From assembly GCA_964531195.1 (NCBI GenBank), contig CAZHDX010000002.1, positions 1-29,515 on the forward strand: a DNA stretch of 29,515 bases, in the 5' to 3' direction. Source of the stretch: an uncultured Nitrosopumilaceae archaeon. Its GTDB lineage: Archaea > Thermoproteota > Nitrososphaeria > Nitrososphaerales > Nitrosopumilaceae. This document shows positions 1 through 29,515 of the stretch, one piece after another. A program made the position numbers and the translations under genes. The notes under the pieces are model-generated. The model was not told the origin of the DNA. It saw only the letters and a program-made list of their open reading frames with translations, and did no database searches. Numbering within the stretch: position 1 is the first letter of the stretch; the number at the start of each line of letters is the position of its first letter.

Positions 1-152
1 CAACAAAATCACTTTCAGAGTCAGTAGGAATTACTGATTCTATTGGATCCGCTGTCATGGCAACAAAATCACTTTCAGAGTCAGTAGGAATTACTGATTC
101 TATTGGATCCGCTGTCATGGCAACAAAATCACTTTCAGAGTCAGTAGGAATT
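1..152 (+). repeat. 60-bp coding tandem repeat (about 2.5 identical copies visible, probably continuing upstream); encodes the 20-aa unit ATKSLSESVGITDSIGSAVM
   Basis: Bases 1-60 and 61-120 are identical, and 121-152 match the start of the unit. A degenerate fourth unit (KSKSFTESINIFD) stays in the same 60-nt register near 181-220. Confidence 0.97.
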
Positions 153-1043
153 GCAGATACAGTAACTCAAGGTTCACCAAAATCCAAATCGTTTACGGAA
201 TCAATTAACATATTTGATCAACTAACAGAATCATTTGCATTGCCGCCTATTCTGAAGCCAGGTGGAGAGGGCGATAGTGGTGATAGGAACCCTCCATCAA
301 TTGCCGGTTCTGCCTTTTCAGATTCGGAATATCCTTTCTCTATTAATGGAACGGGTTATCATTTATTATCACATACCAACCCAATTGAGACAGCAATTCT
401 TACCACAGGTAAGCAAGTTGATGTCAAGATACTAGTATATGATAACTCAGGACCATCAAACATACAGCATATAGGATTGTTTACCAATCTTAACGGACAA
501 AAGCAGGTAAAATCAGATAGCGACACTTACATCCTTTATGAGAAAGATCAGATGCTTCAAGTAAACGATCCAGATCACTTTTTCTCTAATGTAAATGCAT
601 CAACATCAATAATTGGAAATAAACTGCAAATCGACTTCATGATAACATTTGCAAAACCAATGGAAAAATCAGATATAATTCTTGACTTATGGGATTATGA
701 GAGAAACGACGTGCAAACAAAAATAATCAATGCGTGGCAAGTCTTGGAAAACAAGGAACCATTACAGTCTGATACTAATCAAATAATTCAAAATAATTTG
801 ATAAGCAAACCAGATGTATCAGCTAATGATCAAGACAAATTAATTTTGGCAATTAAAGAATGGGCGGGTTATTCTCAAAAATCCATCTCTGACTCGGAAC
901 TATTAGCGTTAATGGGATTAAATGGTCAACACATTCCTTACTGGGTTATGAAGATAACAAAATGGGTCATAGATGGTGAGATCAGCTTGAAAGATTTTAT
1001 CAATGCAATCAACTATCTCCATGATAAAGGGATGATAAAATAA
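3..1043 (+). CDS. 3' part of a large repeat-rich surface protein (5' end lies outside the window): 20-aa repeats, a G-rich linker, a globular domain and a C-terminal 'IPYW...KW..DGEIS..DF..AI.YL' domain
   Basis: The frame is open from base 3 (TKSLSESVG...), so the ATG at 57 is an internal repeat Met. The C-terminal domain matches three other copies in this window. Confidence 0.85.
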   Translation, partial: TKSLSESVGITDSIGSAVMATKSLSESVGITDSIGSAVMATKSLSESVGIADTVTQGSPKSKSFTESINIFDQLTESFALPPILKPGGEGDSGDRNPPSIAGSAFSDSEYPFSINGTGYHLLSHTNPIETAILTTGKQVDVKILVYDNSGPSNIQHIGLFTNLNGQKQVKSDSDTYILYEKDQMLQVNDPDHFFSNVNASTSIIGNKLQIDFMITFAKPMEKSDIILDLWDYERNDVQTKIINAWQVLENKEPLQSDTNQIIQNNLISKPDVSANDQDKLILAIKEWAGYSQKSISDSELLALMGLNGQHIPYWVMKITKWVIDGEISLKDFINAINYLHDKGMIK

Positions 1044-1145
1044 TTGGTGCATTGTAATATTTTTATTGTTTTTAATGCTACAACTGACTCTGCCACAAAG
1101 AATTAATTAAATTTAATGTGAGGGTTTTTAATCATTTGTATATTT

Positions 1146-1919
1146 TCATTTTTTGTGGCCAATGGATTTAAGCCAAGAAATTTTTCTCCAATTAAAAATG
1201 AATATTATGAAAAATGAAAAAATTAAAGTTAGTACTGTCCATGGGAATTCCGGTAATGACTTGTCTGGAGATACAAGTTGGCCCCAACTTGACGGAGGAG
1301 GTATGTTGGGAAATACATTGCCTGATAAATTTTCAGGCCAATTATAAACTAGATTTTTACTTGAATCATACACTGCTGTATAAAACTTATAGTCATCAGA
1401 TCTTCCTATTGTCTCAATAGGGATTCTGAATTCATAAGATGCATGAGGAATTGAACTGTAACGATCGTTTTCATCTGAAATATTACCTATTGCAATTAAT
1501 TTAGGATCATTTTCAATTTTTGTAAGATGGTTACCAGTGGTCATAATACTCCCACCACGAAAAGTTAAAGGGTTTTGAGATCCCAACGTTACCAAAAAAC
1601 ACTTATCATCATAATCCAAACTGTTTTTGAAAGTGGGATTTGAAGTGATGCAAACGAGAGCATAATCAGAGTGTTTGCTAAATTTTTGCTGTGATAGAAG
1701 ATCTAGAAACACATATAGATTTTTGTAATCATGGCCCGTTCTTATCATAAAATTTTCTCCATAACCACTAGTCAAACTAGTTCGCTTCCACTCTTGTAAA
1801 AATGTCCACTTTCCATCCCATATGGTATAATTTCCGTCATCTCGATATGTTGTAAATATTTGATCATCTGAAGTCATGTTTATGTGAGGAAGAATTAACA
1901 GAACTAAAAATTCAAACAT
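1146..1919 (-). CDS. Exported protein with a PEF-CTERM/PEFG-CTERM-like C-terminal sorting signal
   Basis: 257-aa ORF ending LPEFPW, then a hydrophobic helix (TVLTLIFSFFIIFIF), then a basic tail (RKISWLKSIGHKK). This is the tripartite archaeosortase-type signal. Confidence 0.75.
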   Translation of the reverse strand: MFEFLVLLILPHINMTSDDQIFTTYRDDGNYTIWDGKWTFLQEWKRTSLTSGYGENFMIRTGHDYKNLYVFLDLLSQQKFSKHSDYALVCITSNPTFKNSLDYDDKCFLVTLGSQNPLTFRGGSIMTTGNHLTKIENDPKLIAIGNISDENDRYSSIPHASYEFRIPIETIGRSDDYKFYTAVYDSSKNLVYNWPENLSGNVFPNIPPPSSWGQLVSPDKSLPEFPWTVLTLIFSFFIIFIFNWRKISWLKSIGHKK

Positions 1920-1938
1920 TATTAGATGATTAAAAACC

Positions 1939-1959
1939 TAGATTAAAAAATTTAATCTA
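1939..1959. promoter_or_regulatory. Inverted repeat TAGATTAAA-aaa-TTTAATCTA in the divergent promoter region
   Basis: Perfect 9-bp arms with a 3-nt spacer between the divergent starts at 1919 (-) and 2003 (+). The sequence is AT-rich, so chance occurrence is possible. Confidence 0.4.
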
Positions 1960-2002
1960 ATAATACGATCATGTCTTTATACTACAGCTAGGAAAATATT
2001 TT

Positions 2003-2185
2003 GTGAAAGATAAAATTATTGGTATAGGAATTGCAATAGCTATTATTGTAAGTGTGATGATCTTGACTATGCAAGAGGAAAACAGTCTTTCAGATATTGC
2101 AGGAAAACATCTGACACCTTTGCCTGAAGGAAAACATTTGCAACTTTCTCTTAACGAATCGGTAGGAATAAAGTCAGTCTCTTAG
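2003..2185 (+). CDS. 60-aa single-pass membrane microprotein ending in 'LSLNESVGIKSVS'
   Basis: GTG start, N-terminal hydrophobic helix (IIGIGIAIAIIVSVMIL) and a C-terminal motif matching the upstream repeat unit. Confidence 0.75.
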   Translation: MKDKIIGIGIAIAIIVSVMILTMQEENSLSDIAGKHLTPLPEGKHLQLSLNESVGIKSVS

Positions 2186-2309
2186 ATCGAACAATATGTT
2201 CTACGATTTTTAAATTCTTTTGTATTTTGATTTTCATGTTTAAAACAAGCATGAGAGAGGAGCAGATATACTAAAGACTTAAAAATATCTGAAAAGACTA
2301 GCAAAAATA

Positions 2310-2903
2310 ATGACTTCGAAATACGTGGCTTTGACGGTGGGATTGATTGCTATTGCATCAATGGCAGGAATATATTCACTTGATCTGACTTTCAATTCTA
2401 ATCAAAATGATGTTAAAGCTGATAAAATGAAAACCCTGGGTCATCTTCAACTGGTTCTTTATGGACCAGATGGCGACATAAAGGCATATAGACAGACAGA
2501 TAATTTGGTTGTAACAAACGGTGACAACGTGACAGCAAATCGAATCTTTGGAACCACTCTAACTACATCACACGCCTTTAGTGGTGCCTTTAACTATATA
2601 GCAGTAGGAACAGGCTCTACTGCAGTTGCGGCAACTCAGACTGATCTAACTACTGTAGCCAGTGCACACAGACTTGCGACTGTTACTAATGGAGCCATCC
2701 ATGGAACAGCTCAGGTACAGGTTACCTTTCCTGCAAATAGGTTGACAAACTCAAGCTCAGTCAACATTCAGGAATCAGGACTCTTTGATGCGTTTGGAAA
2801 TGGAACTGCAAACTCTAACATGTTTGCCAGACAAACATTTACTGCAATAGGTGTAAACCCAGCAGATACACTCCAAATTACTTGGACTGTTACTGTTACC
2901 TAA
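2310..2903 (+). CDS. Exported beta-rich protein resembling phage tail-collar/tail-fibre base proteins
   Basis: N-terminal hydrophobic segment plus motifs DNLVVT.G.N..A.R, YIAVGTGSTA.AA..T.L, I.ESGLF and MFARQTF..I.....L.ITWTVTV, recalled from phage tail-region proteins. No search was run. Confidence 0.7.
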   Translation: MTSKYVALTVGLIAIASMAGIYSLDLTFNSNQNDVKADKMKTLGHLQLVLYGPDGDIKAYRQTDNLVVTNGDNVTANRIFGTTLTTSHAFSGAFNYIAVGTGSTAVAATQTDLTTVASAHRLATVTNGAIHGTAQVQVTFPANRLTNSSSVNIQESGLFDAFGNGTANSNMFARQTFTAIGVNPADTLQITWTVTVT

Positions 2904-2919
2904 ACAAATCACTGATTCT

Positions 2920-2944
2920 AAAGTAGTGAATCTCTACTTTTTTT
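2920..2944 (+). terminator. Hairpin plus T-tract terminator
   Basis: AAAGTAG/CTACTTT 7-bp stem with a 7-nt loop, running into a T-tract, 16 nt after the stop at 2903. Confidence 0.6.
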
Positions 2945-3029
2945 ACAGATAGAAAATAGTATCGCATTTTATCAAATTTTCGAAACAGCATGGTATTACT
3001 ATGACAGTCAAAAATAAAGTATCATTCAG

Positions 3030-3398
3030 ATGAAAATGCAAATAAAAAAAATTGCACTATGTATGTTTTCATTATTTGTCCTAATAACAATCCAATACGT
3101 TAATGCTGATTCTGGTACTACAAGATTAACTACTGACAGTAAAATGTGTCTCGAAAAAGTGGATGTGTGTGTTATGGCAAAAAAATTTCATTTTGCACCA
3201 TTAAAACAAGTCTATGTGGGATTAGGTGCTCTTGATGTAGAATGCAAAACATCCTCTCAACTTGTCCTAAAAGCTTCAGACTATAAACCAGCATGTGTTT
3301 CACCCTCAGTTGTACAAGAGCTGGTAAAAAGAGGATGGGCATTAAGTGAGAATGATCTAGAAAAACTTAGGGCGACATTTGAACCAAATACACCATAA
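3030..3398 (+). CDS. Small secreted protein with a PLKQ-x11-C-x16-C-x11-RGW module
   Basis: Signal peptide ending ...YVNA. The module recurs with identical spacing in ORFs 9173-9760 and 19293-20285. Confidence 0.8.
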   Translation: MKMQIKKIALCMFSLFVLITIQYVNADSGTTRLTTDSKMCLEKVDVCVMAKKFHFAPLKQVYVGLGALDVECKTSSQLVLKASDYKPACVSPSVVQELVKRGWALSENDLEKLRATFEPNTP

Positions 3399-3525
3399 AA
3401 TCAGATTTACTTTTTTAGTATTTTGCCTGTGATATCAAAAAATTTTGTGATAAACCTGAATTCATAAACCAGGATCTATCAAATTAAACCCAAAGTTATT
3501 ATCCTATGATTTCCAATAGTAAAAG

Positions 3526-3894
3526 ATGCCAAGAATAGTTCACTTTGATATTCCTGCAGATGATCCAGCAAGGGCTCAAAAATTCTACAAGGAGATATTC
3601 GGATGGAATTTTGACAAATGGAACGGTCCTATGGAATATTGGATGGTAAAGACAGGTGAAGACAAACAGCCAGGAATTAATGGCGGATTAACAAAAAGGA
3701 TGCAAGGACAAGTAGGCATGACCAATACTATCGACGTTCCTTCAGTAGATGAATTTGCAAAAAAAATTCAATCCAATGGAGGAAAAATAATAATGCCAAA
3801 GACTGCAATACCGACTGTAGGATATTTTGCTCAATGTCTTGATACTGAAGGAAATATTTTTGGGATAATTCAAATGGATGAACACGCAAAATAG
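3526..3894 (+). CDS. VOC family (glyoxalase/bleomycin-resistance) protein
   Basis: IVHFDIPADDPARAQKFY..IFGW, INGGL and DTEGNIFGI motifs; 122 aa. Confidence 0.92.
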   Translation: MPRIVHFDIPADDPARAQKFYKEIFGWNFDKWNGPMEYWMVKTGEDKQPGINGGLTKRMQGQVGMTNTIDVPSVDEFAKKIQSNGGKIIMPKTAIPTVGYFAQCLDTEGNIFGIIQMDEHAK

Positions 3895-3906
3895 TTCTTC
3901 TCTCAG

Positions 3907-3946
3907 TAACAATGTTAGTTAACAAAGTGCCGTAATTCTTTATTAA
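3907..3946 (+). promoter_or_regulatory. 40-bp shared operator/promoter, copy 1 (upstream of the wHTH regulator)
   Basis: TAACAatGTTAgtTAACAAAGTgccgTAATTCTTTATTAA; the TATA-like TTTATTAA ends 22 nt before the ATG at 3969. Confidence 0.8.
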
Positions 3947-3968
3947 AACAATTTCAAAGTAAACTCCA

Positions 3969-4304
3969 ATGAATTCTAATAACAGTATTCAAAATATTCT
4001 TGAGCCACTACAAAGTAGACCTAAACAATCTTACAGGACTGGAACAGGAATAATTCTAGAGATTTTAGATGTGGTAAAAGATCGCGGCATACAAGGAGCA
4101 AAAATCTCTGAAATTGCAAGAAAAGCTAACTTGTCTCACTATGTAACACTTGAGAAATGTGAGAAACTAAAAGACATTGAACTGCTAAAATCAATACCTG
4201 ATAAAAGAAATCGTATGTACATGATTACAGAAAAAGGAATAATGTTTTATCAAAGAATTGAAGAATTTCTTGAAACGGTCAAATCGATTGGAATTCGGAT
4301 CTAG
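3969..4304 (+). CDS. Winged helix-turn-helix transcriptional regulator (archaeal HTH_45/ArsR-like)
   Basis: RTGTGIILEIL...KISEIARKANLS helix-turn-helix followed by the wing Y.ITEKG; 111 aa. Confidence 0.85.
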   Translation: MNSNNSIQNILEPLQSRPKQSYRTGTGIILEILDVVKDRGIQGAKISEIARKANLSHYVTLEKCEKLKDIELLKSIPDKRNRMYMITEKGIMFYQRIEEFLETVKSIGIRI

Positions 4305-4367
4305 AATTTTTTAAGTATTATTAAAATAAATTCTTTAGTCTAAAAATAAAAAAGGTTGGAAGATGTT

Positions 4368-4919
4368 TTATTCGTAGCTAGATGGAGTGGTTTGAGATGG
4401 AGATGATTGCGATGGAGCCTGTGAAGGATATCCATTTCCAGGGAATTTCATCATGCCGTGGAACTTCATCATGCCATGGCCGTGCATTTTTCCCATGCCT
4501 TCCATTCCAAACATTTCACCTGAACCCATCTGACGGCCTTGAGAGGTGTACAATACATTACCGTTTCCTGCATCTACTATTACTTGATATGCCATGGACT
4601 TGTCATCAACTATAGTAAACATGTAGACAAGGGATCCTTGGACAATGGCGAGTCTTCCACTTATCACATTACCGTTAGGAACTTTCGAGACAGCCGCATT
4701 AGCAGCATCAACAAATTTTTCTTTGATATTTGATTGTATTAGATTCGGGAGATTAATTGAGCCCTGAATCTGTGGTATTTTTTGTGATGTCCCTGTAGTT
4801 CCAGTAGAGTTGGAAGTTTGAGCCATGACATTTGTTGCTGTTAGAAGTGATGCAACAATTACAACTCCTAAAATTGTAAATGTCTTCCAGTTTTTGAGCT
4901 TGCTTAGATTTTGGGTCAT
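4368..4919 (-). CDS. Secreted PepSY-like domain protein with a His/Met-rich and Ser/Pro/Gln-rich tail
   Basis: Signal peptide ending ...NVMA; PepSY-like 'AANAA.......G....LVY.F.I.......YQVIVDAGNGNVL'; tail MFGMEGMGKMHGHGMMKFHGMMKF. Confidence 0.8.
   Translation of the reverse strand: MTQNLSKLKNWKTFTILGVVIVASLLTATNVMAQTSNSTGTTGTSQKIPQIQGSINLPNLIQSNIKEKFVDAANAAVSKVPNGNVISGRLAIVQGSLVYMFTIVDDKSMAYQVIVDAGNGNVLYTSQGRQMGSGEMFGMEGMGKMHGHGMMKFHGMMKFPGNGYPSQAPSQSSPSQTTPSSYE
4442..4477 (-). repeat. 18-bp tandem duplication encoding HGMMKF twice
   Basis: On the plus strand GGAATTTCATCATGCCGT / GGAACTTCATCATGCCAT, 16 of 18 bases identical. Confidence 0.75.
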
Positions 4920-4944
4920 GTTCTGATTTCGAGACAGCAGTCAA

Positions 4945-4984
4945 TTAATAAAGAATTATGCAACTTTGTTAGTTAACTATGTTA
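4945..4984 (-). promoter_or_regulatory. 40-bp shared operator/promoter, copy 2 (upstream of the PepSY-like gene)
   Basis: The minus strand reads TAACAtaGTTAacTAACAAAGTtgcaTAATTCTTTATTAA, 33 of 40 identical to copy 1, ending 25 nt before the ATG at 4919. Confidence 0.8.
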
Positions 4985-5100
4985 GTCAGTATGGGTAGTA
5001 TCCATGCTATGCAACCATTAAATTCTACCTACACGTATGAAAAGTTGTTACAAAATATTTCTAATTATAAAATTTTACGAATTTTTCCTTTGGTGATATC

Positions 5101-5373
5101 ATGGATAAGGTAAAATTTTTTTCAATTTTCCTGCCTGTACTAATTGGCCTAGCATTTCTTTTTAGAATATTGATACCTGTTGTCATTGCAGCAGTTGCAA
5201 TTTGTGTTGTCACAATGGTCCTGTTTGGAACAAGAAACAACAACAAAATTTTCAGAAAAATTGGATCAAGAGGTCCTACAAACTTTGTTTGCCTTGACTG
5301 CGGTTTTTATCACAGCGACGAAGTTTGTCCTAAATGTGGCTCTAAAATCAAAAAATACTACAGTAAATCCTAG
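5101..5373 (+). CDS. Small membrane protein with a C-terminal zinc ribbon
   Basis: Two hydrophobic segments followed by CLDC-x8-CPKC. Confidence 0.75.
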   Translation: MDKVKFFSIFLPVLIGLAFLFRILIPVVIAAVAICVVTMVLFGTRNNNKIFRKIGSRGPTNFVCLDCGFYHSDEVCPKCGSKIKKYYSKS

Positions 5374-5411
5374 AGGAAAACATATCAAGCAAGCATACAA
5401 CATTATTTTCA

Positions 5412-5552
5412 ATGTCCAATGAGAAAAAAAGGATGAAAACAACACAAGAAGACTATAACCACGCCTTAGCTTCAGATGATCCGACGAAAATTTCAAAAGA
5501 AGAGCAAGAAAGACTTACTCGAGAAGCGATAAAAAAATTCAAATCCTTATAG
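5412..5552 (+). CDS. Putative 46-aa charged microprotein MSNEKKRMKTTQEDYNHALASDDPTKISKEEQERLTREAIKKFKSL (not in the ORF track)
   Basis: ATG at 5412 to TAG at 5550-5552. It fills most of the gap between two co-oriented genes and has a purine-rich, helical composition. Confidence 0.5.
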   Translation: MSNEKKRMKTTQEDYNHALASDDPTKISKEEQERLTREAIKKFKSL

Positions 5553-5649
5553 TGAATAAAAAACCAGGAAAATAATGCGTATCATGAATTATCTGATTTG
5601 GATGTGATTTGGAACAAGGTAATTATAGAAAAAAATCCATACACTAGAC

Positions 5650-6156
5650 ATGGACGAGAAAAAATATGAAAAGGCAACCTTTGCAGCAGGCTGCTTTTGG
5701 GGAGTAGAAGAGGCTTTTAGATTAACAAAAGGAGTCAAGTCAACTATGGTTGGGTATACCGATGGAAAATTAAAGAATCCTACGTACCACGATGTATGCT
5801 CAGATATGACAGGACATGCAGAAGCAATACAGATAGAATATGATCCCGATGAAGTCTCTTATGAAAAACTTCTAGAACTTTTTTGGTCAATTCACGATCC
5901 AACTACAATAGATAGACAAGGACCGGATATTGGGTCTCAGTATCGTTCCATGATTGCGTTTCATACTAATGAACAAAAGGAATTAGCAATAAAATCAAAA
6001 GAAGATCTTGAGAAATCTAGAGTCTTTCATGACAAAATTGTGACTGAAATTGTACCGGTAACAATTTTCTACAAGGCTGAAGATTACCACCAAAAATATT
6101 ACATGAATATAGGTGGAGGTAGTTGTTACATTCGACCTATGACAGAGGGGGATTAG
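5650..6156 (+). CDS. msrA: Peptide-methionine (S)-S-oxide reductase
   Basis: Active-site GCFWG, plus [20 protein letters not shown] and AEDYHQKY motifs. Confidence 0.97.
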
Positions 6157-6160
6157 AAAC

Positions 6161-6568
6161 TTGGCACAAAAAATTTTCAAATCTGACAAGGAATGGAAGG
6201 AACAATTAACTCCTGAACAATATCATGTGACAAGGAAAAAAGGAACAGAGATGCCTTTTACAGGAAAATATGTATCTACAAAAGAAGAAGGCATGTACAA
6301 ATGCATCTGTTGTGGAAACATTCTTTTCATGTCTAAAGATAAATTTGATTCTGGTACCGGATGGCCAAGTTTTTCCAAAACCGCTGAAAATTCCAAAATT
6401 GAAGAGCATGCTGACAATAGCTTTTCTATGCAAAGGACAGAAGTCATATGCGAAAAATGCGGTGCGCATCTTGGGCATGTCTTCGATGATGGACCTGGAC
6501 CCACAGGACTGCGATATTGTATCAACTCCTGTGCTCTCAGCCTTGAAAAAGATCCTAATTCAAAGTAA
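6161..6568 (+). CDS. msrB: Peptide-methionine (R)-S-oxide reductase, Zn-binding type
   Basis: [23 protein letters not shown] and RYCINS motifs, with two CxxC pairs. TTG start 4 nt after msrA. Confidence 0.97.
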
Positions 6569-6627
6569 TTTAAAAACAATATCTAACATTTAGTAATCTC
6601 TAAAAATATTGTAAGTTGAAAAATATT

Positions 6628-7530
6628 ATGAAATACTTGGTTTCGGGAGCTACTGGTTTTATCGGATCAGAACTAGTTAAACAATTACTGGAATCTGGAA
6701 ATGAGGTAACATCACTGGTGAGAGACGAATCGGCTGCAAATCCACGATCTCAAATAATTGTTGGGGATTTAACCAGTAAAAACCTGCAATTTTCTCAAAA
6801 CTATGATACAACATACCATTTAGCTGCTCTTACCCCCCTTGAAAAAAATAAGAAACTTTTAAGAAAAGTAAATTATGACGGAACTAAAAATCTGTTTAAC
6901 GCAGTAAAAGAAAAAACAAATTCATTTGTATATATCTCAGGATTGGCCATATTTGATTCTGCAAACGTCATAACTGAAAATACTTCAAAAAATCCAGATA
7001 TAGAATTTGTCAAAATACGAATTGAGGCAGAGGAATTCCTTAAACAAAATTGCAAGGATGCAGGGATTGATTTTACTGTCGCATATCTTGGTGACATGGT
7101 CTATGGAAATGGAGGGATTTTTAGAACCATGTTTATCGACAGGCTGCAAAAAGGGAGCTTTAGAATTCCAGGCAACGGAAACTATTTCAAAAATTTTATA
7201 CATTTGGAGGATGCAGTCGGCAGTTTAATTACAATTGCAACAAAAAATGCGACAAATACTTCGTATGTTATAACGGATTCCAATCCAGTAACATTAAAGG
7301 AGTTTGTGAATTTTGCTGCAGAACAACTTGGCGTTAAATTACCAGGAACAGTTCCATTATTTTTGGCAAAGATTGCGCTAGGAAATGATCTAATAAAATT
7401 ACTTACTAGATCTATGAAAGCATCAAATGAAAAAATACGGAAAATTTACGAATTCAAATATCCTTCATACAAAGAGGGAGTGCATAGTGTCATATCTGAA
7501 TTAAACCATAATGAGAAAAAAAATGTCTAA
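6628..7530 (+). CDS. NAD-dependent epimerase/dehydratase family protein (atypical extended SDR)
   Basis: Rossmann motif YLVSGATGFIG, HLAA, VNYDGT.NL and FIHLEDAV. I prefer the ATG at 6628 over the TTG at 6616. Confidence 0.88.
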   Translation: MKYLVSGATGFIGSELVKQLLESGNEVTSLVRDESAANPRSQIIVGDLTSKNLQFSQNYDTTYHLAALTPLEKNKKLLRKVNYDGTKNLFNAVKEKTNSFVYISGLAIFDSANVITENTSKNPDIEFVKIRIEAEEFLKQNCKDAGIDFTVAYLGDMVYGNGGIFRTMFIDRLQKGSFRIPGNGNYFKNFIHLEDAVGSLITIATKNATNTSYVITDSNPVTLKEFVNFAAEQLGVKLPGTVPLFLAKIALGNDLIKLLTRSMKASNEKIRKIYEFKYPSYKEGVHSVISELNHNEKKNV

Positions 7531-7583
7531 CTATCAAGCAAATCTGATAAAAACGATCTTAAAATTATAGTGATATTTTAGCA

Positions 7584-9176
7584 ATGCAGATGGCTAGCGC
7601 ACAACTAAGCTTGGCTTATTTTATCAATACTTACTCCAAATATCTAATTCCTGCAATTTTATTTTTAGGCTCATTTCTGATTTATTCTTACAATTTGGAA
7701 GGACAACCTTGGCATGGTGATGAAGTAGTATATCTTAGCTGGGCAGGAAATTATATTGATCTTATAAACAAAGGTGATTTTAGTAATCCTTGTCTTCTAT
7801 CTCTTGATAATTGCAGTTCAATATATCATATTCCTGCATACGGTCTCACCTATAGTCCTGTCAGAAATTTATTGATTGGATATCCATTGGATACGAGACA
7901 ACAGGTAAGTGGTGATTTTTACCATTGGGGATGTTATTGGCAATGTGTTCAGAATTTTGATTTGCCTACGTTACAAGAGATGACAGCAGGACGTCTTCTC
8001 TCTCCACTTTTTGGAGCATTGACCATTGCAATTTCTTTTTTGATTGGAAAAATGTTTTTTAACAAACAAGTTGGAATAATTTTTTCACTTCTTTTTCTTT
8101 TCTTTGATCTTTGGTTATGGTATAGTAGAACCATAATGACAGAGGTTCATTATGTTTTTTTTAGTATGCTATCATTCTTCCTTTTGCTTTATGCATTCAA
8201 AACTGGTCAATTAAAAATTAGATATCTCGTGTTAAGTGCTATTACATTTGGATTTGCTCTGACGTCAAAGATGTTATCAGTAGAATTTGGCATATTATTT
8301 GTCGGCATTATTTTATTTGGAAATTTATTTAAAAAAGACAAGGGCTTTTCTTTGAACAAAGTAAAGATTAGAAAAACATCTATGGTTGTCTTGCTTTTTT
8401 TTGGAATTGCAGGATTGTCGTTTTTTTTGACTCTGCCTGGGTTTTATCAAGACCCTCTGCACCAAATTGCATTGACAAAAAATGACATGGATAATTATAA
8501 TCGTGATGTATGGTACATTGGATACCCCACAGTTCACAATATTCAGATAAAAAGCATAGTTGATGTTTCTCATTACGTTTTTTTCCCTCCCCTAGAATCT
8601 CTTGTAACTGTTTCTGATTCTGAACCATCTAGAAATTCTGCCTTGATTCCAATAACCTATTCTAGTATACCTATGAGCATCTTTTTTTTCGTTGGATTAG
8701 GATATCTAACCTATAGGCTAAAAAAATTCAAAAATTATCCACAAGAAGGTCTACTCTTGGTCTGGTTTGTCAGTACATTTTTTTTCACACTTTTAATGGC
8801 AAAAGATTTCTCGCTTGAAAGATATCTTTTGCCCTTTTTGGTGTCAGTTATTTTTATTGCATCTTATGGATTCTGGCATTTTATAAACAGATTACTTCTT
8901 TACAAAACAAAATTTGTTTTTTCAGCATGTTTTGTCATTACTCATTCCGTTGTGGCGTTGTCATCTTGGCAAGAACTCTATTTTTCTCCTAGCATGAAAT
9001 GGACGAATCCGCTTTCCTTTGGAACCTTGCAGAGCTCCTTTGACAATGCTATTACAATTATTGTTAATTCGCTATTTTTAGGATTTTTAATTATTATAGT
9101 TATTATAAAATTGCAAAGGAGAGACAGTCATACCGTAATCTCTAAATCTACCTCTACTGCAAATCAAGAGAAATGA
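7584..9176 (+). CDS. Polytopic membrane glycosyltransferase (GT-C fold; ArnT/PMT GT39-like)
   Basis: Acidic 'HGDE' motif after TM1, GRLLS.LFG..T, SR.IMTE...FF, ALTSK and ERYLLP motifs; about 12 hydrophobic segments. Confidence 0.85.
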   Translation: MQMASAQLSLAYFINTYSKYLIPAILFLGSFLIYSYNLEGQPWHGDEVVYLSWAGNYIDLINKGDFSNPCLLSLDNCSSIYHIPAYGLTYSPVRNLLIGYPLDTRQQVSGDFYHWGCYWQCVQNFDLPTLQEMTAGRLLSPLFGALTIAISFLIGKMFFNKQVGIIFSLLFLFFDLWLWYSRTIMTEVHYVFFSMLSFFLLLYAFKTGQLKIRYLVLSAITFGFALTSKMLSVEFGILFVGIILFGNLFKKDKGFSLNKVKIRKTSMVVLLFFGIAGLSFFLTLPGFYQDPLHQIALTKNDMDNYNRDVWYIGYPTVHNIQIKSIVDVSHYVFFPPLESLVTVSDSEPSRNSALIPITYSSIPMSIFFFVGLGYLTYRLKKFKNYPQEGLLLVWFVSTFFFTLLMAKDFSLERYLLPFLVSVIFIASYGFWHFINRLLLYKTKFVFSACFVITHSVVALSSWQELYFSPSMKWTNPLSFGTLQSSFDNAITIIVNSLFLGFLIIIVIIKLQRRDSHTVISKSTSTANQEK

Positions 9177-9760
9177 AAGGCCCATATTTTTCAATAATTT
9201 TTATTTTTTGCATAGTAACTGTGAATATTGTTTTACCAGAGGTTTTTGCAGATGTCAAAGGAGTTCCCTTTCAACTGAAAATCAACCAAACAACATCCTT
9301 AGAGTCTAACGCTATCAAGATTACATTTTTGAATGTAACCTCAGATTCTAGATGTCCCTCTGATGTTACATGTATCTGGCAGGGTGAAGCCAAGATCTTT
9401 GTCAACATAATAAAAGACAATAATGATTTAGGTAACTTCAATCTAACAAGCAGAGCTGGAGCACAAGATCTTGCAATCCAATCTTTTGATGGACATTCAA
9501 TCCAATTGGTAACAATCGATCCCTATCCATCAAGCAAGAAGCAAATATTGCCCTCCGATTATACTGCAACTTTTATAGTTTCAAAAACAGGTCTCTTGTC
9601 TCCTCTAAAACAATTCAAGTCCGGAGTTGATTCAAAAGACATCCAATGCAGAGAGGGTCTTAGACTTGTGCTCAAGGCTGAAAATAACACTCCAGCCTGT
9701 GTAATGCCAACAAGCGCTCAAAAACTAGCAGACCGTGGATGGGCATTGCCGATAGCATAA
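9173..9760 (+). CDS. Secreted protein with a 'DSRCP.DV.CIW.G.A' domain and a C-terminal PLKQ-C-C-RGW module
   Basis: Signal peptide ending ...VFA; ATGA overlap with the upstream stop; module at 9599-9745. Confidence 0.8.
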   Translation: MKGPYFSIIFIFCIVTVNIVLPEVFADVKGVPFQLKINQTTSLESNAIKITFLNVTSDSRCPSDVTCIWQGEAKIFVNIIKDNNDLGNFNLTSRAGAQDLAIQSFDGHSIQLVTIDPYPSSKKQILPSDYTATFIVSKTGLLSPLKQFKSGVDSKDIQCREGLRLVLKAENNTPACVMPTSAQKLADRGWALPIA

Positions 9761-9782
9761 TGTATGAATTCAAAGAACCTAA

Positions 9783-10334
9783 TTAGATAAAAAATGGTCT
9801 TTGCTCATATTGTTTCAAAATTTCATTTATTCCATCGATGATTTTTTGAATCCCTGGGACTTTAGATTTGTTTTGTATCAAATCAGGTTTTATTATATTA
9901 AGATAATGAATTTTCTTTTTTATCACTTTTATTCTCTTTGATTTTGATATTGGCAAGTTTCTGATGTCTTTAAGATTTGCAGAAATGTCGCAAAGTTTGA
10001 TTAGTTTTGCCTCCCATGATGCTTGTTGCAATTGTTTTACATATTGTTGCTCTTGCTGTCCTTTAGGCAAGTTTTTATCTTTTGTCAATGACAAAACTAG
10101 GACTGCTATTTTGCTACCAAATATCTGCTCAATGTCATCAAATGTTGAGTTTGTATCTTTGATAGTATCATGTAACCAAGCAGCAGATAAAATATCATCA
10201 TCAGCCATTCCAAGATTTTTTAGTCGATTTACCACATTTTCAAGATGATTATAGTAAGGAGTCATTCCATCCTTTCTTTTCATTCCAAGATATTTTTCTT
10301 TAGCATAAAGTTCTGCATTTTCCAGTTTTCCCAT
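9783..10334 (-). CDS. HD-domain protein, Mesh1/small alarmone hydrolase-like (HD_4); the HDxxED motif reads HDTIKD
   Basis: RK.G..PY..H...V, AAWLHDT, V..LTKD and KLCD..NL motifs of RelA/SpoT hydrolase domains. Confidence 0.85.
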   Translation of the reverse strand: MGKLENAELYAKEKYLGMKRKDGMTPYYNHLENVVNRLKNLGMADDDILSAAWLHDTIKDTNSTFDDIEQIFGSKIAVLVLSLTKDKNLPKGQQEQQYVKQLQQASWEAKLIKLCDISANLKDIRNLPISKSKRIKVIKKKIHYLNIIKPDLIQNKSKVPGIQKIIDGINEILKQYEQRPFFI

Positions 10335-10358
10335 CTCTTTTCTTAAAATATATTAAAA

Positions 10359-12818
10359 TCAAAAAGATTTTGATCGCTTGCTTGGAGGAATCCATCTTTT
10401 CAGTATCAGTGAACTACTTGTAACAGAGACTGAACTAGCTGCCATTGCGAGTCCTGCAAGAGCTGGATAAAGCAATCCAAATCCAGCAATTGGTATTAGA
10501 ATTGCATTATATACAAAAGCGTAAAAGAGATTTTGCTTTATCTTCAATACCGTCTTTTTACTTATCTCAATTGCAGTAATTACATCTTTAAGATCATCTC
10601 GCAAAAGAATTACGTTTCCTGCTTCTATTGCAATATCAGAACCACATCCTATAGTGATGCCAACATCGGCCTGAGTGAGAGCAGCTGCATCGTTTATACC
10701 GTCTCCGACCATAGCAATCTCCTTTCCTTGCTTTTGGAGCTGTTTAATTACATCAACCTTTTGAGAAGGAAGAACGTTTGCAATTATTCTATCGATTTCA
10801 AGTTCCTTTGCAATTGTCTTGGCAGCCCTTTCATTGTCACCTGTTAGCATCACTACCTCCATACCCATCTTTTTCAATTTCTGCAATGTTTCCTTGGAAC
10901 TACTTTTTGGTGGATCAAATAGAGCAATTATGCCAACTAGTTCTCTGTCAAGTGCAACCAATACTGCAGTCTTTCCTTGTTCTTGCAATTTCTCAATCGA
11001 ACTCTCTGCTGTTTTTACATTGACATTGTTTTCTTGCATGAATACCGTATTTCCGACAAGAATGGTGATTTTATTGAAAACTGTTTTTACTCCTTTTCCC
11101 GGATTTGAAAAAAAATCTGTTGAATCAGAAATTTGAAGTCCAAATTCTTTTGCTTTTTGCACAATTGACTTTGCAATAGGATGTTCCGAGTTTTTTTCAG
11201 CAATAGCTCCAAGCTTAAGCATTTCATTAATGTTATTGTCATCACCAGATGCTTGCGTTATTTGTCTTAATGATATCAAATCAGTAACTTGAGGTGATCC
11301 TTGTGTTAGTGTGCCTGTCTTGTCAAAGACTGTTGTCTTTATTTTTCCTAGGATCTCAAGCGCCTCACCTCCCTTGAATATCACACCATTTTGAGCACTC
11401 TTACTCATTCCGACCATGACTGCAGTGGGTGTTGCAAGACCCAATGCGCAGGGGCATGCCACCACAAGTATTGCTACTGACGGGATCAATGCTGTTGCAA
11501 TAAGATGTGCATCTGCAGTTGATGTAAAATACCAACCTAGGAATGCAGCAAAGGCAGTTGCCATTACTATGAACGCAAAATATCCTGCAACTTTGTCGAC
11601 TAGTCTCTGCATGGGTGGTTTTCTTCCCATGGCTTCTTCTACAAGTTTTACAATTTGGGCAAGCATTGTATCACTACCGACTTTTGTTACATTTACAACA
11701 AGGACTCCTTCGCGATTGATGGTTCCGCCAATTACAGCATCTCCAGCTTTTTTATTTACAGGTATGAATTCACCTGTGATCATAGATTCATCAACAGCTG
11801 AATTCCCTTCAAGGACTATACTATCTACAGGGATCTTCTCTCCTGGCCTTATAGTAACTACATCACCAATCCTGAGTTGATCTATTGGTACGTCAATTTC
11901 TTGGCCATTTTTTGTCATTCTTGTTGTCTTTGGCTGAAGTTCTAACATTTTCCTTATAATTGAGGAAGCTTTTCCCTTGGTTTTGTTTTCAAGATATTTT
12001 CCTAAAATTATAAAAGTGATCACGAATGCAGCTGCATCATAGTAGAGATTGTGCCATGTTAATACTGGAAATGTGTTGAAAACGCTAAACAAATACGCAG
12101 CAGTGGTCCCAACCACTACTAGAGTATCCATATTAGCAGATTTCATTCTTGATATTCTGTAAGCTCCGATGTAGAACCTACTACCGCTTGCAAACTGGAC
12201 TACACTTGCACACACAAAAACAACATAGGCAGCAGTTGAAGTTCCTGCAAGTGGAATGAATCCTAGATATTCTGGGTAACCAAAAATCAATATGGGTATT
12301 GTAAATACGATTCCAATCAGAAACAATTTCTTGAGCTTTTTTGCTTCCAATTCTTCAGTGGATGTGGCCAGGTCCTCGCTTATGATTTGGTAGCCATTTC
12401 TGCAGATTATCTGTCTTATATCTGAGAGAGACAATAGCGCTTGATTATATTCTACTAGAACTTGGCCGTTTCCGAAATTTACAAAAGCATTTTTTATACC
12501 TTCAAGTTCTTTTAATCTAGTTTCAAGCGTAGCTGCATCACTTGAATCAGTCATATTGATTATTTTTGCTGATAATTTCTCATAAACTACATTATATCCT
12601 GCATCTTGAACAGCACTTTCAATATCAGACAAGTTTACTATCAAGGGATCAAATTCTAATGTTGCTTTTTCTGCTGCCAAGTTTACTTCGCATTTTTTTA
12701 TTCCATCCAATCCCATGAGATAATTTTGAATAGAGTTTACACATCCGGCACAATGCATGCCACTTATCTTAATGGCAGTTCGTTTTGTTTGGAATTCTGC
12801 AGGTACGTTCTTTATCAC
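10359..12818 (-). CDS. copA: Cu(I)-translocating P1B-type ATPase
   Basis: N-terminal GMHCAGC HMA domain, TGE actuator motif, CPC in the membrane, DKTGTLT phosphorylation site, EHP, GDGINDA, and the YN and MAASS signatures of P1B-1 ATPases. Confidence 0.95.
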   Translation of the reverse strand: MIKNVPAEFQTKRTAIKISGMHCAGCVNSIQNYLMGLDGIKKCEVNLAAEKATLEFDPLIVNLSDIESAVQDAGYNVVYEKLSAKIINMTDSSDAATLETRLKELEGIKNAFVNFGNGQVLVEYNQALLSLSDIRQIICRNGYQIISEDLATSTEELEAKKLKKLFLIGIVFTIPILIFGYPEYLGFIPLAGTSTAAYVVFVCASVVQFASGSRFYIGAYRISRMKSANMDTLVVVGTTAAYLFSVFNTFPVLTWHNLYYDAAAFVITFIILGKYLENKTKGKASSIIRKMLELQPKTTRMTKNGQEIDVPIDQLRIGDVVTIRPGEKIPVDSIVLEGNSAVDESMITGEFIPVNKKAGDAVIGGTINREGVLVVNVTKVGSDTMLAQIVKLVEEAMGRKPPMQRLVDKVAGYFAFIVMATAFAAFLGWYFTSTADAHLIATALIPSVAILVVACPCALGLATPTAVMVGMSKSAQNGVIFKGGEALEILGKIKTTVFDKTGTLTQGSPQVTDLISLRQITQASGDDNNINEMLKLGAIAEKNSEHPIAKSIVQKAKEFGLQISDSTDFFSNPGKGVKTVFNKITILVGNTVFMQENNVNVKTAESSIEKLQEQGKTAVLVALDRELVGIIALFDPPKSSSKETLQKLKKMGMEVVMLTGDNERAAKTIAKELEIDRIIANVLPSQKVDVIKQLQKQGKEIAMVGDGINDAAALTQADVGITIGCGSDIAIEAGNVILLRDDLKDVITAIEISKKTVLKIKQNLFYAFVYNAILIPIAGFGLLYPALAGLAMAASSVSVTSSSLILKRWIPPSKRSKSF

Positions 12819-12865
12819 TCAACTCACAATAGAATAATAACCAAACGGGTATACTTAATTTTGGT

Positions 12866-12883
12866 ACTTTACAATTGTAAAGT
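12866..12883. promoter_or_regulatory. Perfect 18-bp palindrome ACTTTACAATTGTAAAGT, the likely operator in the divergent copA/regulator promoter
   Basis: Exact self-complementarity in a 94-nt intergenic region, between TATA-like elements facing each direction. Confidence 0.7.
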
Positions 12884-12912
12884 GTATAATAGAGATAGAT
12901 CTTCTAGAAATT

Positions 12913-13335
12913 ATGCCGCTAAAATTGGATGAAACTGACATTGCGATACTAGAATCACTTCTCAAAGATGGAAGAAAGTCATTTAGGCAGGTATCAAGGG
13001 AGATAAATGTAAGCACCCCCACTGTAAAGACCCGATATCAGAGACTCGTCAATATAGGTCTGATAAAGGCTGTCTTGCCTGATATTGATTTAGGAAAACT
13101 AGAAGAAAAGACTAGCAGTAAGTTAGACTACATTCGCGAGAAGACAATCAAGAAGCATCCAATAAAACTTGACAAGGGAACTCTTGTGAAGCTTTCGTGT
13201 GATTATTGCAAGGGATCTGTACACGGAAAACCAAGCATACTAAAAATTGCAAATTTGGAGAGGTTTTTTTGTTGTACATCTTGTAGGTCTTTGTATCAAG
13301 AAAAATACAAGAGAAGGATTGAATCTCTGAAATAA
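12913..13335 (+). CDS. AsnC/Lrp-type HTH regulator with a C-terminal TRASH/YHS metal-binding domain (archaeal CopR/CopT-like)
   Basis: LDETD..IL..L.KDGRKSF...SR...VS.PTV..RY.RL HTH, then CDYC...RFFCCTSC; divergent from copA. Confidence 0.85.
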   Translation: MPLKLDETDIAILESLLKDGRKSFRQVSREINVSTPTVKTRYQRLVNIGLIKAVLPDIDLGKLEEKTSSKLDYIREKTIKKHPIKLDKGTLVKLSCDYCKGSVHGKPSILKIANLERFFCCTSCRSLYQEKYKRRIESLK

Positions 13336-13656
13336 TGAACTAATTTGAATGTCTTATTTTAACCTGATACCCTATTTGCAAAGGGATTGTTTTTCGAATC
13401 ATATTAATTGACAAATCTTTTTCAATTCATTTGTCTAAATATCATATGGATTATTGTTCAATGGACAAAATTTCAGATTGTGGTACTTCGTCGTTTTTAT
13501 CCATGTGAACTTTTAGTCGCTGTGGGTAACAACTCATAACTAAATATGACTAGACGTTGACAATAACACGAGTGTGTATTTGTCAATAACATACAAATTA
13601 TGAACAAAATTTGCAAATTTATAAAGCATTAAAAACTCATCTTGTTACAATTACAC

Positions 13657-13902
13657 ATGAGTTCTGATCATGATTCTCAGATAGAAAACATAGCCTCTCA
13701 GATAGTGTCTGATAGAATTTCACTTGATGAACAAGACCCAAAGAAATTACAAAAATATTATGATTATGCAAAAAATCACTTTAAATTACAAGAAGATTTT
13801 GCGATCCAACTAGTAAATGAAGCCTTTTTGTATCTGAAATTAAAAAGCTCAGATTTTGATCCTCTGCAACAGGGAGATAAATTTGGGGCTGGGTTTAGCT
13901 AA
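13657..13902 (+). CDS. Small acidic hypothetical protein (about 81 aa)
   Basis: ATG at 13657 about 30 nt after TTTATAAA; clean ORF with typical codon usage. Confidence 0.75.
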   Translation: MSSDHDSQIENIASQIVSDRISLDEQDPKKLQKYYDYAKNHFKLQEDFAIQLVNEAFLYLKLKSSDFDPLQQGDKFGAGFS

Positions 13903-13962
13903 GTAATATCATAAAAATTCTGATCATTCAATTTTTATCTGAGTGAAATTTTCATTTAATTA

Positions 13963-14493
13963 TTGTCTGTTGATTTGATAAATTCCGTCAAAAAACTCAT
14001 TGATTTAGGCAAAGGAGATCCTGGCAGACTCGAATACATACTTGATATGCTAACAAATGACAGAATACTACCTTTATCTGATCAGAAATATTTAGAAAAC
14101 ATACTTTCTCTTAATTTTGAGGAAAAAGGCGTCCTAGAAACAAAAAATGATTTGGCAGTAGAAAATTTGCAAAAACAAGTACAAGATCTCAGTCAAAAGC
14201 TTGCAATTCTTGAGAAAAAAGGGTTTGAGAAATATATCGGCAAAAAAACTATATTATTTTTTATAACAGTTTTTGTTGGCTGGAATGCTTTAGCCTCAAT
14301 CATTTCCGTATTTTTCGATTTATTTCTACCAGATACCACAATAGAGAATCTTTTTCCTTTAAACTTGGTTGAAAAATACCTTGATTTTTCCATAGTAGAG
14401 TTTGTATTTACTGCTCTGATTTTTGCATGGGTCTTTATTGGCTTTATCCATCTTGTAAGATTCATCAAGTCAAGAAAAATTTCTAACATTTAG
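13963..14493 (+). CDS. Membrane protein with an N-terminal 'GDPGRLEYIL...SDQKYLE' domain, a coiled coil and two TM segments
   Basis: 176-aa ORF with hydrophobic segments ILFFITVFVGWNALASIISVFF and FVFTALIFAWVFIGFIHLV. Confidence 0.75.
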   Translation: MSVDLINSVKKLIDLGKGDPGRLEYILDMLTNDRILPLSDQKYLENILSLNFEEKGVLETKNDLAVENLQKQVQDLSQKLAILEKKGFEKYIGKKTILFFITVFVGWNALASIISVFFDLFLPDTTIENLFPLNLVEKYLDFSIVEFVFTALIFAWVFIGFIHLVRFIKSRKISNI

Positions 14494-14497
14494 AAAA

Positions 14498-14517
14498 TTG
14501 ATTTTGATTAAAATCAA
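14498..14517. terminator. Hairpin between convergent genes, possibly a bidirectional terminator
   Basis: TTGATTTT-gatt-AAAATCAA, 8-bp arms inside the 31-nt gap between stops at 14493 and 14525. Confidence 0.5.
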
Positions 14518-14524
14518 CAACGTG

Positions 14525-15031
14525 TTATTCTAGTAGCTTTTTTAAGCTCTGAAATTGATTTGGTGTGATCTCACCTTTAGCTAGTCGTTCTTCTAATATT
14601 CGTAAACTTCGTAAATTTACTTGTTTGTCAGCTGACACTGGTGGTGATTCTTTCTTAGGCTCGGTGACAATTTGTGGTTCAGTAATAACTTTTGATTCTG
14701 CAACAACTTTTTGGACAGGTTGTTTTGGAATTTTCTTTTTTCCTATCGCCCCAACAAGTAGCAGACCTGCACCTGCAATTTCAAGTCCCATGAAAGTATA
14801 CTGCATCATGCTTATTACAACTGTTCTTGAGGGATATCCCATTTGTTTTAAAAGAGACATACCTGACGCTTGTGAGCCTCCTCCCATAAACGACATTGCA
14901 TAATGAACCATATTTGCAACCATCATGGGTGTGTACATATATCCTGGAATCGATAATAGTATAAGGAAAACACCTATCATAAATAGCAGAGTTCTCATTA
15001 TTTTTTGAAACGAGGCGTTGCTAATAATCAA
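14525..15031 (-). CDS. Membrane protein with a C-terminal SHOCT-like domain
   Basis: Two TM segments, a P/K/E-rich linker and the ending LRILEERLAKGEITPNQFQSLKKLLE. Confidence 0.8.
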   Translation of the reverse strand: MIISNASFQKIMRTLLFMIGVFLILLSIPGYMYTPMMVANMVHYAMSFMGGGSQASGMSLLKQMGYPSRTVVISMMQYTFMGLEIAGAGLLLVGAIGKKKIPKQPVQKVVAESKVITEPQIVTEPKKESPPVSADKQVNLRSLRILEERLAKGEITPNQFQSLKKLLE

Positions 15032-15105
15032 TTGTTTGTATCAATGCTATACATCTCCCTAAAACAAACCGCAATACTAAACTAATCGCGACGAGTAAAT
15101 AACGT

Positions 15106-15495
15106 GTGTCTGGATTAATTTACCCTATTTTGATTTATGACAATTTGTGCTATTCGTGCACTAGGTACGCAAAAATGGTAAATGATCTAGTGAGAAACCA
15201 ATGCACTATAGTAGGTCACTATACTCCGCTAGGTAAGGAGATCAAAAAGCAACTTTTCCCTACAGACTATGAAGGATTAGAGATGTCTTGGTTCATCATA
15301 GATGGTTACGCTAATGGAGGAAGAGCCGGGTTATTGAGATTGATTCGATACATATTGTTTGAAAGGAAGAAAGGTAAGTATCCAAAAAATGAATTTAGTC
15401 TTACAGAATGTACTACAGATTGTAAAACAGTAAAAGGTGTTTTATTTCGTTCGTCAAGTATAGTTACAATGTATAAGAAATTCAGCATACCTTAA
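15106..15495 (+). CDS. DCC1-like thiol-disulfide oxidoreductase family protein (DUF393-like)
   Basis: N-terminal ILIYDNLCYSC (DxxCxxC) motif; two further Cys near the C-terminus. Confidence 0.65.
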   Translation: MSGLIYPILIYDNLCYSCTRYAKMVNDLVRNQCTIVGHYTPLGKEIKKQLFPTDYEGLEMSWFIIDGYANGGRAGLLRLIRYILFERKKGKYPKNEFSLTECTTDCKTVKGVLFRSSSIVTMYKKFSIP

Positions 15496-15703
15496 AACTA
15501 ATAGGCCAAAGGAGAGCCCACCATACTTCTCTAGCCCACTCCAAGAGAATGTGTCTTTTTTCTGGGGTTGGAGGCGTATTGTATGCACATTCTAAAATAA
15601 AAAGATTCAATTCTAATTGGCTTGCTTATGATTCTGAATTATCTTCCTAATGAATAAATCATACAAGATGGACAAATAAAATGAGTAATTTTATGAAAAA
15701 GGA

Positions 15704-16294
15704 ATGCTTGCTATGACTCTAAAAATTCTGGGCGTTGGTTCTAGCATGAGGAAAGAATCACACAGCACAGCAGCTCTTAAGATTGCACTTGATCATGCCA
15801 AAAATATCGGTGCAGAAATCCATCTTTTGGATTTGAGAGAAGTTCAATTGCCCATGCTTTATTCAAAGACAGAAACTAACGAAATTCAACAAGCAACAAA
15901 CGATGTAGAATGGGCAGATGCATTTATTCTTGCTACTCCAGACTATCATGGGTCAATGTCTGGAACTATGAAAAATTTTCTTGATTATTTTTGGTCAGAA
16001 TTTGCAGGAAAACTTTTTGGATACATCTGTGCCTCCCACGAAAAAGGATTAACAGTAATGGACCATATGAGAACATCTGTTCGCCAATGTTATGGATGGA
16101 GTATGCCATATGGTGTTTCAGTAAGCTCAGAAGATTTTGATGAGAACGGAAATATCCAAAACAAAAGATTATCACTCCGTCTACAAATGCTTTCACGTGA
16201 TCTCTTTACTTATGGGAAATCTATTAGAGAACAATTTTTATCTGATTTAAAAAATGATGATGCTAATACTTTTACTGCACGCTATAGAAAATAA
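15704..16294 (+). CDS. NAD(P)H-dependent FMN reductase (SsuE/flavodoxin-like fold)
   Basis: ILGVGSSMR..S.S, ADAFILATPDYHGSMSG.MKNFLD and GKLFG motifs. Confidence 0.92.
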   Translation: MLAMTLKILGVGSSMRKESHSTAALKIALDHAKNIGAEIHLLDLREVQLPMLYSKTETNEIQQATNDVEWADAFILATPDYHGSMSGTMKNFLDYFWSEFAGKLFGYICASHEKGLTVMDHMRTSVRQCYGWSMPYGVSVSSEDFDENGNIQNKRLSLRLQMLSRDLFTYGKSIREQFLSDLKNDDANTFTARYRK

Positions 16295-16417
16295 AATTTA
16301 TTTTAGAAAAAATTTTTCGTCGAATACAAATTTTATTTAAAAAATATTGTCTGTAACTGTCCTAACATACAATTACAACATTTAAAAAACTATTTTCTCT
16401 ATGCATAAAACTTTAGC

Positions 16418-16457
16418 TAACATTGTTAAGTAGTAAAGCTACGCAACTCTTTATTAA
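16418..16457 (+). promoter_or_regulatory. 40-bp shared operator/promoter, copy 3 (upstream of the secreted helical protein)
   Basis: TAACAttGTTAagTAgtAAAGctacgcAAcTCTTTATTAA has the same spacing as copies 1 and 2 and ends 21 nt before the ATG at 16479. Confidence 0.72.
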
Positions 16458-16478
16458 ATAAATTTTTATTACGACTCT

Positions 16479-17450
16479 ATGCTTTCACAAACGCAACTTA
16501 ATGCATTAGCTGCATGTGTGTTACTGGTAATTCCAGCTGCTGCATTTGCTGACGATAATGCATCGACAAGAAATGCATCAAATGAATATTCTTATCTTGA
16601 TGCAATGCTTGCAAGAGCAACTTGTCAGACAAACTATGAGACTGGTCTTATTGGTTTTGCAATATCAGATATTGCAAGTATAGATGCAACTGTAATAAGT
16701 TCTGATTCGGCAAAATTAAGCACAGATTTGCAGACACTAAATGCAGATGTCAAAACTGAGAACAAAGTACAATTCAGGACAGATCTGAAATTATTTAGAT
16801 CGGAATCAAAGAATGCAACATTGGACCTGCGTTCTGCAATAAAAAATGCACACCCTACAGACGATGAAAAAGTCAAACTAAAAAGTGACATTAACAGCTT
16901 AAAGCAGAAATGGAAAAGCTGTACATTTGGAGTTGGTCACCAATTGGCCGATTTAAAAATCCATGCTTTTGGAATGGACATACAAAAACTAGAAAATAAA
17001 ACTCGTCACTTGGAATCAAAAGGAGTAAACACAACTCATCTAAATGAGCTAATTACTCGTGCCCAAGCAAATCTTGGTAATCTAACCACCTCGGTTGATT
17101 CAGCAAACGATTCAACTGAATTAAAGGCCGCACTCAAAGGCTATTGTCAATACAATGGCTGTAAAGAAGGAGTAAACTTTCATCTTGCTGCACAGGCATC
17201 TTTGACAGGAAAACAATCCGTATTGGATAAAATTAAATCAAACCCAAATTCGGGGCAATATAGTGAACAAATTGTCAAAGCACAGGCAGATCTGACAAAT
17301 GCAGAAAATATCTTAAATGAGGTTGGAACAAATCAATACACAGAGGAACAAAAGGCATCAGTCTGGGCATCTTTGCATGACGCAGGCGACATCATAAAAA
17401 ACCTATGGATCGAACTTGATGTAAAAATCAATACTACTTTAAATTCATAA
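16479..17450 (+). CDS. Secreted, mostly alpha-helical protein of unknown function
   Basis: Signal peptide ending ...AAAFA; heptad-rich sequence with four Cys in the mature region; 323 aa. Confidence 0.8.
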   Translation: MLSQTQLNALAACVLLVIPAAAFADDNASTRNASNEYSYLDAMLARATCQTNYETGLIGFAISDIASIDATVISSDSAKLSTDLQTLNADVKTENKVQFRTDLKLFRSESKNATLDLRSAIKNAHPTDDEKVKLKSDINSLKQKWKSCTFGVGHQLADLKIHAFGMDIQKLENKTRHLESKGVNTTHLNELITRAQANLGNLTTSVDSANDSTELKAALKGYCQYNGCKEGVNFHLAAQASLTGKQSVLDKIKSNPNSGQYSEQIVKAQADLTNAENILNEVGTNQYTEEQKASVWASLHDAGDIIKNLWIELDVKINTTLNS

Positions 17451-17561
17451 GTAATCCATAGACCTATTTTTTTATAATCAGAATATTCTCTGGCAATTTT
17501 TTATGAATAGTATAAAAGTGATTTAACATATAATATCTGCCACTTCATAAGAAAGTATTAT

Positions 17562-18515
17562 TTGATAAGTATACAAAACCTTACAAAACAATATCAAAAG
17601 ATAATTGCTGTTGACAATCTCAATCTAGAGATAAAACAAAACGAGGTTTTTGGATTGCTTGGTCCAAATGGCGCGGGTAAAACTACATTGATACATATGC
17701 TTGCGACATTACTAAAACCAACTTCAGGTACAGCTACTGTAAATGGCTATAATATAATTACAGAGCCTGGAAAAGTACGATCATCAATCGGAATTGTGTT
17801 TCAGGCCCCAAGCAGCGATGATATGTTGACAGCTTATGAAAATCTCAGAGTTCATGCCTTTTTGTATCAAGTTCCATCTTCTGAAAAAGAGAAAAGAATT
17901 CAATCAGTACTAGAACTTGTTGGACTAGCTGAAAGACAACATGATCAAGTAAAAAAATATTCTGGGGGGATGAGAAGAAGACTTGAGATAGCTCGAGGTC
18001 TTTTACATAAACCAAAAGTGATGTTTCTTGACGAACCAACACTTGGCCTTGATCCAACCAGCAGAGAGATGATGTGGAAATATATTCAAAAGCTAGTAAA
18101 AGAGGAAAAAATGACGCTGATTCTTACTACTCATTACATGGAAGAAGCAGATCATCTCTGTAACAGAATTGGAATAATAGACCAAGGAAAAATAATTGCT
18201 CTTGATAGTCCTGTTAACCTGAAGAGATCAATAGGAGGTGATATTATCAAGATAAAGACAAAATCTCATCCTGATTTTGAGAGCATAAAAAAACTACACT
18301 ACGTTCGCAAGGCAGAATTTGTAGATGGAAATATGATCTTGTATGTTGATAATGCTCGAGCAAATATTCCTGATTTATTGCAACATGTCAATGCAGAAAA
18401 TGTTGAATTCAGATCACCAGATCTAAATGATGTATTTTTAAAACTCGCATCAAAAAACATCAAAGAAAGTGAAGAAGGAGGTTTTATGGAAAGATATGCC
18501 CAATATGGAAAATAA
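17562..18515 (+). CDS. ABC exporter ATP-binding subunit (DrrA/NodI-like)
   Basis: Walker A GPNGAGKTT, signature YSGGM, Walker B MFLDEPT and H-loop TTHYMEEA. Confidence 0.96.
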   Translation: MISIQNLTKQYQKIIAVDNLNLEIKQNEVFGLLGPNGAGKTTLIHMLATLLKPTSGTATVNGYNIITEPGKVRSSIGIVFQAPSSDDMLTAYENLRVHAFLYQVPSSEKEKRIQSVLELVGLAERQHDQVKKYSGGMRRRLEIARGLLHKPKVMFLDEPTLGLDPTSREMMWKYIQKLVKEEKMTLILTTHYMEEADHLCNRIGIIDQGKIIALDSPVNLKRSIGGDIIKIKTKSHPDFESIKKLHYVRKAEFVDGNMILYVDNARANIPDLLQHVNAENVEFRSPDLNDVFLKLASKNIKESEEGGFMERYAQYGK

Positions 18516-19278
18516 TTTTGCATTTTTTGAAAAGATATATGCACTTTGGTTAAGGGAGTTTAAGGTATTTTTACGTGAAAAAAGTAGATTGATTGCATCT
18601 ACCTTTACACCTCTGCTGTGGCTTTTCGTAGTAGGAATCGGCTTTGGATCTGTCGCTGCACAACCGGCCATCAGTTCTATTAGTTACCAAAAATTTATTT
18701 TTCCTGGAATAGTTTGTATGTCAATAATCTTTACTTCCATCTTCTTTGGTTCGTACATAATCTGGGACAGAAAGTTTGATTTTCTAAAAAGTGTCATGGT
18801 AGCTCCTGTCCACAGGGGAACAATTTTTGTAGGAAAGGCACTTGGCGGAATGACAAGTTCTCTTATCCAGGCTGCAATACTTCTGGCAATAGGAGCATTA
18901 ATTGGAATCACATATTCTCCGGTAGAAATACTTGAGACCATTGTCATAGTATTATTTCTCTCGTTTATTTTGACTTCATTAGGTCTTATCATGGGAAGCT
19001 TCATGCAGAGTTTGGAGGGATTTCAAATGATAGTAAGCTTTGTTGTCTTTCCGTTGTTTTTCCTAAGCGGTGCTCTTTTTCCTCTTGACAAGTTGCCTCA
19101 ATGGTTAACTGTGCTTACATCAATAGATCCAGCCACTTATGGTGTGGATGCAATGAGAATTGCAATTTTAGGAATAGGCAGTCATACTTTTGCAATCGAT
19201 ATTCTAGTTATGCTTGGATTCGCAATAGCTTTTGGAATAATAGGAGCTTATTCGTTTGCACGAATGAAAGCTGTTTGA
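18496..19278 (+). CDS. ABC-2 type exporter permease
   Basis: Six TM segments with YQKFIFPGIV, FFLSGALFP and DPATYGVDA motifs. Overlaps the ATPase stop; the start is probably the ATG at 18496 or 18505. Confidence 0.93.
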   Translation: MPNMENNFAFFEKIYALWLREFKVFLREKSRLIASTFTPLLWLFVVGIGFGSVAAQPAISSISYQKFIFPGIVCMSIIFTSIFFGSYIIWDRKFDFLKSVMVAPVHRGTIFVGKALGGMTSSLIQAAILLAIGALIGITYSPVEILETIVIVLFLSFILTSLGLIMGSFMQSLEGFQMIVSFVVFPLFFLSGALFPLDKLPQWLTVLTSIDPATYGVDAMRIAILGIGSHTFAIDILVMLGFAIAFGIIGAYSFARMKAV

Positions 19279-19292
19279 GAATAAATTGCAAA

Positions 19293-20285
19293 TTATTGTT
19301 TCAAATTATTTTCCAAGAATGATATCGTCTTATTCCAAGCATCTTTTGTCTCCGTTGGTGCATAGGTAGCACCTGATGGATTTGCAAAGGCATGTCCCAG
19401 TCCTGAATATATGTGGATCTCATTTTTTATCCCAAGACTATTCAATGAAGATTGAAAATCTTTTATTGATTGAACTGGAAAATTTTGATCCTTGTCACCA
19501 TAAAAACCCAAGACAGGCCAATTGATTTTAGATAACATTGTTGTGTTAGTTATTGGTTGTCCATAGTAGATTATTGTTCCATCAAGTTTGTTGCCACTTG
19601 TTGCATAATTTAGAGATTGACTTCCACCAAAACACCAACCAATAGTCGCAATTTTTTCTACATTATATTTTGTTTTGAGTAGTTTTATAGCTGAATTAAT
19701 ATTTGAAATTCCCTTTTGCTCGTTAAAAGAAAGCAAAAGCTGTCTTGCACCATCAGATGTTGTAGCAACCTGACCACCATAAAGATCAACTGCCAGTACA
19801 ACATATCCATGCGAAGCAAGATCCCTTGCCATGTTCTTTATGTTTTCATTCAGACCCCACCATTCATGAATCATGACAACGCCTGGAAAGCTTCCTTGCT
19901 GCGAGGGCCTTGCAAGAAAACCTATTGTGTCTTCAAAGTAATTTTCGGAGCTAGTCGTTATTTGAAAAGTACCTTTATCAAAAATTTCTGAATTTTTATG
20001 ACCTTTTGAATCATAGTCAGGGAGCACATGAACTGCCCAGCCTCGTTCTATTAGCACTGCCACAGTAGCTAATTTGAGACAGACAGGAATACCGTTGCTT
20101 TTTTTCATGAGCAGCTGTAAATTATCAGGACAGACTATCTGATTTATTGGAATATTCATCTTTACCTGTTTTAAGGGTGGTTCTACATGTGGTTTTGTAG
20201 CTTCAATTCCGTTGACGAATTGTGCAGAAAACCAAAATAAAATTACTGTAAAGGTTATGATAAAATAGATTAATCTTGAATCCAC
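19293..20285 (-). CDS. Exported dienelactone hydrolase family protein with an N-terminal PLKQ-C-C-RGW module
   Basis: HEWWGLN, nucleophile elbow GWCFGG, GDKD and GHAFAN give a Cys-Asp-His triad. GTG start followed by a hydrophobic N-terminus. Confidence 0.92.
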   Translation of the reverse strand: MDSRLIYFIITFTVILFWFSAQFVNGIEATKPHVEPPLKQVKMNIPINQIVCPDNLQLLMKKSNGIPVCLKLATVAVLIERGWAVHVLPDYDSKGHKNSEIFDKGTFQITTSSENYFEDTIGFLARPSQQGSFPGVVMIHEWWGLNENIKNMARDLASHGYVVLAVDLYGGQVATTSDGARQLLLSFNEQKGISNINSAIKLLKTKYNVEKIATIGWCFGGSQSLNYATSGNKLDGTIIYYGQPITNTTMLSKINWPVLGFYGDKDQNFPVQSIKDFQSSLNSLGIKNEIHIYSGLGHAFANPSGATYAPTETKDAWNKTISFLENNLKQ

Positions 20286-20351
20286 AGAAATGGATCAAAA
20301 ACATTGCATTTAAATTTAAAGAGATTTTTGTTTGGAAACTATTTCACAAAT

Positions 20352-21233
20352 TTAAACATGAATCATTCCGTTGCTTGCCAAATATTGTATTCCCTTGACA
20401 AAATCATCATCTGAAATCTGACCGTCTGCCCACCATCCTGCATTTGTTTTAACCCAGCTAGGTATCTGCTGTGATTGATTTGAACTGCTCTCAGTTTTTG
20501 GAACTTTTAAAATTTCTTGATTTATCAAGTATTGTATTCCTTGAATGAATTCAGAATCAGCTAGTTGCCCCTGAGACCACCATTTTGCATTGTTTTTAAT
20601 CCATGTCGGAATTTGTAATTCATCTTGGTGTCCAGAGATTGCAAAAATGTTTGTATCAATTAAATCATATCTGATTTCAGAAATGACGCCATGTTCAAGA
20701 GTTGTTTGTCCAGCAGGAGGATGATTTGTCAAATGAAGATATAACAGCACACCTGTTGCTTTGTCAAATGCCTCCTCGCCACTACTCTCGTTTGCAGAAT
20801 GTGCCGCAGCAACTACGATTCTTTGAGAATTACTAAAGTTTTGAATCTTTTCAGAATAATCAGCATTGTTTTTGTCTATTATAATTGGAATGGGATGGAG
20901 AACGATTATTGGGTAACCAATATCATTTGTAGTTTCATTATAAAATCCTGTTTCTAGATCTAGCACACCTTTTGATTGAATCTTGTTATCGCTTGTGACA
21001 CTTGTGATAATGAAATTGATCTTGTTTGTTCCAACATGACTGCCAAAGGTATAGGTATCTGTAGTGGACACATCACCAAATTTTGTAGAATATGTAAGAG
21101 AATCTCCATTATGGAGACAGATGCTTCCTTGTACACATTCTGAATCCGATTGGGATGAGGCATCGACATTCTCCGAGATTCCGGCTATACTTGTCACCAT
21201 AATCATAATGAGGAAAAATTTCACAGATTTCAT
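20352..21233 (-). CDS. Secreted protein with two tandem C-terminal 'IP.W.K.NA.WW..GQ..D..F..GIQYL' domains
   Basis: Signal peptide ending ...NVDA; two 36-aa C-terminal repeats. Confidence 0.85.
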   Translation of the reverse strand: MKSVKFFLIMIMVTSIAGISENVDASSQSDSECVQGSICLHNGDSLTYSTKFGDVSTTDTYTFGSHVGTNKINFIITSVTSDNKIQSKGVLDLETGFYNETTNDIGYPIIVLHPIPIIIDKNNADYSEKIQNFSNSQRIVVAAAHSANESSGEEAFDKATGVLLYLHLTNHPPAGQTTLEHGVISEIRYDLIDTNIFAISGHQDELQIPTWIKNNAKWWSQGQLADSEFIQGIQYLINQEILKVPKTESSSNQSQQIPSWVKTNAGWWADGQISDDDFVKGIQYLASNGMIHV

Positions 21234-21405
21234 AATAGAGCTGTTTCCAAATCTAGTTATAATTCCTTGTGTTATCTTTATTGATCGTTAGATAAAATTT
21301 TAGCTCATATTTTATAATAATTTCCAGAGGGCAGATGAAAACAATATTCTTTTGACATAATATTTTCAAGGTAGTGTTTTTATCAGACTAATTCATATGT
21401 ATAAC

Positions 21406-21759
21406 ATGGCTAAAAATGAAAGATCTGCCAACAATTGGACAAAATTGTGGAATGAATATTCTTCTGCGCTAGAAAAGTGGAGACAATCATTTCAATCATT
21501 TCAAAAGGCAAATGCGGAAATACAGACAAAATACGGCGAAGTAATGCAAAAGGCATTCAATGAGTCAAGTCAAACTAACATGAATCAGTTTCTTGATTCT
21601 TGGAAAAAAGCAATGGATCAAGCTGGTTTGAATGCCTTCAAAGAATTTGGTGAAAATTGGCAAAATGTAATGGACCAGTCAGGTATGAGTCAACTTAAAG
21701 CCTATGGTGAAATGATGGCAAAATTTGCTGAGACATGGGAAAAAATGTGGAGAAAATAA
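21406..21759 (+). CDS. Small Trp/Met/Gln-rich amphipathic helical protein (phasin/PhaE-like character)
   Basis: No Pro or Cys; roughly 19-aa internal periodicity. Start is the ATG at 21397 or 21406; a T-tract follows the stop. Confidence 0.75.
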   Translation: MAKNERSANNWTKLWNEYSSALEKWRQSFQSFQKANAEIQTKYGEVMQKAFNESSQTNMNQFLDSWKKAMDQAGLNAFKEFGENWQNVMDQSGMSQLKAYGEMMAKFAETWEKMWRK

Positions 21760-21842
21760 AAAAATTATCTTTTTTACAATTCATTAGATTCTTTGCATTT
21801 TGAGTTGCCAATTTCAGCCGTATTTTTATCAAAAACAAATGG

Positions 21843-21934
21843 GCGTGACCCTTTTTTCAGAACAAGGGAGATTACTTCCCACTGAATCGGTACCATTGCA
21901 CCTCATTCACTCGTTGGTTTCTGAAGGGCCACGC
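21843..21934 (-). ncRNA. Candidate structured small RNA (three-way junction)
   Basis: On the minus strand an 11-bp closing stem GCGUGGCCCUU/AAGGGUCACGC, then CAGAA/UUCUG, plus inner hairpins UGAAU..GGUGC-AAUG-GUACC..AUUCA and GGGA..UCCC. TATA-like TATAATATA about 35 nt upstream and a U-rich tract just downstream. Folded by eye only. Confidence 0.4.
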
Positions 21935-22153
21935 AAGTTCAATCCATTATTCTGCACTGAACAAGCATTGTATATTATAGGAATTCAAAGTATTTAAGAT
22001 AATCTTGTAATTTCTATATATAAAAAAACTAAGGAATATTGAATTTTATAAACAATTTACATAATATTGAAATATCTATAATTTGAAATAAGATCATTTC
22101 ACAAAATTTTAGATAACTATGAATTTAAAAATGGATTTTGTGAATAACAATAA

Positions 22154-22387
22154 TTGAATAATAAAGATTTAGAAGAATATTTAGCAGATTGCATAAAGAT
22201 ACTAGACGAAAATGTAGACTTGCTATCTAATATTGAGTTTGAACTTGAGCAGCAAAAAGAAGATGAACTTGTTCCAGAAATGAAGCTAACTGATTTAATT
22301 GACATGACTGAAGACATTGCAGATTCTTCAAGGCTAAAAAAGGCTGAATTTAGCTTTATGCAAAGACATTTGGAAAGATCAAAGTAG
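22154..22387 (+). CDS. Small acidic hypothetical protein
   Basis: 77-aa ORF with a TTG start, E/D-rich and helical; co-oriented with the next two genes. Confidence 0.6.
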   Translation: MNNKDLEEYLADCIKILDENVDLLSNIEFELEQQKEDELVPEMKLTDLIDMTEDIADSSRLKKAEFSFMQRHLERSK

Positions 22388-22431
22388 ATAACCATCACAA
22401 ACAAAAAATAAGACCTTTTGTGAATTTTATT

Positions 22432-22638
22432 ATGAAGGATATCAACGAAATCATGCCAAAGATCCCTAATATGAGATGGGGTGCATTATTGAACAAGTAT
22501 CCAACAAACGACAAGGTCAAACAGATGAACAAAATATTTCCAAAGAATGGTAAATGGCATACAGTCTTTGAAGAAGAAGATCAAGTATTTGTTGATGGAG
22601 TTCGCGTGTGGAAAAAGAACAAAGATTCCTGGACATAG
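22432..22638 (+). CDS. Small hypothetical protein (MKDINEIMPKIPNMRWGAL...)
   Basis: ATG at 22432; compact ORF with four Trp and typical codon usage. Confidence 0.72.
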   Translation: MKDINEIMPKIPNMRWGALLNKYPTNDKVKQMNKIFPKNGKWHTVFEEEDQVFVDGVRVWKKNKDSWT

Positions 22639-22705
22639 ATCAAGATAATTTTACCATTATCGATAATCAAAAAAAGATAAAACAGACTAGCTTTTTAATG
22701 AAAAT

Positions 22706-23206
22706 GTGGATGATTCTAATTCTCTTTTAGAGGATGCCTATGACCTTTGTCAAGAAGGTGAGCATACGTTGGCTCTTGAATACTATGATCTTGTGCTTCT
22801 CAAAGATCCAAATAATTTAATGGCTCTAATTGACAAGGGTGTTACTTTACAAAATCTTGGCAAGTATAAACAGGCAATAAAATGCTATGACAATGCTTTG
22901 TCGCTAGACTCTCAGAATAAAACAACTCTTGTCAACAAGGGTTCTGCTTTACACAGTCTTGGAAGATATCACGATTCGATTGAATGTTATGACATGGCTT
23001 TAAAGATCGACTCCAAATATGCTCTAGCCATAGCATACAAGGGATTATCTCTAGGTGAGATTGGACTGCTAAAGCAAGCCATAAAATGCTTCAATATGGC
23101 TTTGAAAATTAATAAAAAATATGATCTTGCCTTAAACAATAAAGCAATAGCACTGCAACTGCTCAAGGAGAATGTCAAAATTAAACCAAAATTACAAAAG
23201 CCATGA
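22706..23206 (+). CDS. Tetratricopeptide repeat protein
   Basis: About four 34-aa TPR units (e.g. ALIDKGVTLQNLGKYKQAIKCYDNALSLD). Confidence 0.93.
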   Translation: MDDSNSLLEDAYDLCQEGEHTLALEYYDLVLLKDPNNLMALIDKGVTLQNLGKYKQAIKCYDNALSLDSQNKTTLVNKGSALHSLGRYHDSIECYDMALKIDSKYALAIAYKGLSLGEIGLLKQAIKCFNMALKINKKYDLALNNKAIALQLLKENVKIKPKLQKP

Positions 23207-23259
23207 TAAGAATCGGCATCCCGCAATAAGATTAAACTAGAGAAGAGCAAAGTTAGATT

Positions 23260-24294
23260 GTGAAGTATTTAATCGCAATACTGTTATTGATATCCCTTCC
23301 AGCATGTTATGCCATATCTGTTGCCCCTGGCAGCACTGTACCTTTTTATATTAATGACGGAAATCTTAATGCAAATCACAGGGGAATTGACAACATATCA
23401 ACCTCTGGATTGGTAGATTTTACGATCAACGGAGTTCCAATCTCTGGTCCTTCCAGTATGACAGAGACCTCGGTAGACTCGGGAATTTTTTTGCTTTATC
23501 TAACAATCCCATCTACTGTTGACGGCAAGCAAGTCAAAGATGGAGACGTGGTTGTTATGACATATCACCAAGCAGCAGATTATTCTGGAAACCCAACTAC
23601 TATAACACAATCAGTCACAATATCTGAAGCTCCGTCATCAACTATTCCTTCTTCACAGAACAATGTAGGGATAGGACATATCTTTTCTCTAAAACTCTAT
23701 GCACCAAATTGGAATCTTGATTCTTTAGAACCTGATACAATTCCTCTTGATCTGATAGAATTTCGAGACGGTGGATTTGTTACCACTTTGGCAAATCCTG
23801 TTTTTGATATTCCAACATCAGGATTGAGAGAGACTGGACCCAATACAGATGTTTTTGCTGCTCAAATAAAAATTCCAAGGCAGATAGGCAGCTACACATT
23901 AGAGCTTGGTTCTACTATCGAATTTAGCTTTAAAGATCCAACCGGAGGAAATTTGGCTGAAACAAGTCACATAACGGCAAGACTTGGCTCTACAAGTTTG
24001 CAAAATGTTTTTCCATCAACTATCTCTGAACCTACAATAACATCAATAGATTCCATAAAATCACAAGGAAAGATTTGGTGCGATACTAATTCTGGTGATG
24101 CGGGTTTTATCAAAATACTCCAAAATCTTGTAGTAAACAAATTCATTATCGCAAAGTCAAATTTAGGCATGCAATTTCCGGCATGGTCTAAAAATACTAT
24201 ATGCTGGTGGTCAAATGAAAAGATAACTGACAATGACTTTCTTACTGGATTACAATTCTTATTTGATAAGAACCTAATCAAAGTTGGGTCATGA
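23260..24294 (+). CDS. Secreted S-layer-protein-like fragment (two Ig-like 'ETG/ETS' units) with a C-terminal WW-type surface domain
   Basis: Signal peptide ending ...ACYA; MTETSVDSGIF and LRETGPNTDVF motifs; C-terminal FPAWSKNTICWWSNEKITDNDF. Confidence 0.75.
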   Translation: MKYLIAILLLISLPACYAISVAPGSTVPFYINDGNLNANHRGIDNISTSGLVDFTINGVPISGPSSMTETSVDSGIFLLYLTIPSTVDGKQVKDGDVVVMTYHQAADYSGNPTTITQSVTISEAPSSTIPSSQNNVGIGHIFSLKLYAPNWNLDSLEPDTIPLDLIEFRDGGFVTTLANPVFDIPTSGLRETGPNTDVFAAQIKIPRQIGSYTLELGSTIEFSFKDPTGGNLAETSHITARLGSTSLQNVFPSTISEPTITSIDSIKSQGKIWCDTNSGDAGFIKILQNLVVNKFIIAKSNLGMQFPAWSKNTICWWSNEKITDNDFLTGLQFLFDKNLIKVGS

Positions 24295-24380
24295 GCAAAA
24301 GATTCGATAATATTTAAAAGATCCATAATTTCATAATTTCAAACCTTTTAATTAGAAAATGAAGTCAGCTATAATGATTA

Positions 24381-25538
24381 ATGAAACTTGTTATTTTTAT
24401 AATGATAATTGCATTTTTGTTATCGACGCAACTGGTGTCCGCAACTAGTGTAGGTTTTGATCAAAAAACATACACATGGACCAATCTAGTGAATATTCGT
24501 GTCTTTGCACCAGATTTTGATTCAGATCCAAATCTTGTTGATACAATTGATGTATCCGTTTCAACAAGGGGTCATAATCTACCGCAGTATAGATTAGCGG
24601 AGACTGGAGTAAATACAGGAATATTTGGAGGCGTCGTGACTCTTACTGGAGATCCATCAATAAAAGGAGCAGAAGGTATAGACGGAAGTGGTACAAATCC
24701 TACCGGTCTATTGGGTGGTAGCGGTCCAACTAATGGATTTTTGCCAGCTGAAAGCAGTGATGGTGTAACTGTTTCTTTCGAATACAATAAAGATCTGACT
24801 ATAACTGGCTCTGCTCCTATACAATGGAATGTTGGGCAAATAAAATGGCTGCAGCAAAATTATCAAATTAATGAACAAGGTGTTTTGCAAATAATTGATC
24901 AAGACATGAATCTTAACCCAAAAGCTGTAGATAAATTTGAGACAAGCGTCTGGTCTGATTCGGATTCTAGTGGAACAAAAATTTCAATGACAGAGACAGG
25001 AGAAGACACAGGAATTTTCCAAGGCATTGTCTACTTTACTACAGACTCTCACTCGTCAAGTAACAGACTTTTTGTTAATCCTGGAGATACAATTACAGGT
25101 GAATATATAGACAGATCTCTACCTCCTCCCCATTCTATTTCTGATGAAGTGCATCTTACTGCAACTACGACAGTTGGAACCACTAATCAACCACTAGAAC
25201 AAATAATTTCTAACAATCCAAGAATTCTTGATTCATTTGGCAATCCTATAAGCACAGTAAAAGAAAATCAGCAGATCCTAATTGCAGCCGATCTTACAAA
25301 CACGCATCAAAAAGATCAGCCTTTTACATATATTCTTCAAGTAGTAGATTCGAATGGAGTTACTTTATCTGTATCTTGGATAACAGGAACACTGGTTGAC
25401 AATCAATCTCTTAATCTTGCAGAATCATGGATGCCTCAATCTCCTGGAAAATACACCGCTCAAATTTTTGTCTGGAAGAATCTTTTAGAACCTGATGCAT
25501 TAGCACCTCCTCTTTCTACAACTATAACTGTCTCTTAA
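24381..25538 (+). CDS. Secreted protein resembling the C-terminal domains of the thaumarchaeal S-layer protein
   Basis: FDQKTYTWT, VSTRG, LAETGVNTGIF, DQDMNLNP, MTETGEDTGIFQG and the ending QPFTYILQV.D..GVT...SWITG.L...IFVW....P.AL.PPLSTTITV, recalled from Nitrosopumilus S-layer proteins. Confidence 0.8.
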   Translation: MKLVIFIMIIAFLLSTQLVSATSVGFDQKTYTWTNLVNIRVFAPDFDSDPNLVDTIDVSVSTRGHNLPQYRLAETGVNTGIFGGVVTLTGDPSIKGAEGIDGSGTNPTGLLGGSGPTNGFLPAESSDGVTVSFEYNKDLTITGSAPIQWNVGQIKWLQQNYQINEQGVLQIIDQDMNLNPKAVDKFETSVWSDSDSSGTKISMTETGEDTGIFQGIVYFTTDSHSSSNRLFVNPGDTITGEYIDRSLPPPHSISDEVHLTATTTVGTTNQPLEQIISNNPRILDSFGNPISTVKENQQILIAADLTNTHQKDQPFTYILQVVDSNGVTLSVSWITGTLVDNQSLNLAESWMPQSPGKYTAQIFVWKNLLEPDALAPPLSTTITVS

Positions 25539-25582
25539 TCTCTGAAGCAAATCAAGTTAAAATTAAAAAAATCTATATTTTT

Positions 25583-26173
25583 TTAAATTTGATCTTTATT
25601 TGAGAGAACTCCACCATGACCAAATTTTGGCGCATAAATCGTCTCATGATGATTTTCCCGGAGTTCTGACAACCATTCCTTGCGCCTATTTGATTCGATT
25701 TTAGATAAATCATATGGGCACATGACAGATCCTCCAAAATCATCAAAACATTGGTGAAGTTGTTTTTCAAGTTCTAATTCTGTAGACATGCCAACAAGAG
25801 TGTTAACGTCCGGTATAATCCTTGAAACTATTCTAAAGGGAGATCTCAAACCAGATAATATCATTTCAAGGCTCTTCTTGGAATTTCCTAATATTTGTTC
25901 ACGGCTAGTATAACCATCATGGAGTTGGTATACTCGCAGCTTTTTGCTTTCAAGATATTCAAGCGGTATTCCAAAGCTTAACATCTTGACTACAATATCA
26001 CCTGAATCTTCATCGGTGGCATATACGCACTGCTCACCCTGCATTAATCCGTTTTTTATAAATCGAAATTCTATTAGTCGAGCATATTCTGGTTCTTCAT
26101 AAAATAGCGCAATATGTTTGCGCTTATCCACTGAATCTATGAATTTTAATGGAATCGGTTCTGTATAACTCAA
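25583..26173 (-). CDS. Stand-alone MEDS (DcmR-like sensory) domain protein
   Basis: HIALFYE...F...FIKNGL..GEQCVY and CPYDL motifs. Confidence 0.82.
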   Translation of the reverse strand: MSYTEPIPLKFIDSVDKRKHIALFYEEPEYARLIEFRFIKNGLMQGEQCVYATDEDSGDIVVKMLSFGIPLEYLESKKLRVYQLHDGYTSREQILGNSKKSLEMILSGLRSPFRIVSRIIPDVNTLVGMSTELELEKQLHQCFDDFGGSVMCPYDLSKIESNRRKEWLSELRENHHETIYAPKFGHGGVLSNKDQI

Positions 26174-26489
26174 ATAACAAACCTCTCGACAATTTGAGCA
26201 AAGTAAGTTCGACTAGAAAAAATCTTGCTTTTATGATAAAAATGTAATCCAAGGAGGAAAGCCCAAAAGTAGAAAATTAAGGCACTCATGAATAAATTTG
26301 CCTTTAATCGTATATCACTACAACTTGCCAAAGTAGCTTAGTATTTTCAGTATTAGCTAAGAAAGTAATGATCCATTAATAAAAAATTGATCGATAGTTT
26401 CCTTTCAAATATCGAAAAGAAAAAAATCACATGCGAAAAAAAGACTGGATTTTTAAAAAATTGGCAATCCAAAGTAGGCAAATTTTTTA

Positions 26490-26624
26490 TCAGGATTCAG
26501 GCCAATTGGTTTCGCATAGAGGACATGCACCCCTAAGACCCCGATATCTCACGTCGAAATAGATGTAAGCCTCCTTTGAACCACATCCCAAGCATATAGT
26601 TTTGAATTCAAGTTTTTGAGTCAT
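26490..26624 (-). CDS. 44-aa zinc-finger microprotein MTQKLEFKTICLGCGSKEAYIYFDVRYRGLRGACPLCETNWPES (not in the ORF track)
   Basis: ATG at 26624 (alternative in-frame ATG at 26633) to TGA at 26492-26490; CxxC-x19-CxxC; locally raised GC; co-oriented with both neighbours. Confidence 0.8.
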   Translation of the reverse strand: MTQKLEFKTICLGCGSKEAYIYFDVRYRGLRGACPLCETNWPES

Positions 26625-26731
26625 GTATATCATTATCTCTTCTTATCATATTACTTGTCGTCATCAAACTAGCTTACTTTTCACAATGATAGCTTAATTC
26701 TAACATAACCAACAGAATAGAAATAAAATTT

Positions 26732-27301
26732 TTAATTTTCCAAACCTGGTACATCAACCCACATTTCTTTGTGTACAAAGCTCTTTGTTTGTGGGTTTAA
26801 TTCGCTTATCATTCCATAGCCATTTTTTTTGTCCAAATCCATGTATTGAAAATACATCCCAGTGTAGATTTCTTTTTTTGAAGAAAGAGCACTTGTCATT
26901 AATTCTTTGTCTACAAACAGCCAATACCGCTTTTCCATATTAGGCAACATTGGACCCATATTAAACACATTGACATTGTTTGAGTTTAAGTGCTCTCTAG
27001 TAATTTGATTTGTACTTGTAATTGATTTTGCAGTGACACTGGTAGCTGGCAGGTCTCCAAAATTTTTTAAAGTAATTTCAAACCTATTATTTTTGGCGTC
27101 TCCTTCTATCTCTTTGATAGTGTTTGAAGGACCAATCCAAGGTCTGAATTTGAATTTAGTTTGGACTTCGGTGAATTTTGTAGCAATTTCCATGTGCTTC
27201 AGCGTTTTAATAATCAAAATTACTAAAACAACAGTTCCAACTCCTGTCATGATGTGTCCCATAGTAGCAATCAGTGCAAGAATATTGGAATCTATTTCCA
27301 C
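26732..27301 (-). CDS. Single-pass membrane protein with a soluble beta-rich domain
   Basis: N-terminal TM (IMTGVGTVVLVILII), then RPWIGP and ITLKNFGDLPA; 189 aa. Confidence 0.8.
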   Translation of the reverse strand: MEIDSNILALIATMGHIMTGVGTVVLVILIIKTLKHMEIATKFTEVQTKFKFRPWIGPSNTIKEIEGDAKNNRFEITLKNFGDLPATSVTAKSITSTNQITREHLNSNNVNVFNMGPMLPNMEKRYWLFVDKELMTSALSSKKEIYTGMYFQYMDLDKKNGYGMISELNPQTKSFVHKEMWVDVPGLEN

Positions 27302-27355
27302 GAACTTGATAAAAATACTTGATTATTCAAGGTTATGCTTTTTTTATATGCCAGA

Positions 27356-27550
27356 TTATTCCGTGAGAGCAATTCGTTTTGGTTTAAACCTTCGTTTTCT
27401 ATGTTTATCAAATCTGCAACCATTGCAGATATTCTTGTCTTGTGACACTTGTCTCTCGCTTAAGGCAATTAACAAACCAAGTGAATTATCTGCTATTTCT
27501 TCAAACTTATTTTGGCAGCCACAAAAGCATGTGCATGTATTCATTCTCAA
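27356..27550 (-). CDS. Small Cys-rich putative metal-binding protein with a basic tail
   Basis: CTCFCGC ... CNGC...H followed by RKRRFKPKR. Confidence 0.7.
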   Translation of the reverse strand: MRMNTCTCFCGCQNKFEEIADNSLGLLIALSERQVSQDKNICNGCRFDKHRKRRFKPKRIALTE

Positions 27551-27718
27551 TTAGACGATTATTTAACAAGTTAGATAAATTCTAGTTTTAACAAATCATT
27601 ACATACAAGATGTTCAAAATAGATCAAAAATTTATTGTCATAATTTACAAGCACACCAATTTTTAAACAAGTTTAATTTTATGTCCTATTGGATTGAATA
27701 TTTGTGTCAGTATTAATA

Positions 27719-28006
27719 TCAGACACGCAAGATCTCTTCTCTTATTAGCGGGAAATATGACTCGATAATCTCTCCCATAGTCAAAATTTCGTCAGACGTT
27801 GCTTCCCTATTGTGGGTCATTTTAAATGCTGTAAAACAACTGCCAAGGATTTGACCGATTATACTTCCATATATAAAATCAAATTCATGTTTAAAATTCC
27901 ATTCAGTTTTTAATTTTGGATATTCCTGTTTTAGAGTTGGTATAGTAACAATTATTCCATGTATGTTACTTTCAATTATATGACGAAATTCCTCGCTTAG
28001 CGCCAT
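27719..28006 (-). CDS. Small hypothetical protein
   Basis: 95-aa ORF with 'DFIYG.IIGQI' and 'E.LTMGEIIE' motifs; typical codon usage. Confidence 0.72.
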   Translation of the reverse strand: MALSEEFRHIIESNIHGIIVTIPTLKQEYPKLKTEWNFKHEFDFIYGSIIGQILGSCFTAFKMTHNREATSDEILTMGEIIESYFPLIREEILRV

Positions 28007-28063
28007 ATACTTATTTTACATTCTACCTAATCTTAATATGTATGTGATTTTGTAAGTTTGGTA

Positions 28064-28333
28064 ATGGGTAAACTTCAATACGTAGGATTATTTGCAATAG
28101 CAATTTCATCCATGATTGCTTTGTCAGCTGCAGTACCAGCTGCAAGTGCATTGATCACAAGGGACAACTTTGATGACAGCCATACCACCTTCCGTTATCT
28201 GGGTGGTCAAAAGGTATGTGGCGATCATCTTTGTAAACCAGGTGAATATGATAAATTGCTAAAGACAATGTTCGATGCACAACATGCAGCAGCAAAATGC
28301 AGAGAAGCCTTGAAAGAAGGAAAAAGATGCTAG
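28064..28333 (+). CDS. Small secreted protein with a 'VCGDHLC' motif
   Basis: Signal peptide ending ...AASA; four Cys in the mature part. Confidence 0.75.
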   Translation: MGKLQYVGLFAIAISSMIALSAAVPAASALITRDNFDDSHTTFRYLGGQKVCGDHLCKPGEYDKLLKTMFDAQHAAAKCREALKEGKRC

Positions 28334-28653
28334 ATTAAGATAGCAAATTTCCTGATACTAGTTTAAGTATTAATTTAAAGATCCTTAGTGAAACTAGGTC
28401 CTAAAAAAGGCTAGAATTTCATCTCTTCATAATAGTTATTCTATGTATTAGATGAATACGGCTGATTCTAAGAATTGAGAGATAAACAAGGCGCCTATTC
28501 TTGAACTATCGTTATCGATGAACAAAAATAATTTTGCATATGAATGAAGACTCCCGTACGTTATTTGAAGACAAAATCAAATTTTAATACACATGAGAAA
28601 AGAGCAGTTTCATTAAGAGATGTTTTTAAAAACAATACGACGCTATAATATGC

Positions 28654-28911
28654 ATGAGTGCAAGCACAATTCGTAAAGCAAAGGAACTTGCAAAAAATGG
28701 CGTAGTAAAAATTGAAAACGATCTTTATCAAGTACGCTCATCAAGTGATTCTTCAAAATCATATTTTGTAACTTTGGATTCTTGTGATTGTCAAGGATTC
28801 CAAAATTTTTACAAATTTCATCACGGAAAGGGTCTGAAAGCAAACTGTTCACACCTTGAAGTAGTGAGAATCTTTATCAAAATGAATGAAAACAATAAAG
28901 ACACATCCTAA
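28654..28911 (+). CDS. SWIM zinc-finger protein
   Basis: Y.V.SSS....Y.V....CDC..F.........CSH fits the CxCxnCxH SWIM pattern. Confidence 0.8.
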   Translation: MSASTIRKAKELAKNGVVKIENDLYQVRSSSDSSKSYFVTLDSCDCQGFQNFYKFHHGKGLKANCSHLEVVRIFIKMNENNKDTS

Positions 28912-28958
28912 AATTATATTTGATAATTTTATAGTTCAAAAAAATAAAAAAATAAAAG

Positions 28959-29513
28959 CTAAGGAGATATTTTTTTGAATTCTTTTTCTTTTGTTAGTAC
29001 TATTCCTGTTTCTACAACAGGTTTTTCTCCAAGAGCTTTTTCAATTGCGTCATTGCTTAATTTCATTGCTTGTTCTAGTTTCATGTCTGCACTATACTTT
29101 TTTTGAATTTCGGTCAAAGCCACCTCTGAAGATTGGCCTATTACAAATCCGGAACCACCAAAGAATGTACCACTTGGATCTACTTGATACAACTGGACTC
29201 CTTTTTGATCGACACCTGCTATTATTACTGAAGCAGCTTGTGGCCTTACAGCATAGATTGTATATCTGTGCAAAAATGTTCCAAGGTGTTTTGCTAAAGA
29301 GTTTACATCAATCGAGTTCTCAAAGGTTAGTCTGTGTCTTTGTGCCTCTACTCGTAGCTCATCAATTAGTTTCAAGATATCTCCAATGTATCCAGAACCT
29401 GTGGCACCAACATGTGAATCAATTGCAAATATTTTTTCTGAAGGATCTATCAATGTTCTTGTTGGTTTGATGTGGCTTGATATCAAAGCAAATTCTGGTG
29501 TTTTGATTCCAAT
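28959..29513 (-). CDS. psmA: 20S proteasome alpha-type subunit, divergent; 5' end lies outside the window
   Basis: The frame is open from the window edge (IGIKTPEFALISSH...). EKIFAIDSHVGATGSG..GD...LID..R.EAQRHR, V..LAK, RP...S.IIAG and LYQVDPSG are alpha-subunit motifs. Confidence 0.85.
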   Translation of the reverse strand: MGIKTPEFALISSHIKPTRTLIDPSEKIFAIDSHVGATGSGYIGDILKLIDELRVEAQRHRLTFENSIDVNSLAKHLGTFLHRYTIYAVRPQAASVIIAGVDQKGVQLYQVDPSGTFFGGSGFVIGQSSEVALTEIQKKYSADMKLEQAMKLSNDAIEKALGEKPVVETGIVLTKEKEFKKISP

Positions 29514-29515
29514 TG

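Follow-up and report, generated by a model that had tools for sequence, protein, structure and literature searches.

The chain-like fibres of the GP4, Bas63 and A1002 type are composed of dimers of a β-sandwich protein of ~140–170 aa carried on a "rope" polypeptide, each dimer completing its β-sheet with one segment of the rope, that is, by β-sheet augmentation (PMC13730344; PMC12609058). The bead proteins are small, with 140 aa in the case of GP4 gp80 and 147 and 171 aa in the case of A1002 gp40 and gp41 (PMC13730344). GP4 Fiber-1 and the Sf14 neck protein have both been assigned to this rope-plus-dimer class (PMC12609058). In A1002, about 268 dock residues accommodate 11 dimers, which corresponds to roughly 20–24 residues per dimer.

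The present analysis concerns a conserved four-part gene set of ammonia-oxidizing archaea, which ties giant proteins to two small partners. Ammonia-oxidizing archaea are globally important nitrifiers. To our knowledge, their surface architecture beyond the S-layer has barely been described, and their giant repeat proteins are unannotated. Two parts of the gene set are homologous to very large phage families, phrog_5417 and phrog_12240, both of which are labelled "unknown function". Our best reading of the cluster, to which we assign slightly less than even chances, is a cellular version of the phage rope-and-dimer fibre on the archaeal surface. The cluster probably forms or anchors a beads-on-a-rope surface fibre, rather than being left over from a virus.

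The window is the whole stretch of 29,515 nucleotides that was analyzed, from an uncultured member of the Nitrosopumilaceae. The genes of interest lie at its start:

3..239, plus strand: repeat part of gene (a), four 20-aa units with the core SLSESVGITDSIGSAV (ORF translation)
240..1043, plus strand: non-repeat C-terminal part of gene (a), a modular domain with a conserved ~35-aa tail
1146..1919, minus strand: gene m, a 257-aa exported protein with a PEF-CTERM-like C-terminus (ORF)
1920..2002, no strand: divergent intergenic region between m and (b), 83 bp (read from the sequence)
2003..2185, plus strand: gene (b), a 60-aa type-II membrane microprotein (ORF)
2310..2903, plus strand: gene (c), a 197-aa Sec-type exported β-sandwich protein, phrog_5417 homolog

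The three plus-strand ORFs of the original prediction, (a) at 3–1043, (b) at 2003–2185 and (c) at 2310–2903, are all present, while the fourth gene, m, had been overlooked. Pfam, NCBIfam and PADLOC scans of the four genes gave nothing useful for the module. A defence system was considered and rejected on the grounds that there is no PADLOC match and there are no enzymatic domains. The locus occurs exclusively in DNA sequencing runs, from rock metagenomes.

The (c) protein consists of a signal-like helix at the N-terminus (residues 1 to ~24) and a domain spanning residues ~40–197. It belongs to phrog_5417, matching the HMM of this family significantly and over nearly the whole profile (E 5.9e-19, 69.4 bits, residues 60–196 aligned to profile positions 28–156 of 156). 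A total of 214 homologs of (c) were found, and the phage-type family comprises 4,726 clusters at 50% identity, mostly of 146–155 aa. The (c) motifs quoted in the original prediction all fall in conserved columns of a 59-sequence alignment. No Pfam tail-collar or tail-fibre N-terminal family is recovered; (c) has no Pfam-A match at E ≤ 0.1.

The AF2 model of (c) has a core pLDDT of >90 and finds matches in BFVD with Foldseek at E 3e-12 and TM up to 0.87. The corresponding search of the PDB yields no match at E ≤ 0.001, and the solved relatives come from the exhaustive VIA search alone. With two independent confident models, that of (c) and that of a phage homolog, the best solved matches in VIA are all peripheral parts of virions. 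The best of them is the HFTV1 tail (PDB 9h4p chain BD, ~353–508), with Z of 11.5 and 12.2 and 129–145 aligned residues at 18–20% identity in a chain of 953 residues; a sequence/profile search of the PDB with the (c) family gives no match, HFTV1 included. GP4 Fiber-1 (8jou_a), with Z of 8.6 and 7.4, and the Sf14 neck/whisker protein (9c39_K), with Z of 6.7 and 6.5, are among the top matches, all in a range (6.5–8.6) that the tool flags as possibly no more than a common arrangement. The phi812 baseplate (9euf_b) is matched by the (c) model with Z of 7.7. Foldseek also relates (c) to tail-fibre and tail-collar-fibre N-terminal domains and to the T4 gp10 C-terminal domain (E 1e-9 to 6e-3, TM 0.4–0.56), these being the weaker matches, to predicted structures so annotated.

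The phage link suggested for (c) is supported: the protein is a homolog of phrog_5417, and its fold resembles that of fibre, baseplate and whisker components of virions. The further idea that the module was domesticated from a phage does not find the same support: in the unrooted tree, all archaeal (c) proteins lie on one side of a single branch (support 100/98) that separates them from the phage-type proteins.

Gene (a) is open at its 5′ end. Only 346 aa are inside the window, because the contig begins within a perfect 60-bp repeat. Nt 1–152 contain 2.5 fully identical (100%) copies of it, and behind these lie two 20-aa units that are degenerate. The repeat occurs on no other contig of the assembly, which is 84% complete, and the "giant" size of (a) is thus putative. 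The C-terminal ~240 aa constitute a lineage-typical module, present in 76 of the 151 genomes of the family and in multiple copies, and the proteins that bear it range from 190 to about 10,000 aa. The module ends in a conserved tail of ~35 aa (IPYW..K..W..G.IS..F...I.YL..KG.I). A paralog on another contig (C19) has 46% identity and is fused to a different N-terminus. The non-repeat C-terminal part matches no Pfam or NCBIfam family, and no close relative of the C-terminus is found in the genome collection.

The repeats have a period of 18–22 residues and a core of the form [LIV]-[ST]-[DE]-x-[LIV]-x-[LIVM]-[STK]-D, an amphipathic strand, and in giant multidomain secreted proteins of archaea the arrays reach 75 matched units. 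The repeats of the window match an array of N. devaniterrae (E 3.7e-12), which in turn matches phrog_12240 (E 3.9e-10), as does a phage repeat protein of 409 aa (E 3.9e-7). The window's own fragment of 3–4 units has no PHROG match, being too short to score against phrog_12240.

The (b) protein has a basic N-terminus, a hydrophobic helix of 19 residues and a tail ending in LSLNESVGIKSVS. A variable linker leads to a conserved C-terminal strand, GKHLQLSLNESVGIK, which resembles one repeat core; the tail scores 188 against the repeat consensus, compared to −85 ± 26 for shuffled tails. ORFs of 56–102 aa with the same architecture and tail motif accompany (c) at 17 or more of the 30 loci surveyed, as well as in other families, and the recurrence of (b)-like together with (c)-like genes in many genomes is beyond chance. 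A candidate TATA-like element read from the sequence (TTTATA, 1977–1982) precedes the GTG of (b) by about 24 nt, which is weak evidence because the region is AT-rich.

Gene m lies between (a) and (b) and is transcribed divergently from (b)/(c). The C-terminus of its product, PEFPW followed by a hydrophobic helix and a basic tail (SLPEFPWTVLTLIFSFFIIFIFNWRK), conforms to the PEF-type pattern, and that of the N. devaniterrae homolog reads SIPEFPWPMLSLIISFIPILIINWKK. The language-model leads from the Atlas point to PEP-CTERM (0.90), PEF-CTERM_ARCH (0.89) and CBM9 (0.86); m has no Pfam match at E ≤ 0.1 and no NCBIfam match, and the curated PEF-CTERM HMM is not matched. Of the 30 loci surveyed, 21 have a homolog of m adjoining (c), and so do L007, L008 and L010; m is the most faithful neighbor of (b)/(c) within Nitrosopumilaceae.

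The association between (c) and the arrays, which the original prediction had taken as a point to be checked, is strong across the class Nitrososphaeria. The (c) gene is present in 82 of 301 genomes, 53 of which also have arrays (odds ratio 19, uncorrected), and all 28 pairs on the same contig are separated by 0.9–15 kb. At three loci from two other families, (c) is placed 17–47 bp upstream of the giant gene. The linkage holds over four families despite differing gene orders, and the cluster is syntenic across 15 genera. A profile search recovers (c) in four of five genomes that had appeared to contain the repeats only. The pairing of (c)-type proteins with K.LS[DE]SV..DS repeat proteins in phages, as mentioned in the original prediction, is also real: the phage contigs L004 and L063 carry both. 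In one of them, the gene for the 409-aa repeat protein is three genes away from that of the phage (c) homolog, and the other, a phage-like contig, has the same pairing.

We tentatively propose that the phage rope-and-bead assembly operates on the archaeal surface, with giant adhesin-like proteins whose docking strands, numbering in the tens, would be coated by dimers of the exported bead protein, and with (b) providing a single docking strand that ties the assembly to the membrane; we consider this somewhat less probable than not. The rope would be the arrays of 18–22-residue strand repeats within giant secreted proteins such as (a), and the bead would be the exported (c), docked on each repeat. 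Such docking could stiffen the floppy stretches rich in Ser/Thr, giving a thick stalk or an adhesive brush. The (b) protein may act as a membrane dock that presents one copy of the docking strand on an anchor, tethering or holding (c), and a two-sided (c) dimer would possibly allow (b) to tether the giant protein. The product of m is envisaged as a co-expressed, surface-anchored partner of the PEF-CTERM type, from the divergent promoter. Dimerization of (c), its docking on the strands and the functions given to the individual parts are inferred.

The proposal draws on the homology of (c) to phrog_5417, on its fold matches to peripheral virion parts, on the match of archaeal and phage repeats to one family, phrog_12240, on the genomic linkage, and on the similar scale of the A1002 dock segments and the archaeal repeat units. 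It is also favored by a strand resembling the repeats that some phage (c)-type proteins have at their N-terminal end (RDQVGVTDQV and similar). A number of observations speak against it. The Z scores to GP4 Fiber-1 and the Sf14 whisker lie in the range flagged by the tool, the best match, in HFTV1, is a domain of a tail protein and not a bead, and the repeat period would suit a β-solenoid as well. Sequence and profile searches of the PDB with both arrays reveal no similarity of the repeats to any solved chain, rope proteins included. The tail of (b) does not co-vary significantly with the repeats of its own genome (p 0.14–0.22), and 29 of the 82 (c)-positive genomes are without an array in a search with a single query. 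When the phage homolog is modelled as a monomer, its N-terminal repeat-like segment is undocked, with a pLDDT of about 70 and no strand.

The original prediction had viewed (c) as a base or cap and (a) as a self-standing shaft. These roles are not supported; the closest solved precedents suggest (c) as a bead on each repeat instead. We have considered the corresponding alternative, in which the array folds by itself into a β-solenoid or trimeric β-helix shaft, (c) occurs once per fibre as its base or cap, in the manner of the N-terminal attachment domain of phage tail fibres, and (b) primes or anchors the shaft with one strand. A period of 18–22 residues is typical of one solenoid turn, the Nitrososphaeraceae-type units (TRSVADSLSIADAIS.RV), with 5–6 hydrophobic positions, are hydrophobic enough for a β-solenoid, and the linkage data fit equally well. 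However, in many units a single short strand of amphipathic character precedes a polar linker of Ser and Thr, e.g., KSLSDSVSITD-TTSTATSQH, which makes them poor material for a self-folding core, and in many arrays the linkers are long and polar and only about 3 in 20 residues are hydrophobic. The fold of (c) does resemble the tail-fibre/tail-collar N-terminal and T4 gp10 C-terminal domains, but these tail-collar-type matches are the weaker ones (TM 0.44–0.56) and involve no Pfam family. In addition, (c) is a separate protein of bead size, and most of its phage relatives are stand-alone proteins of ~147 aa rather than N-termini of fibres. We regard a self-folding shaft as unlikely.

About equally improbable, in our estimate, is a loose island of surface proteins, in which the giant proteins and the products of (b), (c) and m are exported and act independently, and are neighbors through shared regulation or export. 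In that case, (c) would act alone, for example in glycan binding, and the likeness between (b) and the repeats would be that of generic amphipathic β-strands. The surroundings lend this some weight, because further surface proteins (Big_9/cadherin-like, Laminin_G_3) and glycosyltransferases are often encoded nearby, and in Nitrosopumilaceae it is m and not the giant gene that is the tightest neighbor. The lack of co-variation between the (b) tail and the repeats and the (c)-positive genomes without detectable arrays are also in line with it. Such independence is harder to reconcile with the linkage over four families in varied gene orders, with the 17–47-bp spacing to the giant gene, and with the independent pairing of both families in phages. 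Moreover, the repeat motif, [DE]-x-[VIL]-x-[IVLM]-[STK]-D, is a specific one, which phage (c)-type proteins also bear at their N-terminus.

The module is chromosomal and cellular, not a provirus. The 29.5 kb contain no capsid, portal, terminase, integrase or tape-measure genes, and no provirus hallmarks surround the locus in the complete genome of N. devaniterrae, where it is flanked by genes for UDG, a class-II aminoacyl-tRNA synthetase and DNA primase. The expectation that provirus genes are lacking is borne out for the window and for this locus; the contig ends at window position 1, so that the sequence immediately before it is lacking. With its chromosomal, cellular context and export signals, (c) does not present itself as a component of a virion. 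Although phage relatives are known for both families, an origin of the genes as virion components of an archaeal virus, integrated or in decay, is rejected as very improbable in view of the housekeeping flanks, the synteny across genera, the uniform base composition of the window, the export or membrane signals on (c) and (b), and the position of the archaeal (c) proteins on one side of a single branch. The three findings that the original prediction had named as speaking against it, namely no structural similarity of (c) to phage tail proteins, no conserved co-occurrence, and prophage genes directly upstream, were none of them made, the last with the upstream DNA missing. The interpretation holds in part: the phage homology, the pairing, the co-occurrence and the lack of a provirus stand, while the tail-collar family, the assigned roles and the domestication are not supported.

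The fibre proposed here would have a specific assembly mechanism, taken from recently solved phage fibres. If correct, no chain-like fibre of cells would precede it, giant archaeal surface proteins would be anchored or stiffened in a novel manner, and the 60-aa microprotein (b) would have a real function. The principle of a virion appendage would then serve as a cellular surface organelle, placing a fibre next to tailocins, T6SS and contractile injection systems. A function found for the archaeal parts would also annotate thousands of phage proteins, and vice versa.

The closest known systems are the chain-like fibres of GP4 (gp80 plus rope), A1002 (gp40/gp41 plus the nozzle-rope gp39), VP1, Bas63 and Sf14. 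As in these fibres, (c) is a small β-sandwich protein of apparently similar fold (VIA Z 6.5–8.6, possibly no more than a common arrangement), and its gene lies near that of a repeat protein which is proposed to offer serial docking segments. The phage-type relatives of (c) fall in the size class of GP4 gp80 and A1002 gp40/gp41, and the A1002 rope provides ~20–24 residues per bound unit, compared to the archaeal repeat period of 18–22. In contrast to the phage fibres, the archaeal repeats are located inside giant multidomain secreted proteins in a cellular context, are without sequence similarity to the solved rope chains, and are accompanied by (b), a microprotein with a single strand on a membrane anchor, and by m, the PEF-CTERM partner. 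The archaeal (c) proteins differ from phrog_5417 in having a signal peptide and in grouping separately. In HFTV1, an archaeal virus, the matching fold is one domain of a large tail/baseplate protein and not a bead. The tail-fibre and tail-collar domains are fused to a fibre shaft, whereas (c) stands alone.

The first 2903 nt of the window hold four genes, versus the three of the original prediction:

3-1043, plus strand: gene (a), encoding the repeat-bearing surface protein, 5′ end open; repeat array and C-terminal module
1146-1919, minus strand: gene m, 257 aa
2003-2185, plus strand: gene (b), encoding the membrane microprotein, 60 aa
2310-2903, plus strand: gene (c), encoding the exported beta-rich protein, 197 aa

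The observation of (a), (b) and (c) is confirmed, although (a) is incomplete and m had been overlooked. The contig starts inside a perfect 60-bp tandem repeat of (a) (2.5 copies, 100% identity, nt 1-152), which codes for the 20-aa unit ATKSLSESVGITDSIGSAVM; two degenerate units come after it. Because the remaining array is absent from the source assembly (84% complete, 237 contigs), the "giant" status of this copy cannot be verified. The other ~265 aa of (a) constitute a C-terminal module typical of the lineage, with homologs in 76 of 151 family genomes, mostly in multiple copies and in proteins of 190 to ~10,000 aa; a paralog on another contig of the assembly (C19) is 46% identical and is joined to an unrelated N-terminus. 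The ~37-aa C-terminal tail of (a) (IP.W..K..W..G.IS..F...I.YL..KG.I) also ends the 293-aa protein of the ORF at 20352-21233 (20361-20471, minus strand, 49% identity), and seems to be a C-terminal tag widespread in thaumarchaea.

Elsewhere, the 29.5-kb window carries ordinary cellular genes (MsrA/MsrB, an epimerase, a PMT-type glycosyltransferase, a Cu-ATPase, an ABC transporter and regulators), its base composition is even throughout, and no virion or integration genes are found across it. Nitrosotalea devaniterrae carries this cluster too; in its complete genome, housekeeping genes flank the locus, which argues, in agreement with the original prediction, against a plain provirus. Directly 3′ of (c), at 3030-3398 (plus strand), an exported 122-aa protein with a WING-49 domain is encoded (NCBIfam NF058652, E 2e-16). 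There is also an apparent copper-handling neighbourhood, consisting of a PepSY-like secreted protein with a Met/His-rich tail (MHGHGMMKFHGMMKF; 4368-4919, minus strand), an HMA-domain P-type ATPase (10359-12818, minus strand) and an AsnC/TRASH-domain regulator (12913-13335, plus strand).

In N. devaniterrae, the giant protein (>2,400 aa) combines LamG and NHL domains with fifteen 20-aa units (KSLSDSVSITD plus a polar linker), and its gene is followed by UDG and an m homolog, both on the minus strand, and by homologs of (b) (79 aa, C-terminal end NFSESVGIKAQP) and (c) (206 aa). With a single (c) sequence as query, homologs are found in 82 of 301 sampled Nitrososphaeria genomes, all in the ammonia-oxidiser order (69/180, 9/39, 2/4 and 1/9 in four families), while the N. 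devaniterrae array as query finds arrays in 72. Both occur together in 53 genomes (odds ratio 19, Fisher p 3e-22, a descriptive figure that ignores relatedness). A profile search recovers (c) in four of five "array-only" genomes, in one of them 7 kb from the arrays, and the single-query counts are therefore too low. Among the listed matches, 28 genomes (size 1.5-3 Mb) have both on one contig, and in every one of them (c) and the nearest array are 0.9-15 kb apart (median 7.8 kb). The predicted co-occurrence holds across these archaeal genomes. In Nitrosopumilaceae, a divergent m gene precedes (b) and (c) in the core, and the giant gene lies at a distance of a few kb; in two other families (L044, L047, L048), (c) is on the same strand 17-47 bp 5′ of the giant gene, a pair that looks operonic.

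The C-terminus of the m protein resembles a PEF-CTERM sorting signal, PEFPW being followed by a hydrophobic helix and then a basic tail. Language models give leads to PEP/PEF-CTERM and CBM9-like proteins, and no curated HMM of Pfam or NCBIfam matches. The gene adjoins (c) in 21 of 30 surveyed loci, those of Nitrososphaeraceae type not being among them. At one locus (L009, 8866-9467) the m homolog beside (c) is split in four pieces and is probably a pseudogene; it is intact in the closely related contig L010.

In the (b) protein, a basic N-terminus leads into a 19-residue helix, and a linker connects this to the tail GKHLQLSLNESVGIKSVS. ORFs of this type (56-102 aa, with an N-terminal helix, a variable linker and a conserved tail, G-[KR]-x-[LYI]-x-[LIV]-x-[LF]-x-E-x-[VIL]-G-[ILM]-K) stand beside (c) in at least 17 of 30 loci and in other families, sometimes divergent or downstream, and this recurrence makes (b) a real conserved gene. 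At family level the tail resembles the repeat core, with a BLOSUM sum of 188 in a register picked by eye (shuffled tails, -85 ± 26); the tail does not follow the repeat variant of its own genome (permutation p 0.14-0.22). In five loci of genus g2 relatives (L021, L023, L028, L036, L038) no separate (b) gene was found, and in their (c) homologs the N-terminal helix is immediately followed by FGITGIKS or SGLIGLKS, similar to SVGIKS in the (b) tail. Such a stretch may represent a dock strand fused to or built into (c), comparable to the phage forms with an N-terminal strand described below. TATA-like boxes at 1977-1982 and 2279-2287, ~24-27 nt 5′ of the (b) GTG and the (c) ATG, weakly suggest separate leaderless transcripts in this DNA of 31-37% GC.

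Across lineages, the repeat units have a period of 18-22 residues and a shared core, [LIV]-[ST]-[DE]-x-[LIV]-x-[LIVM]-[STK]-D-x-[IV], and an array can comprise as many as 75 matched units, the proteins measuring 1,000 to >3,000 aa. In relatives, some array matches run through in-frame TGA codons (11 in G004:C1:65505-66221 and 4 in G248:C67:5-835); off-frame matching across the repeat, gene decay or another cause may account for these. In a phage, a 409-aa protein made of 18-aa units (ADSVTMSDALAFDRGLGV) is encoded three genes 3′ of the (c) homolog; both it (E 3.9e-7) and the N. devaniterrae array (E 3.9e-10) match the phage family phrog_12240. On a second phage-like contig, a (c)-type gene occurs together with one for a DTLSLADA-repeat protein. 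The association in phages stated in the original prediction is therefore real. Some phage (c)-type proteins have one repeat-like strand at their own N-terminus (RDQVGVTDQV, TDQIGLSDDV, RDSVGVSDSL); among the four readable phage loci, an anecdotal number, this extension occurs exactly where a repeat protein is nearby.

The (c) protein has a signal-peptide-like N-terminus followed by a beta-rich domain. Pfam and NCBIfam have no family for it, and it aligns with nearly the whole profile of phrog_5417 (E 5.9e-19). About 90 of the 214 homologs from a word-indexed search are archaeal (~200 aa, same signal-like N-terminus; named sources Nitrosopumilaceae and Nitrosotalea). Further homologs, of 150-170 aa and without that N-terminus, are found within phage structural modules: between an HK97-type capsid gene (directly 5′) and the head-tail adaptor in L004 and one other contig, 3′ of the tape measure gene in a third, and between the tape measure and annotated tail fibre genes in Achromobacter phage vB_Ade_ART. 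Searched exhaustively with HMMER, the phage form gives 4,726 clusters at 50% identity, mostly of 146-155 aa.

The AlphaFold2 model of (c) has a confident domain (pLDDT >90 for 126 residues), and that of the phage form is better (mean pLDDT 93). Foldseek matches the former to predicted structures of uncharacterised Caudovirales proteins, of the haloarchaeal tailed viruses HHTV-1 and HGTV-1 (E 1e-12 to 1e-8, TM up to 0.87) and of lipothrixvirus proteins, more weakly to annotated tail fibre or tail-collar fibre proteins, and to no solved structure. In AFDB the fold also occurs in other thaumarchaeal families, and has therefore diversified into cellular families missed by sequence searches; uncharacterised cluster members include A0RX90, A0RYH4 and A0RX74 (184-378 aa). 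In an exhaustive structural alignment of both models with 48,161 PDB chains, each of the seven best hits is a part from the periphery of a virion: HFTV1 tail chain BD (Z 11.5 and 12.2 for the archaeal and phage forms), phi812 baseplate (7.7 and 9.6), GP4 "Fiber I" entry chain a (8.6 and 7.4), Sf14 neck chain K (6.7 and 6.5), Klebsiella phage KP1 baseplate, phiKZ gp139 and the Bxb1 tail tip. The phage relatedness originally proposed is thus upheld by profile and fold; the role assignment and the term "domesticated" remain tentative.

A maximum-likelihood tree of 107 sequences contains a branch, supported at 100/98, that separates all 65 phage-type proteins from all the archaeal signal-bearing ones, the lone apparent exception (P0022) being an archaeal gene call truncated at its N-terminus. 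This pattern fits one ancient transfer or common ancestry. The tree is unrooted and its phage sample comes from the neighbourhood of one query; virus-to-cell would be the more economical guess at the direction, because the viral family is far larger and wider and the archaeal form is confined to one order.

We tentatively propose, at a little short of an even chance, that the repeat arrays would act as ropes, (c) as a bead on the rope, (b) as a membrane-anchored single dock and m as a co-expressed surface-anchored partner; binding of (c) to the repeats, its dimerisation and its stoichiometry are presumed parts of this proposal. No sequence similarity of the repeats to solved rope proteins was found, the N-terminal strand of the phage (c) homolog is undocked in its monomer model, and the Z scores of the (c) models to the bead proteins GP4 Fiber-1 and Sf14 are moderate. 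The original model, in which the shaft would fold by itself into a solenoid and (c) would be its base or cap, is a serious rival. The linked genes may also be a looser surface-protein island. No description of this archaeal module was found in the searchable literature.

The rope-and-bead roles are proposed on the basis of cryo-EM precedents and a comparable number of residues per unit. In podophage A1002, eleven dimers of 147-/171-aa fibre proteins sit serially on a "nozzle-rope" fibre-dock domain, the rope forming an augmented beta-sheet with each dimer, and in GP4 a separately encoded rope protein bears five dimers of the 140-aa gp80 (PMC13730344). The neck whisker dimers of myophage Bas63, structural homologs of the Sf14 protein and GP4 Fiber-1, bind the collar protein at its rope-like extension (PMC12609058). 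This rope-and-dimer class therefore includes two of the solved matches of (c). In A1002, the dock segments (residues 243-468, 3-32 and 96-107) provide ~20-24 rope residues per dimer, comparable to the archaeal period of 18-22 residues. The archaeal module would thus represent the chain-like fibre principle of phages in a cellular setting, with the addition of a membrane microprotein.

What the first reader, a model, noticed from the sequence alone, without database searches (positions are those of the whole stretch)
2003..2185. Membrane microprotein ends in a single copy of the giant protein's repeat strand
The C-terminal LSLNESVGIKS matches the repeat KSLSESVGITDS (SLxESVGI, 7 of 8 residues). 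The codons differ at synonymous sites (tct ctt aac gaa tcg gta gga ata vs tca ctt tca gag tca gta gga att), which points to protein-level conservation rather than recent DNA copying. Inference: a tethered donor beta-strand that could nucleate, cap or anchor a beta-sheet polymer, or compete for the same binding groove.
Basis: partly seen in the sequence, partly recalled or inferred. Interest (0 to 1): 0.62.

Follow-up and report, generated by a model that had tools for sequence, protein, structure and literature searches.

The report
Membrane microprotein carrying portable surface tag
A 60-residue membrane-anchored protein of ammonia-oxidising archaea is a real, widely conserved gene whose last 15 residues form a short peptide tag. 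The same tag caps giant and secreted surface proteins, and the gene almost always lies next to a phage-fibre-like exported protein, which points to an undescribed way of docking proteins on the archaeal cell surface.

Summary
ORF 2003-2185 encodes a 60-aa protein with an N-terminal membrane segment. Its C-terminal SLNESVGI matches the 20-aa repeat (SLSESVGI) of the truncated upstream protein at 7 of 8 residues, with synonymous codon differences.

Within this genome the match is only mildly unusual: 0.6 such matches are expected genome-wide and about 0.01 per window. Relatives make the case.
- The microprotein belongs to a family of at least 444 sequence clusters in ammonia-oxidising archaea.
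- All 149 representatives examined have the membrane segment, a variable linker and a conserved tag: G-[KR]-x-h-x-h-x-L-x-E-x-h-G-h-K, where h is a hydrophobic residue. The tag ends 3-4 residues before the stop.
- The same tag sits at the extreme C-terminus of several unrelated secreted proteins, and just after the signal peptide of 1357+ to 2724-aa proteins that carry similar 20-aa repeats.
- In one genome the two tags are identical over 14 residues despite 11 synonymous differences.
- The gene lies next to a 197-aa exported protein with a phage fibre/baseplate-arm fold, and usually next to a 257-aa anchored protein.

Best reading: a membrane tether that presents a portable docking peptide. 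Binding, the partner and the beta-strand nature of the tag are untested. No curated family covers it. This scan has notes on it only for this window.

The parts
1..180 (+). Three copies of a 60-nt (20-aa) repeat at the contig start. The third copy is diverged at its end. Each copy encodes KSLSESVGITDS plus 8 more residues.
   Evidence: 100% identity over 2.5 copies; found nowhere else in the assembly
3..1043 (+). 5'-truncated surface protein (346 aa visible). It consists of the repeats, an Ig/CBM-like beta-sandwich (residues 94-250) and a helical C-terminal module (residues 274-346) that many proteins of this archaeal family share.
1146..1919 (-). 257-aa protein with an N-terminal signal and a C-terminal membrane anchor. 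It is the divergent neighbour of the microprotein in most relatives. Its look-alikes are CBM9/DOMON-like, which is a lead only.
1975..1982 (+). TATA-like box (ctttatac) about 25 nt upstream of the GTG start, which implies a leaderless transcript. A similar box is present at the same distance in homologous loci.
2003..2185 (+). Microprotein gene: 60 aa, GTG start, stop codon included in the coordinates.
2015..2068 (+). Hydrophobic segment (residues 5-22) preceded by Lys residues. Inferred to be a type II signal-anchor that places the C-terminus outside the cell.
   Evidence: a hydrophobic stretch is present in all 149 family representatives; the topology is inference
2129..2173 (+). Conserved C-terminal tag GKHLQLSLNESVGIK (residues 43-57). 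It is followed by three residues and the stop codon.
2310..2903 (+). 197-aa exported protein with a phage fibre/baseplate-arm-like fold. It is the constant neighbour of the microprotein.

Best explanation
ORF 2003-2185 is a genuine gene for a single-pass membrane microprotein of ammonia-oxidising archaea. A short cytoplasmic N-terminus and a membrane segment hold it in the membrane. A variable, often acidic linker then projects a conserved 15-residue peptide outside the cell.

The same peptide is a portable module. It also ends several unrelated secreted proteins, and it follows the signal peptide of giant repeat-rich surface proteins. In every case it is flanked by low-complexity linker.

I read it as a docking tag. 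It would be a short strand or hairpin that binds in trans to a common receptor, so that the microprotein acts as the membrane tether for that receptor and, through it or alongside it, for the other tagged proteins.

The most likely receptor is the co-encoded 197-aa protein, whose fold is that of phage fibre adaptors and baseplate arms.

Shown:
- the gene is real and conserved;
- the tag is the constrained part;
- the tag recurs at the termini of other surface proteins;
- the gene lies next to the 197-aa family.

Inferred:
- the membrane topology;
- the beta conformation of the tag;
- that the tag binds anything;
- the identity of the partner.
For: Conserved gene:
- Homologues occupy the same position in relatives.
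- 444 cluster representatives score at E<=1e-3, nearly all of them 56-98 aa and full length.
- Some are annotated as hypothetical proteins in Nitrosotalea devaniterrae, Nitrosarchaeum koreense, Nitrososphaera viennensis and Ca. Nitrosotalea okcheonensis.
- A TATA-like box lies 25-30 nt upstream of the start in all loci examined.

Selection at the protein level:
- Between two close Nitrosarchaeum-like genomes the membrane segment is identical, the linker carries two in-frame 6-nt indels, and all three changes in the tag region are synonymous.
- In G290 the microprotein tag and the tag of the 2724-aa protein are identical over 14 residues, yet differ at 11 of 42 nucleotides, all synonymous.

The tag is the conserved part and its position is fixed.

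The tag is portable:
- It forms the extreme C-terminus of proteins of 96 to 423 aa from at least five unrelated families.
- It lies at residues 45-85 of proteins of 1357+, 2401 and 2724 aa.
- Per-genome E-values reach 1.8e-7.
- This genome has a second C-terminal copy at contig C1:20418-20729.

Link to the 197-aa family:
- The family is adjacent in every locus that has a full-length microprotein.
- All 13 genomes with a small-ORF microprotein hit in the order-wide sample have the 197-aa family, against 83 of 301 overall.
- Its fold matches the Haloferax tailed virus 1 tail protein (Z 10.5), phage GP4 fibre I, the phi812 arm and A511 gp105, and it matches phrog_5417.
Against: - No binding, structure or expression data exist.
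- AlphaFold could only be run on single chains here, so no complex was modelled.
- One genus (g32) keeps the 257-aa and 197-aa pair without a microprotein, so the 197-aa protein does not need it.
- Two tag-positive genomes (80-88% complete) showed no 197-aa homologue.
- The 197-aa protein has its own N-terminal hydrophobic segment and may anchor itself.
- The conserved G-[KR] before the tag and the conserved Glu and Gly inside it would suit an enzyme recognition site as well as a binding epitope.
Confidence: 0.45

Rival explanations
1. The tag is one unit of the giant proteins' 20-aa repeat. It pairs with those repeats directly, so that it nucleates, caps or membrane-anchors a beta-sheet fibre built from them.
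For: - Recurrent likeness between the tag and the repeat unit: 7 of 8 residues in this genome; SITLSE-x-V shared by the tag and a repeat unit in G290; SLS-[ED]-x-V-x-I shared in G019.
- The G019 giant's repeat (KSLSDSVSITDS) matches this window's repeat at 10 of 12 residues.
- Two of the three giants that carry the N-terminal tag (G019, G290) also carry the repeats.
- Repeat proteins lie within 1-10 kb in G000, G019, G257, G290 and G123.
Against: - The tag profile scores a repeat unit at only 6.2 bits.
- The tag's near-invariant Gly is absent from the repeats of G007, G019 and G290.
- The h-x-h-x-L part of the tag has no counterpart in the repeats.
- The repeat region is predicted unstructured as a monomer.
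- Many tag-bearing proteins have no such repeats.
- In G104 the tagged large protein is 546 kb from the microprotein.
Confidence: 0.15
2. The tag is a recognition signal for an enzyme or a sorting machine, with cleavage after the conserved G-[KR], or glycan, lipid or cross-link attachment. Alternatively, the microprotein is a precursor of a released 15-17-residue peptide.
For: - Positions are strongly conserved: G-[KR], Glu, Gly.
- The tag sits a fixed 3-4 residues from the C-terminus.
- It occurs only at protein termini next to linkers, as sorting and processing signals do.
Against: - No candidate enzyme is conserved in the neighbourhood.
- No curated sorting-signal model matches.
- The tag is not followed by a membrane helix, unlike the PGF-, PEF- and PEP-CTERM or LPXTG signals.
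- In the giants the tag is N-terminal and is followed by thousands of residues.
Confidence: 0.2
3. The likeness to the neighbouring repeat is coincidental, arising from Ser/Leu/Glu/Val-rich surface-protein composition. The microprotein works only with the 197-aa and 257-aa neighbours, for example as a subunit that copies the first strand of the 197-aa protein.
For: - 0.6 matches of this quality are expected per genome, and one unrelated match was found.
- The profile score of a repeat unit is insignificant.
- The best profile-profile alignment of the microprotein with the 197-aa family puts the tag on that protein's first strand (LGH-h-x-h), with P = 0.009.
Against: - The full tag, not merely a likeness, is present on the giant repeat proteins and on secreted proteins.
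- Tag and repeat resemble each other in three genera.
- The profile-profile hit has only 4.5% probability.
Confidence: 0.18
4. The ORF is not translated. It would be a spurious frame or a decayed 5' fragment of a giant-protein gene.
For: - It uses a GTG start and is short.
- Its layout (hydrophobic segment, linker, tag, stop) mirrors the first 70-85 residues of the giants.
Against: - The family has 444 clusters of constant length and architecture.
- Indels are in-frame and changes in the tag are synonymous only.
- The promoter box is conserved.
Confidence: 0.02

Closest known systems
Donor-strand complementation filaments: archaeal threads (PMC9715654), TasA (PMC9674648), Pyrodictium cannulae (bioRxiv 10.1101/2024.12.30.630787) and bacterial chaperone-usher pili
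   Same: A short terminal strand flanked by linker would insert into another protein's beta-sheet to hold extracellular assemblies together without a cofactor. The partner candidates are beta-rich exported proteins.
   Different: In those systems the donor strand belongs to the polymerising subunit itself. Here the strand sits on a separate membrane microprotein and on unrelated cargo proteins, at either terminus. No incomplete fold or polymer has been shown. There is no sequence or family relationship.
C-terminal surface sorting signals: PGF-CTERM/archaeosortase, PEF-CTERM, PEP-CTERM/exosortase, LPXTG/sortase
   Same: A short conserved motif at the end of many unrelated secreted proteins of one lineage, preceded by a low-complexity linker.
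   Different: Those signals consist of a motif, a membrane helix and a basic tail, and they are removed by a dedicated transpeptidase. This tag is followed by 3-4 residues and a stop, it can also be N-terminal, and no processing enzyme is linked to it. No NCBIfam model matches.
Phage fibre adaptors and baseplate arms: Haloferax tailed virus 1 tail protein (9h4p), GP4 fibre I (8jou), phi812 arm (9fko), A511 gp105 (6hhk)
   Same: The neighbouring 197-aa protein shares this fold (Z 8-10.5) and matches phrog_5417. In phages, such domains join fibres to other parts through short terminal segments.
   Different: Here the protein is chromosomal, found in 83 of 301 sampled genomes of the order, exported, and paired with a cellular membrane microprotein. 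No other phage genes are nearby.
Cohesin-dockerin and SLH-type surface docking modules
   Same: A portable module on diverse secreted proteins that would bind a common anchored receptor.
   Different: Those modules are folded domains of 60-150 residues. This one is a 15-residue peptide, and there is no sequence or fold relationship.

Membership tests
Any curated protein family (Pfam-A, NCBIfam, PHROGs) for the microprotein | Significant match to a family model | tested here: not met
   No families matched in Pfam at E<=0.1, in PHROGs at E<=0.1 or in NCBIfam at E<=1.
Archaeal/bacterial C-terminal sorting signals (PGF-/PEF-/PEP-CTERM, LPXTG) | The motif is followed by a hydrophobic helix and a basic tail at the C-terminus | tested here: not met
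   The tag ends 3-4 residues before the stop in 123 of 129 family members. The membrane segment is N-terminal.
Archaeal/bacterial C-terminal sorting signals (PGF-/PEF-/PEP-CTERM, LPXTG) | A dedicated sortase or exosortase-type enzyme co-occurs or is linked | not tested
   No such gene was seen in the loci inspected. No genome-wide co-occurrence search was done.
Donor-strand complementation systems | The acceptor subunit has an incomplete beta-sandwich with a groove for a foreign strand | tested here: inconclusive
   The monomer model of the 197-aa protein is complete, with its own first strand paired in cis. Monomer models often self-complement, and the coordinates could not be inspected.
Donor-strand complementation systems | The donor strand shows an alternating hydrophobic pattern and is flanked by flexible linker | tested here: met
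   An h-x-h-x-L pattern is conserved. The linkers are variable and low-complexity in the microproteins, the cargo proteins and the giants.
Donor-strand complementation systems | Strand insertion between subunits is demonstrated | not testable with these tools
   No multimer prediction or experiment was available.
Phage fibre adaptor / baseplate arm fold (for the neighbouring 197-aa protein) | Structural similarity over most of the domain | tested here: met
   VIA-align gives Z 10.5 (132 residues aligned) to 9h4p_BD and Z 8.1-8.2 to 8jou_a, 9fko_A and 6hhk_C. Foldseek gives E 2.6e-4.
Phage fibre adaptor / baseplate arm fold (for the neighbouring 197-aa protein) | Sequence relationship to phage proteins | tested here: met
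   phrog_5417 matches at E 5.9e-19. There are weaker hits to virion structural and tail-fibre PHROGs.
The repeat family of the upstream protein (is the tag one copy of it?) | The tag profile matches the repeat unit significantly | tested here: not met
   A single repeat copy scores 6.2 bits over 8 profile positions. The likeness recurs in three genera but stays short.

The most novel reading that the evidence does not exclude
Ammonia-oxidising archaea have a previously unrecognised surface-docking system built from three things: a 15-residue terminal peptide tag, a membrane microprotein that presents the tag as an anchor, and a domesticated phage fibre-adaptor protein that binds it. Giant repeat proteins and assorted secreted proteins would use this system to attach to the cell.
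Probability: 0.25. Interest if true: 0.8.

Novelty: new variant of a known kind. Interest (0 to 1): 0.6.

Why it matters
Ammonia-oxidising archaea are among the most abundant microbes in soils and oceans. How they hold proteins on their surface, beyond the S-layer itself, is largely unknown.

A short portable tag shared by a membrane microprotein, giant adhesin-like proteins and secreted proteins would give a handle on three things:
- predicting the surface proteome of these archaea;
- studying how giant surface proteins are attached;
- understanding how a phage fibre part was adopted by cells.

The tag is small enough to test with synthetic peptides, and it might be useful as an affinity or display tag. 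The case also shows that a 60-residue ORF with a GTG start can be a widely conserved gene.

Tried and rejected
- Family searches. Pfam, PHROGs and NCBIfam gave nothing for the microprotein or the tagged proteins. The exception is DUF333 in one cargo protein.
- Solved-structure search. A sequence search with the 197-aa family profile gave only chance hits.
- Profile-profile comparison. The tag alone against the 197-aa family gave nothing. The whole microprotein gave a weak hit in an interesting register, kept only as a lead.
- Structure prediction. The model of the upstream protein did not resolve the repeats (pLDDT about 30). Its sandwich domain matches only generic Ig/CBM folds.
- Translation evidence. 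The N. viennensis homologue's accessions were not found in any paper text, nor in the one supplement held for a glycoproteomics paper.
- Sequon hypothesis. I considered that the N-E-S in the tag is an N-glycosylation sequon. I rejected this because most homologues lack an Asn there.
- Gene conversion. I considered recent DNA copying as the cause of the tag identity in G290. I rejected this because 11 of 42 nucleotides differ.
- Other repeat copies. A search of the assembly for more copies of the 60-nt repeat found none.
- False positives. Two 57-aa ORF hits in genus g33 look spurious.
- Failed calls. One look-up failed on wrong coordinates. One findings search failed on word count.

Full report
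**What is in the window**

The window is the first 29.5 kb of contig C2 of a 1.5-Mb, 35% G+C assembly of an ammonia-oxidising archaeon close to Nitrosotalea.

ORF 2003-2185 (+) starts with GTG and encodes 60 residues:
- two lysines among the first four residues;
- an 18-residue hydrophobic segment (residues 5-22);
- a polar linker;
- the C-terminus GKHLQLSLNESVGIK followed by SVS.

The 'giant protein' of the finding is ORF 3-1043, which is open at the contig start. Its first 60 residues are three copies of a 20-aa unit containing KSLSESVGITDS, encoded by a 60-nt repeat that is 100% identical over 2.5 copies. No other contig holds this repeat, so the true size of the protein is unknown. The closest homologue of its C-terminal part found in a relative (G007) is complete at 414 aa and has about five repeats.

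Between the two genes, on the other strand, lies a 257-aa anchored protein (1146-1919). Downstream lies a 197-aa exported protein (2310-2903).

**Is the match more than chance?**

SLNESVGI and SLSESVGI share 7 of 8 residues and 17 of 24 nucleotides.

I scanned all six-frame ORFs of the genome for matches of at least 7 of 8 residues to any register of the repeat. Outside the repeat protein there were two matches, against 0.6 expected from shuffles, or about 0.01 for one window. A profile built from the microprotein family's tag scores one repeat copy at only 6.2 bits.

Within this genome, then, the match is suggestive and no more.

**The microprotein is a real, widespread gene**

Relatives of the same genus and family have an ORF of 60-80 aa in the same place.

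An exhaustive profile search found 444 cluster representatives at E<=1e-3, nearly all 56-98 aa and matched end to end. Some are deposited as hypothetical proteins in Nitrosotalea devaniterrae, Nitrosarchaeum koreense, Nitrososphaera viennensis and Ca. Nitrosotalea okcheonensis.

Among 149 representatives:
- all have the N-terminal hydrophobic stretch;
- 129 match a strict pattern, G-[KR]-x-h-x-h-x-L-x-E-x-h-G-h-K;
- the pattern ends 3-4 residues before the stop in 123 of those 129.

The linker varies in length and sequence. A TATA-like box lies 25-30 nt upstream of the start codon in every locus I read, which fits leaderless transcripts.

Two comparisons show selection on the protein:
- Between two closely related genomes the membrane segment is identical, the linker has two in-frame 6-nt indels, and the three changes in the tag region are all synonymous.
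- The second comparison, within G290, is described in the next section.

I found no direct evidence of translation.

**The tag is portable**

A 20-position profile of the tag was searched in 121 genomes of the family. It found the microproteins and also other proteins. Earlier searches had found some of these already.

In several unrelated secreted proteins of 96-423 aa, the tag is the extreme C-terminus after a Ser/Thr-rich or acidic linker. Examples are a DUF333-containing protein and a coiled-coil-like acidic protein.

In large proteins the tag follows the signal peptide, at residues 45-85. These are proteins of 1357+, 2401 and 2724 aa in three Nitrosotalea-genus genomes, and truncated proteins of more than 339 and more than 466 aa in another genus. 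One giant has two tags in tandem.

Ten of the ten strongest non-microprotein hits are terminal. This genome has one more, an ORF on contig C1 that ends in the tag.

In G290 (Ca. N. okcheonensis) the microprotein tag and the giant's tag are identical over 14 residues (RHLSITLSENVGIG), while 11 of the 42 nucleotides differ, all synonymously. That is sustained protein-level constraint, not recent copying.

Two further examples come from the unpublished genomes G001 and G287. They are not needed for the argument. G001 also supplied one row of the alignment used for the model of the upstream protein.

**Relation to the repeats**

Two of the giants with the N-terminal tag also contain arrays of 20-aa repeats:
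- G019 has KSLSDSVSITDS-type units, which match this window's repeat at 10 of 12 residues.
- G290 has TLSETVTASD-type units, and one unit shares SITLSE-x-V with its own tag.

However, the tag's near-invariant Gly and its upstream h-x-h-x-L part are not features of the repeats. The profile match is also insignificant. Homology between tag and repeat is therefore possible but not shown.

AlphaFold gives the repeats of the upstream protein a pLDDT of about 30. It models the beta-sandwich (residues 94-250) and the helical C-terminal module (residues 274-346) well. Whether the repeat forms a strand is open.

**Neighbours**

Every locus with a full-length microprotein also has a homologue of the 197-aa protein beside it. 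In the Nitrosopumilaceae family this homologue lies 50-190 bp downstream on the same strand. In the Nitrososphaera group it is divergent or preceding. Most loci also have the 257-aa protein.

In the order-wide sample, all 13 genomes with a small-ORF microprotein hit carry the 197-aa family, against 83 of 301 genomes overall.

Starting instead from 30 loci of the 197-aa family, about 17 have the microprotein. One genus (g32) keeps the 257-aa and 197-aa pair without it.

Of ten further tag-positive genomes tested, eight have the 197-aa family. The two without it are 80-88% complete.

Repeat-rich giants lie nearby in several genomes:
- directly upstream of the 197-aa gene in G123;
- two genes away in G019;
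- 8-10 kb away in G257 and G290.

In G275 a large tag-bearing protein, cut by the contig end, lies about 9 kb away. In G104 the tagged large protein is 546 kb away.

**What the neighbours are**

The 197-aa family has no Pfam or NCBIfam model, but it matches phrog_5417 at E 5.9e-19.

Its model (pLDDT 76; domain 41-197 mostly above 80) matches four phage structures:
- the tail protein of Haloferax tailed virus 1 (Z 10.5, 132 residues);
- phage GP4 fibre I;
- the phi812 arm segment;
- Listeria phage A511 gp105 (Z 8.1-8.2 for the last three).

These are fibre adaptors and baseplate arms.

The 257-aa protein has only weak look-alikes of the CBM9/DOMON kind.

**Mechanism**

The tag is always an isolated peptide between a linker and a terminus. 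It is strongly constrained, and it is shared by a membrane-anchored carrier and by secreted or giant carriers. The simplest reading is a docking peptide for a common receptor, with the microprotein as the membrane tether.

The 197-aa protein is the best candidate receptor, for two reasons: its constant linkage to the microprotein, and the role of its fold in phages.

A weak profile-profile hit aligns the tag with the first strand of the 197-aa protein (P 0.009, probability 4.5%). This hints that the tag could take the place of that strand, as in donor-strand exchange. I treat it as a lead only.

Three rivals remain open:
- recognition of the tag by a processing or sorting enzyme, or release of a peptide;
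- coincidence of the repeat likeness, with the microprotein serving only its two neighbours.

A spurious ORF is effectively excluded.

**Comparison with known systems and novelty**

The arrangement works most like two known kinds of system:
- donor-strand systems: archaeal threads (PMC9715654), TasA (PMC9674648) and cannulae (bioRxiv 10.1101/2024.12.30.630787);
- terminal sorting tags.

It is not a member of either. No membrane helix follows the tag, no enzyme is linked to it, no incomplete fold has been shown, and no curated model matches.

I rate it a new variant of a known kind: a new microprotein family and a new terminal tag whose function is inferred.

The only notes in this scan on this family are on this same window.

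Noticed in passing
window 2310-2903: The 197-aa exported protein is a chromosomal homologue of phage fibre-adaptor and baseplate-arm domains (Z 10.5 to the Haloferax tailed virus 1 tail protein; phrog_5417). It is found in 83 of 301 sampled genomes of the order, often in two or three copies in the Nitrososphaera group.
   Followed up: partly
window 822-1040 (residues 274-346 of ORF 3-1043): The helical C-terminal module of about 45-70 residues recurs at the end of dozens of otherwise different proteins across this archaeal family, including ORF 20352-21233 (-) of this window (match at 20361-20474). It may be a second, separate surface-attachment module.
   Followed up: partly
G000 contig C1:20418-20729 (+), outside the window: A second ORF of this genome ends in the tag (a K-S-I-N-L-N-E-T-V-G-I type sequence, three residues before the stop). 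Part of the ORF is masked.
   Followed up: no
window 2102-2140: The microprotein has G-K-H-L twice, nine residues apart (residues 34-37 and 43-46). This looks like a partial duplication of the start of the tag.
   Followed up: no
L085 (G257:C8:76-4146, minus strand): The large protein of this genome carries two tags in tandem near its N-terminus, separated by about 14 residues.
   Followed up: no
G290:C1:1552929-1553147, just beyond the end of L051: A 97-aa partial copy of the 197-aa family lies about 460 bp downstream of the 2724-aa tagged giant. In G123 a complete copy follows a repeat giant directly.
   Followed up: partly
L073 (G179), plus L068 and L080 from unpublished genomes: A family of proteins with a conserved N-terminal P-H-N-Y-R-x-V-G motif followed by a membrane segment also ends in the tag. 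Like the microprotein it is a membrane-anchored carrier, but a larger one.
   Followed up: no
window 1146-1919 (-): The 257-aa anchored protein is the conserved divergent partner of the 197-aa gene, even in genomes without the microprotein. Its look-alikes are of the CBM9/DOMON kind.
   Followed up: partly
window 1-152: The contig begins inside a perfect 60-nt tandem repeat. The assembly broke there, so the upstream gene is incomplete and its repeat number is unknown.
   Followed up: yes

What the first reader, a model, noticed from the sequence alone, without database searches (positions are those of the whole stretch)
3907..16457. Three-gene regulon defined by a shared 40-bp operator-promoter, probably controlled by the local wHTH protein
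Seen directly: three promoters share identical spacing, TAACA-nn-GTTA-nn-TAACAAAG-n5-TAATTCTTTATTAA. They lie at 3907-3946 (+, wHTH gene), 4945-4984 (-, PepSY-like gene) and 16418-16457 (+, secreted helical protein 12 kb away). Copies 1 and 2 are 33/40 identical; copy 3 keeps the first palindrome, the AAAG and TCTTTATTAA. The core TAAC-n3-GTTA is palindromic and partly repeated in tandem, and it sits just upstream of a TATA-like box 21-25 nt before each start codon. Inference: an autoregulated dimeric wHTH factor binding upstream of the BRE/TATA, a geometry typical of archaeal activators, driving two exported proteins of unknown function. This could be an undescribed envelope- or metal-stress response.
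Basis: partly seen in the sequence, partly recalled or inferred. Interest (0 to 1): 0.72.

Follow-up and report, generated by a model that had tools for sequence, protein, structure and literature searches.

The report
Conserved operator regulon in ammonia-oxidising archaea
Three promoters in this soil ammonia-oxidising archaeon share a real, rare operator that is conserved across that whole group of archaea and marks a set of exported and membrane proteins, but the regulator is more likely a conserved paralog encoded elsewhere than the neighbouring gene.

Summary
The 21-nt operator occurs 3 times in the window against 0.02 expected, and is rare in the 1.5-Mb genome.

It is two tandem 13-bp units, TAAC-n3-GTTA then (T/G)AACAnnG. 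They sit flush against an unusual CAAT/TAAT-type BRE and a TATA box at the genome's normal -30 position, so the mRNAs are leaderless.

The regulon is larger than three genes. It also covers a second PepSY-like paralog, a 29-aa microprotein plus a secreted protein, a DUF7475-like membrane protein and a MacB-type ABC operon.

It is old. The core palindrome lies upstream of PepSY-like genes in 54 of 77 loci from Nitrosotalea to Nitrososphaera and Nitrosocosmicus, against 3% of control windows. In a genome inferred to be N. viennensis the same genes form one cluster.

Both operator-linked regulators are Sso10a/HTH_45 winged-helix proteins. The local gene (A) carries the operator but is a rare accessory paralog. 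A conserved paralog (B, contig C86, co-operonic with a 2-TM protein) sits beside operators and PepSY-like genes across families, so B is the likelier master regulator.

Activator or repressor, and the signal (metal or envelope stress suggested by Met/His-rich tails), remain untested. The earlier notes of this scan that I looked up did not describe this element.

The parts
3907..3946 (+). Operator-promoter 1. Unit 1 is 3907-3919 (TAAC-n3-GTTA), unit 2 is 3920-3932, and the BRE-like TAATTC plus TATA box TTTATTAA span 3933-3946.
   Evidence: PWM score 31.7 bits. The TATA box starts at -30 from the ATG, the genome's modal position. It is conserved at 31.5 bits in front of the 85%-identical ortholog on metagenome contig L269.
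3969..4304 (+). wHTH-A, a 111-aa Sso10a/HTH_45-family winged-helix protein. It is a regulon member and a possible auto- or co-regulator.
   Evidence: Pfam HTH_45 at 41.5 bits against a cut-off of 25.5. The AF2 model has pLDDT 83 and shows a wHTH plus a long C-terminal helix. The best PDB fold match is Sso10a-2, 4HW0. It is 45-52% identical to a conserved clade that keeps the same ANLSHY recognition helix.
4368..4919 (-). PepSY-like exported protein 1 (183 aa). It has an N-terminal signal or anchor, a PepSY-like core and a Met/His-rich C-terminal tail.
   Evidence: Translation. PepSY hit is weak, 17.9 bits against a cut-off of 24. Family alignment A2 shows the H/M/G-rich tail in most members. 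A homolog in the genome inferred to be N. viennensis reaches PepSY at 47 bits.
4945..4984 (-). Operator-promoter 2, with the same architecture read on the minus strand. It drives the PepSY-like gene.
   Evidence: PWM score 29.0 bits. Orthologous PepSY-like genes carry the element in same-genus genomes and across AOA.
16418..16457 (+). Operator-promoter 3. Unit 1 is intact, unit 2 is degenerate (TAGTAAAG), and the BRE-like CAACTC plus TTTATTAA follow.
   Evidence: PWM score only 13.9 bits. Orthologs of the downstream gene in three other genomes (62%, 35% and 35% identity) start right after strong sites.
16479..17450 (+). Secreted 323-aa protein of unknown family with a signal-peptide-like N-terminus. 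It is a regulon member.
   Evidence: Translation. No Pfam or NCBIfam family found. Orthologs with the operator are shown.

Best explanation
The 40-nt element is a binding site for a transcription factor fused to a specialised core promoter.

Architecture:
- Two tandem 13-bp units span about -62 to -37. The first is a palindromic TAAC-n3-GTTA core. The second is a half-conserved (T/G)AACAnnG unit.
- They abut a non-generic BRE-like CAAT/TAAT-TC and a TATA box at -30.
- Transcription would then start at or within 3 nt of the ATG, giving leaderless mRNA.

Regulon in this genome (at least seven promoters):
- wHTH-A, PepSY-like 1 and the 323-aa secreted protein (in the window).
- PepSY-like 2 and a 29-aa microprotein followed by a 240-aa secreted protein (contig C43, divergent pair).
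- A DUF7475-like membrane protein (C9).
- A MacB-type ABC operon (C86).

The same element precedes the orthologous genes across ammonia-oxidising archaea. In a 2.53-Mb genome inferred to be Nitrososphaera viennensis these genes form one physical cluster, so they make up a functional module acting outside the cytoplasmic membrane.

Likely regulator: an Sso10a/HTH_45-family winged-helix protein. The best candidate for master regulator is paralog B (C86:4972-5277). It is co-transcribed with a 2-TM membrane protein that may act as the sensor. The local paralog A is a recently recruited target that may also bind the site.

Shown: the element, its specificity, its conservation, regulon membership, and the gene-neighbourhood links.

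Inferred: who binds, whether binding activates (favoured by the position upstream of the BRE) or represses, and that the signal is a metal or envelope stress (from the Met/His-rich tails and the MacB-type exporter).
For: Specificity:
- 3 matches against 0.02 expected in the window.
- The pattern with up to 2 mismatches occurs only at the window sites and C43.
- PWM hits of at least 16 bits: 11 in the genome, 0 in the control.
- A reversed-pattern control across 41 genomes was near zero, while 7 of 10 other same-genus genomes hit.

Promoter geometry:
- TATA-like words peak at -32 to -27 genome-wide, and the three boxes start at -30, -33 and -29.
- CAAT upstream of the box occurs in only 3 of 56 ordinary promoters.

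Conservation:
- Sites precede PepSY-like, secreted-323, wHTH, microprotein, membrane-protein and ABC genes in relatives.
- The core palindrome is present in 54 of 77 upstream windows of PepSY-like genes across AOA, against 21 of 755 control windows.
- It is present in the 52%-GC genome inferred to be N. viennensis.

Functional module:
- The inferred N. viennensis cluster reads PepSY x3, 2-TM, wHTH-B, DUF7475, ABC ATPase, exported protein, FtsX/MacB permease.

Regulator:
- Of 9 HTH_45 paralogs in this genome, only A (31.7 bits) and B (30.6 bits) have an operator within 350 nt upstream.
- All 10 loci with B orthologs of at least 68% identity hold sites of 26-34 bits.
- B lies in 29 of 80 PepSY-like loci and A in 1 of 80.
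- B-2TM is conserved next to sites in Nitrosocosmicus.
- B-type proteins are abundant, with 1139 proteins at E<=1e-20. A has 11 relatives at E<=1e-15.

Fold: A is Sso10a-like.
Against: - There are no binding, start-site or expression data for this organism.
- Assigning the TF to B rests on gene neighbourhood only. A also carries the operator and sits beside a target here and on L269, so A or both may bind.
- Characterised Sso10a proteins of Sulfolobus bind DNA without apparent sequence specificity (PMC4941522).
- The half-sites of TAAC-n3-GTTA are only 7 bp apart. From general knowledge of the Sso10a structure, not tested here, that is awkward for a rod-shaped dimer.
- Copy 3 is weak by PWM.
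- On a tentative locus-tag mapping, the N. viennensis module rises only 1.5- to 2.5-fold under copper limitation. Copper scarcity is therefore probably not the main signal.
- The assembly is 84% complete, so the regulon list is a lower bound.
Confidence: 0.6

Rival explanations
1. The local wHTH-A (3969-4304) is the regulator, autoregulated, and directly controls the other promoters that carry the operator.
For: - A has the strongest operator score in its own promoter (31.7 bits).
- It is convergent with a target gene, and this arrangement with the operator is conserved on L269.
- Several A-type paralogs in same-genus and neighbouring-genus genomes also carry the operator in their promoters (L007, L010, L022, L026, L032, L045).
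Against: - A is a rare, divergent accessory paralog.
- Members at 68-69% identity sit in another context without an operator.
- 24 of 29 A-type loci in relatives lack a site.
- No close A-type homolog was found in the one Nitrososphaerales genome searched with the A query (Nitrosocosmicus), yet the operator is conserved in that order.
- The ANLSHY recognition helix is invariant in a clade that mostly lacks the operator.
- A lies in 1 of 80 PepSY-like loci, against 29 of 80 for B.
Confidence: 0.25
2. The conserved block is mainly a specialised core promoter read by one of the many TFB/TBP paralogs of these archaea, in the manner of an alternative sigma factor. The CAAT-type BRE would be the key determinant and the upstream palindromes secondary.
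For: - The BRE-proximal CAAT(T/C)nTTTAT is conserved at a fixed distance in nearly all 48 training sites.
- It is not a generic feature, occurring in 3 of 56 ordinary promoters.
- That AOA have expanded TFB families comes from general knowledge and was not tested here.
Against: - The most conserved and information-rich positions are the palindrome at -62 to -50, with 2.25 bits at the C and G positions. From general knowledge, that is far outside the reach of TFB on a BRE.
- In Nitrososphaerales the palindrome is kept while the BRE/TATA part differs.
- This model does not explain the linkage to HTH_45 genes.
Confidence: 0.1
3. Copies 1 and 2 are terminal inverted repeats of a small mobile or recombined two-gene cassette (wHTH-A plus PepSY-like) and not regulatory sites.
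For: The two copies are inverted and flank a 1.08-kb, two-gene segment. They share TAATTC where most other sites have CAATTC.
Against: - Each copy sits at exact promoter distance from a start codon.
- The same element precedes single orthologous genes without the partner gene in dozens of genomes.
- It also occurs at unrelated genes.
- No transposase or target duplication was seen in the ORF list.
Confidence: 0.02

Closest known systems
Sso10a / Sso10a-2 (Sulfolobus; PDB 1R7J, 4HW0), Pfam HTH_45
   Same: Both wHTH-A and wHTH-B hit HTH_45 above the cut-off. The model of A is a winged helix followed by a long C-terminal helix, and its best PDB match is Sso10a-2, with TM-scores of 0.63 (query-normalised) and 0.74 (target-normalised).
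   Different: The Sulfolobus proteins behave as architectural chromatin proteins without apparent sequence specificity (PMC4941522). Here two family members are tied to one defined, conserved operator. One of them is co-operonic with a 2-TM membrane protein. Dimer geometry and binding were not tested.
Archaeal regulators that act from sites directly upstream of BRE/TATA (for example Ptr2, TFB-RF1, EarA, TrmBL1 in its activating mode; from general knowledge)
   Same: The operator occupies about -62 to -37, flush with the BRE, at all promoters. It lies between two BRE/TATA boxes in the divergent pair on C43.
   Different: The protein family is different. Activation is not shown. Cooperative spreading onto the BRE/TATA, which would give repression, is equally compatible with the tandem 13-bp units.
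Promoter motifs of copper-limitation genes in Nitrososphaera viennensis (Reyes et al. 2020, PMC7785015)
   Same: These are also shared upstream motifs at -35 to -70 in AOA genes for exported or unknown proteins.
   Different: The published consensus sequences (TTCSGSMTTTGWACYANT and an AT-rich 27-mer) do not match this operator. On a tentative mapping, the module here changes only mildly in that data set.
MarR/ArsR-type metal or efflux regulators divergent from their target operon (ZitR, AdcR, MexR, SmtB; fold hits)
   Same: The fold is a winged helix. wHTH-B is divergent from a MacB-type ABC operon with the operator in the shared intergenic region.
   Different: These proteins are much smaller and lack the MarR dimerisation helices and known metal sites. 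The putative sensor is a separate 2-TM protein.

Membership tests
Sso10a / HTH_45 family (for wHTH-A, 3969-4304) | Sequence match to the family profile | tested here: met
   Pfam PF14947 at 41.5 bits against a cut-off of 25.5. phmmer to PDB finds Sso10a 1R7J at E=0.013. NCBIfam Sso10a_fam scores only 37.9 against a cut-off of 60, so it is a distant member.
Sso10a / HTH_45 family (for wHTH-A, 3969-4304) | Fold: three-helix winged HTH followed by a long C-terminal helix | tested here: met
   AF2 model with pLDDT 83: helices at 25-42, 46-52 and 57-69, wing strands at 73-76 and 83-86, helix at 88-106. Top Foldseek hits are Sso10a-2 (4HW0) and AF1382.
Sso10a / HTH_45 family (for wHTH-A, 3969-4304) | Dimer through an antiparallel coiled coil | not tested
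   No homodimer job was run.
Sso10a / HTH_45 family (for wHTH-A, 3969-4304) | Abundant, sequence-unspecific chromatin protein | not testable with these tools
   Linkage to a defined operator argues for a specific regulator, but binding was not measured.
PepSY domain proteins (for 4368-4919) | Match to PF03413 above the gathering score | tested here: inconclusive
   The window protein scores 17.9 bits against a cut-off of 24. Homologs of the same alignment family in the genome inferred to be N. viennensis reach 47 and 22.5 bits. Alignment A2 shows a shared core.
Autoregulated transcription factor with its own operator | Operator in the regulator's own promoter, conserved in orthologs | tested here: met
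   A: 31.7 bits here and 31.5 bits on L269. B: sites in the shared intergenic region in 10 of 10 close orthologous loci.
Autoregulated transcription factor with its own operator | The protein binds that operator | not testable with these tools
   This needs EMSA, footprinting or DAP-seq.
   About seven loci in 1.5 Mb, with 0 control hits at 16 bits or more. AATTCTTTATTAA occurs twice in the genome. CAAT-type BRE in 3 of 56 ordinary promoters.
Copper-responsive regulon | Member genes respond strongly to copper status | tested here: inconclusive
   On a tentative mapping of the inferred N. viennensis cluster to NVIE_026980-027050, copper limitation gives log2 changes of +0.6 to +1.3. True copper-limitation genes change by +4 to +7. 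Copper excess was not examined.

The most novel reading that the evidence does not exclude
In ammonia-oxidising archaea, Sso10a-family proteins, regarded elsewhere as chromatin proteins, have become sequence-specific regulators. Paralog B and its co-operonic 2-TM membrane protein would form a transmembrane sensing pair. This pair would govern an AOA-wide extracytoplasmic module through tandem 13-bp palindromes abutting a specialised BRE. The module comprises Met/His-rich PepSY-like proteins, a MacB-type exporter, a DUF7475 membrane protein and a conserved microprotein. Accessory paralogs such as the local gene A would be wired in as a second tier.
Probability: 0.3. Interest if true: 0.75.

Novelty: new member of a known kind. 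Interest (0 to 1): 0.62.

Why it matters
Almost nothing is known about gene regulation in ammonia-oxidising archaea. These organisms drive nitrification in soils and oceans and have no genetic system.

A cis-element conserved from Nitrosopumilales to Nitrososphaerales, with two named candidate regulators and a defined target set, gives a concrete regulon that can be tested directly. EMSA, DAP-seq or transcriptomics in cultured strains would do it.

It assigns a common context to several families of unknown function:
- PepSY-like Met/His-rich exported proteins
- DUF7475
- a 29-37-aa microprotein
- a 2-TM partner protein

It also suggests that the Sso10a/HTH_45 family includes site-specific regulators.

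Tried and rejected
- **Complex prediction.** wHTH-B with its co-operonic 2-TM protein gave no verdict. It is not used as evidence either way.
- **RNA runs.** No RNA holder was listed for window 3800-5100 (the first attempt found the machine busy).
- **NVIE_001850/001860 lead.** In N. viennensis, NVIE_001850 is a strongly copper-limitation-induced exported protein next to the wHTH gene NVIE_001860. I thought this might be the B locus. It was rejected: no B-type match lies near that part of the 2.53-Mb genome.
- **Published motifs.** The N. viennensis motifs of Reyes et al. do not match this operator.
- **Qin et al. 2018** (the N. maritimus stress paper) is not held.
- **Mobile-element reading** of the inverted copies 1 and 2 was rejected on comparative grounds.
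- **Loose pattern.** TAACnnnGTTAnnnnnCAnnG is not specific enough for genome-wide counts, because the control gives about the same number of hits.
- **Extra PWM hits.** C189:491 lies inside a gene and is taken as chance. C110:2779 is intergenic, upstream of phosphoglycerate kinase, has no flush TATA box and is left open.
- **Literature and earlier notes.** The listed results of searches of the held library for PepSY or HTH_45 in AOA showed no paper describing this element. Earlier scan notes did not describe it either.

Full report
**1. Observation**

The three elements read as described.
- Copy 1 (3907-3946, +) and copy 2 (4945-4984, -) are 33/40 identical.
- Copy 3 (16418-16457, +) keeps the first palindrome, the AAAG and TCTTTATTAA.
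- The 21-nt operator pattern with up to 2 mismatches occurs three times in the window, against 0.02 expected from 100 dinucleotide shuffles.
- In the whole assembly (1.51 Mb, 237 contigs, 35% GC, 84% complete) the same pattern adds only an overlapping divergent pair on contig C43.

**2. Anatomy**

I collected 48 non-redundant sites from other genomes. They show a fixed architecture:
- Unit 1, TAAC-A-nn-GTT(A/C)-nn.
- Unit 2, (T/G)AACAnnGT(G/T)nnn, 13 bp later.
- Then CAAT(T/C)nTTTAT(T/A).

The most informative positions are the C and G of the palindromes.

Genome-wide, TATA-like words upstream of long ORFs peak sharply at -32 to -27 from the ATG, so leaderless transcripts are the norm. The three TTTATTAA boxes start at -30, -33 and -29. 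The operator therefore spans roughly -62 to -37 and abuts the BRE.

The BRE-proximal CAAT/TAAT block is not generic. It occurs in 3 of 56 ordinary promoters, and AATTCTTTATTAA occurs twice in the genome.

**3. The regulon in this genome**

A 24-nt PWM built only from foreign sites gives 11 hits of at least 16 bits (0 in the reversed-genome control), at these loci:
- C2:3907, upstream of wHTH-A.
- C2:4961, upstream of PepSY-like 1.
- C43:6033 and 6046. One direction drives a second PepSY-like paralog. The other drives a 29-aa ORF followed 2 nt later by a 240-aa secreted protein.
- C86:5347, between a second HTH_45 gene (B) and an ABC ATPase.
- C9:8110, upstream of a 164-aa membrane protein whose homolog in the genome inferred to be N. 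viennensis is DUF7475.
- C110:2779, left open.

Copy 3 scores 13.9 bits. It is accepted because three orthologs of its gene (62%, 35% and 35% identity) begin right after strong sites.

**4. Conservation**

The operator, with a near-zero reversed-pattern control, is found in 7 of 10 other same-genus genomes. There it lies in front of the orthologous genes.

A scan of public genomes with a PepSY-like alignment returned 80 loci. They include soil Thaumarchaeota MAGs (TA_20, TA_9) as the closest relatives, then Nitrosotalea, Nitrosotenuis, Nitrosarchaeum, Nitrososphaera, Nitrosocosmicus and Nitrosopolaris. The core TAAC-n3-GTTA lies within 330 nt upstream in 54 of 77 usable loci, against 21 of 755 control windows.

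In Nitrososphaerales the first unit becomes a perfect GTAAC-n3-GTTAC and the second unit changes to TnTCAnnnG.

In the 2.53-Mb single-contig genome that I take to be N. viennensis, the module is one cluster. That identification rests on size, genus and gene order and is inferred. The cluster holds three PepSY-like genes, a 2-TM protein, wHTH-B, DUF7475, an ABC ATPase, a 669-aa exported protein and a MacB-type FtsX permease. Operator variants lie in front of at least three of these genes. This independent neighbourhood evidence says that the scattered, operator-marked genes of the window genome belong together.

**5. Which regulator?**

Both operator-linked regulators are HTH_45/Sso10a-family proteins. 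The model of A is a winged helix plus a long C-terminal helix, and its best match is Sso10a-2.

Of nine HTH_45 paralogs in this genome, only A and B have an operator within 350 nt upstream.

*wHTH-A:*
- It is 45-52% identical to a tightly conserved clade with an invariant ANLSHY helix. Most members of that clade lack the operator.
- It has few close relatives.
- The arrangement glyoxalase, operator, A, PepSY-like recurs on one metagenome contig whose A protein is 85% identical. Relatives at 68-69% identity sit elsewhere without a site.

*wHTH-B:*
- It is 52-87% identical across families and abundant in metagenomes.
- It is always followed by a 2-TM membrane protein.
- It has 26-34-bit sites in all 10 close orthologous loci.
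- It lies within 3 kb of a PepSY-like gene in 29 of 80 loci, against 1 of 80 for A.

I therefore favour B as the primary regulator and A as a recruited target, perhaps a second-tier regulator. The shared TAATTC variant of copies 1 and 2, also present on L269, suggests that A's promoter was copied from the neighbouring PepSY-like promoter.

**6. Function and direction**

- The PepSY-like proteins carry Met/His/Gly-rich C-terminal tails in most members.
- The 240-aa protein is His/Met/Cys-rich.
- The transporter is MacB-type.
- A DsbA-like gene follows B-2TM in one relative.

Together these point to an extracytoplasmic metal or envelope function, but this is inference.

The window's copA (10359-12818) has its own divergent Lrp-like regulator and no operator.

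I mapped the inferred N. viennensis cluster tentatively to NVIE_026980-027050. The mapping rests on the order of product names and on a matching count of four genes between two "exported" entries. On that mapping, copper limitation raises four members by log2 0.6-1.3 from low baselines. This is same-direction but modest change.

A position upstream of the BRE is typical of archaeal activators (general knowledge). Cooperative spreading over the BRE/TATA would instead repress. I put activation at about 50%, repression at about 35% and dual action at about 15%.

**7. Comparison and novelty**

- The published AOA promoter motifs differ from this one.
- The listed results of searches of the held library showed no paper linking PepSY or HTH_45 to AOA regulation.
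- Sulfolobus Sso10a proteins are described as unspecific architectural proteins.

This is an undescribed regulon of a familiar kind, a winged-helix factor plus a palindromic operator. Two points add interest: its breadth across AOA, and the Sso10a-family plus 2-TM partner link.

Noticed in passing
G000 contig C43:6106-6195 (L060:2112-2201); also L036, L039, L048: A conserved 29-37-aa ORF beginning MKKxFxFGDxxxKF(D/N)H lies directly behind the operator-promoter in four same-genus genomes. In this genome a 240-aa secreted protein starts 2 nt after its stop codon.
   Followed up: partly
G000 contig C86:4415-4933 and orthologs (L162:1845-2387, L226:1022-1486, L266:8246-8647): A 2-TM membrane protein of no known family always follows wHTH-B. 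It has a conserved cytoplasmic motif before TM1 and a variable, often His/Met- or Gly/Trp-rich outer loop. It is a candidate sensor partner.
   Followed up: partly
window 10359-12818 (-) and 12913-13335 (+): A copper-type P1B ATPase with two N-terminal CopZ-like domains lies divergent from an Lrp/AsnC-like HTH gene. It has no TAAC-n3-GTTA operator, so it appears to be a separate metal-efflux circuit.
   Followed up: partly
whole genome: TATA-like words peak at -32 to -27 from start codons of long ORFs. This implies that leaderless mRNAs are the rule in this organism.
   Followed up: partly
G000 contig C43:6198-6920: The 240-aa secreted protein ends in two copies of a repeat of about 35 aa (IPSW(V/I)KxNAxWW...GIQ(Y/W)L) and has a His/Met/Cys-rich middle part. 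No Pfam family was found.
   Followed up: no
L167:2611-3036 (a 1.8-Mb complete genome of the neighbouring genus): A DUF6659 protein gene carries a strong operator, and further sites lie nearby. The regulon content therefore differs between genera.
   Followed up: no
G000 contig C86:5277 and orthologs: wHTH-B genes start with TTG or GTG just before the conserved EYRDRIYIRKDI. An earlier scan note on another genome (e1-2591819) remarked on the same missing canonical start.
   Followed up: no
G000 contig C110:2779-2802: A 16.6-bit operator-like site lies in the intergenic region upstream of phosphoglycerate kinase, without a flush TATA box. It is unclear whether it is functional.
   Followed up: partly

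Follow-up and report, generated by a model that had tools for sequence, protein, structure and literature searches.

Two adjacent genes built of S-layer protein domains

The window, that is the whole stretch of 29,515 nucleotides analysed here, belongs to a soil ammonia-oxidising archaeon and carries a tandem pair of genes, hereafter genes 1 and 2, whose small predicted exported products consist of consecutive domains of the S-layer protein (SLP), D6-D7 in the first and D8-D10 in the second (Table 1). Both open reading frames were recovered intact exactly where the earlier note had placed them, on the same strand and with a spacer of 86 nt. The 3' end of a TPR-repeat gene precedes gene 1 in every same-genus locus, and in Candidatus Nitrosotalea devanaterra some 1.8 kb separate the TPR orthologue from the homologue of gene 1. 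The host MAG is fragmented, with 237 contigs at 84% completeness, and its SLP gene is represented by a 5' fragment running off contig C202, in addition to a 1019-aa paralogue on contig C6; since the host SLP is limited to the C202 fragment, the comparisons drew on S-layer proteins of same-genus genomes. A SlaB homologue, of the kind already noted in ammonia-oxidising archaea (PMC11153153), is encoded on contig C17, and a SlaB query returned no match in the window. Judged by the SLP fragment and the SlaB sequence, a canonical S-layer system is present in this genome.

Each gene is preceded by a TATA-like box. The box of gene 1 is invariant or nearly invariant across eight same-genus loci, within a variable post-TPR spacer, and the core of the gene 2 box (TTAA-TAGAAAA) is invariant in nine same-genus loci, which suggests that gene 2 is driven by its own promoter. 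We picture the locus as two genes that would each be separately promoted. The T7 run behind gene 2 is a possible archaeal terminator; no T run comparable to it could be read in the region 3' of gene 1.

Table 1. Features of the two-gene locus (positions counted from the first letter of the window)
Feature	Position	Strand	Details
TPR-repeat gene, 5' neighbour of gene 1	22706..23206	+	Pfam TPR_1, E 5.7e-26
TATA-like box of gene 1, GATTAAACTAGA	23230..23241	+	19-30 nt before start codon
Gene 1	23260-24294	+	GTG start, 344 aa, no internal stops
Gene 1 signal-peptide-like N-terminus, aa 1-19, VKYLIAILLLISLPACYA/IS	23260..23316	+	AF2 hydrophobic helix; Kyte-Doolittle maximum 2.83
Gene 1 Ig domain 1, aa 20-122, D6-like without the D6 insertions	23317..23625	+	hhalign; AF2 beta strands 26-120
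Gene 1 Ig domain 2, aa 123-243, D7-like, motif LRETGPNTDVF	23626..23988	+	phmmer; BLASTP
Gene 1 linker, aa 244-262, Ser/Thr-rich, disordered	23989..24045	+	AF2 pLDDT <50 at residues 244-260
Gene 1 tail, two WW repeats (aa 263-298 degenerate; aa 305-344 canonical)	24046..24291	+	helical hairpin each
TATA-like box of gene 2, TTTTAATTAGAAAA (relatives: TTAAATAGAAAA)	24346..24359	+	22-35 nt before ATG
Gene 2	24381-25538	+	ATG start, 385 aa, no internal stops
Gene 2 signal-peptide-like N-terminus, aa 1-21, ...LLSTQLVSA/TS	24381..24443	+	AF2 helix 2-17; Kyte-Doolittle maximum 3.57
Gene 2 D8-like domain, aa 22-150, Gly-rich disordered loop aa 90-126	24444..24830	+	BLASTP: NmSLP-like 1366-1499
Gene 2 D9-like domain, aa 151-268	24831..25184	+	BLASTP: NmSLP-like 1500-1616
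Gene 2 D10-like domain, aa 269-385, C-terminal PPLSTTITVS	25185..25535	+	BLASTP: NmSLP-like 1620-1734; AF2 pLDDT ~90
T7 run, possible archaeal terminator	25578..25584	+	40 nt past gene 2 stop codon; read from sequence

Domain architecture of the two proteins

The start position of gene 1 is common to its orthologues, as ATG or GTG. Residues 92-230 of the protein match positions 1200-1346 of chain 8c8k_A (NmSLP) in a phmmer search of PDB chains (E 1.2e-10), and the family profile (aa 19-249), set against an SLP alignment with hhalign, falls on NmSLP-like positions 1055-1365 with a probability of 99% and an E value of 7e-18; the D7-like domain is 31-39% identical to S-layer D7 domains (BLASTP). 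The AF2 model (pLDDT about 72) comprises two beta-sandwich domains and finds its top Foldseek matches among NmSLP structures. The WW-type C-terminal domain that had been read from the letters proved to be two repeats of about 40 aa, the first of them degenerate, with AF2 helices at residues 263-276, 280-292, 308-318 and 324-336. In more distant homologues of about 410 aa, an HYR-like domain sits at the position of the linker.

Residues 22-385 of gene 2 align end to end with positions 1367-1734 of the same chain (NmSLP, Nmar_1547; phmmer, PDB chains, E 8.5e-108) and so reach the canonical S-layer C-terminus, as the earlier note had it. Identity to same-genus SLPs amounts to 56% in D8, 67% in D9 and 62% in D10 (BLASTP), an even similarity with no mosaic, and the AF2 model (pLDDT about 72) shows three beta-sandwich domains, NmSLP structures being again the top Foldseek matches. 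Pfam (a set without PF28202) and NCBIfam gave nothing above threshold for either gene; gene 2 had a sub-threshold match to the anammox S-layer protein Kustd1514, and homologues carry the precomputed family assignment PF28202.

Because the alignments run from 1055 to 1365 and then from 1367 to 1734, the two genes are strictly consecutive and collinear with the SLP: gene 1 is indeed the segment just before that of gene 2, which starts at 1366/1367, and the break falls at the D7/D8 boundary. The collinearity holds against NmSLP and against an SLP alignment. A signal peptide of its own had also been claimed for each gene, and both N-termini form hydrophobic helices of the signal-peptide type (AF2, Kyte-Doolittle). 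At the C-termini of both proteins, the PEFG-CTERM motif with its hydrophobic helix and basic tail is absent, as is a transmembrane helix; in the AF2 models, the chain of gene 2 closes with a beta strand and that of gene 1 with the helical repeats.

Modules shared with other predicted exported proteins

The WW repeat of about 40 aa (consensus QIPxWxKNNAxWWSxGxISDxDFVxGIQYLIxKGII) was detected with an iterated HMM on 18 ORFs of the genome, with 30 copies in total, mostly as two adjacent copies at the C-terminus or close to it. Of these ORFs, 16 have a signal-peptide-like N-terminus, and the other two are cut by contig ends. It has no Pfam, NCBIfam or PDB sequence match, a PDB profile search gave nothing significant, and the ESM Atlas returned only unnamed Nitrososphaerota clusters (score 0.82). 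This distribution indicates that the WW repeat is a portable module, carried by many predicted exported proteins of the organism. Tandem duplicated segments at the C-terminus of predicted exported proteins bring to mind dockerin-like docking modules; we rejected the WW tail as a dockerin, the consensus holding no Ca-binding DxDxDG F-hand loop and no Pfam or PDB match being found. SLP-type domains likewise occur elsewhere in the genome: D10-like domains are carried by seven ORFs, 7/7 with signal-peptide-like N-termini, D9-like domains by two ORFs some 650 aa long, and a 206-aa ORF on contig C38 that has a D8-like domain ends in a PEFG-type C-terminal anchor.

Origin of the pair

The fact that the two genes continue each other so exactly raises the question of their origin. 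The D8-D10 tree groups gene 2 with its homologue from Nitrosotalea (CUR52141 of Ca. N. devanaterra) in one clade (99/94), called mini-B, which is nested within the SLPs of the host genus and Nitrosotalea only (95/100). Gene 2 probably originated when the 3' third of an SLP gene was duplicated in the common ancestor of the soil genus and Nitrosotalea. The gene 1 family, which includes marine members 38-42% identical over both Ig domains, is placed by the D7 tree outside all Nitrosopumilaceae S-layer D7 domains (95/97), on an alignment of 140 residues in which fast evolution could exaggerate the depth; a tree in which both genes would be equally old is rejected by the AU test (p 0.0047). Gene 1 thus probably comes from an older line of two-Ig proteins resembling D6-D7, and is here fused, via its disordered linker, to two WW repeats. 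The identity to SLPs from same-genus genomes is 67% for gene 2 vs 31% for gene 1.

The earlier note had proposed that a duplicated C-terminal half of the S-layer gene was split into two functional proteins, and had called for a survey of the two-gene arrangement across ammonia-oxidising archaea. The tandem arrangement was recovered in nine same-genus genomes and seven MAG loci, but the genes are unlinked elsewhere: in N. devanaterra the homologues of genes 1 and 2 lie 54 kb apart, no gene 2 occurs within 4 kb of gene 1 at 56 Nitrosotalea-like loci, and adjacency of gene 1 to a D8-D10 mini gene is absent from Nitrosopumilus genomes. The head-to-tail adjacency is genus-specific and, most likely, secondary. 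What stands of the proposal is that the genes are collinear, consecutive and functional copies of S-layer segments; the single split does not agree with the trees, the AU test, the unequal identities and the unlinked loci.

A separate family of D8-D10 proteins, mini-A (389-396 aa), occurs in Nitrosopumilus and allied genera, an example being WP_211686486.1 of Nitrosopumilus sp. K4, annotated as hypothetical. Mini-A resembles gene 2 in being a stand-alone, predicted exported protein of the same size with a signal peptide followed by D8-D9-D10; it differs in lying between rpoA and nusA (three genomes) without an adjoining gene 1 homologue, and is 37-40% identical. In the tree it is a separate old clade (100/100) outside the SLP crown, like the gene 1 family. 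The gene 3' of marine mini-A was considered as a SlaB paralogue that would mimic a SlaA-SlaB pair and was discarded, BLASTP showing no similarity.

These data bear on a scenario that we regard as unlikely, in which a single D6-D10 duplicate of the SLP was split at D7/D8, its D8-D10 half was later brought fully into line with the SLP 3' end by gene conversion, so that it now seems young, and the tandem was ancestral and lost elsewhere by rearrangement. Such a history would account for the strictly consecutive junction (gene 1 ending at about NmSLP 1365, gene 2 beginning at 1366/1367), for the common strand, collinear order and 86-nt spacing, for the existence of an older D8-D10 family in marine genera that falls outside the SLP crown, where the gene 1 family also falls, and for the observation that no examined genome holds both mini-A and mini-B; in addition, a gene 1-like gene and mini-A adjoin in genome G024. 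That neighbour, however, is divergently oriented and falls outside the gene 1 clade; as an independent linkage of the two kinds of gene, it speaks for our preferred reading. The scenario also requires an extra and complete conversion event, whereas a search for conversion traces found only two conservative columns that unite mini-A and mini-B against every SLP, and the similarity of gene 2 to the SLP is even across D8, D9 and D10; several independent separations would be needed as well to explain the lack of adjacency at the 56 Nitrosotalea-like loci and in Nitrosopumilus. Going by the phylogenies, it is our reading that genes 1 and 2 arose at different times and not from one split copy. It appears that the S-layer genes of this group repeatedly spin off domain-level paralogues, D8-D10 having done so at least twice.

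Conservation and selection

The tandem pair is kept in nine genomes of the genus and at seven public MAG loci, where both ORFs are intact, begin and stop at the same points and have the same promoter motif in the spacer. Within the genus, gene 1 has a dN/dS of 0.16-0.32 and gene 2 one of 0.11-0.27, similar to the 0.09-0.21 of the SLP C-terminus. Genes 1 and 2 are functional and under purifying selection, and the decaying duplicate that the earlier note had held up as its refutation is not borne out by the overall range of 0.11-0.32. The synonymous divergence of the mini genes is 2-7x that of the SLP for the same species pairs, which suggests that they are expressed at a lower level. No D8-D10 mini gene was found in three complete genomes of the family (G014, G015, G016), so these genes are dispensable. 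Neither protein is mentioned in the literature searched; the mini protein family is undescribed and constitutes a variation on a known theme.

Proposed function

Structures of NmSLP (8c8k/8c8l/8c8m) have revealed that D1-D5 build the hexamer core and the outer glycan-bearing face, that D8 ends at position 1499, that D9 is the membrane-proximal base of the lattice, and that D10 is a flexible pseudoperiplasmic domain, not resolved in the structure, for which anchoring was only speculated (PMC11153153). On balance we favour, with some reserve, the view that genes 1 and 2 encode separately arisen accessory proteins associated with the inner face of the S-layer, in the pseudoperiplasm, their export, localisation and partners being predicted from sequence. 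Both proteins would be exported by the Sec route, without a membrane anchor, and would act in the pseudoperiplasm with domains of SLP type. Gene 2 corresponds to the three innermost domains of the SLP (D8, D9 and D10) standing on their own, and is expected to share the D8/D9 contacts and the D10 binding partner of the SLP inner module; by virtue of these same contacts and this partner, it could provide further anchoring points, compete for existing ones or fill irregularities of the lattice. Gene 1 may dock via the D6-D7-like domains, via the WW module or by means of the two together.

It is doubtful, to our mind, that the proteins are unrelated to the lattice and reuse SLP-type Ig domains as extracellular scaffolds, be it in adhesion, in pseudoperiplasmic ligand or cation binding, or in interaction with cells or viruses. 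Ig domains are versatile, other predicted exported proteins of the genome carry single SLP-like domains (D10 on seven ORFs, the D9-like ORFs, the D8-like ORF with PEFG), and the dispensability of the mini genes in some family genomes and their higher synonymous divergence, with the lower expression it suggests, would fit a role outside the lattice. Yet none of the three inner domains has been lost from gene 2 or has changed its place, the SLPs and the two mini families have 82 invariant alignment columns in common, and the charge density of gene 2 is that of the SLP C-terminus (-6.3 vs about -5 per 100 aa in same-genus SLPs). Since the whole module is conserved, retention of the native contacts is a better fit than a generic scaffold. 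The fragmented state of the MAG and its incomplete main SLP gene might invite the reading that a broken S-layer gene is decaying here, or that misassembly or a false frameshift created the pair, but we reject it as wholly implausible because the same intact ORFs recur in the nine genomes and seven public MAGs with dN/dS far below 1, each gene has a signal-peptide-like N-terminus, the tail of gene 1 is not of SLP origin, and full-length SLPs (1557-2311 aa) coexist with the pair in relatives.

It is tempting to speculate, by analogy with cohesin-dockerin and SLH anchoring, about a modular docking system of ammonia-oxidising archaea at the inner face of the S-layer, in which free-standing D8-D10, D10 and D6-D7 units together with tandem WW repeats would recognise one another and so keep dozens of exported proteins in place in the pseudoperiplasm. 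Genes 1 and 2 would then be an adaptor couple, gene 2 sitting under the lattice or on a D10 receptor and gene 1 bridging to WW-recognising partners. This is a long shot, to which we attach little credence.

One proposed role of the S-layer in ammonia-oxidising archaea is to raise the ammonium concentration at the cell surface. Many Nitrosopumilaceae keep small predicted exported proteins that correspond to the inner module D8-D10, under purifying selection, and some keep D10 alone. These D8-D10 and D10-alone proteins and the WW repeat offer tractable reagents to find the D10 partner and to learn what sits beneath the lattice. Mini genes should not be annotated as broken S-layer genes, and they matter for the reading of surface-protein diversity in metagenomes. 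Nothing known is overturned by these results.

Comparison with known S-layer systems

The closest comparison is with NmSLP itself, with which both proteins share ETGxxTGxF-type motifs and beta-sandwich folds. Gene 2 is homologous to D8-D10 along the entire mature protein, with about 48-50% identity to the marine NmSLP type, and gene 1 is homologous to D6-D7, with about 30%; same-genus mini genes and SLPs are 61-67% identical. NmSLP has ten domains against three in gene 2 and two in gene 1, and because D1-D5 are missing from them, genes 1 and 2 are unable to form a lattice alone. Unlike NmSLP, each has its own predicted signal peptide, gene 1 carries a non-SLP helical tail, and the charge of the mini proteins is about -4 to -6 per 100 aa as compared with -13 in marine NmSLP.

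The SlaA/SlaB system of Sulfolobus offers a parallel in that a small second protein is proposed to lie under the canopy and to link it to the membrane; genes 1 and 2 differ from SlaB in having neither a C-terminal transmembrane helix nor SlaB similarity, the true SlaB homologue of the host being the one on contig C17. Bacteria are known to have S-layer paralogues and S-layer-associated proteins equipped with the same anchoring module as their main SLP, namely the Cwp/CWB2 family of Clostridioides difficile and the SLH-domain BSL proteins of Bacillus anthracis. The likeness lies in a module common to several predicted exported proteins of one genome (D10-like domains on seven ORFs, WW repeats on 18), some of the host proteins being short paralogues of the SLP itself. 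Unlike these bacteria, the host is an archaeon without a cell-wall polymer, and the modules in question are either Ig-like, as D10 is, or a novel helical repeat, in place of CWB2 or SLH domains.

A gene pair resembling consecutive segments of the S-layer protein

The two intact, adjacent ORFs described in an earlier note on this DNA lie exactly where it had placed them, 86 nt apart, and its account of the S-layer motifs proved accurate. When all PDB chains were searched by sequence, one meaningful target emerged for both genes, the S-layer protein of Nitrosopumilus maritimus (NmSLP, Nmar_1547; 8c8k and related entries, 1734 aa). Residues 22-385 of gene 2 align to NmSLP 1367-1734 without large gaps (E 8.5e-108) and end at the last residue, the canonical C-terminus anticipated for this gene. 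Gene 1 residues 92-230 match NmSLP 1200-1346 (E 1.2e-10), and profile-profile alignment of 55 gene 1 relatives against seven S-layer proteins places residues 19-249 on NmSLP-like 1055-1365 (probability 99%, E 7e-18), a register shift of one domain giving a score eight orders of magnitude worse. These alignment ranges indicate that the genes are collinear, strictly consecutive S-layer copies, with the break at a domain boundary, as had been proposed. According to its structural paper (PMC11153153), NmSLP has ten Ig-like domains: D1-D8 occupy residues 37-1499, and D9, extending to residue 1616, makes up the membrane-proximal base of the layer. For D10, an unresolved, flexible and pseudoperiplasmic domain that runs to residue 1734, the authors speculate on an anchoring role.

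AF2 models gene 2 (pLDDT 71.8, about 90 in D10) as three beta-sandwich domains, the D8 one with a disordered Gly-rich loop; the best Foldseek match of this model is 8c8k_A (E 9.5e-26, 50% identity). The gene 1 model (pLDDT 72.5) starts with a helix, continues through beta-sandwich domains at 26-120 and 135-242 and, beyond a Ser/Thr-rich linker that is disordered (244-260), ends in helical hairpins at 263-292 and 308-336; its best matches are again NmSLP structures (E 3e-14). Each protein begins with a hydrophobic helix of the signal-peptide kind, as predicted for each gene, and we infer that both products are exported; neither protein carries a transmembrane tail or PEFG-type sorting signal. 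TATA-like boxes with similar cores (TTAAAyTAGA) are conserved within otherwise variable spacer at -19 to -30 before gene 1 and -22 to -35 before gene 2, which suggests separate promoters with short leaders or none; a T7 run lies downstream of gene 2.

Features of the gene pair and related modules (C, contigs of the host genome; L, loci of relatives)
Feature	Position	Strand	Description
Gene 1	window 23260-24294	+	GTG start, 344 aa, intact ORF
Gene 2	window 24381-25538	+	ATG start, 385 aa, intact ORF
Gene 2, D8	residues 22-150		NmSLP-like 1366-1499, per-domain BLASTP
Gene 2, D9	residues 151-268		NmSLP-like 1500-1616, per-domain BLASTP
Gene 2, D10	residues 269-385		NmSLP-like 1620-1734, per-domain BLASTP
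W/K/Q-rich ORF	window 21397-21759	+	120 aa, upstream of gene 1
TPR gene	window 22706-23206	+	upstream of gene 1
WW repeat	window 3-1040 (repeat-bearing ORF)	+	iterated HMM
WW repeat	window 20355-21233 (repeat-bearing ORF)	-	iterated HMM
WW repeat	window 24046-24291	+	gene 1 tail, iterated HMM
WW repeat	C10, C12, C14, C19, C21, C34, C38, C43, C66, C69, C101, C132, C147		elsewhere in host genome
D10-like ORF	C20:6829-7320	-	
D10-like ORF	C26:482-961	-	
D10-like ORF	C6:12881-15937	+	1019-aa S-layer paralogue
D10-like ORFs	C5, C45, C66		
D8-PEFG ORF	C38:9526-10143	+	206 aa
Main S-layer gene	C202:822-2177	+	first ~450 codons
Marine gene 1 homologues / G024 gene 1-like protein	L057:3545-4540	-	
	L058:3441-4385	-	
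	L056:2935-3969	+	
	L027:3564-4799	-	

Conservation and selection

The genes stand head to tail, with spacers of about 45-92 nt, in nine of ten same-genus genomes (the tenth is 71% complete, and dropping the unpublished G001 from the nine changes nothing), and the identity of the orthologues to the window copies is 61-65% for gene 1 and 69-74% for gene 2. When one genome per species was scanned with 4-kb flanks, the tandem pair occurred at all seven loci with a gene 1 at least 61% identical (soil and groundwater MAGs, one named TA_20) and at none of the 56 with a recognisable homologue of lower identity, mostly labelled Nitrosotalea; a 64th locus matched the WW tail alone. The two-gene arrangement is thus borne out in the genus and at the close loci, and not at the lower-identity ones. 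Within the genus, gene 1 has a dN/dS (Nei-Gojobori) of 0.16-0.32 and gene 2 one of 0.11-0.27 (0.11-0.32 across both), close to the 0.05-0.31 of the matching stretches in full-length S-layer proteins; the genes are therefore not decaying duplicates, and the view that both are functional stands.

Origin of the two genes

A 36-row tree of D8-D10, rooted on another family, groups the nine gene 2 orthologues of the genus with a 410-aa protein of Ca. Nitrosotalea devanaterra in one clade (99/94), here mini-B, which is nested in the full-length S-layer protein clade of the same two genera alone (95/100). A long-branched D8-D10 family of 389-396 aa from marine and other genera, here mini-A, forms a clade of its own (100/100) and is 37-40% identical, and none of the genomes examined holds both types. 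In the D7 tree, gene 1, its Nitrosotalea homologue and its marine homologues (314-353 aa, 38-42% identical, without the WW tail) fall on one side of a branch (95/97) and all S-layer D7 domains of the family on the other; the AU test rejects (p 0.0047) the tree that groups gene 1 with D7 domains from its genus and from Nitrosotalea, as would be expected if gene 1 were as old as gene 2. In the relative G008, identity to the resident S-layer protein is 67% for gene 2 versus 31% for gene 1. These placements, from trees built on 140-370 residues and non-independent kin (the D7 tree being unrooted), together with the difference in identity, indicate that the S-layer gene segments from which the two genes derive were copied at different times. 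It is possible that an ancient split came first and that gene conversion later overwrote the whole D8-D10 half; however, similarity to the S-layer protein is uniform across D8-D10, and just two columns, both conservative, set the mini families, old and young, apart from every S-layer protein, leaving no positive trace of conversion. Of the proposal in the earlier note that one duplicated C-terminal half was split in two, the consecutive segments hold, whereas the single event conflicts with the different times of copying.

The gene 1 homologue of N. devanaterra is 58% identical and lies 54 kb from the gene 2 homologue of that genome, the former beside an orthologue of the TPR gene and the latter beside one of the W/K/Q-rich ORF, so that a rearrangement would have joined or separated the two neighbourhoods. 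In three Nitrosopumilus-like genomes (G013, G022, G023; loci L026, L028, L029), mini-A (389-393 aa) sits between rpoA and nusA/rps12/rps7. In G013 and G022 the next gene encodes a protein of 505-570 aa whose N-terminus resembles a signal peptide and whose C-terminus is hydrophobic; considered as a SlaB relative, this protein shows no similarity to SlaB. A gene 1-like gene adjoins mini-A in divergent orientation in G024, and mini-A is followed by a WW-repeat protein in G012, neighbourhoods that hint at functional coupling. The marine gene 1 homologues begin with a PKKQ-x11-C segment, and the G024 gene 1-like protein ends in C-x15-C-x11-RGW.

The S-layer system of the host and its shared modules

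The source MAG is fragmented (237 contigs, 84% complete), the window being the entire 29.5-kb contig C2. This MAG encodes the canonical system, with a SlaB homologue on C17 and a main S-layer gene that runs off a 2.2-kb contig, so the gene pair would be an addition, not a replacement. The S-layer paralogue on C6 is 33% identical over the N-terminal 1000 residues and has a D10-like end. For the same species pairs, dS is 0.03-0.19 at the 3' end of the S-layer gene (L033, L034, L038, L039) versus 0.22-0.43 in genes 1 and 2 (L015-L022), 2-7 times lower. Strong constraint on the codons of a gene with high expression could explain this, as could recent transfer of S-layer genes from one species to another; the gap fits much lower expression of the pair. 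The S-layer protein of G004 has 2303 aa versus about 1800 in relatives. Among full-length S-layer proteins of relatives (L033-L039), net charge per 100 aa is about -2.4 to -3.5 in those of the soil genus and Nitrosotalea versus -13.4 in the marine NmSLP-like protein, which bears on the generality of the proposed ammonium-trapping charge model.

The WW-type C-terminal domain reported for gene 1 is present as two copies of a ~40-residue repeat (consensus QIPxWxKNNAxWWSxGxISDxDFVxGIQYLIxKGII), the first degenerate, each modelled by AF2 as one helical hairpin. An iterated HMM found 30 copies in 18 ORFs of the host genome, mostly tandem pairs at or near the C-terminus; 16 of these ORFs have a signal-peptide-like N-terminus, and contig ends truncate the remaining two. 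No family in Pfam, NCBIfam, PDB or Atlas explains the repeat, which seems to be a module for envelope targeting in Nitrososphaerota that has not been described. D10-like domains occur in seven ORFs of predicted export, two ~160-aa proteins being little beyond D10, with 130-155-aa counterparts in same-genus genomes; one ORF on C66 combines the domain with a WW repeat. In the C38 ORF, which has a 208-aa counterpart in G006, a PEFG-type C-terminal sorting signal (TPEFG, hydrophobic helix, KKFEK) comes after a D8-like domain, and its product would be a membrane-anchored single S-layer domain.

Proposed function and comparison with known systems

Gene 2 keeps the three inner domains in order; 82 alignment columns do not vary among S-layer proteins, mini-A and mini-B, and the charge density of gene 2 matches that of the same-genus S-layer C-terminus. 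The most economical reading would be a pseudoperiplasmic protein using native D8/D9 contacts and the D10 partner, which might serve as an extra or competing anchor or as a filler at lattice irregularities. Gene 1 may provide a second accessory protein, docking by its D6-D7-like pair or its WW module. Three genomes of the family that are nearly complete (G014-G016) yielded no D8-D10 mini, so these genes are dispensable.

In their accessible parts, the NmSLP structural paper (PMC11153153) and the Nitrosotalea genome paper discuss full-length S-layer paralogues alone. Our literature search found no description of these mini proteins, and public records label them 'hypothetical' or 'conserved exported protein of unknown function'. 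Devoid of D1-D5, genes 1 and 2 are not S-layer proteins proper, and neither SlaB nor a PEFG-sorted protein applies. Gram-positive bacteria have families of S-layer paralogues and associated proteins that contain a module also present in the main S-layer protein; conceptually, genes 1 and 2 may be likened to these.
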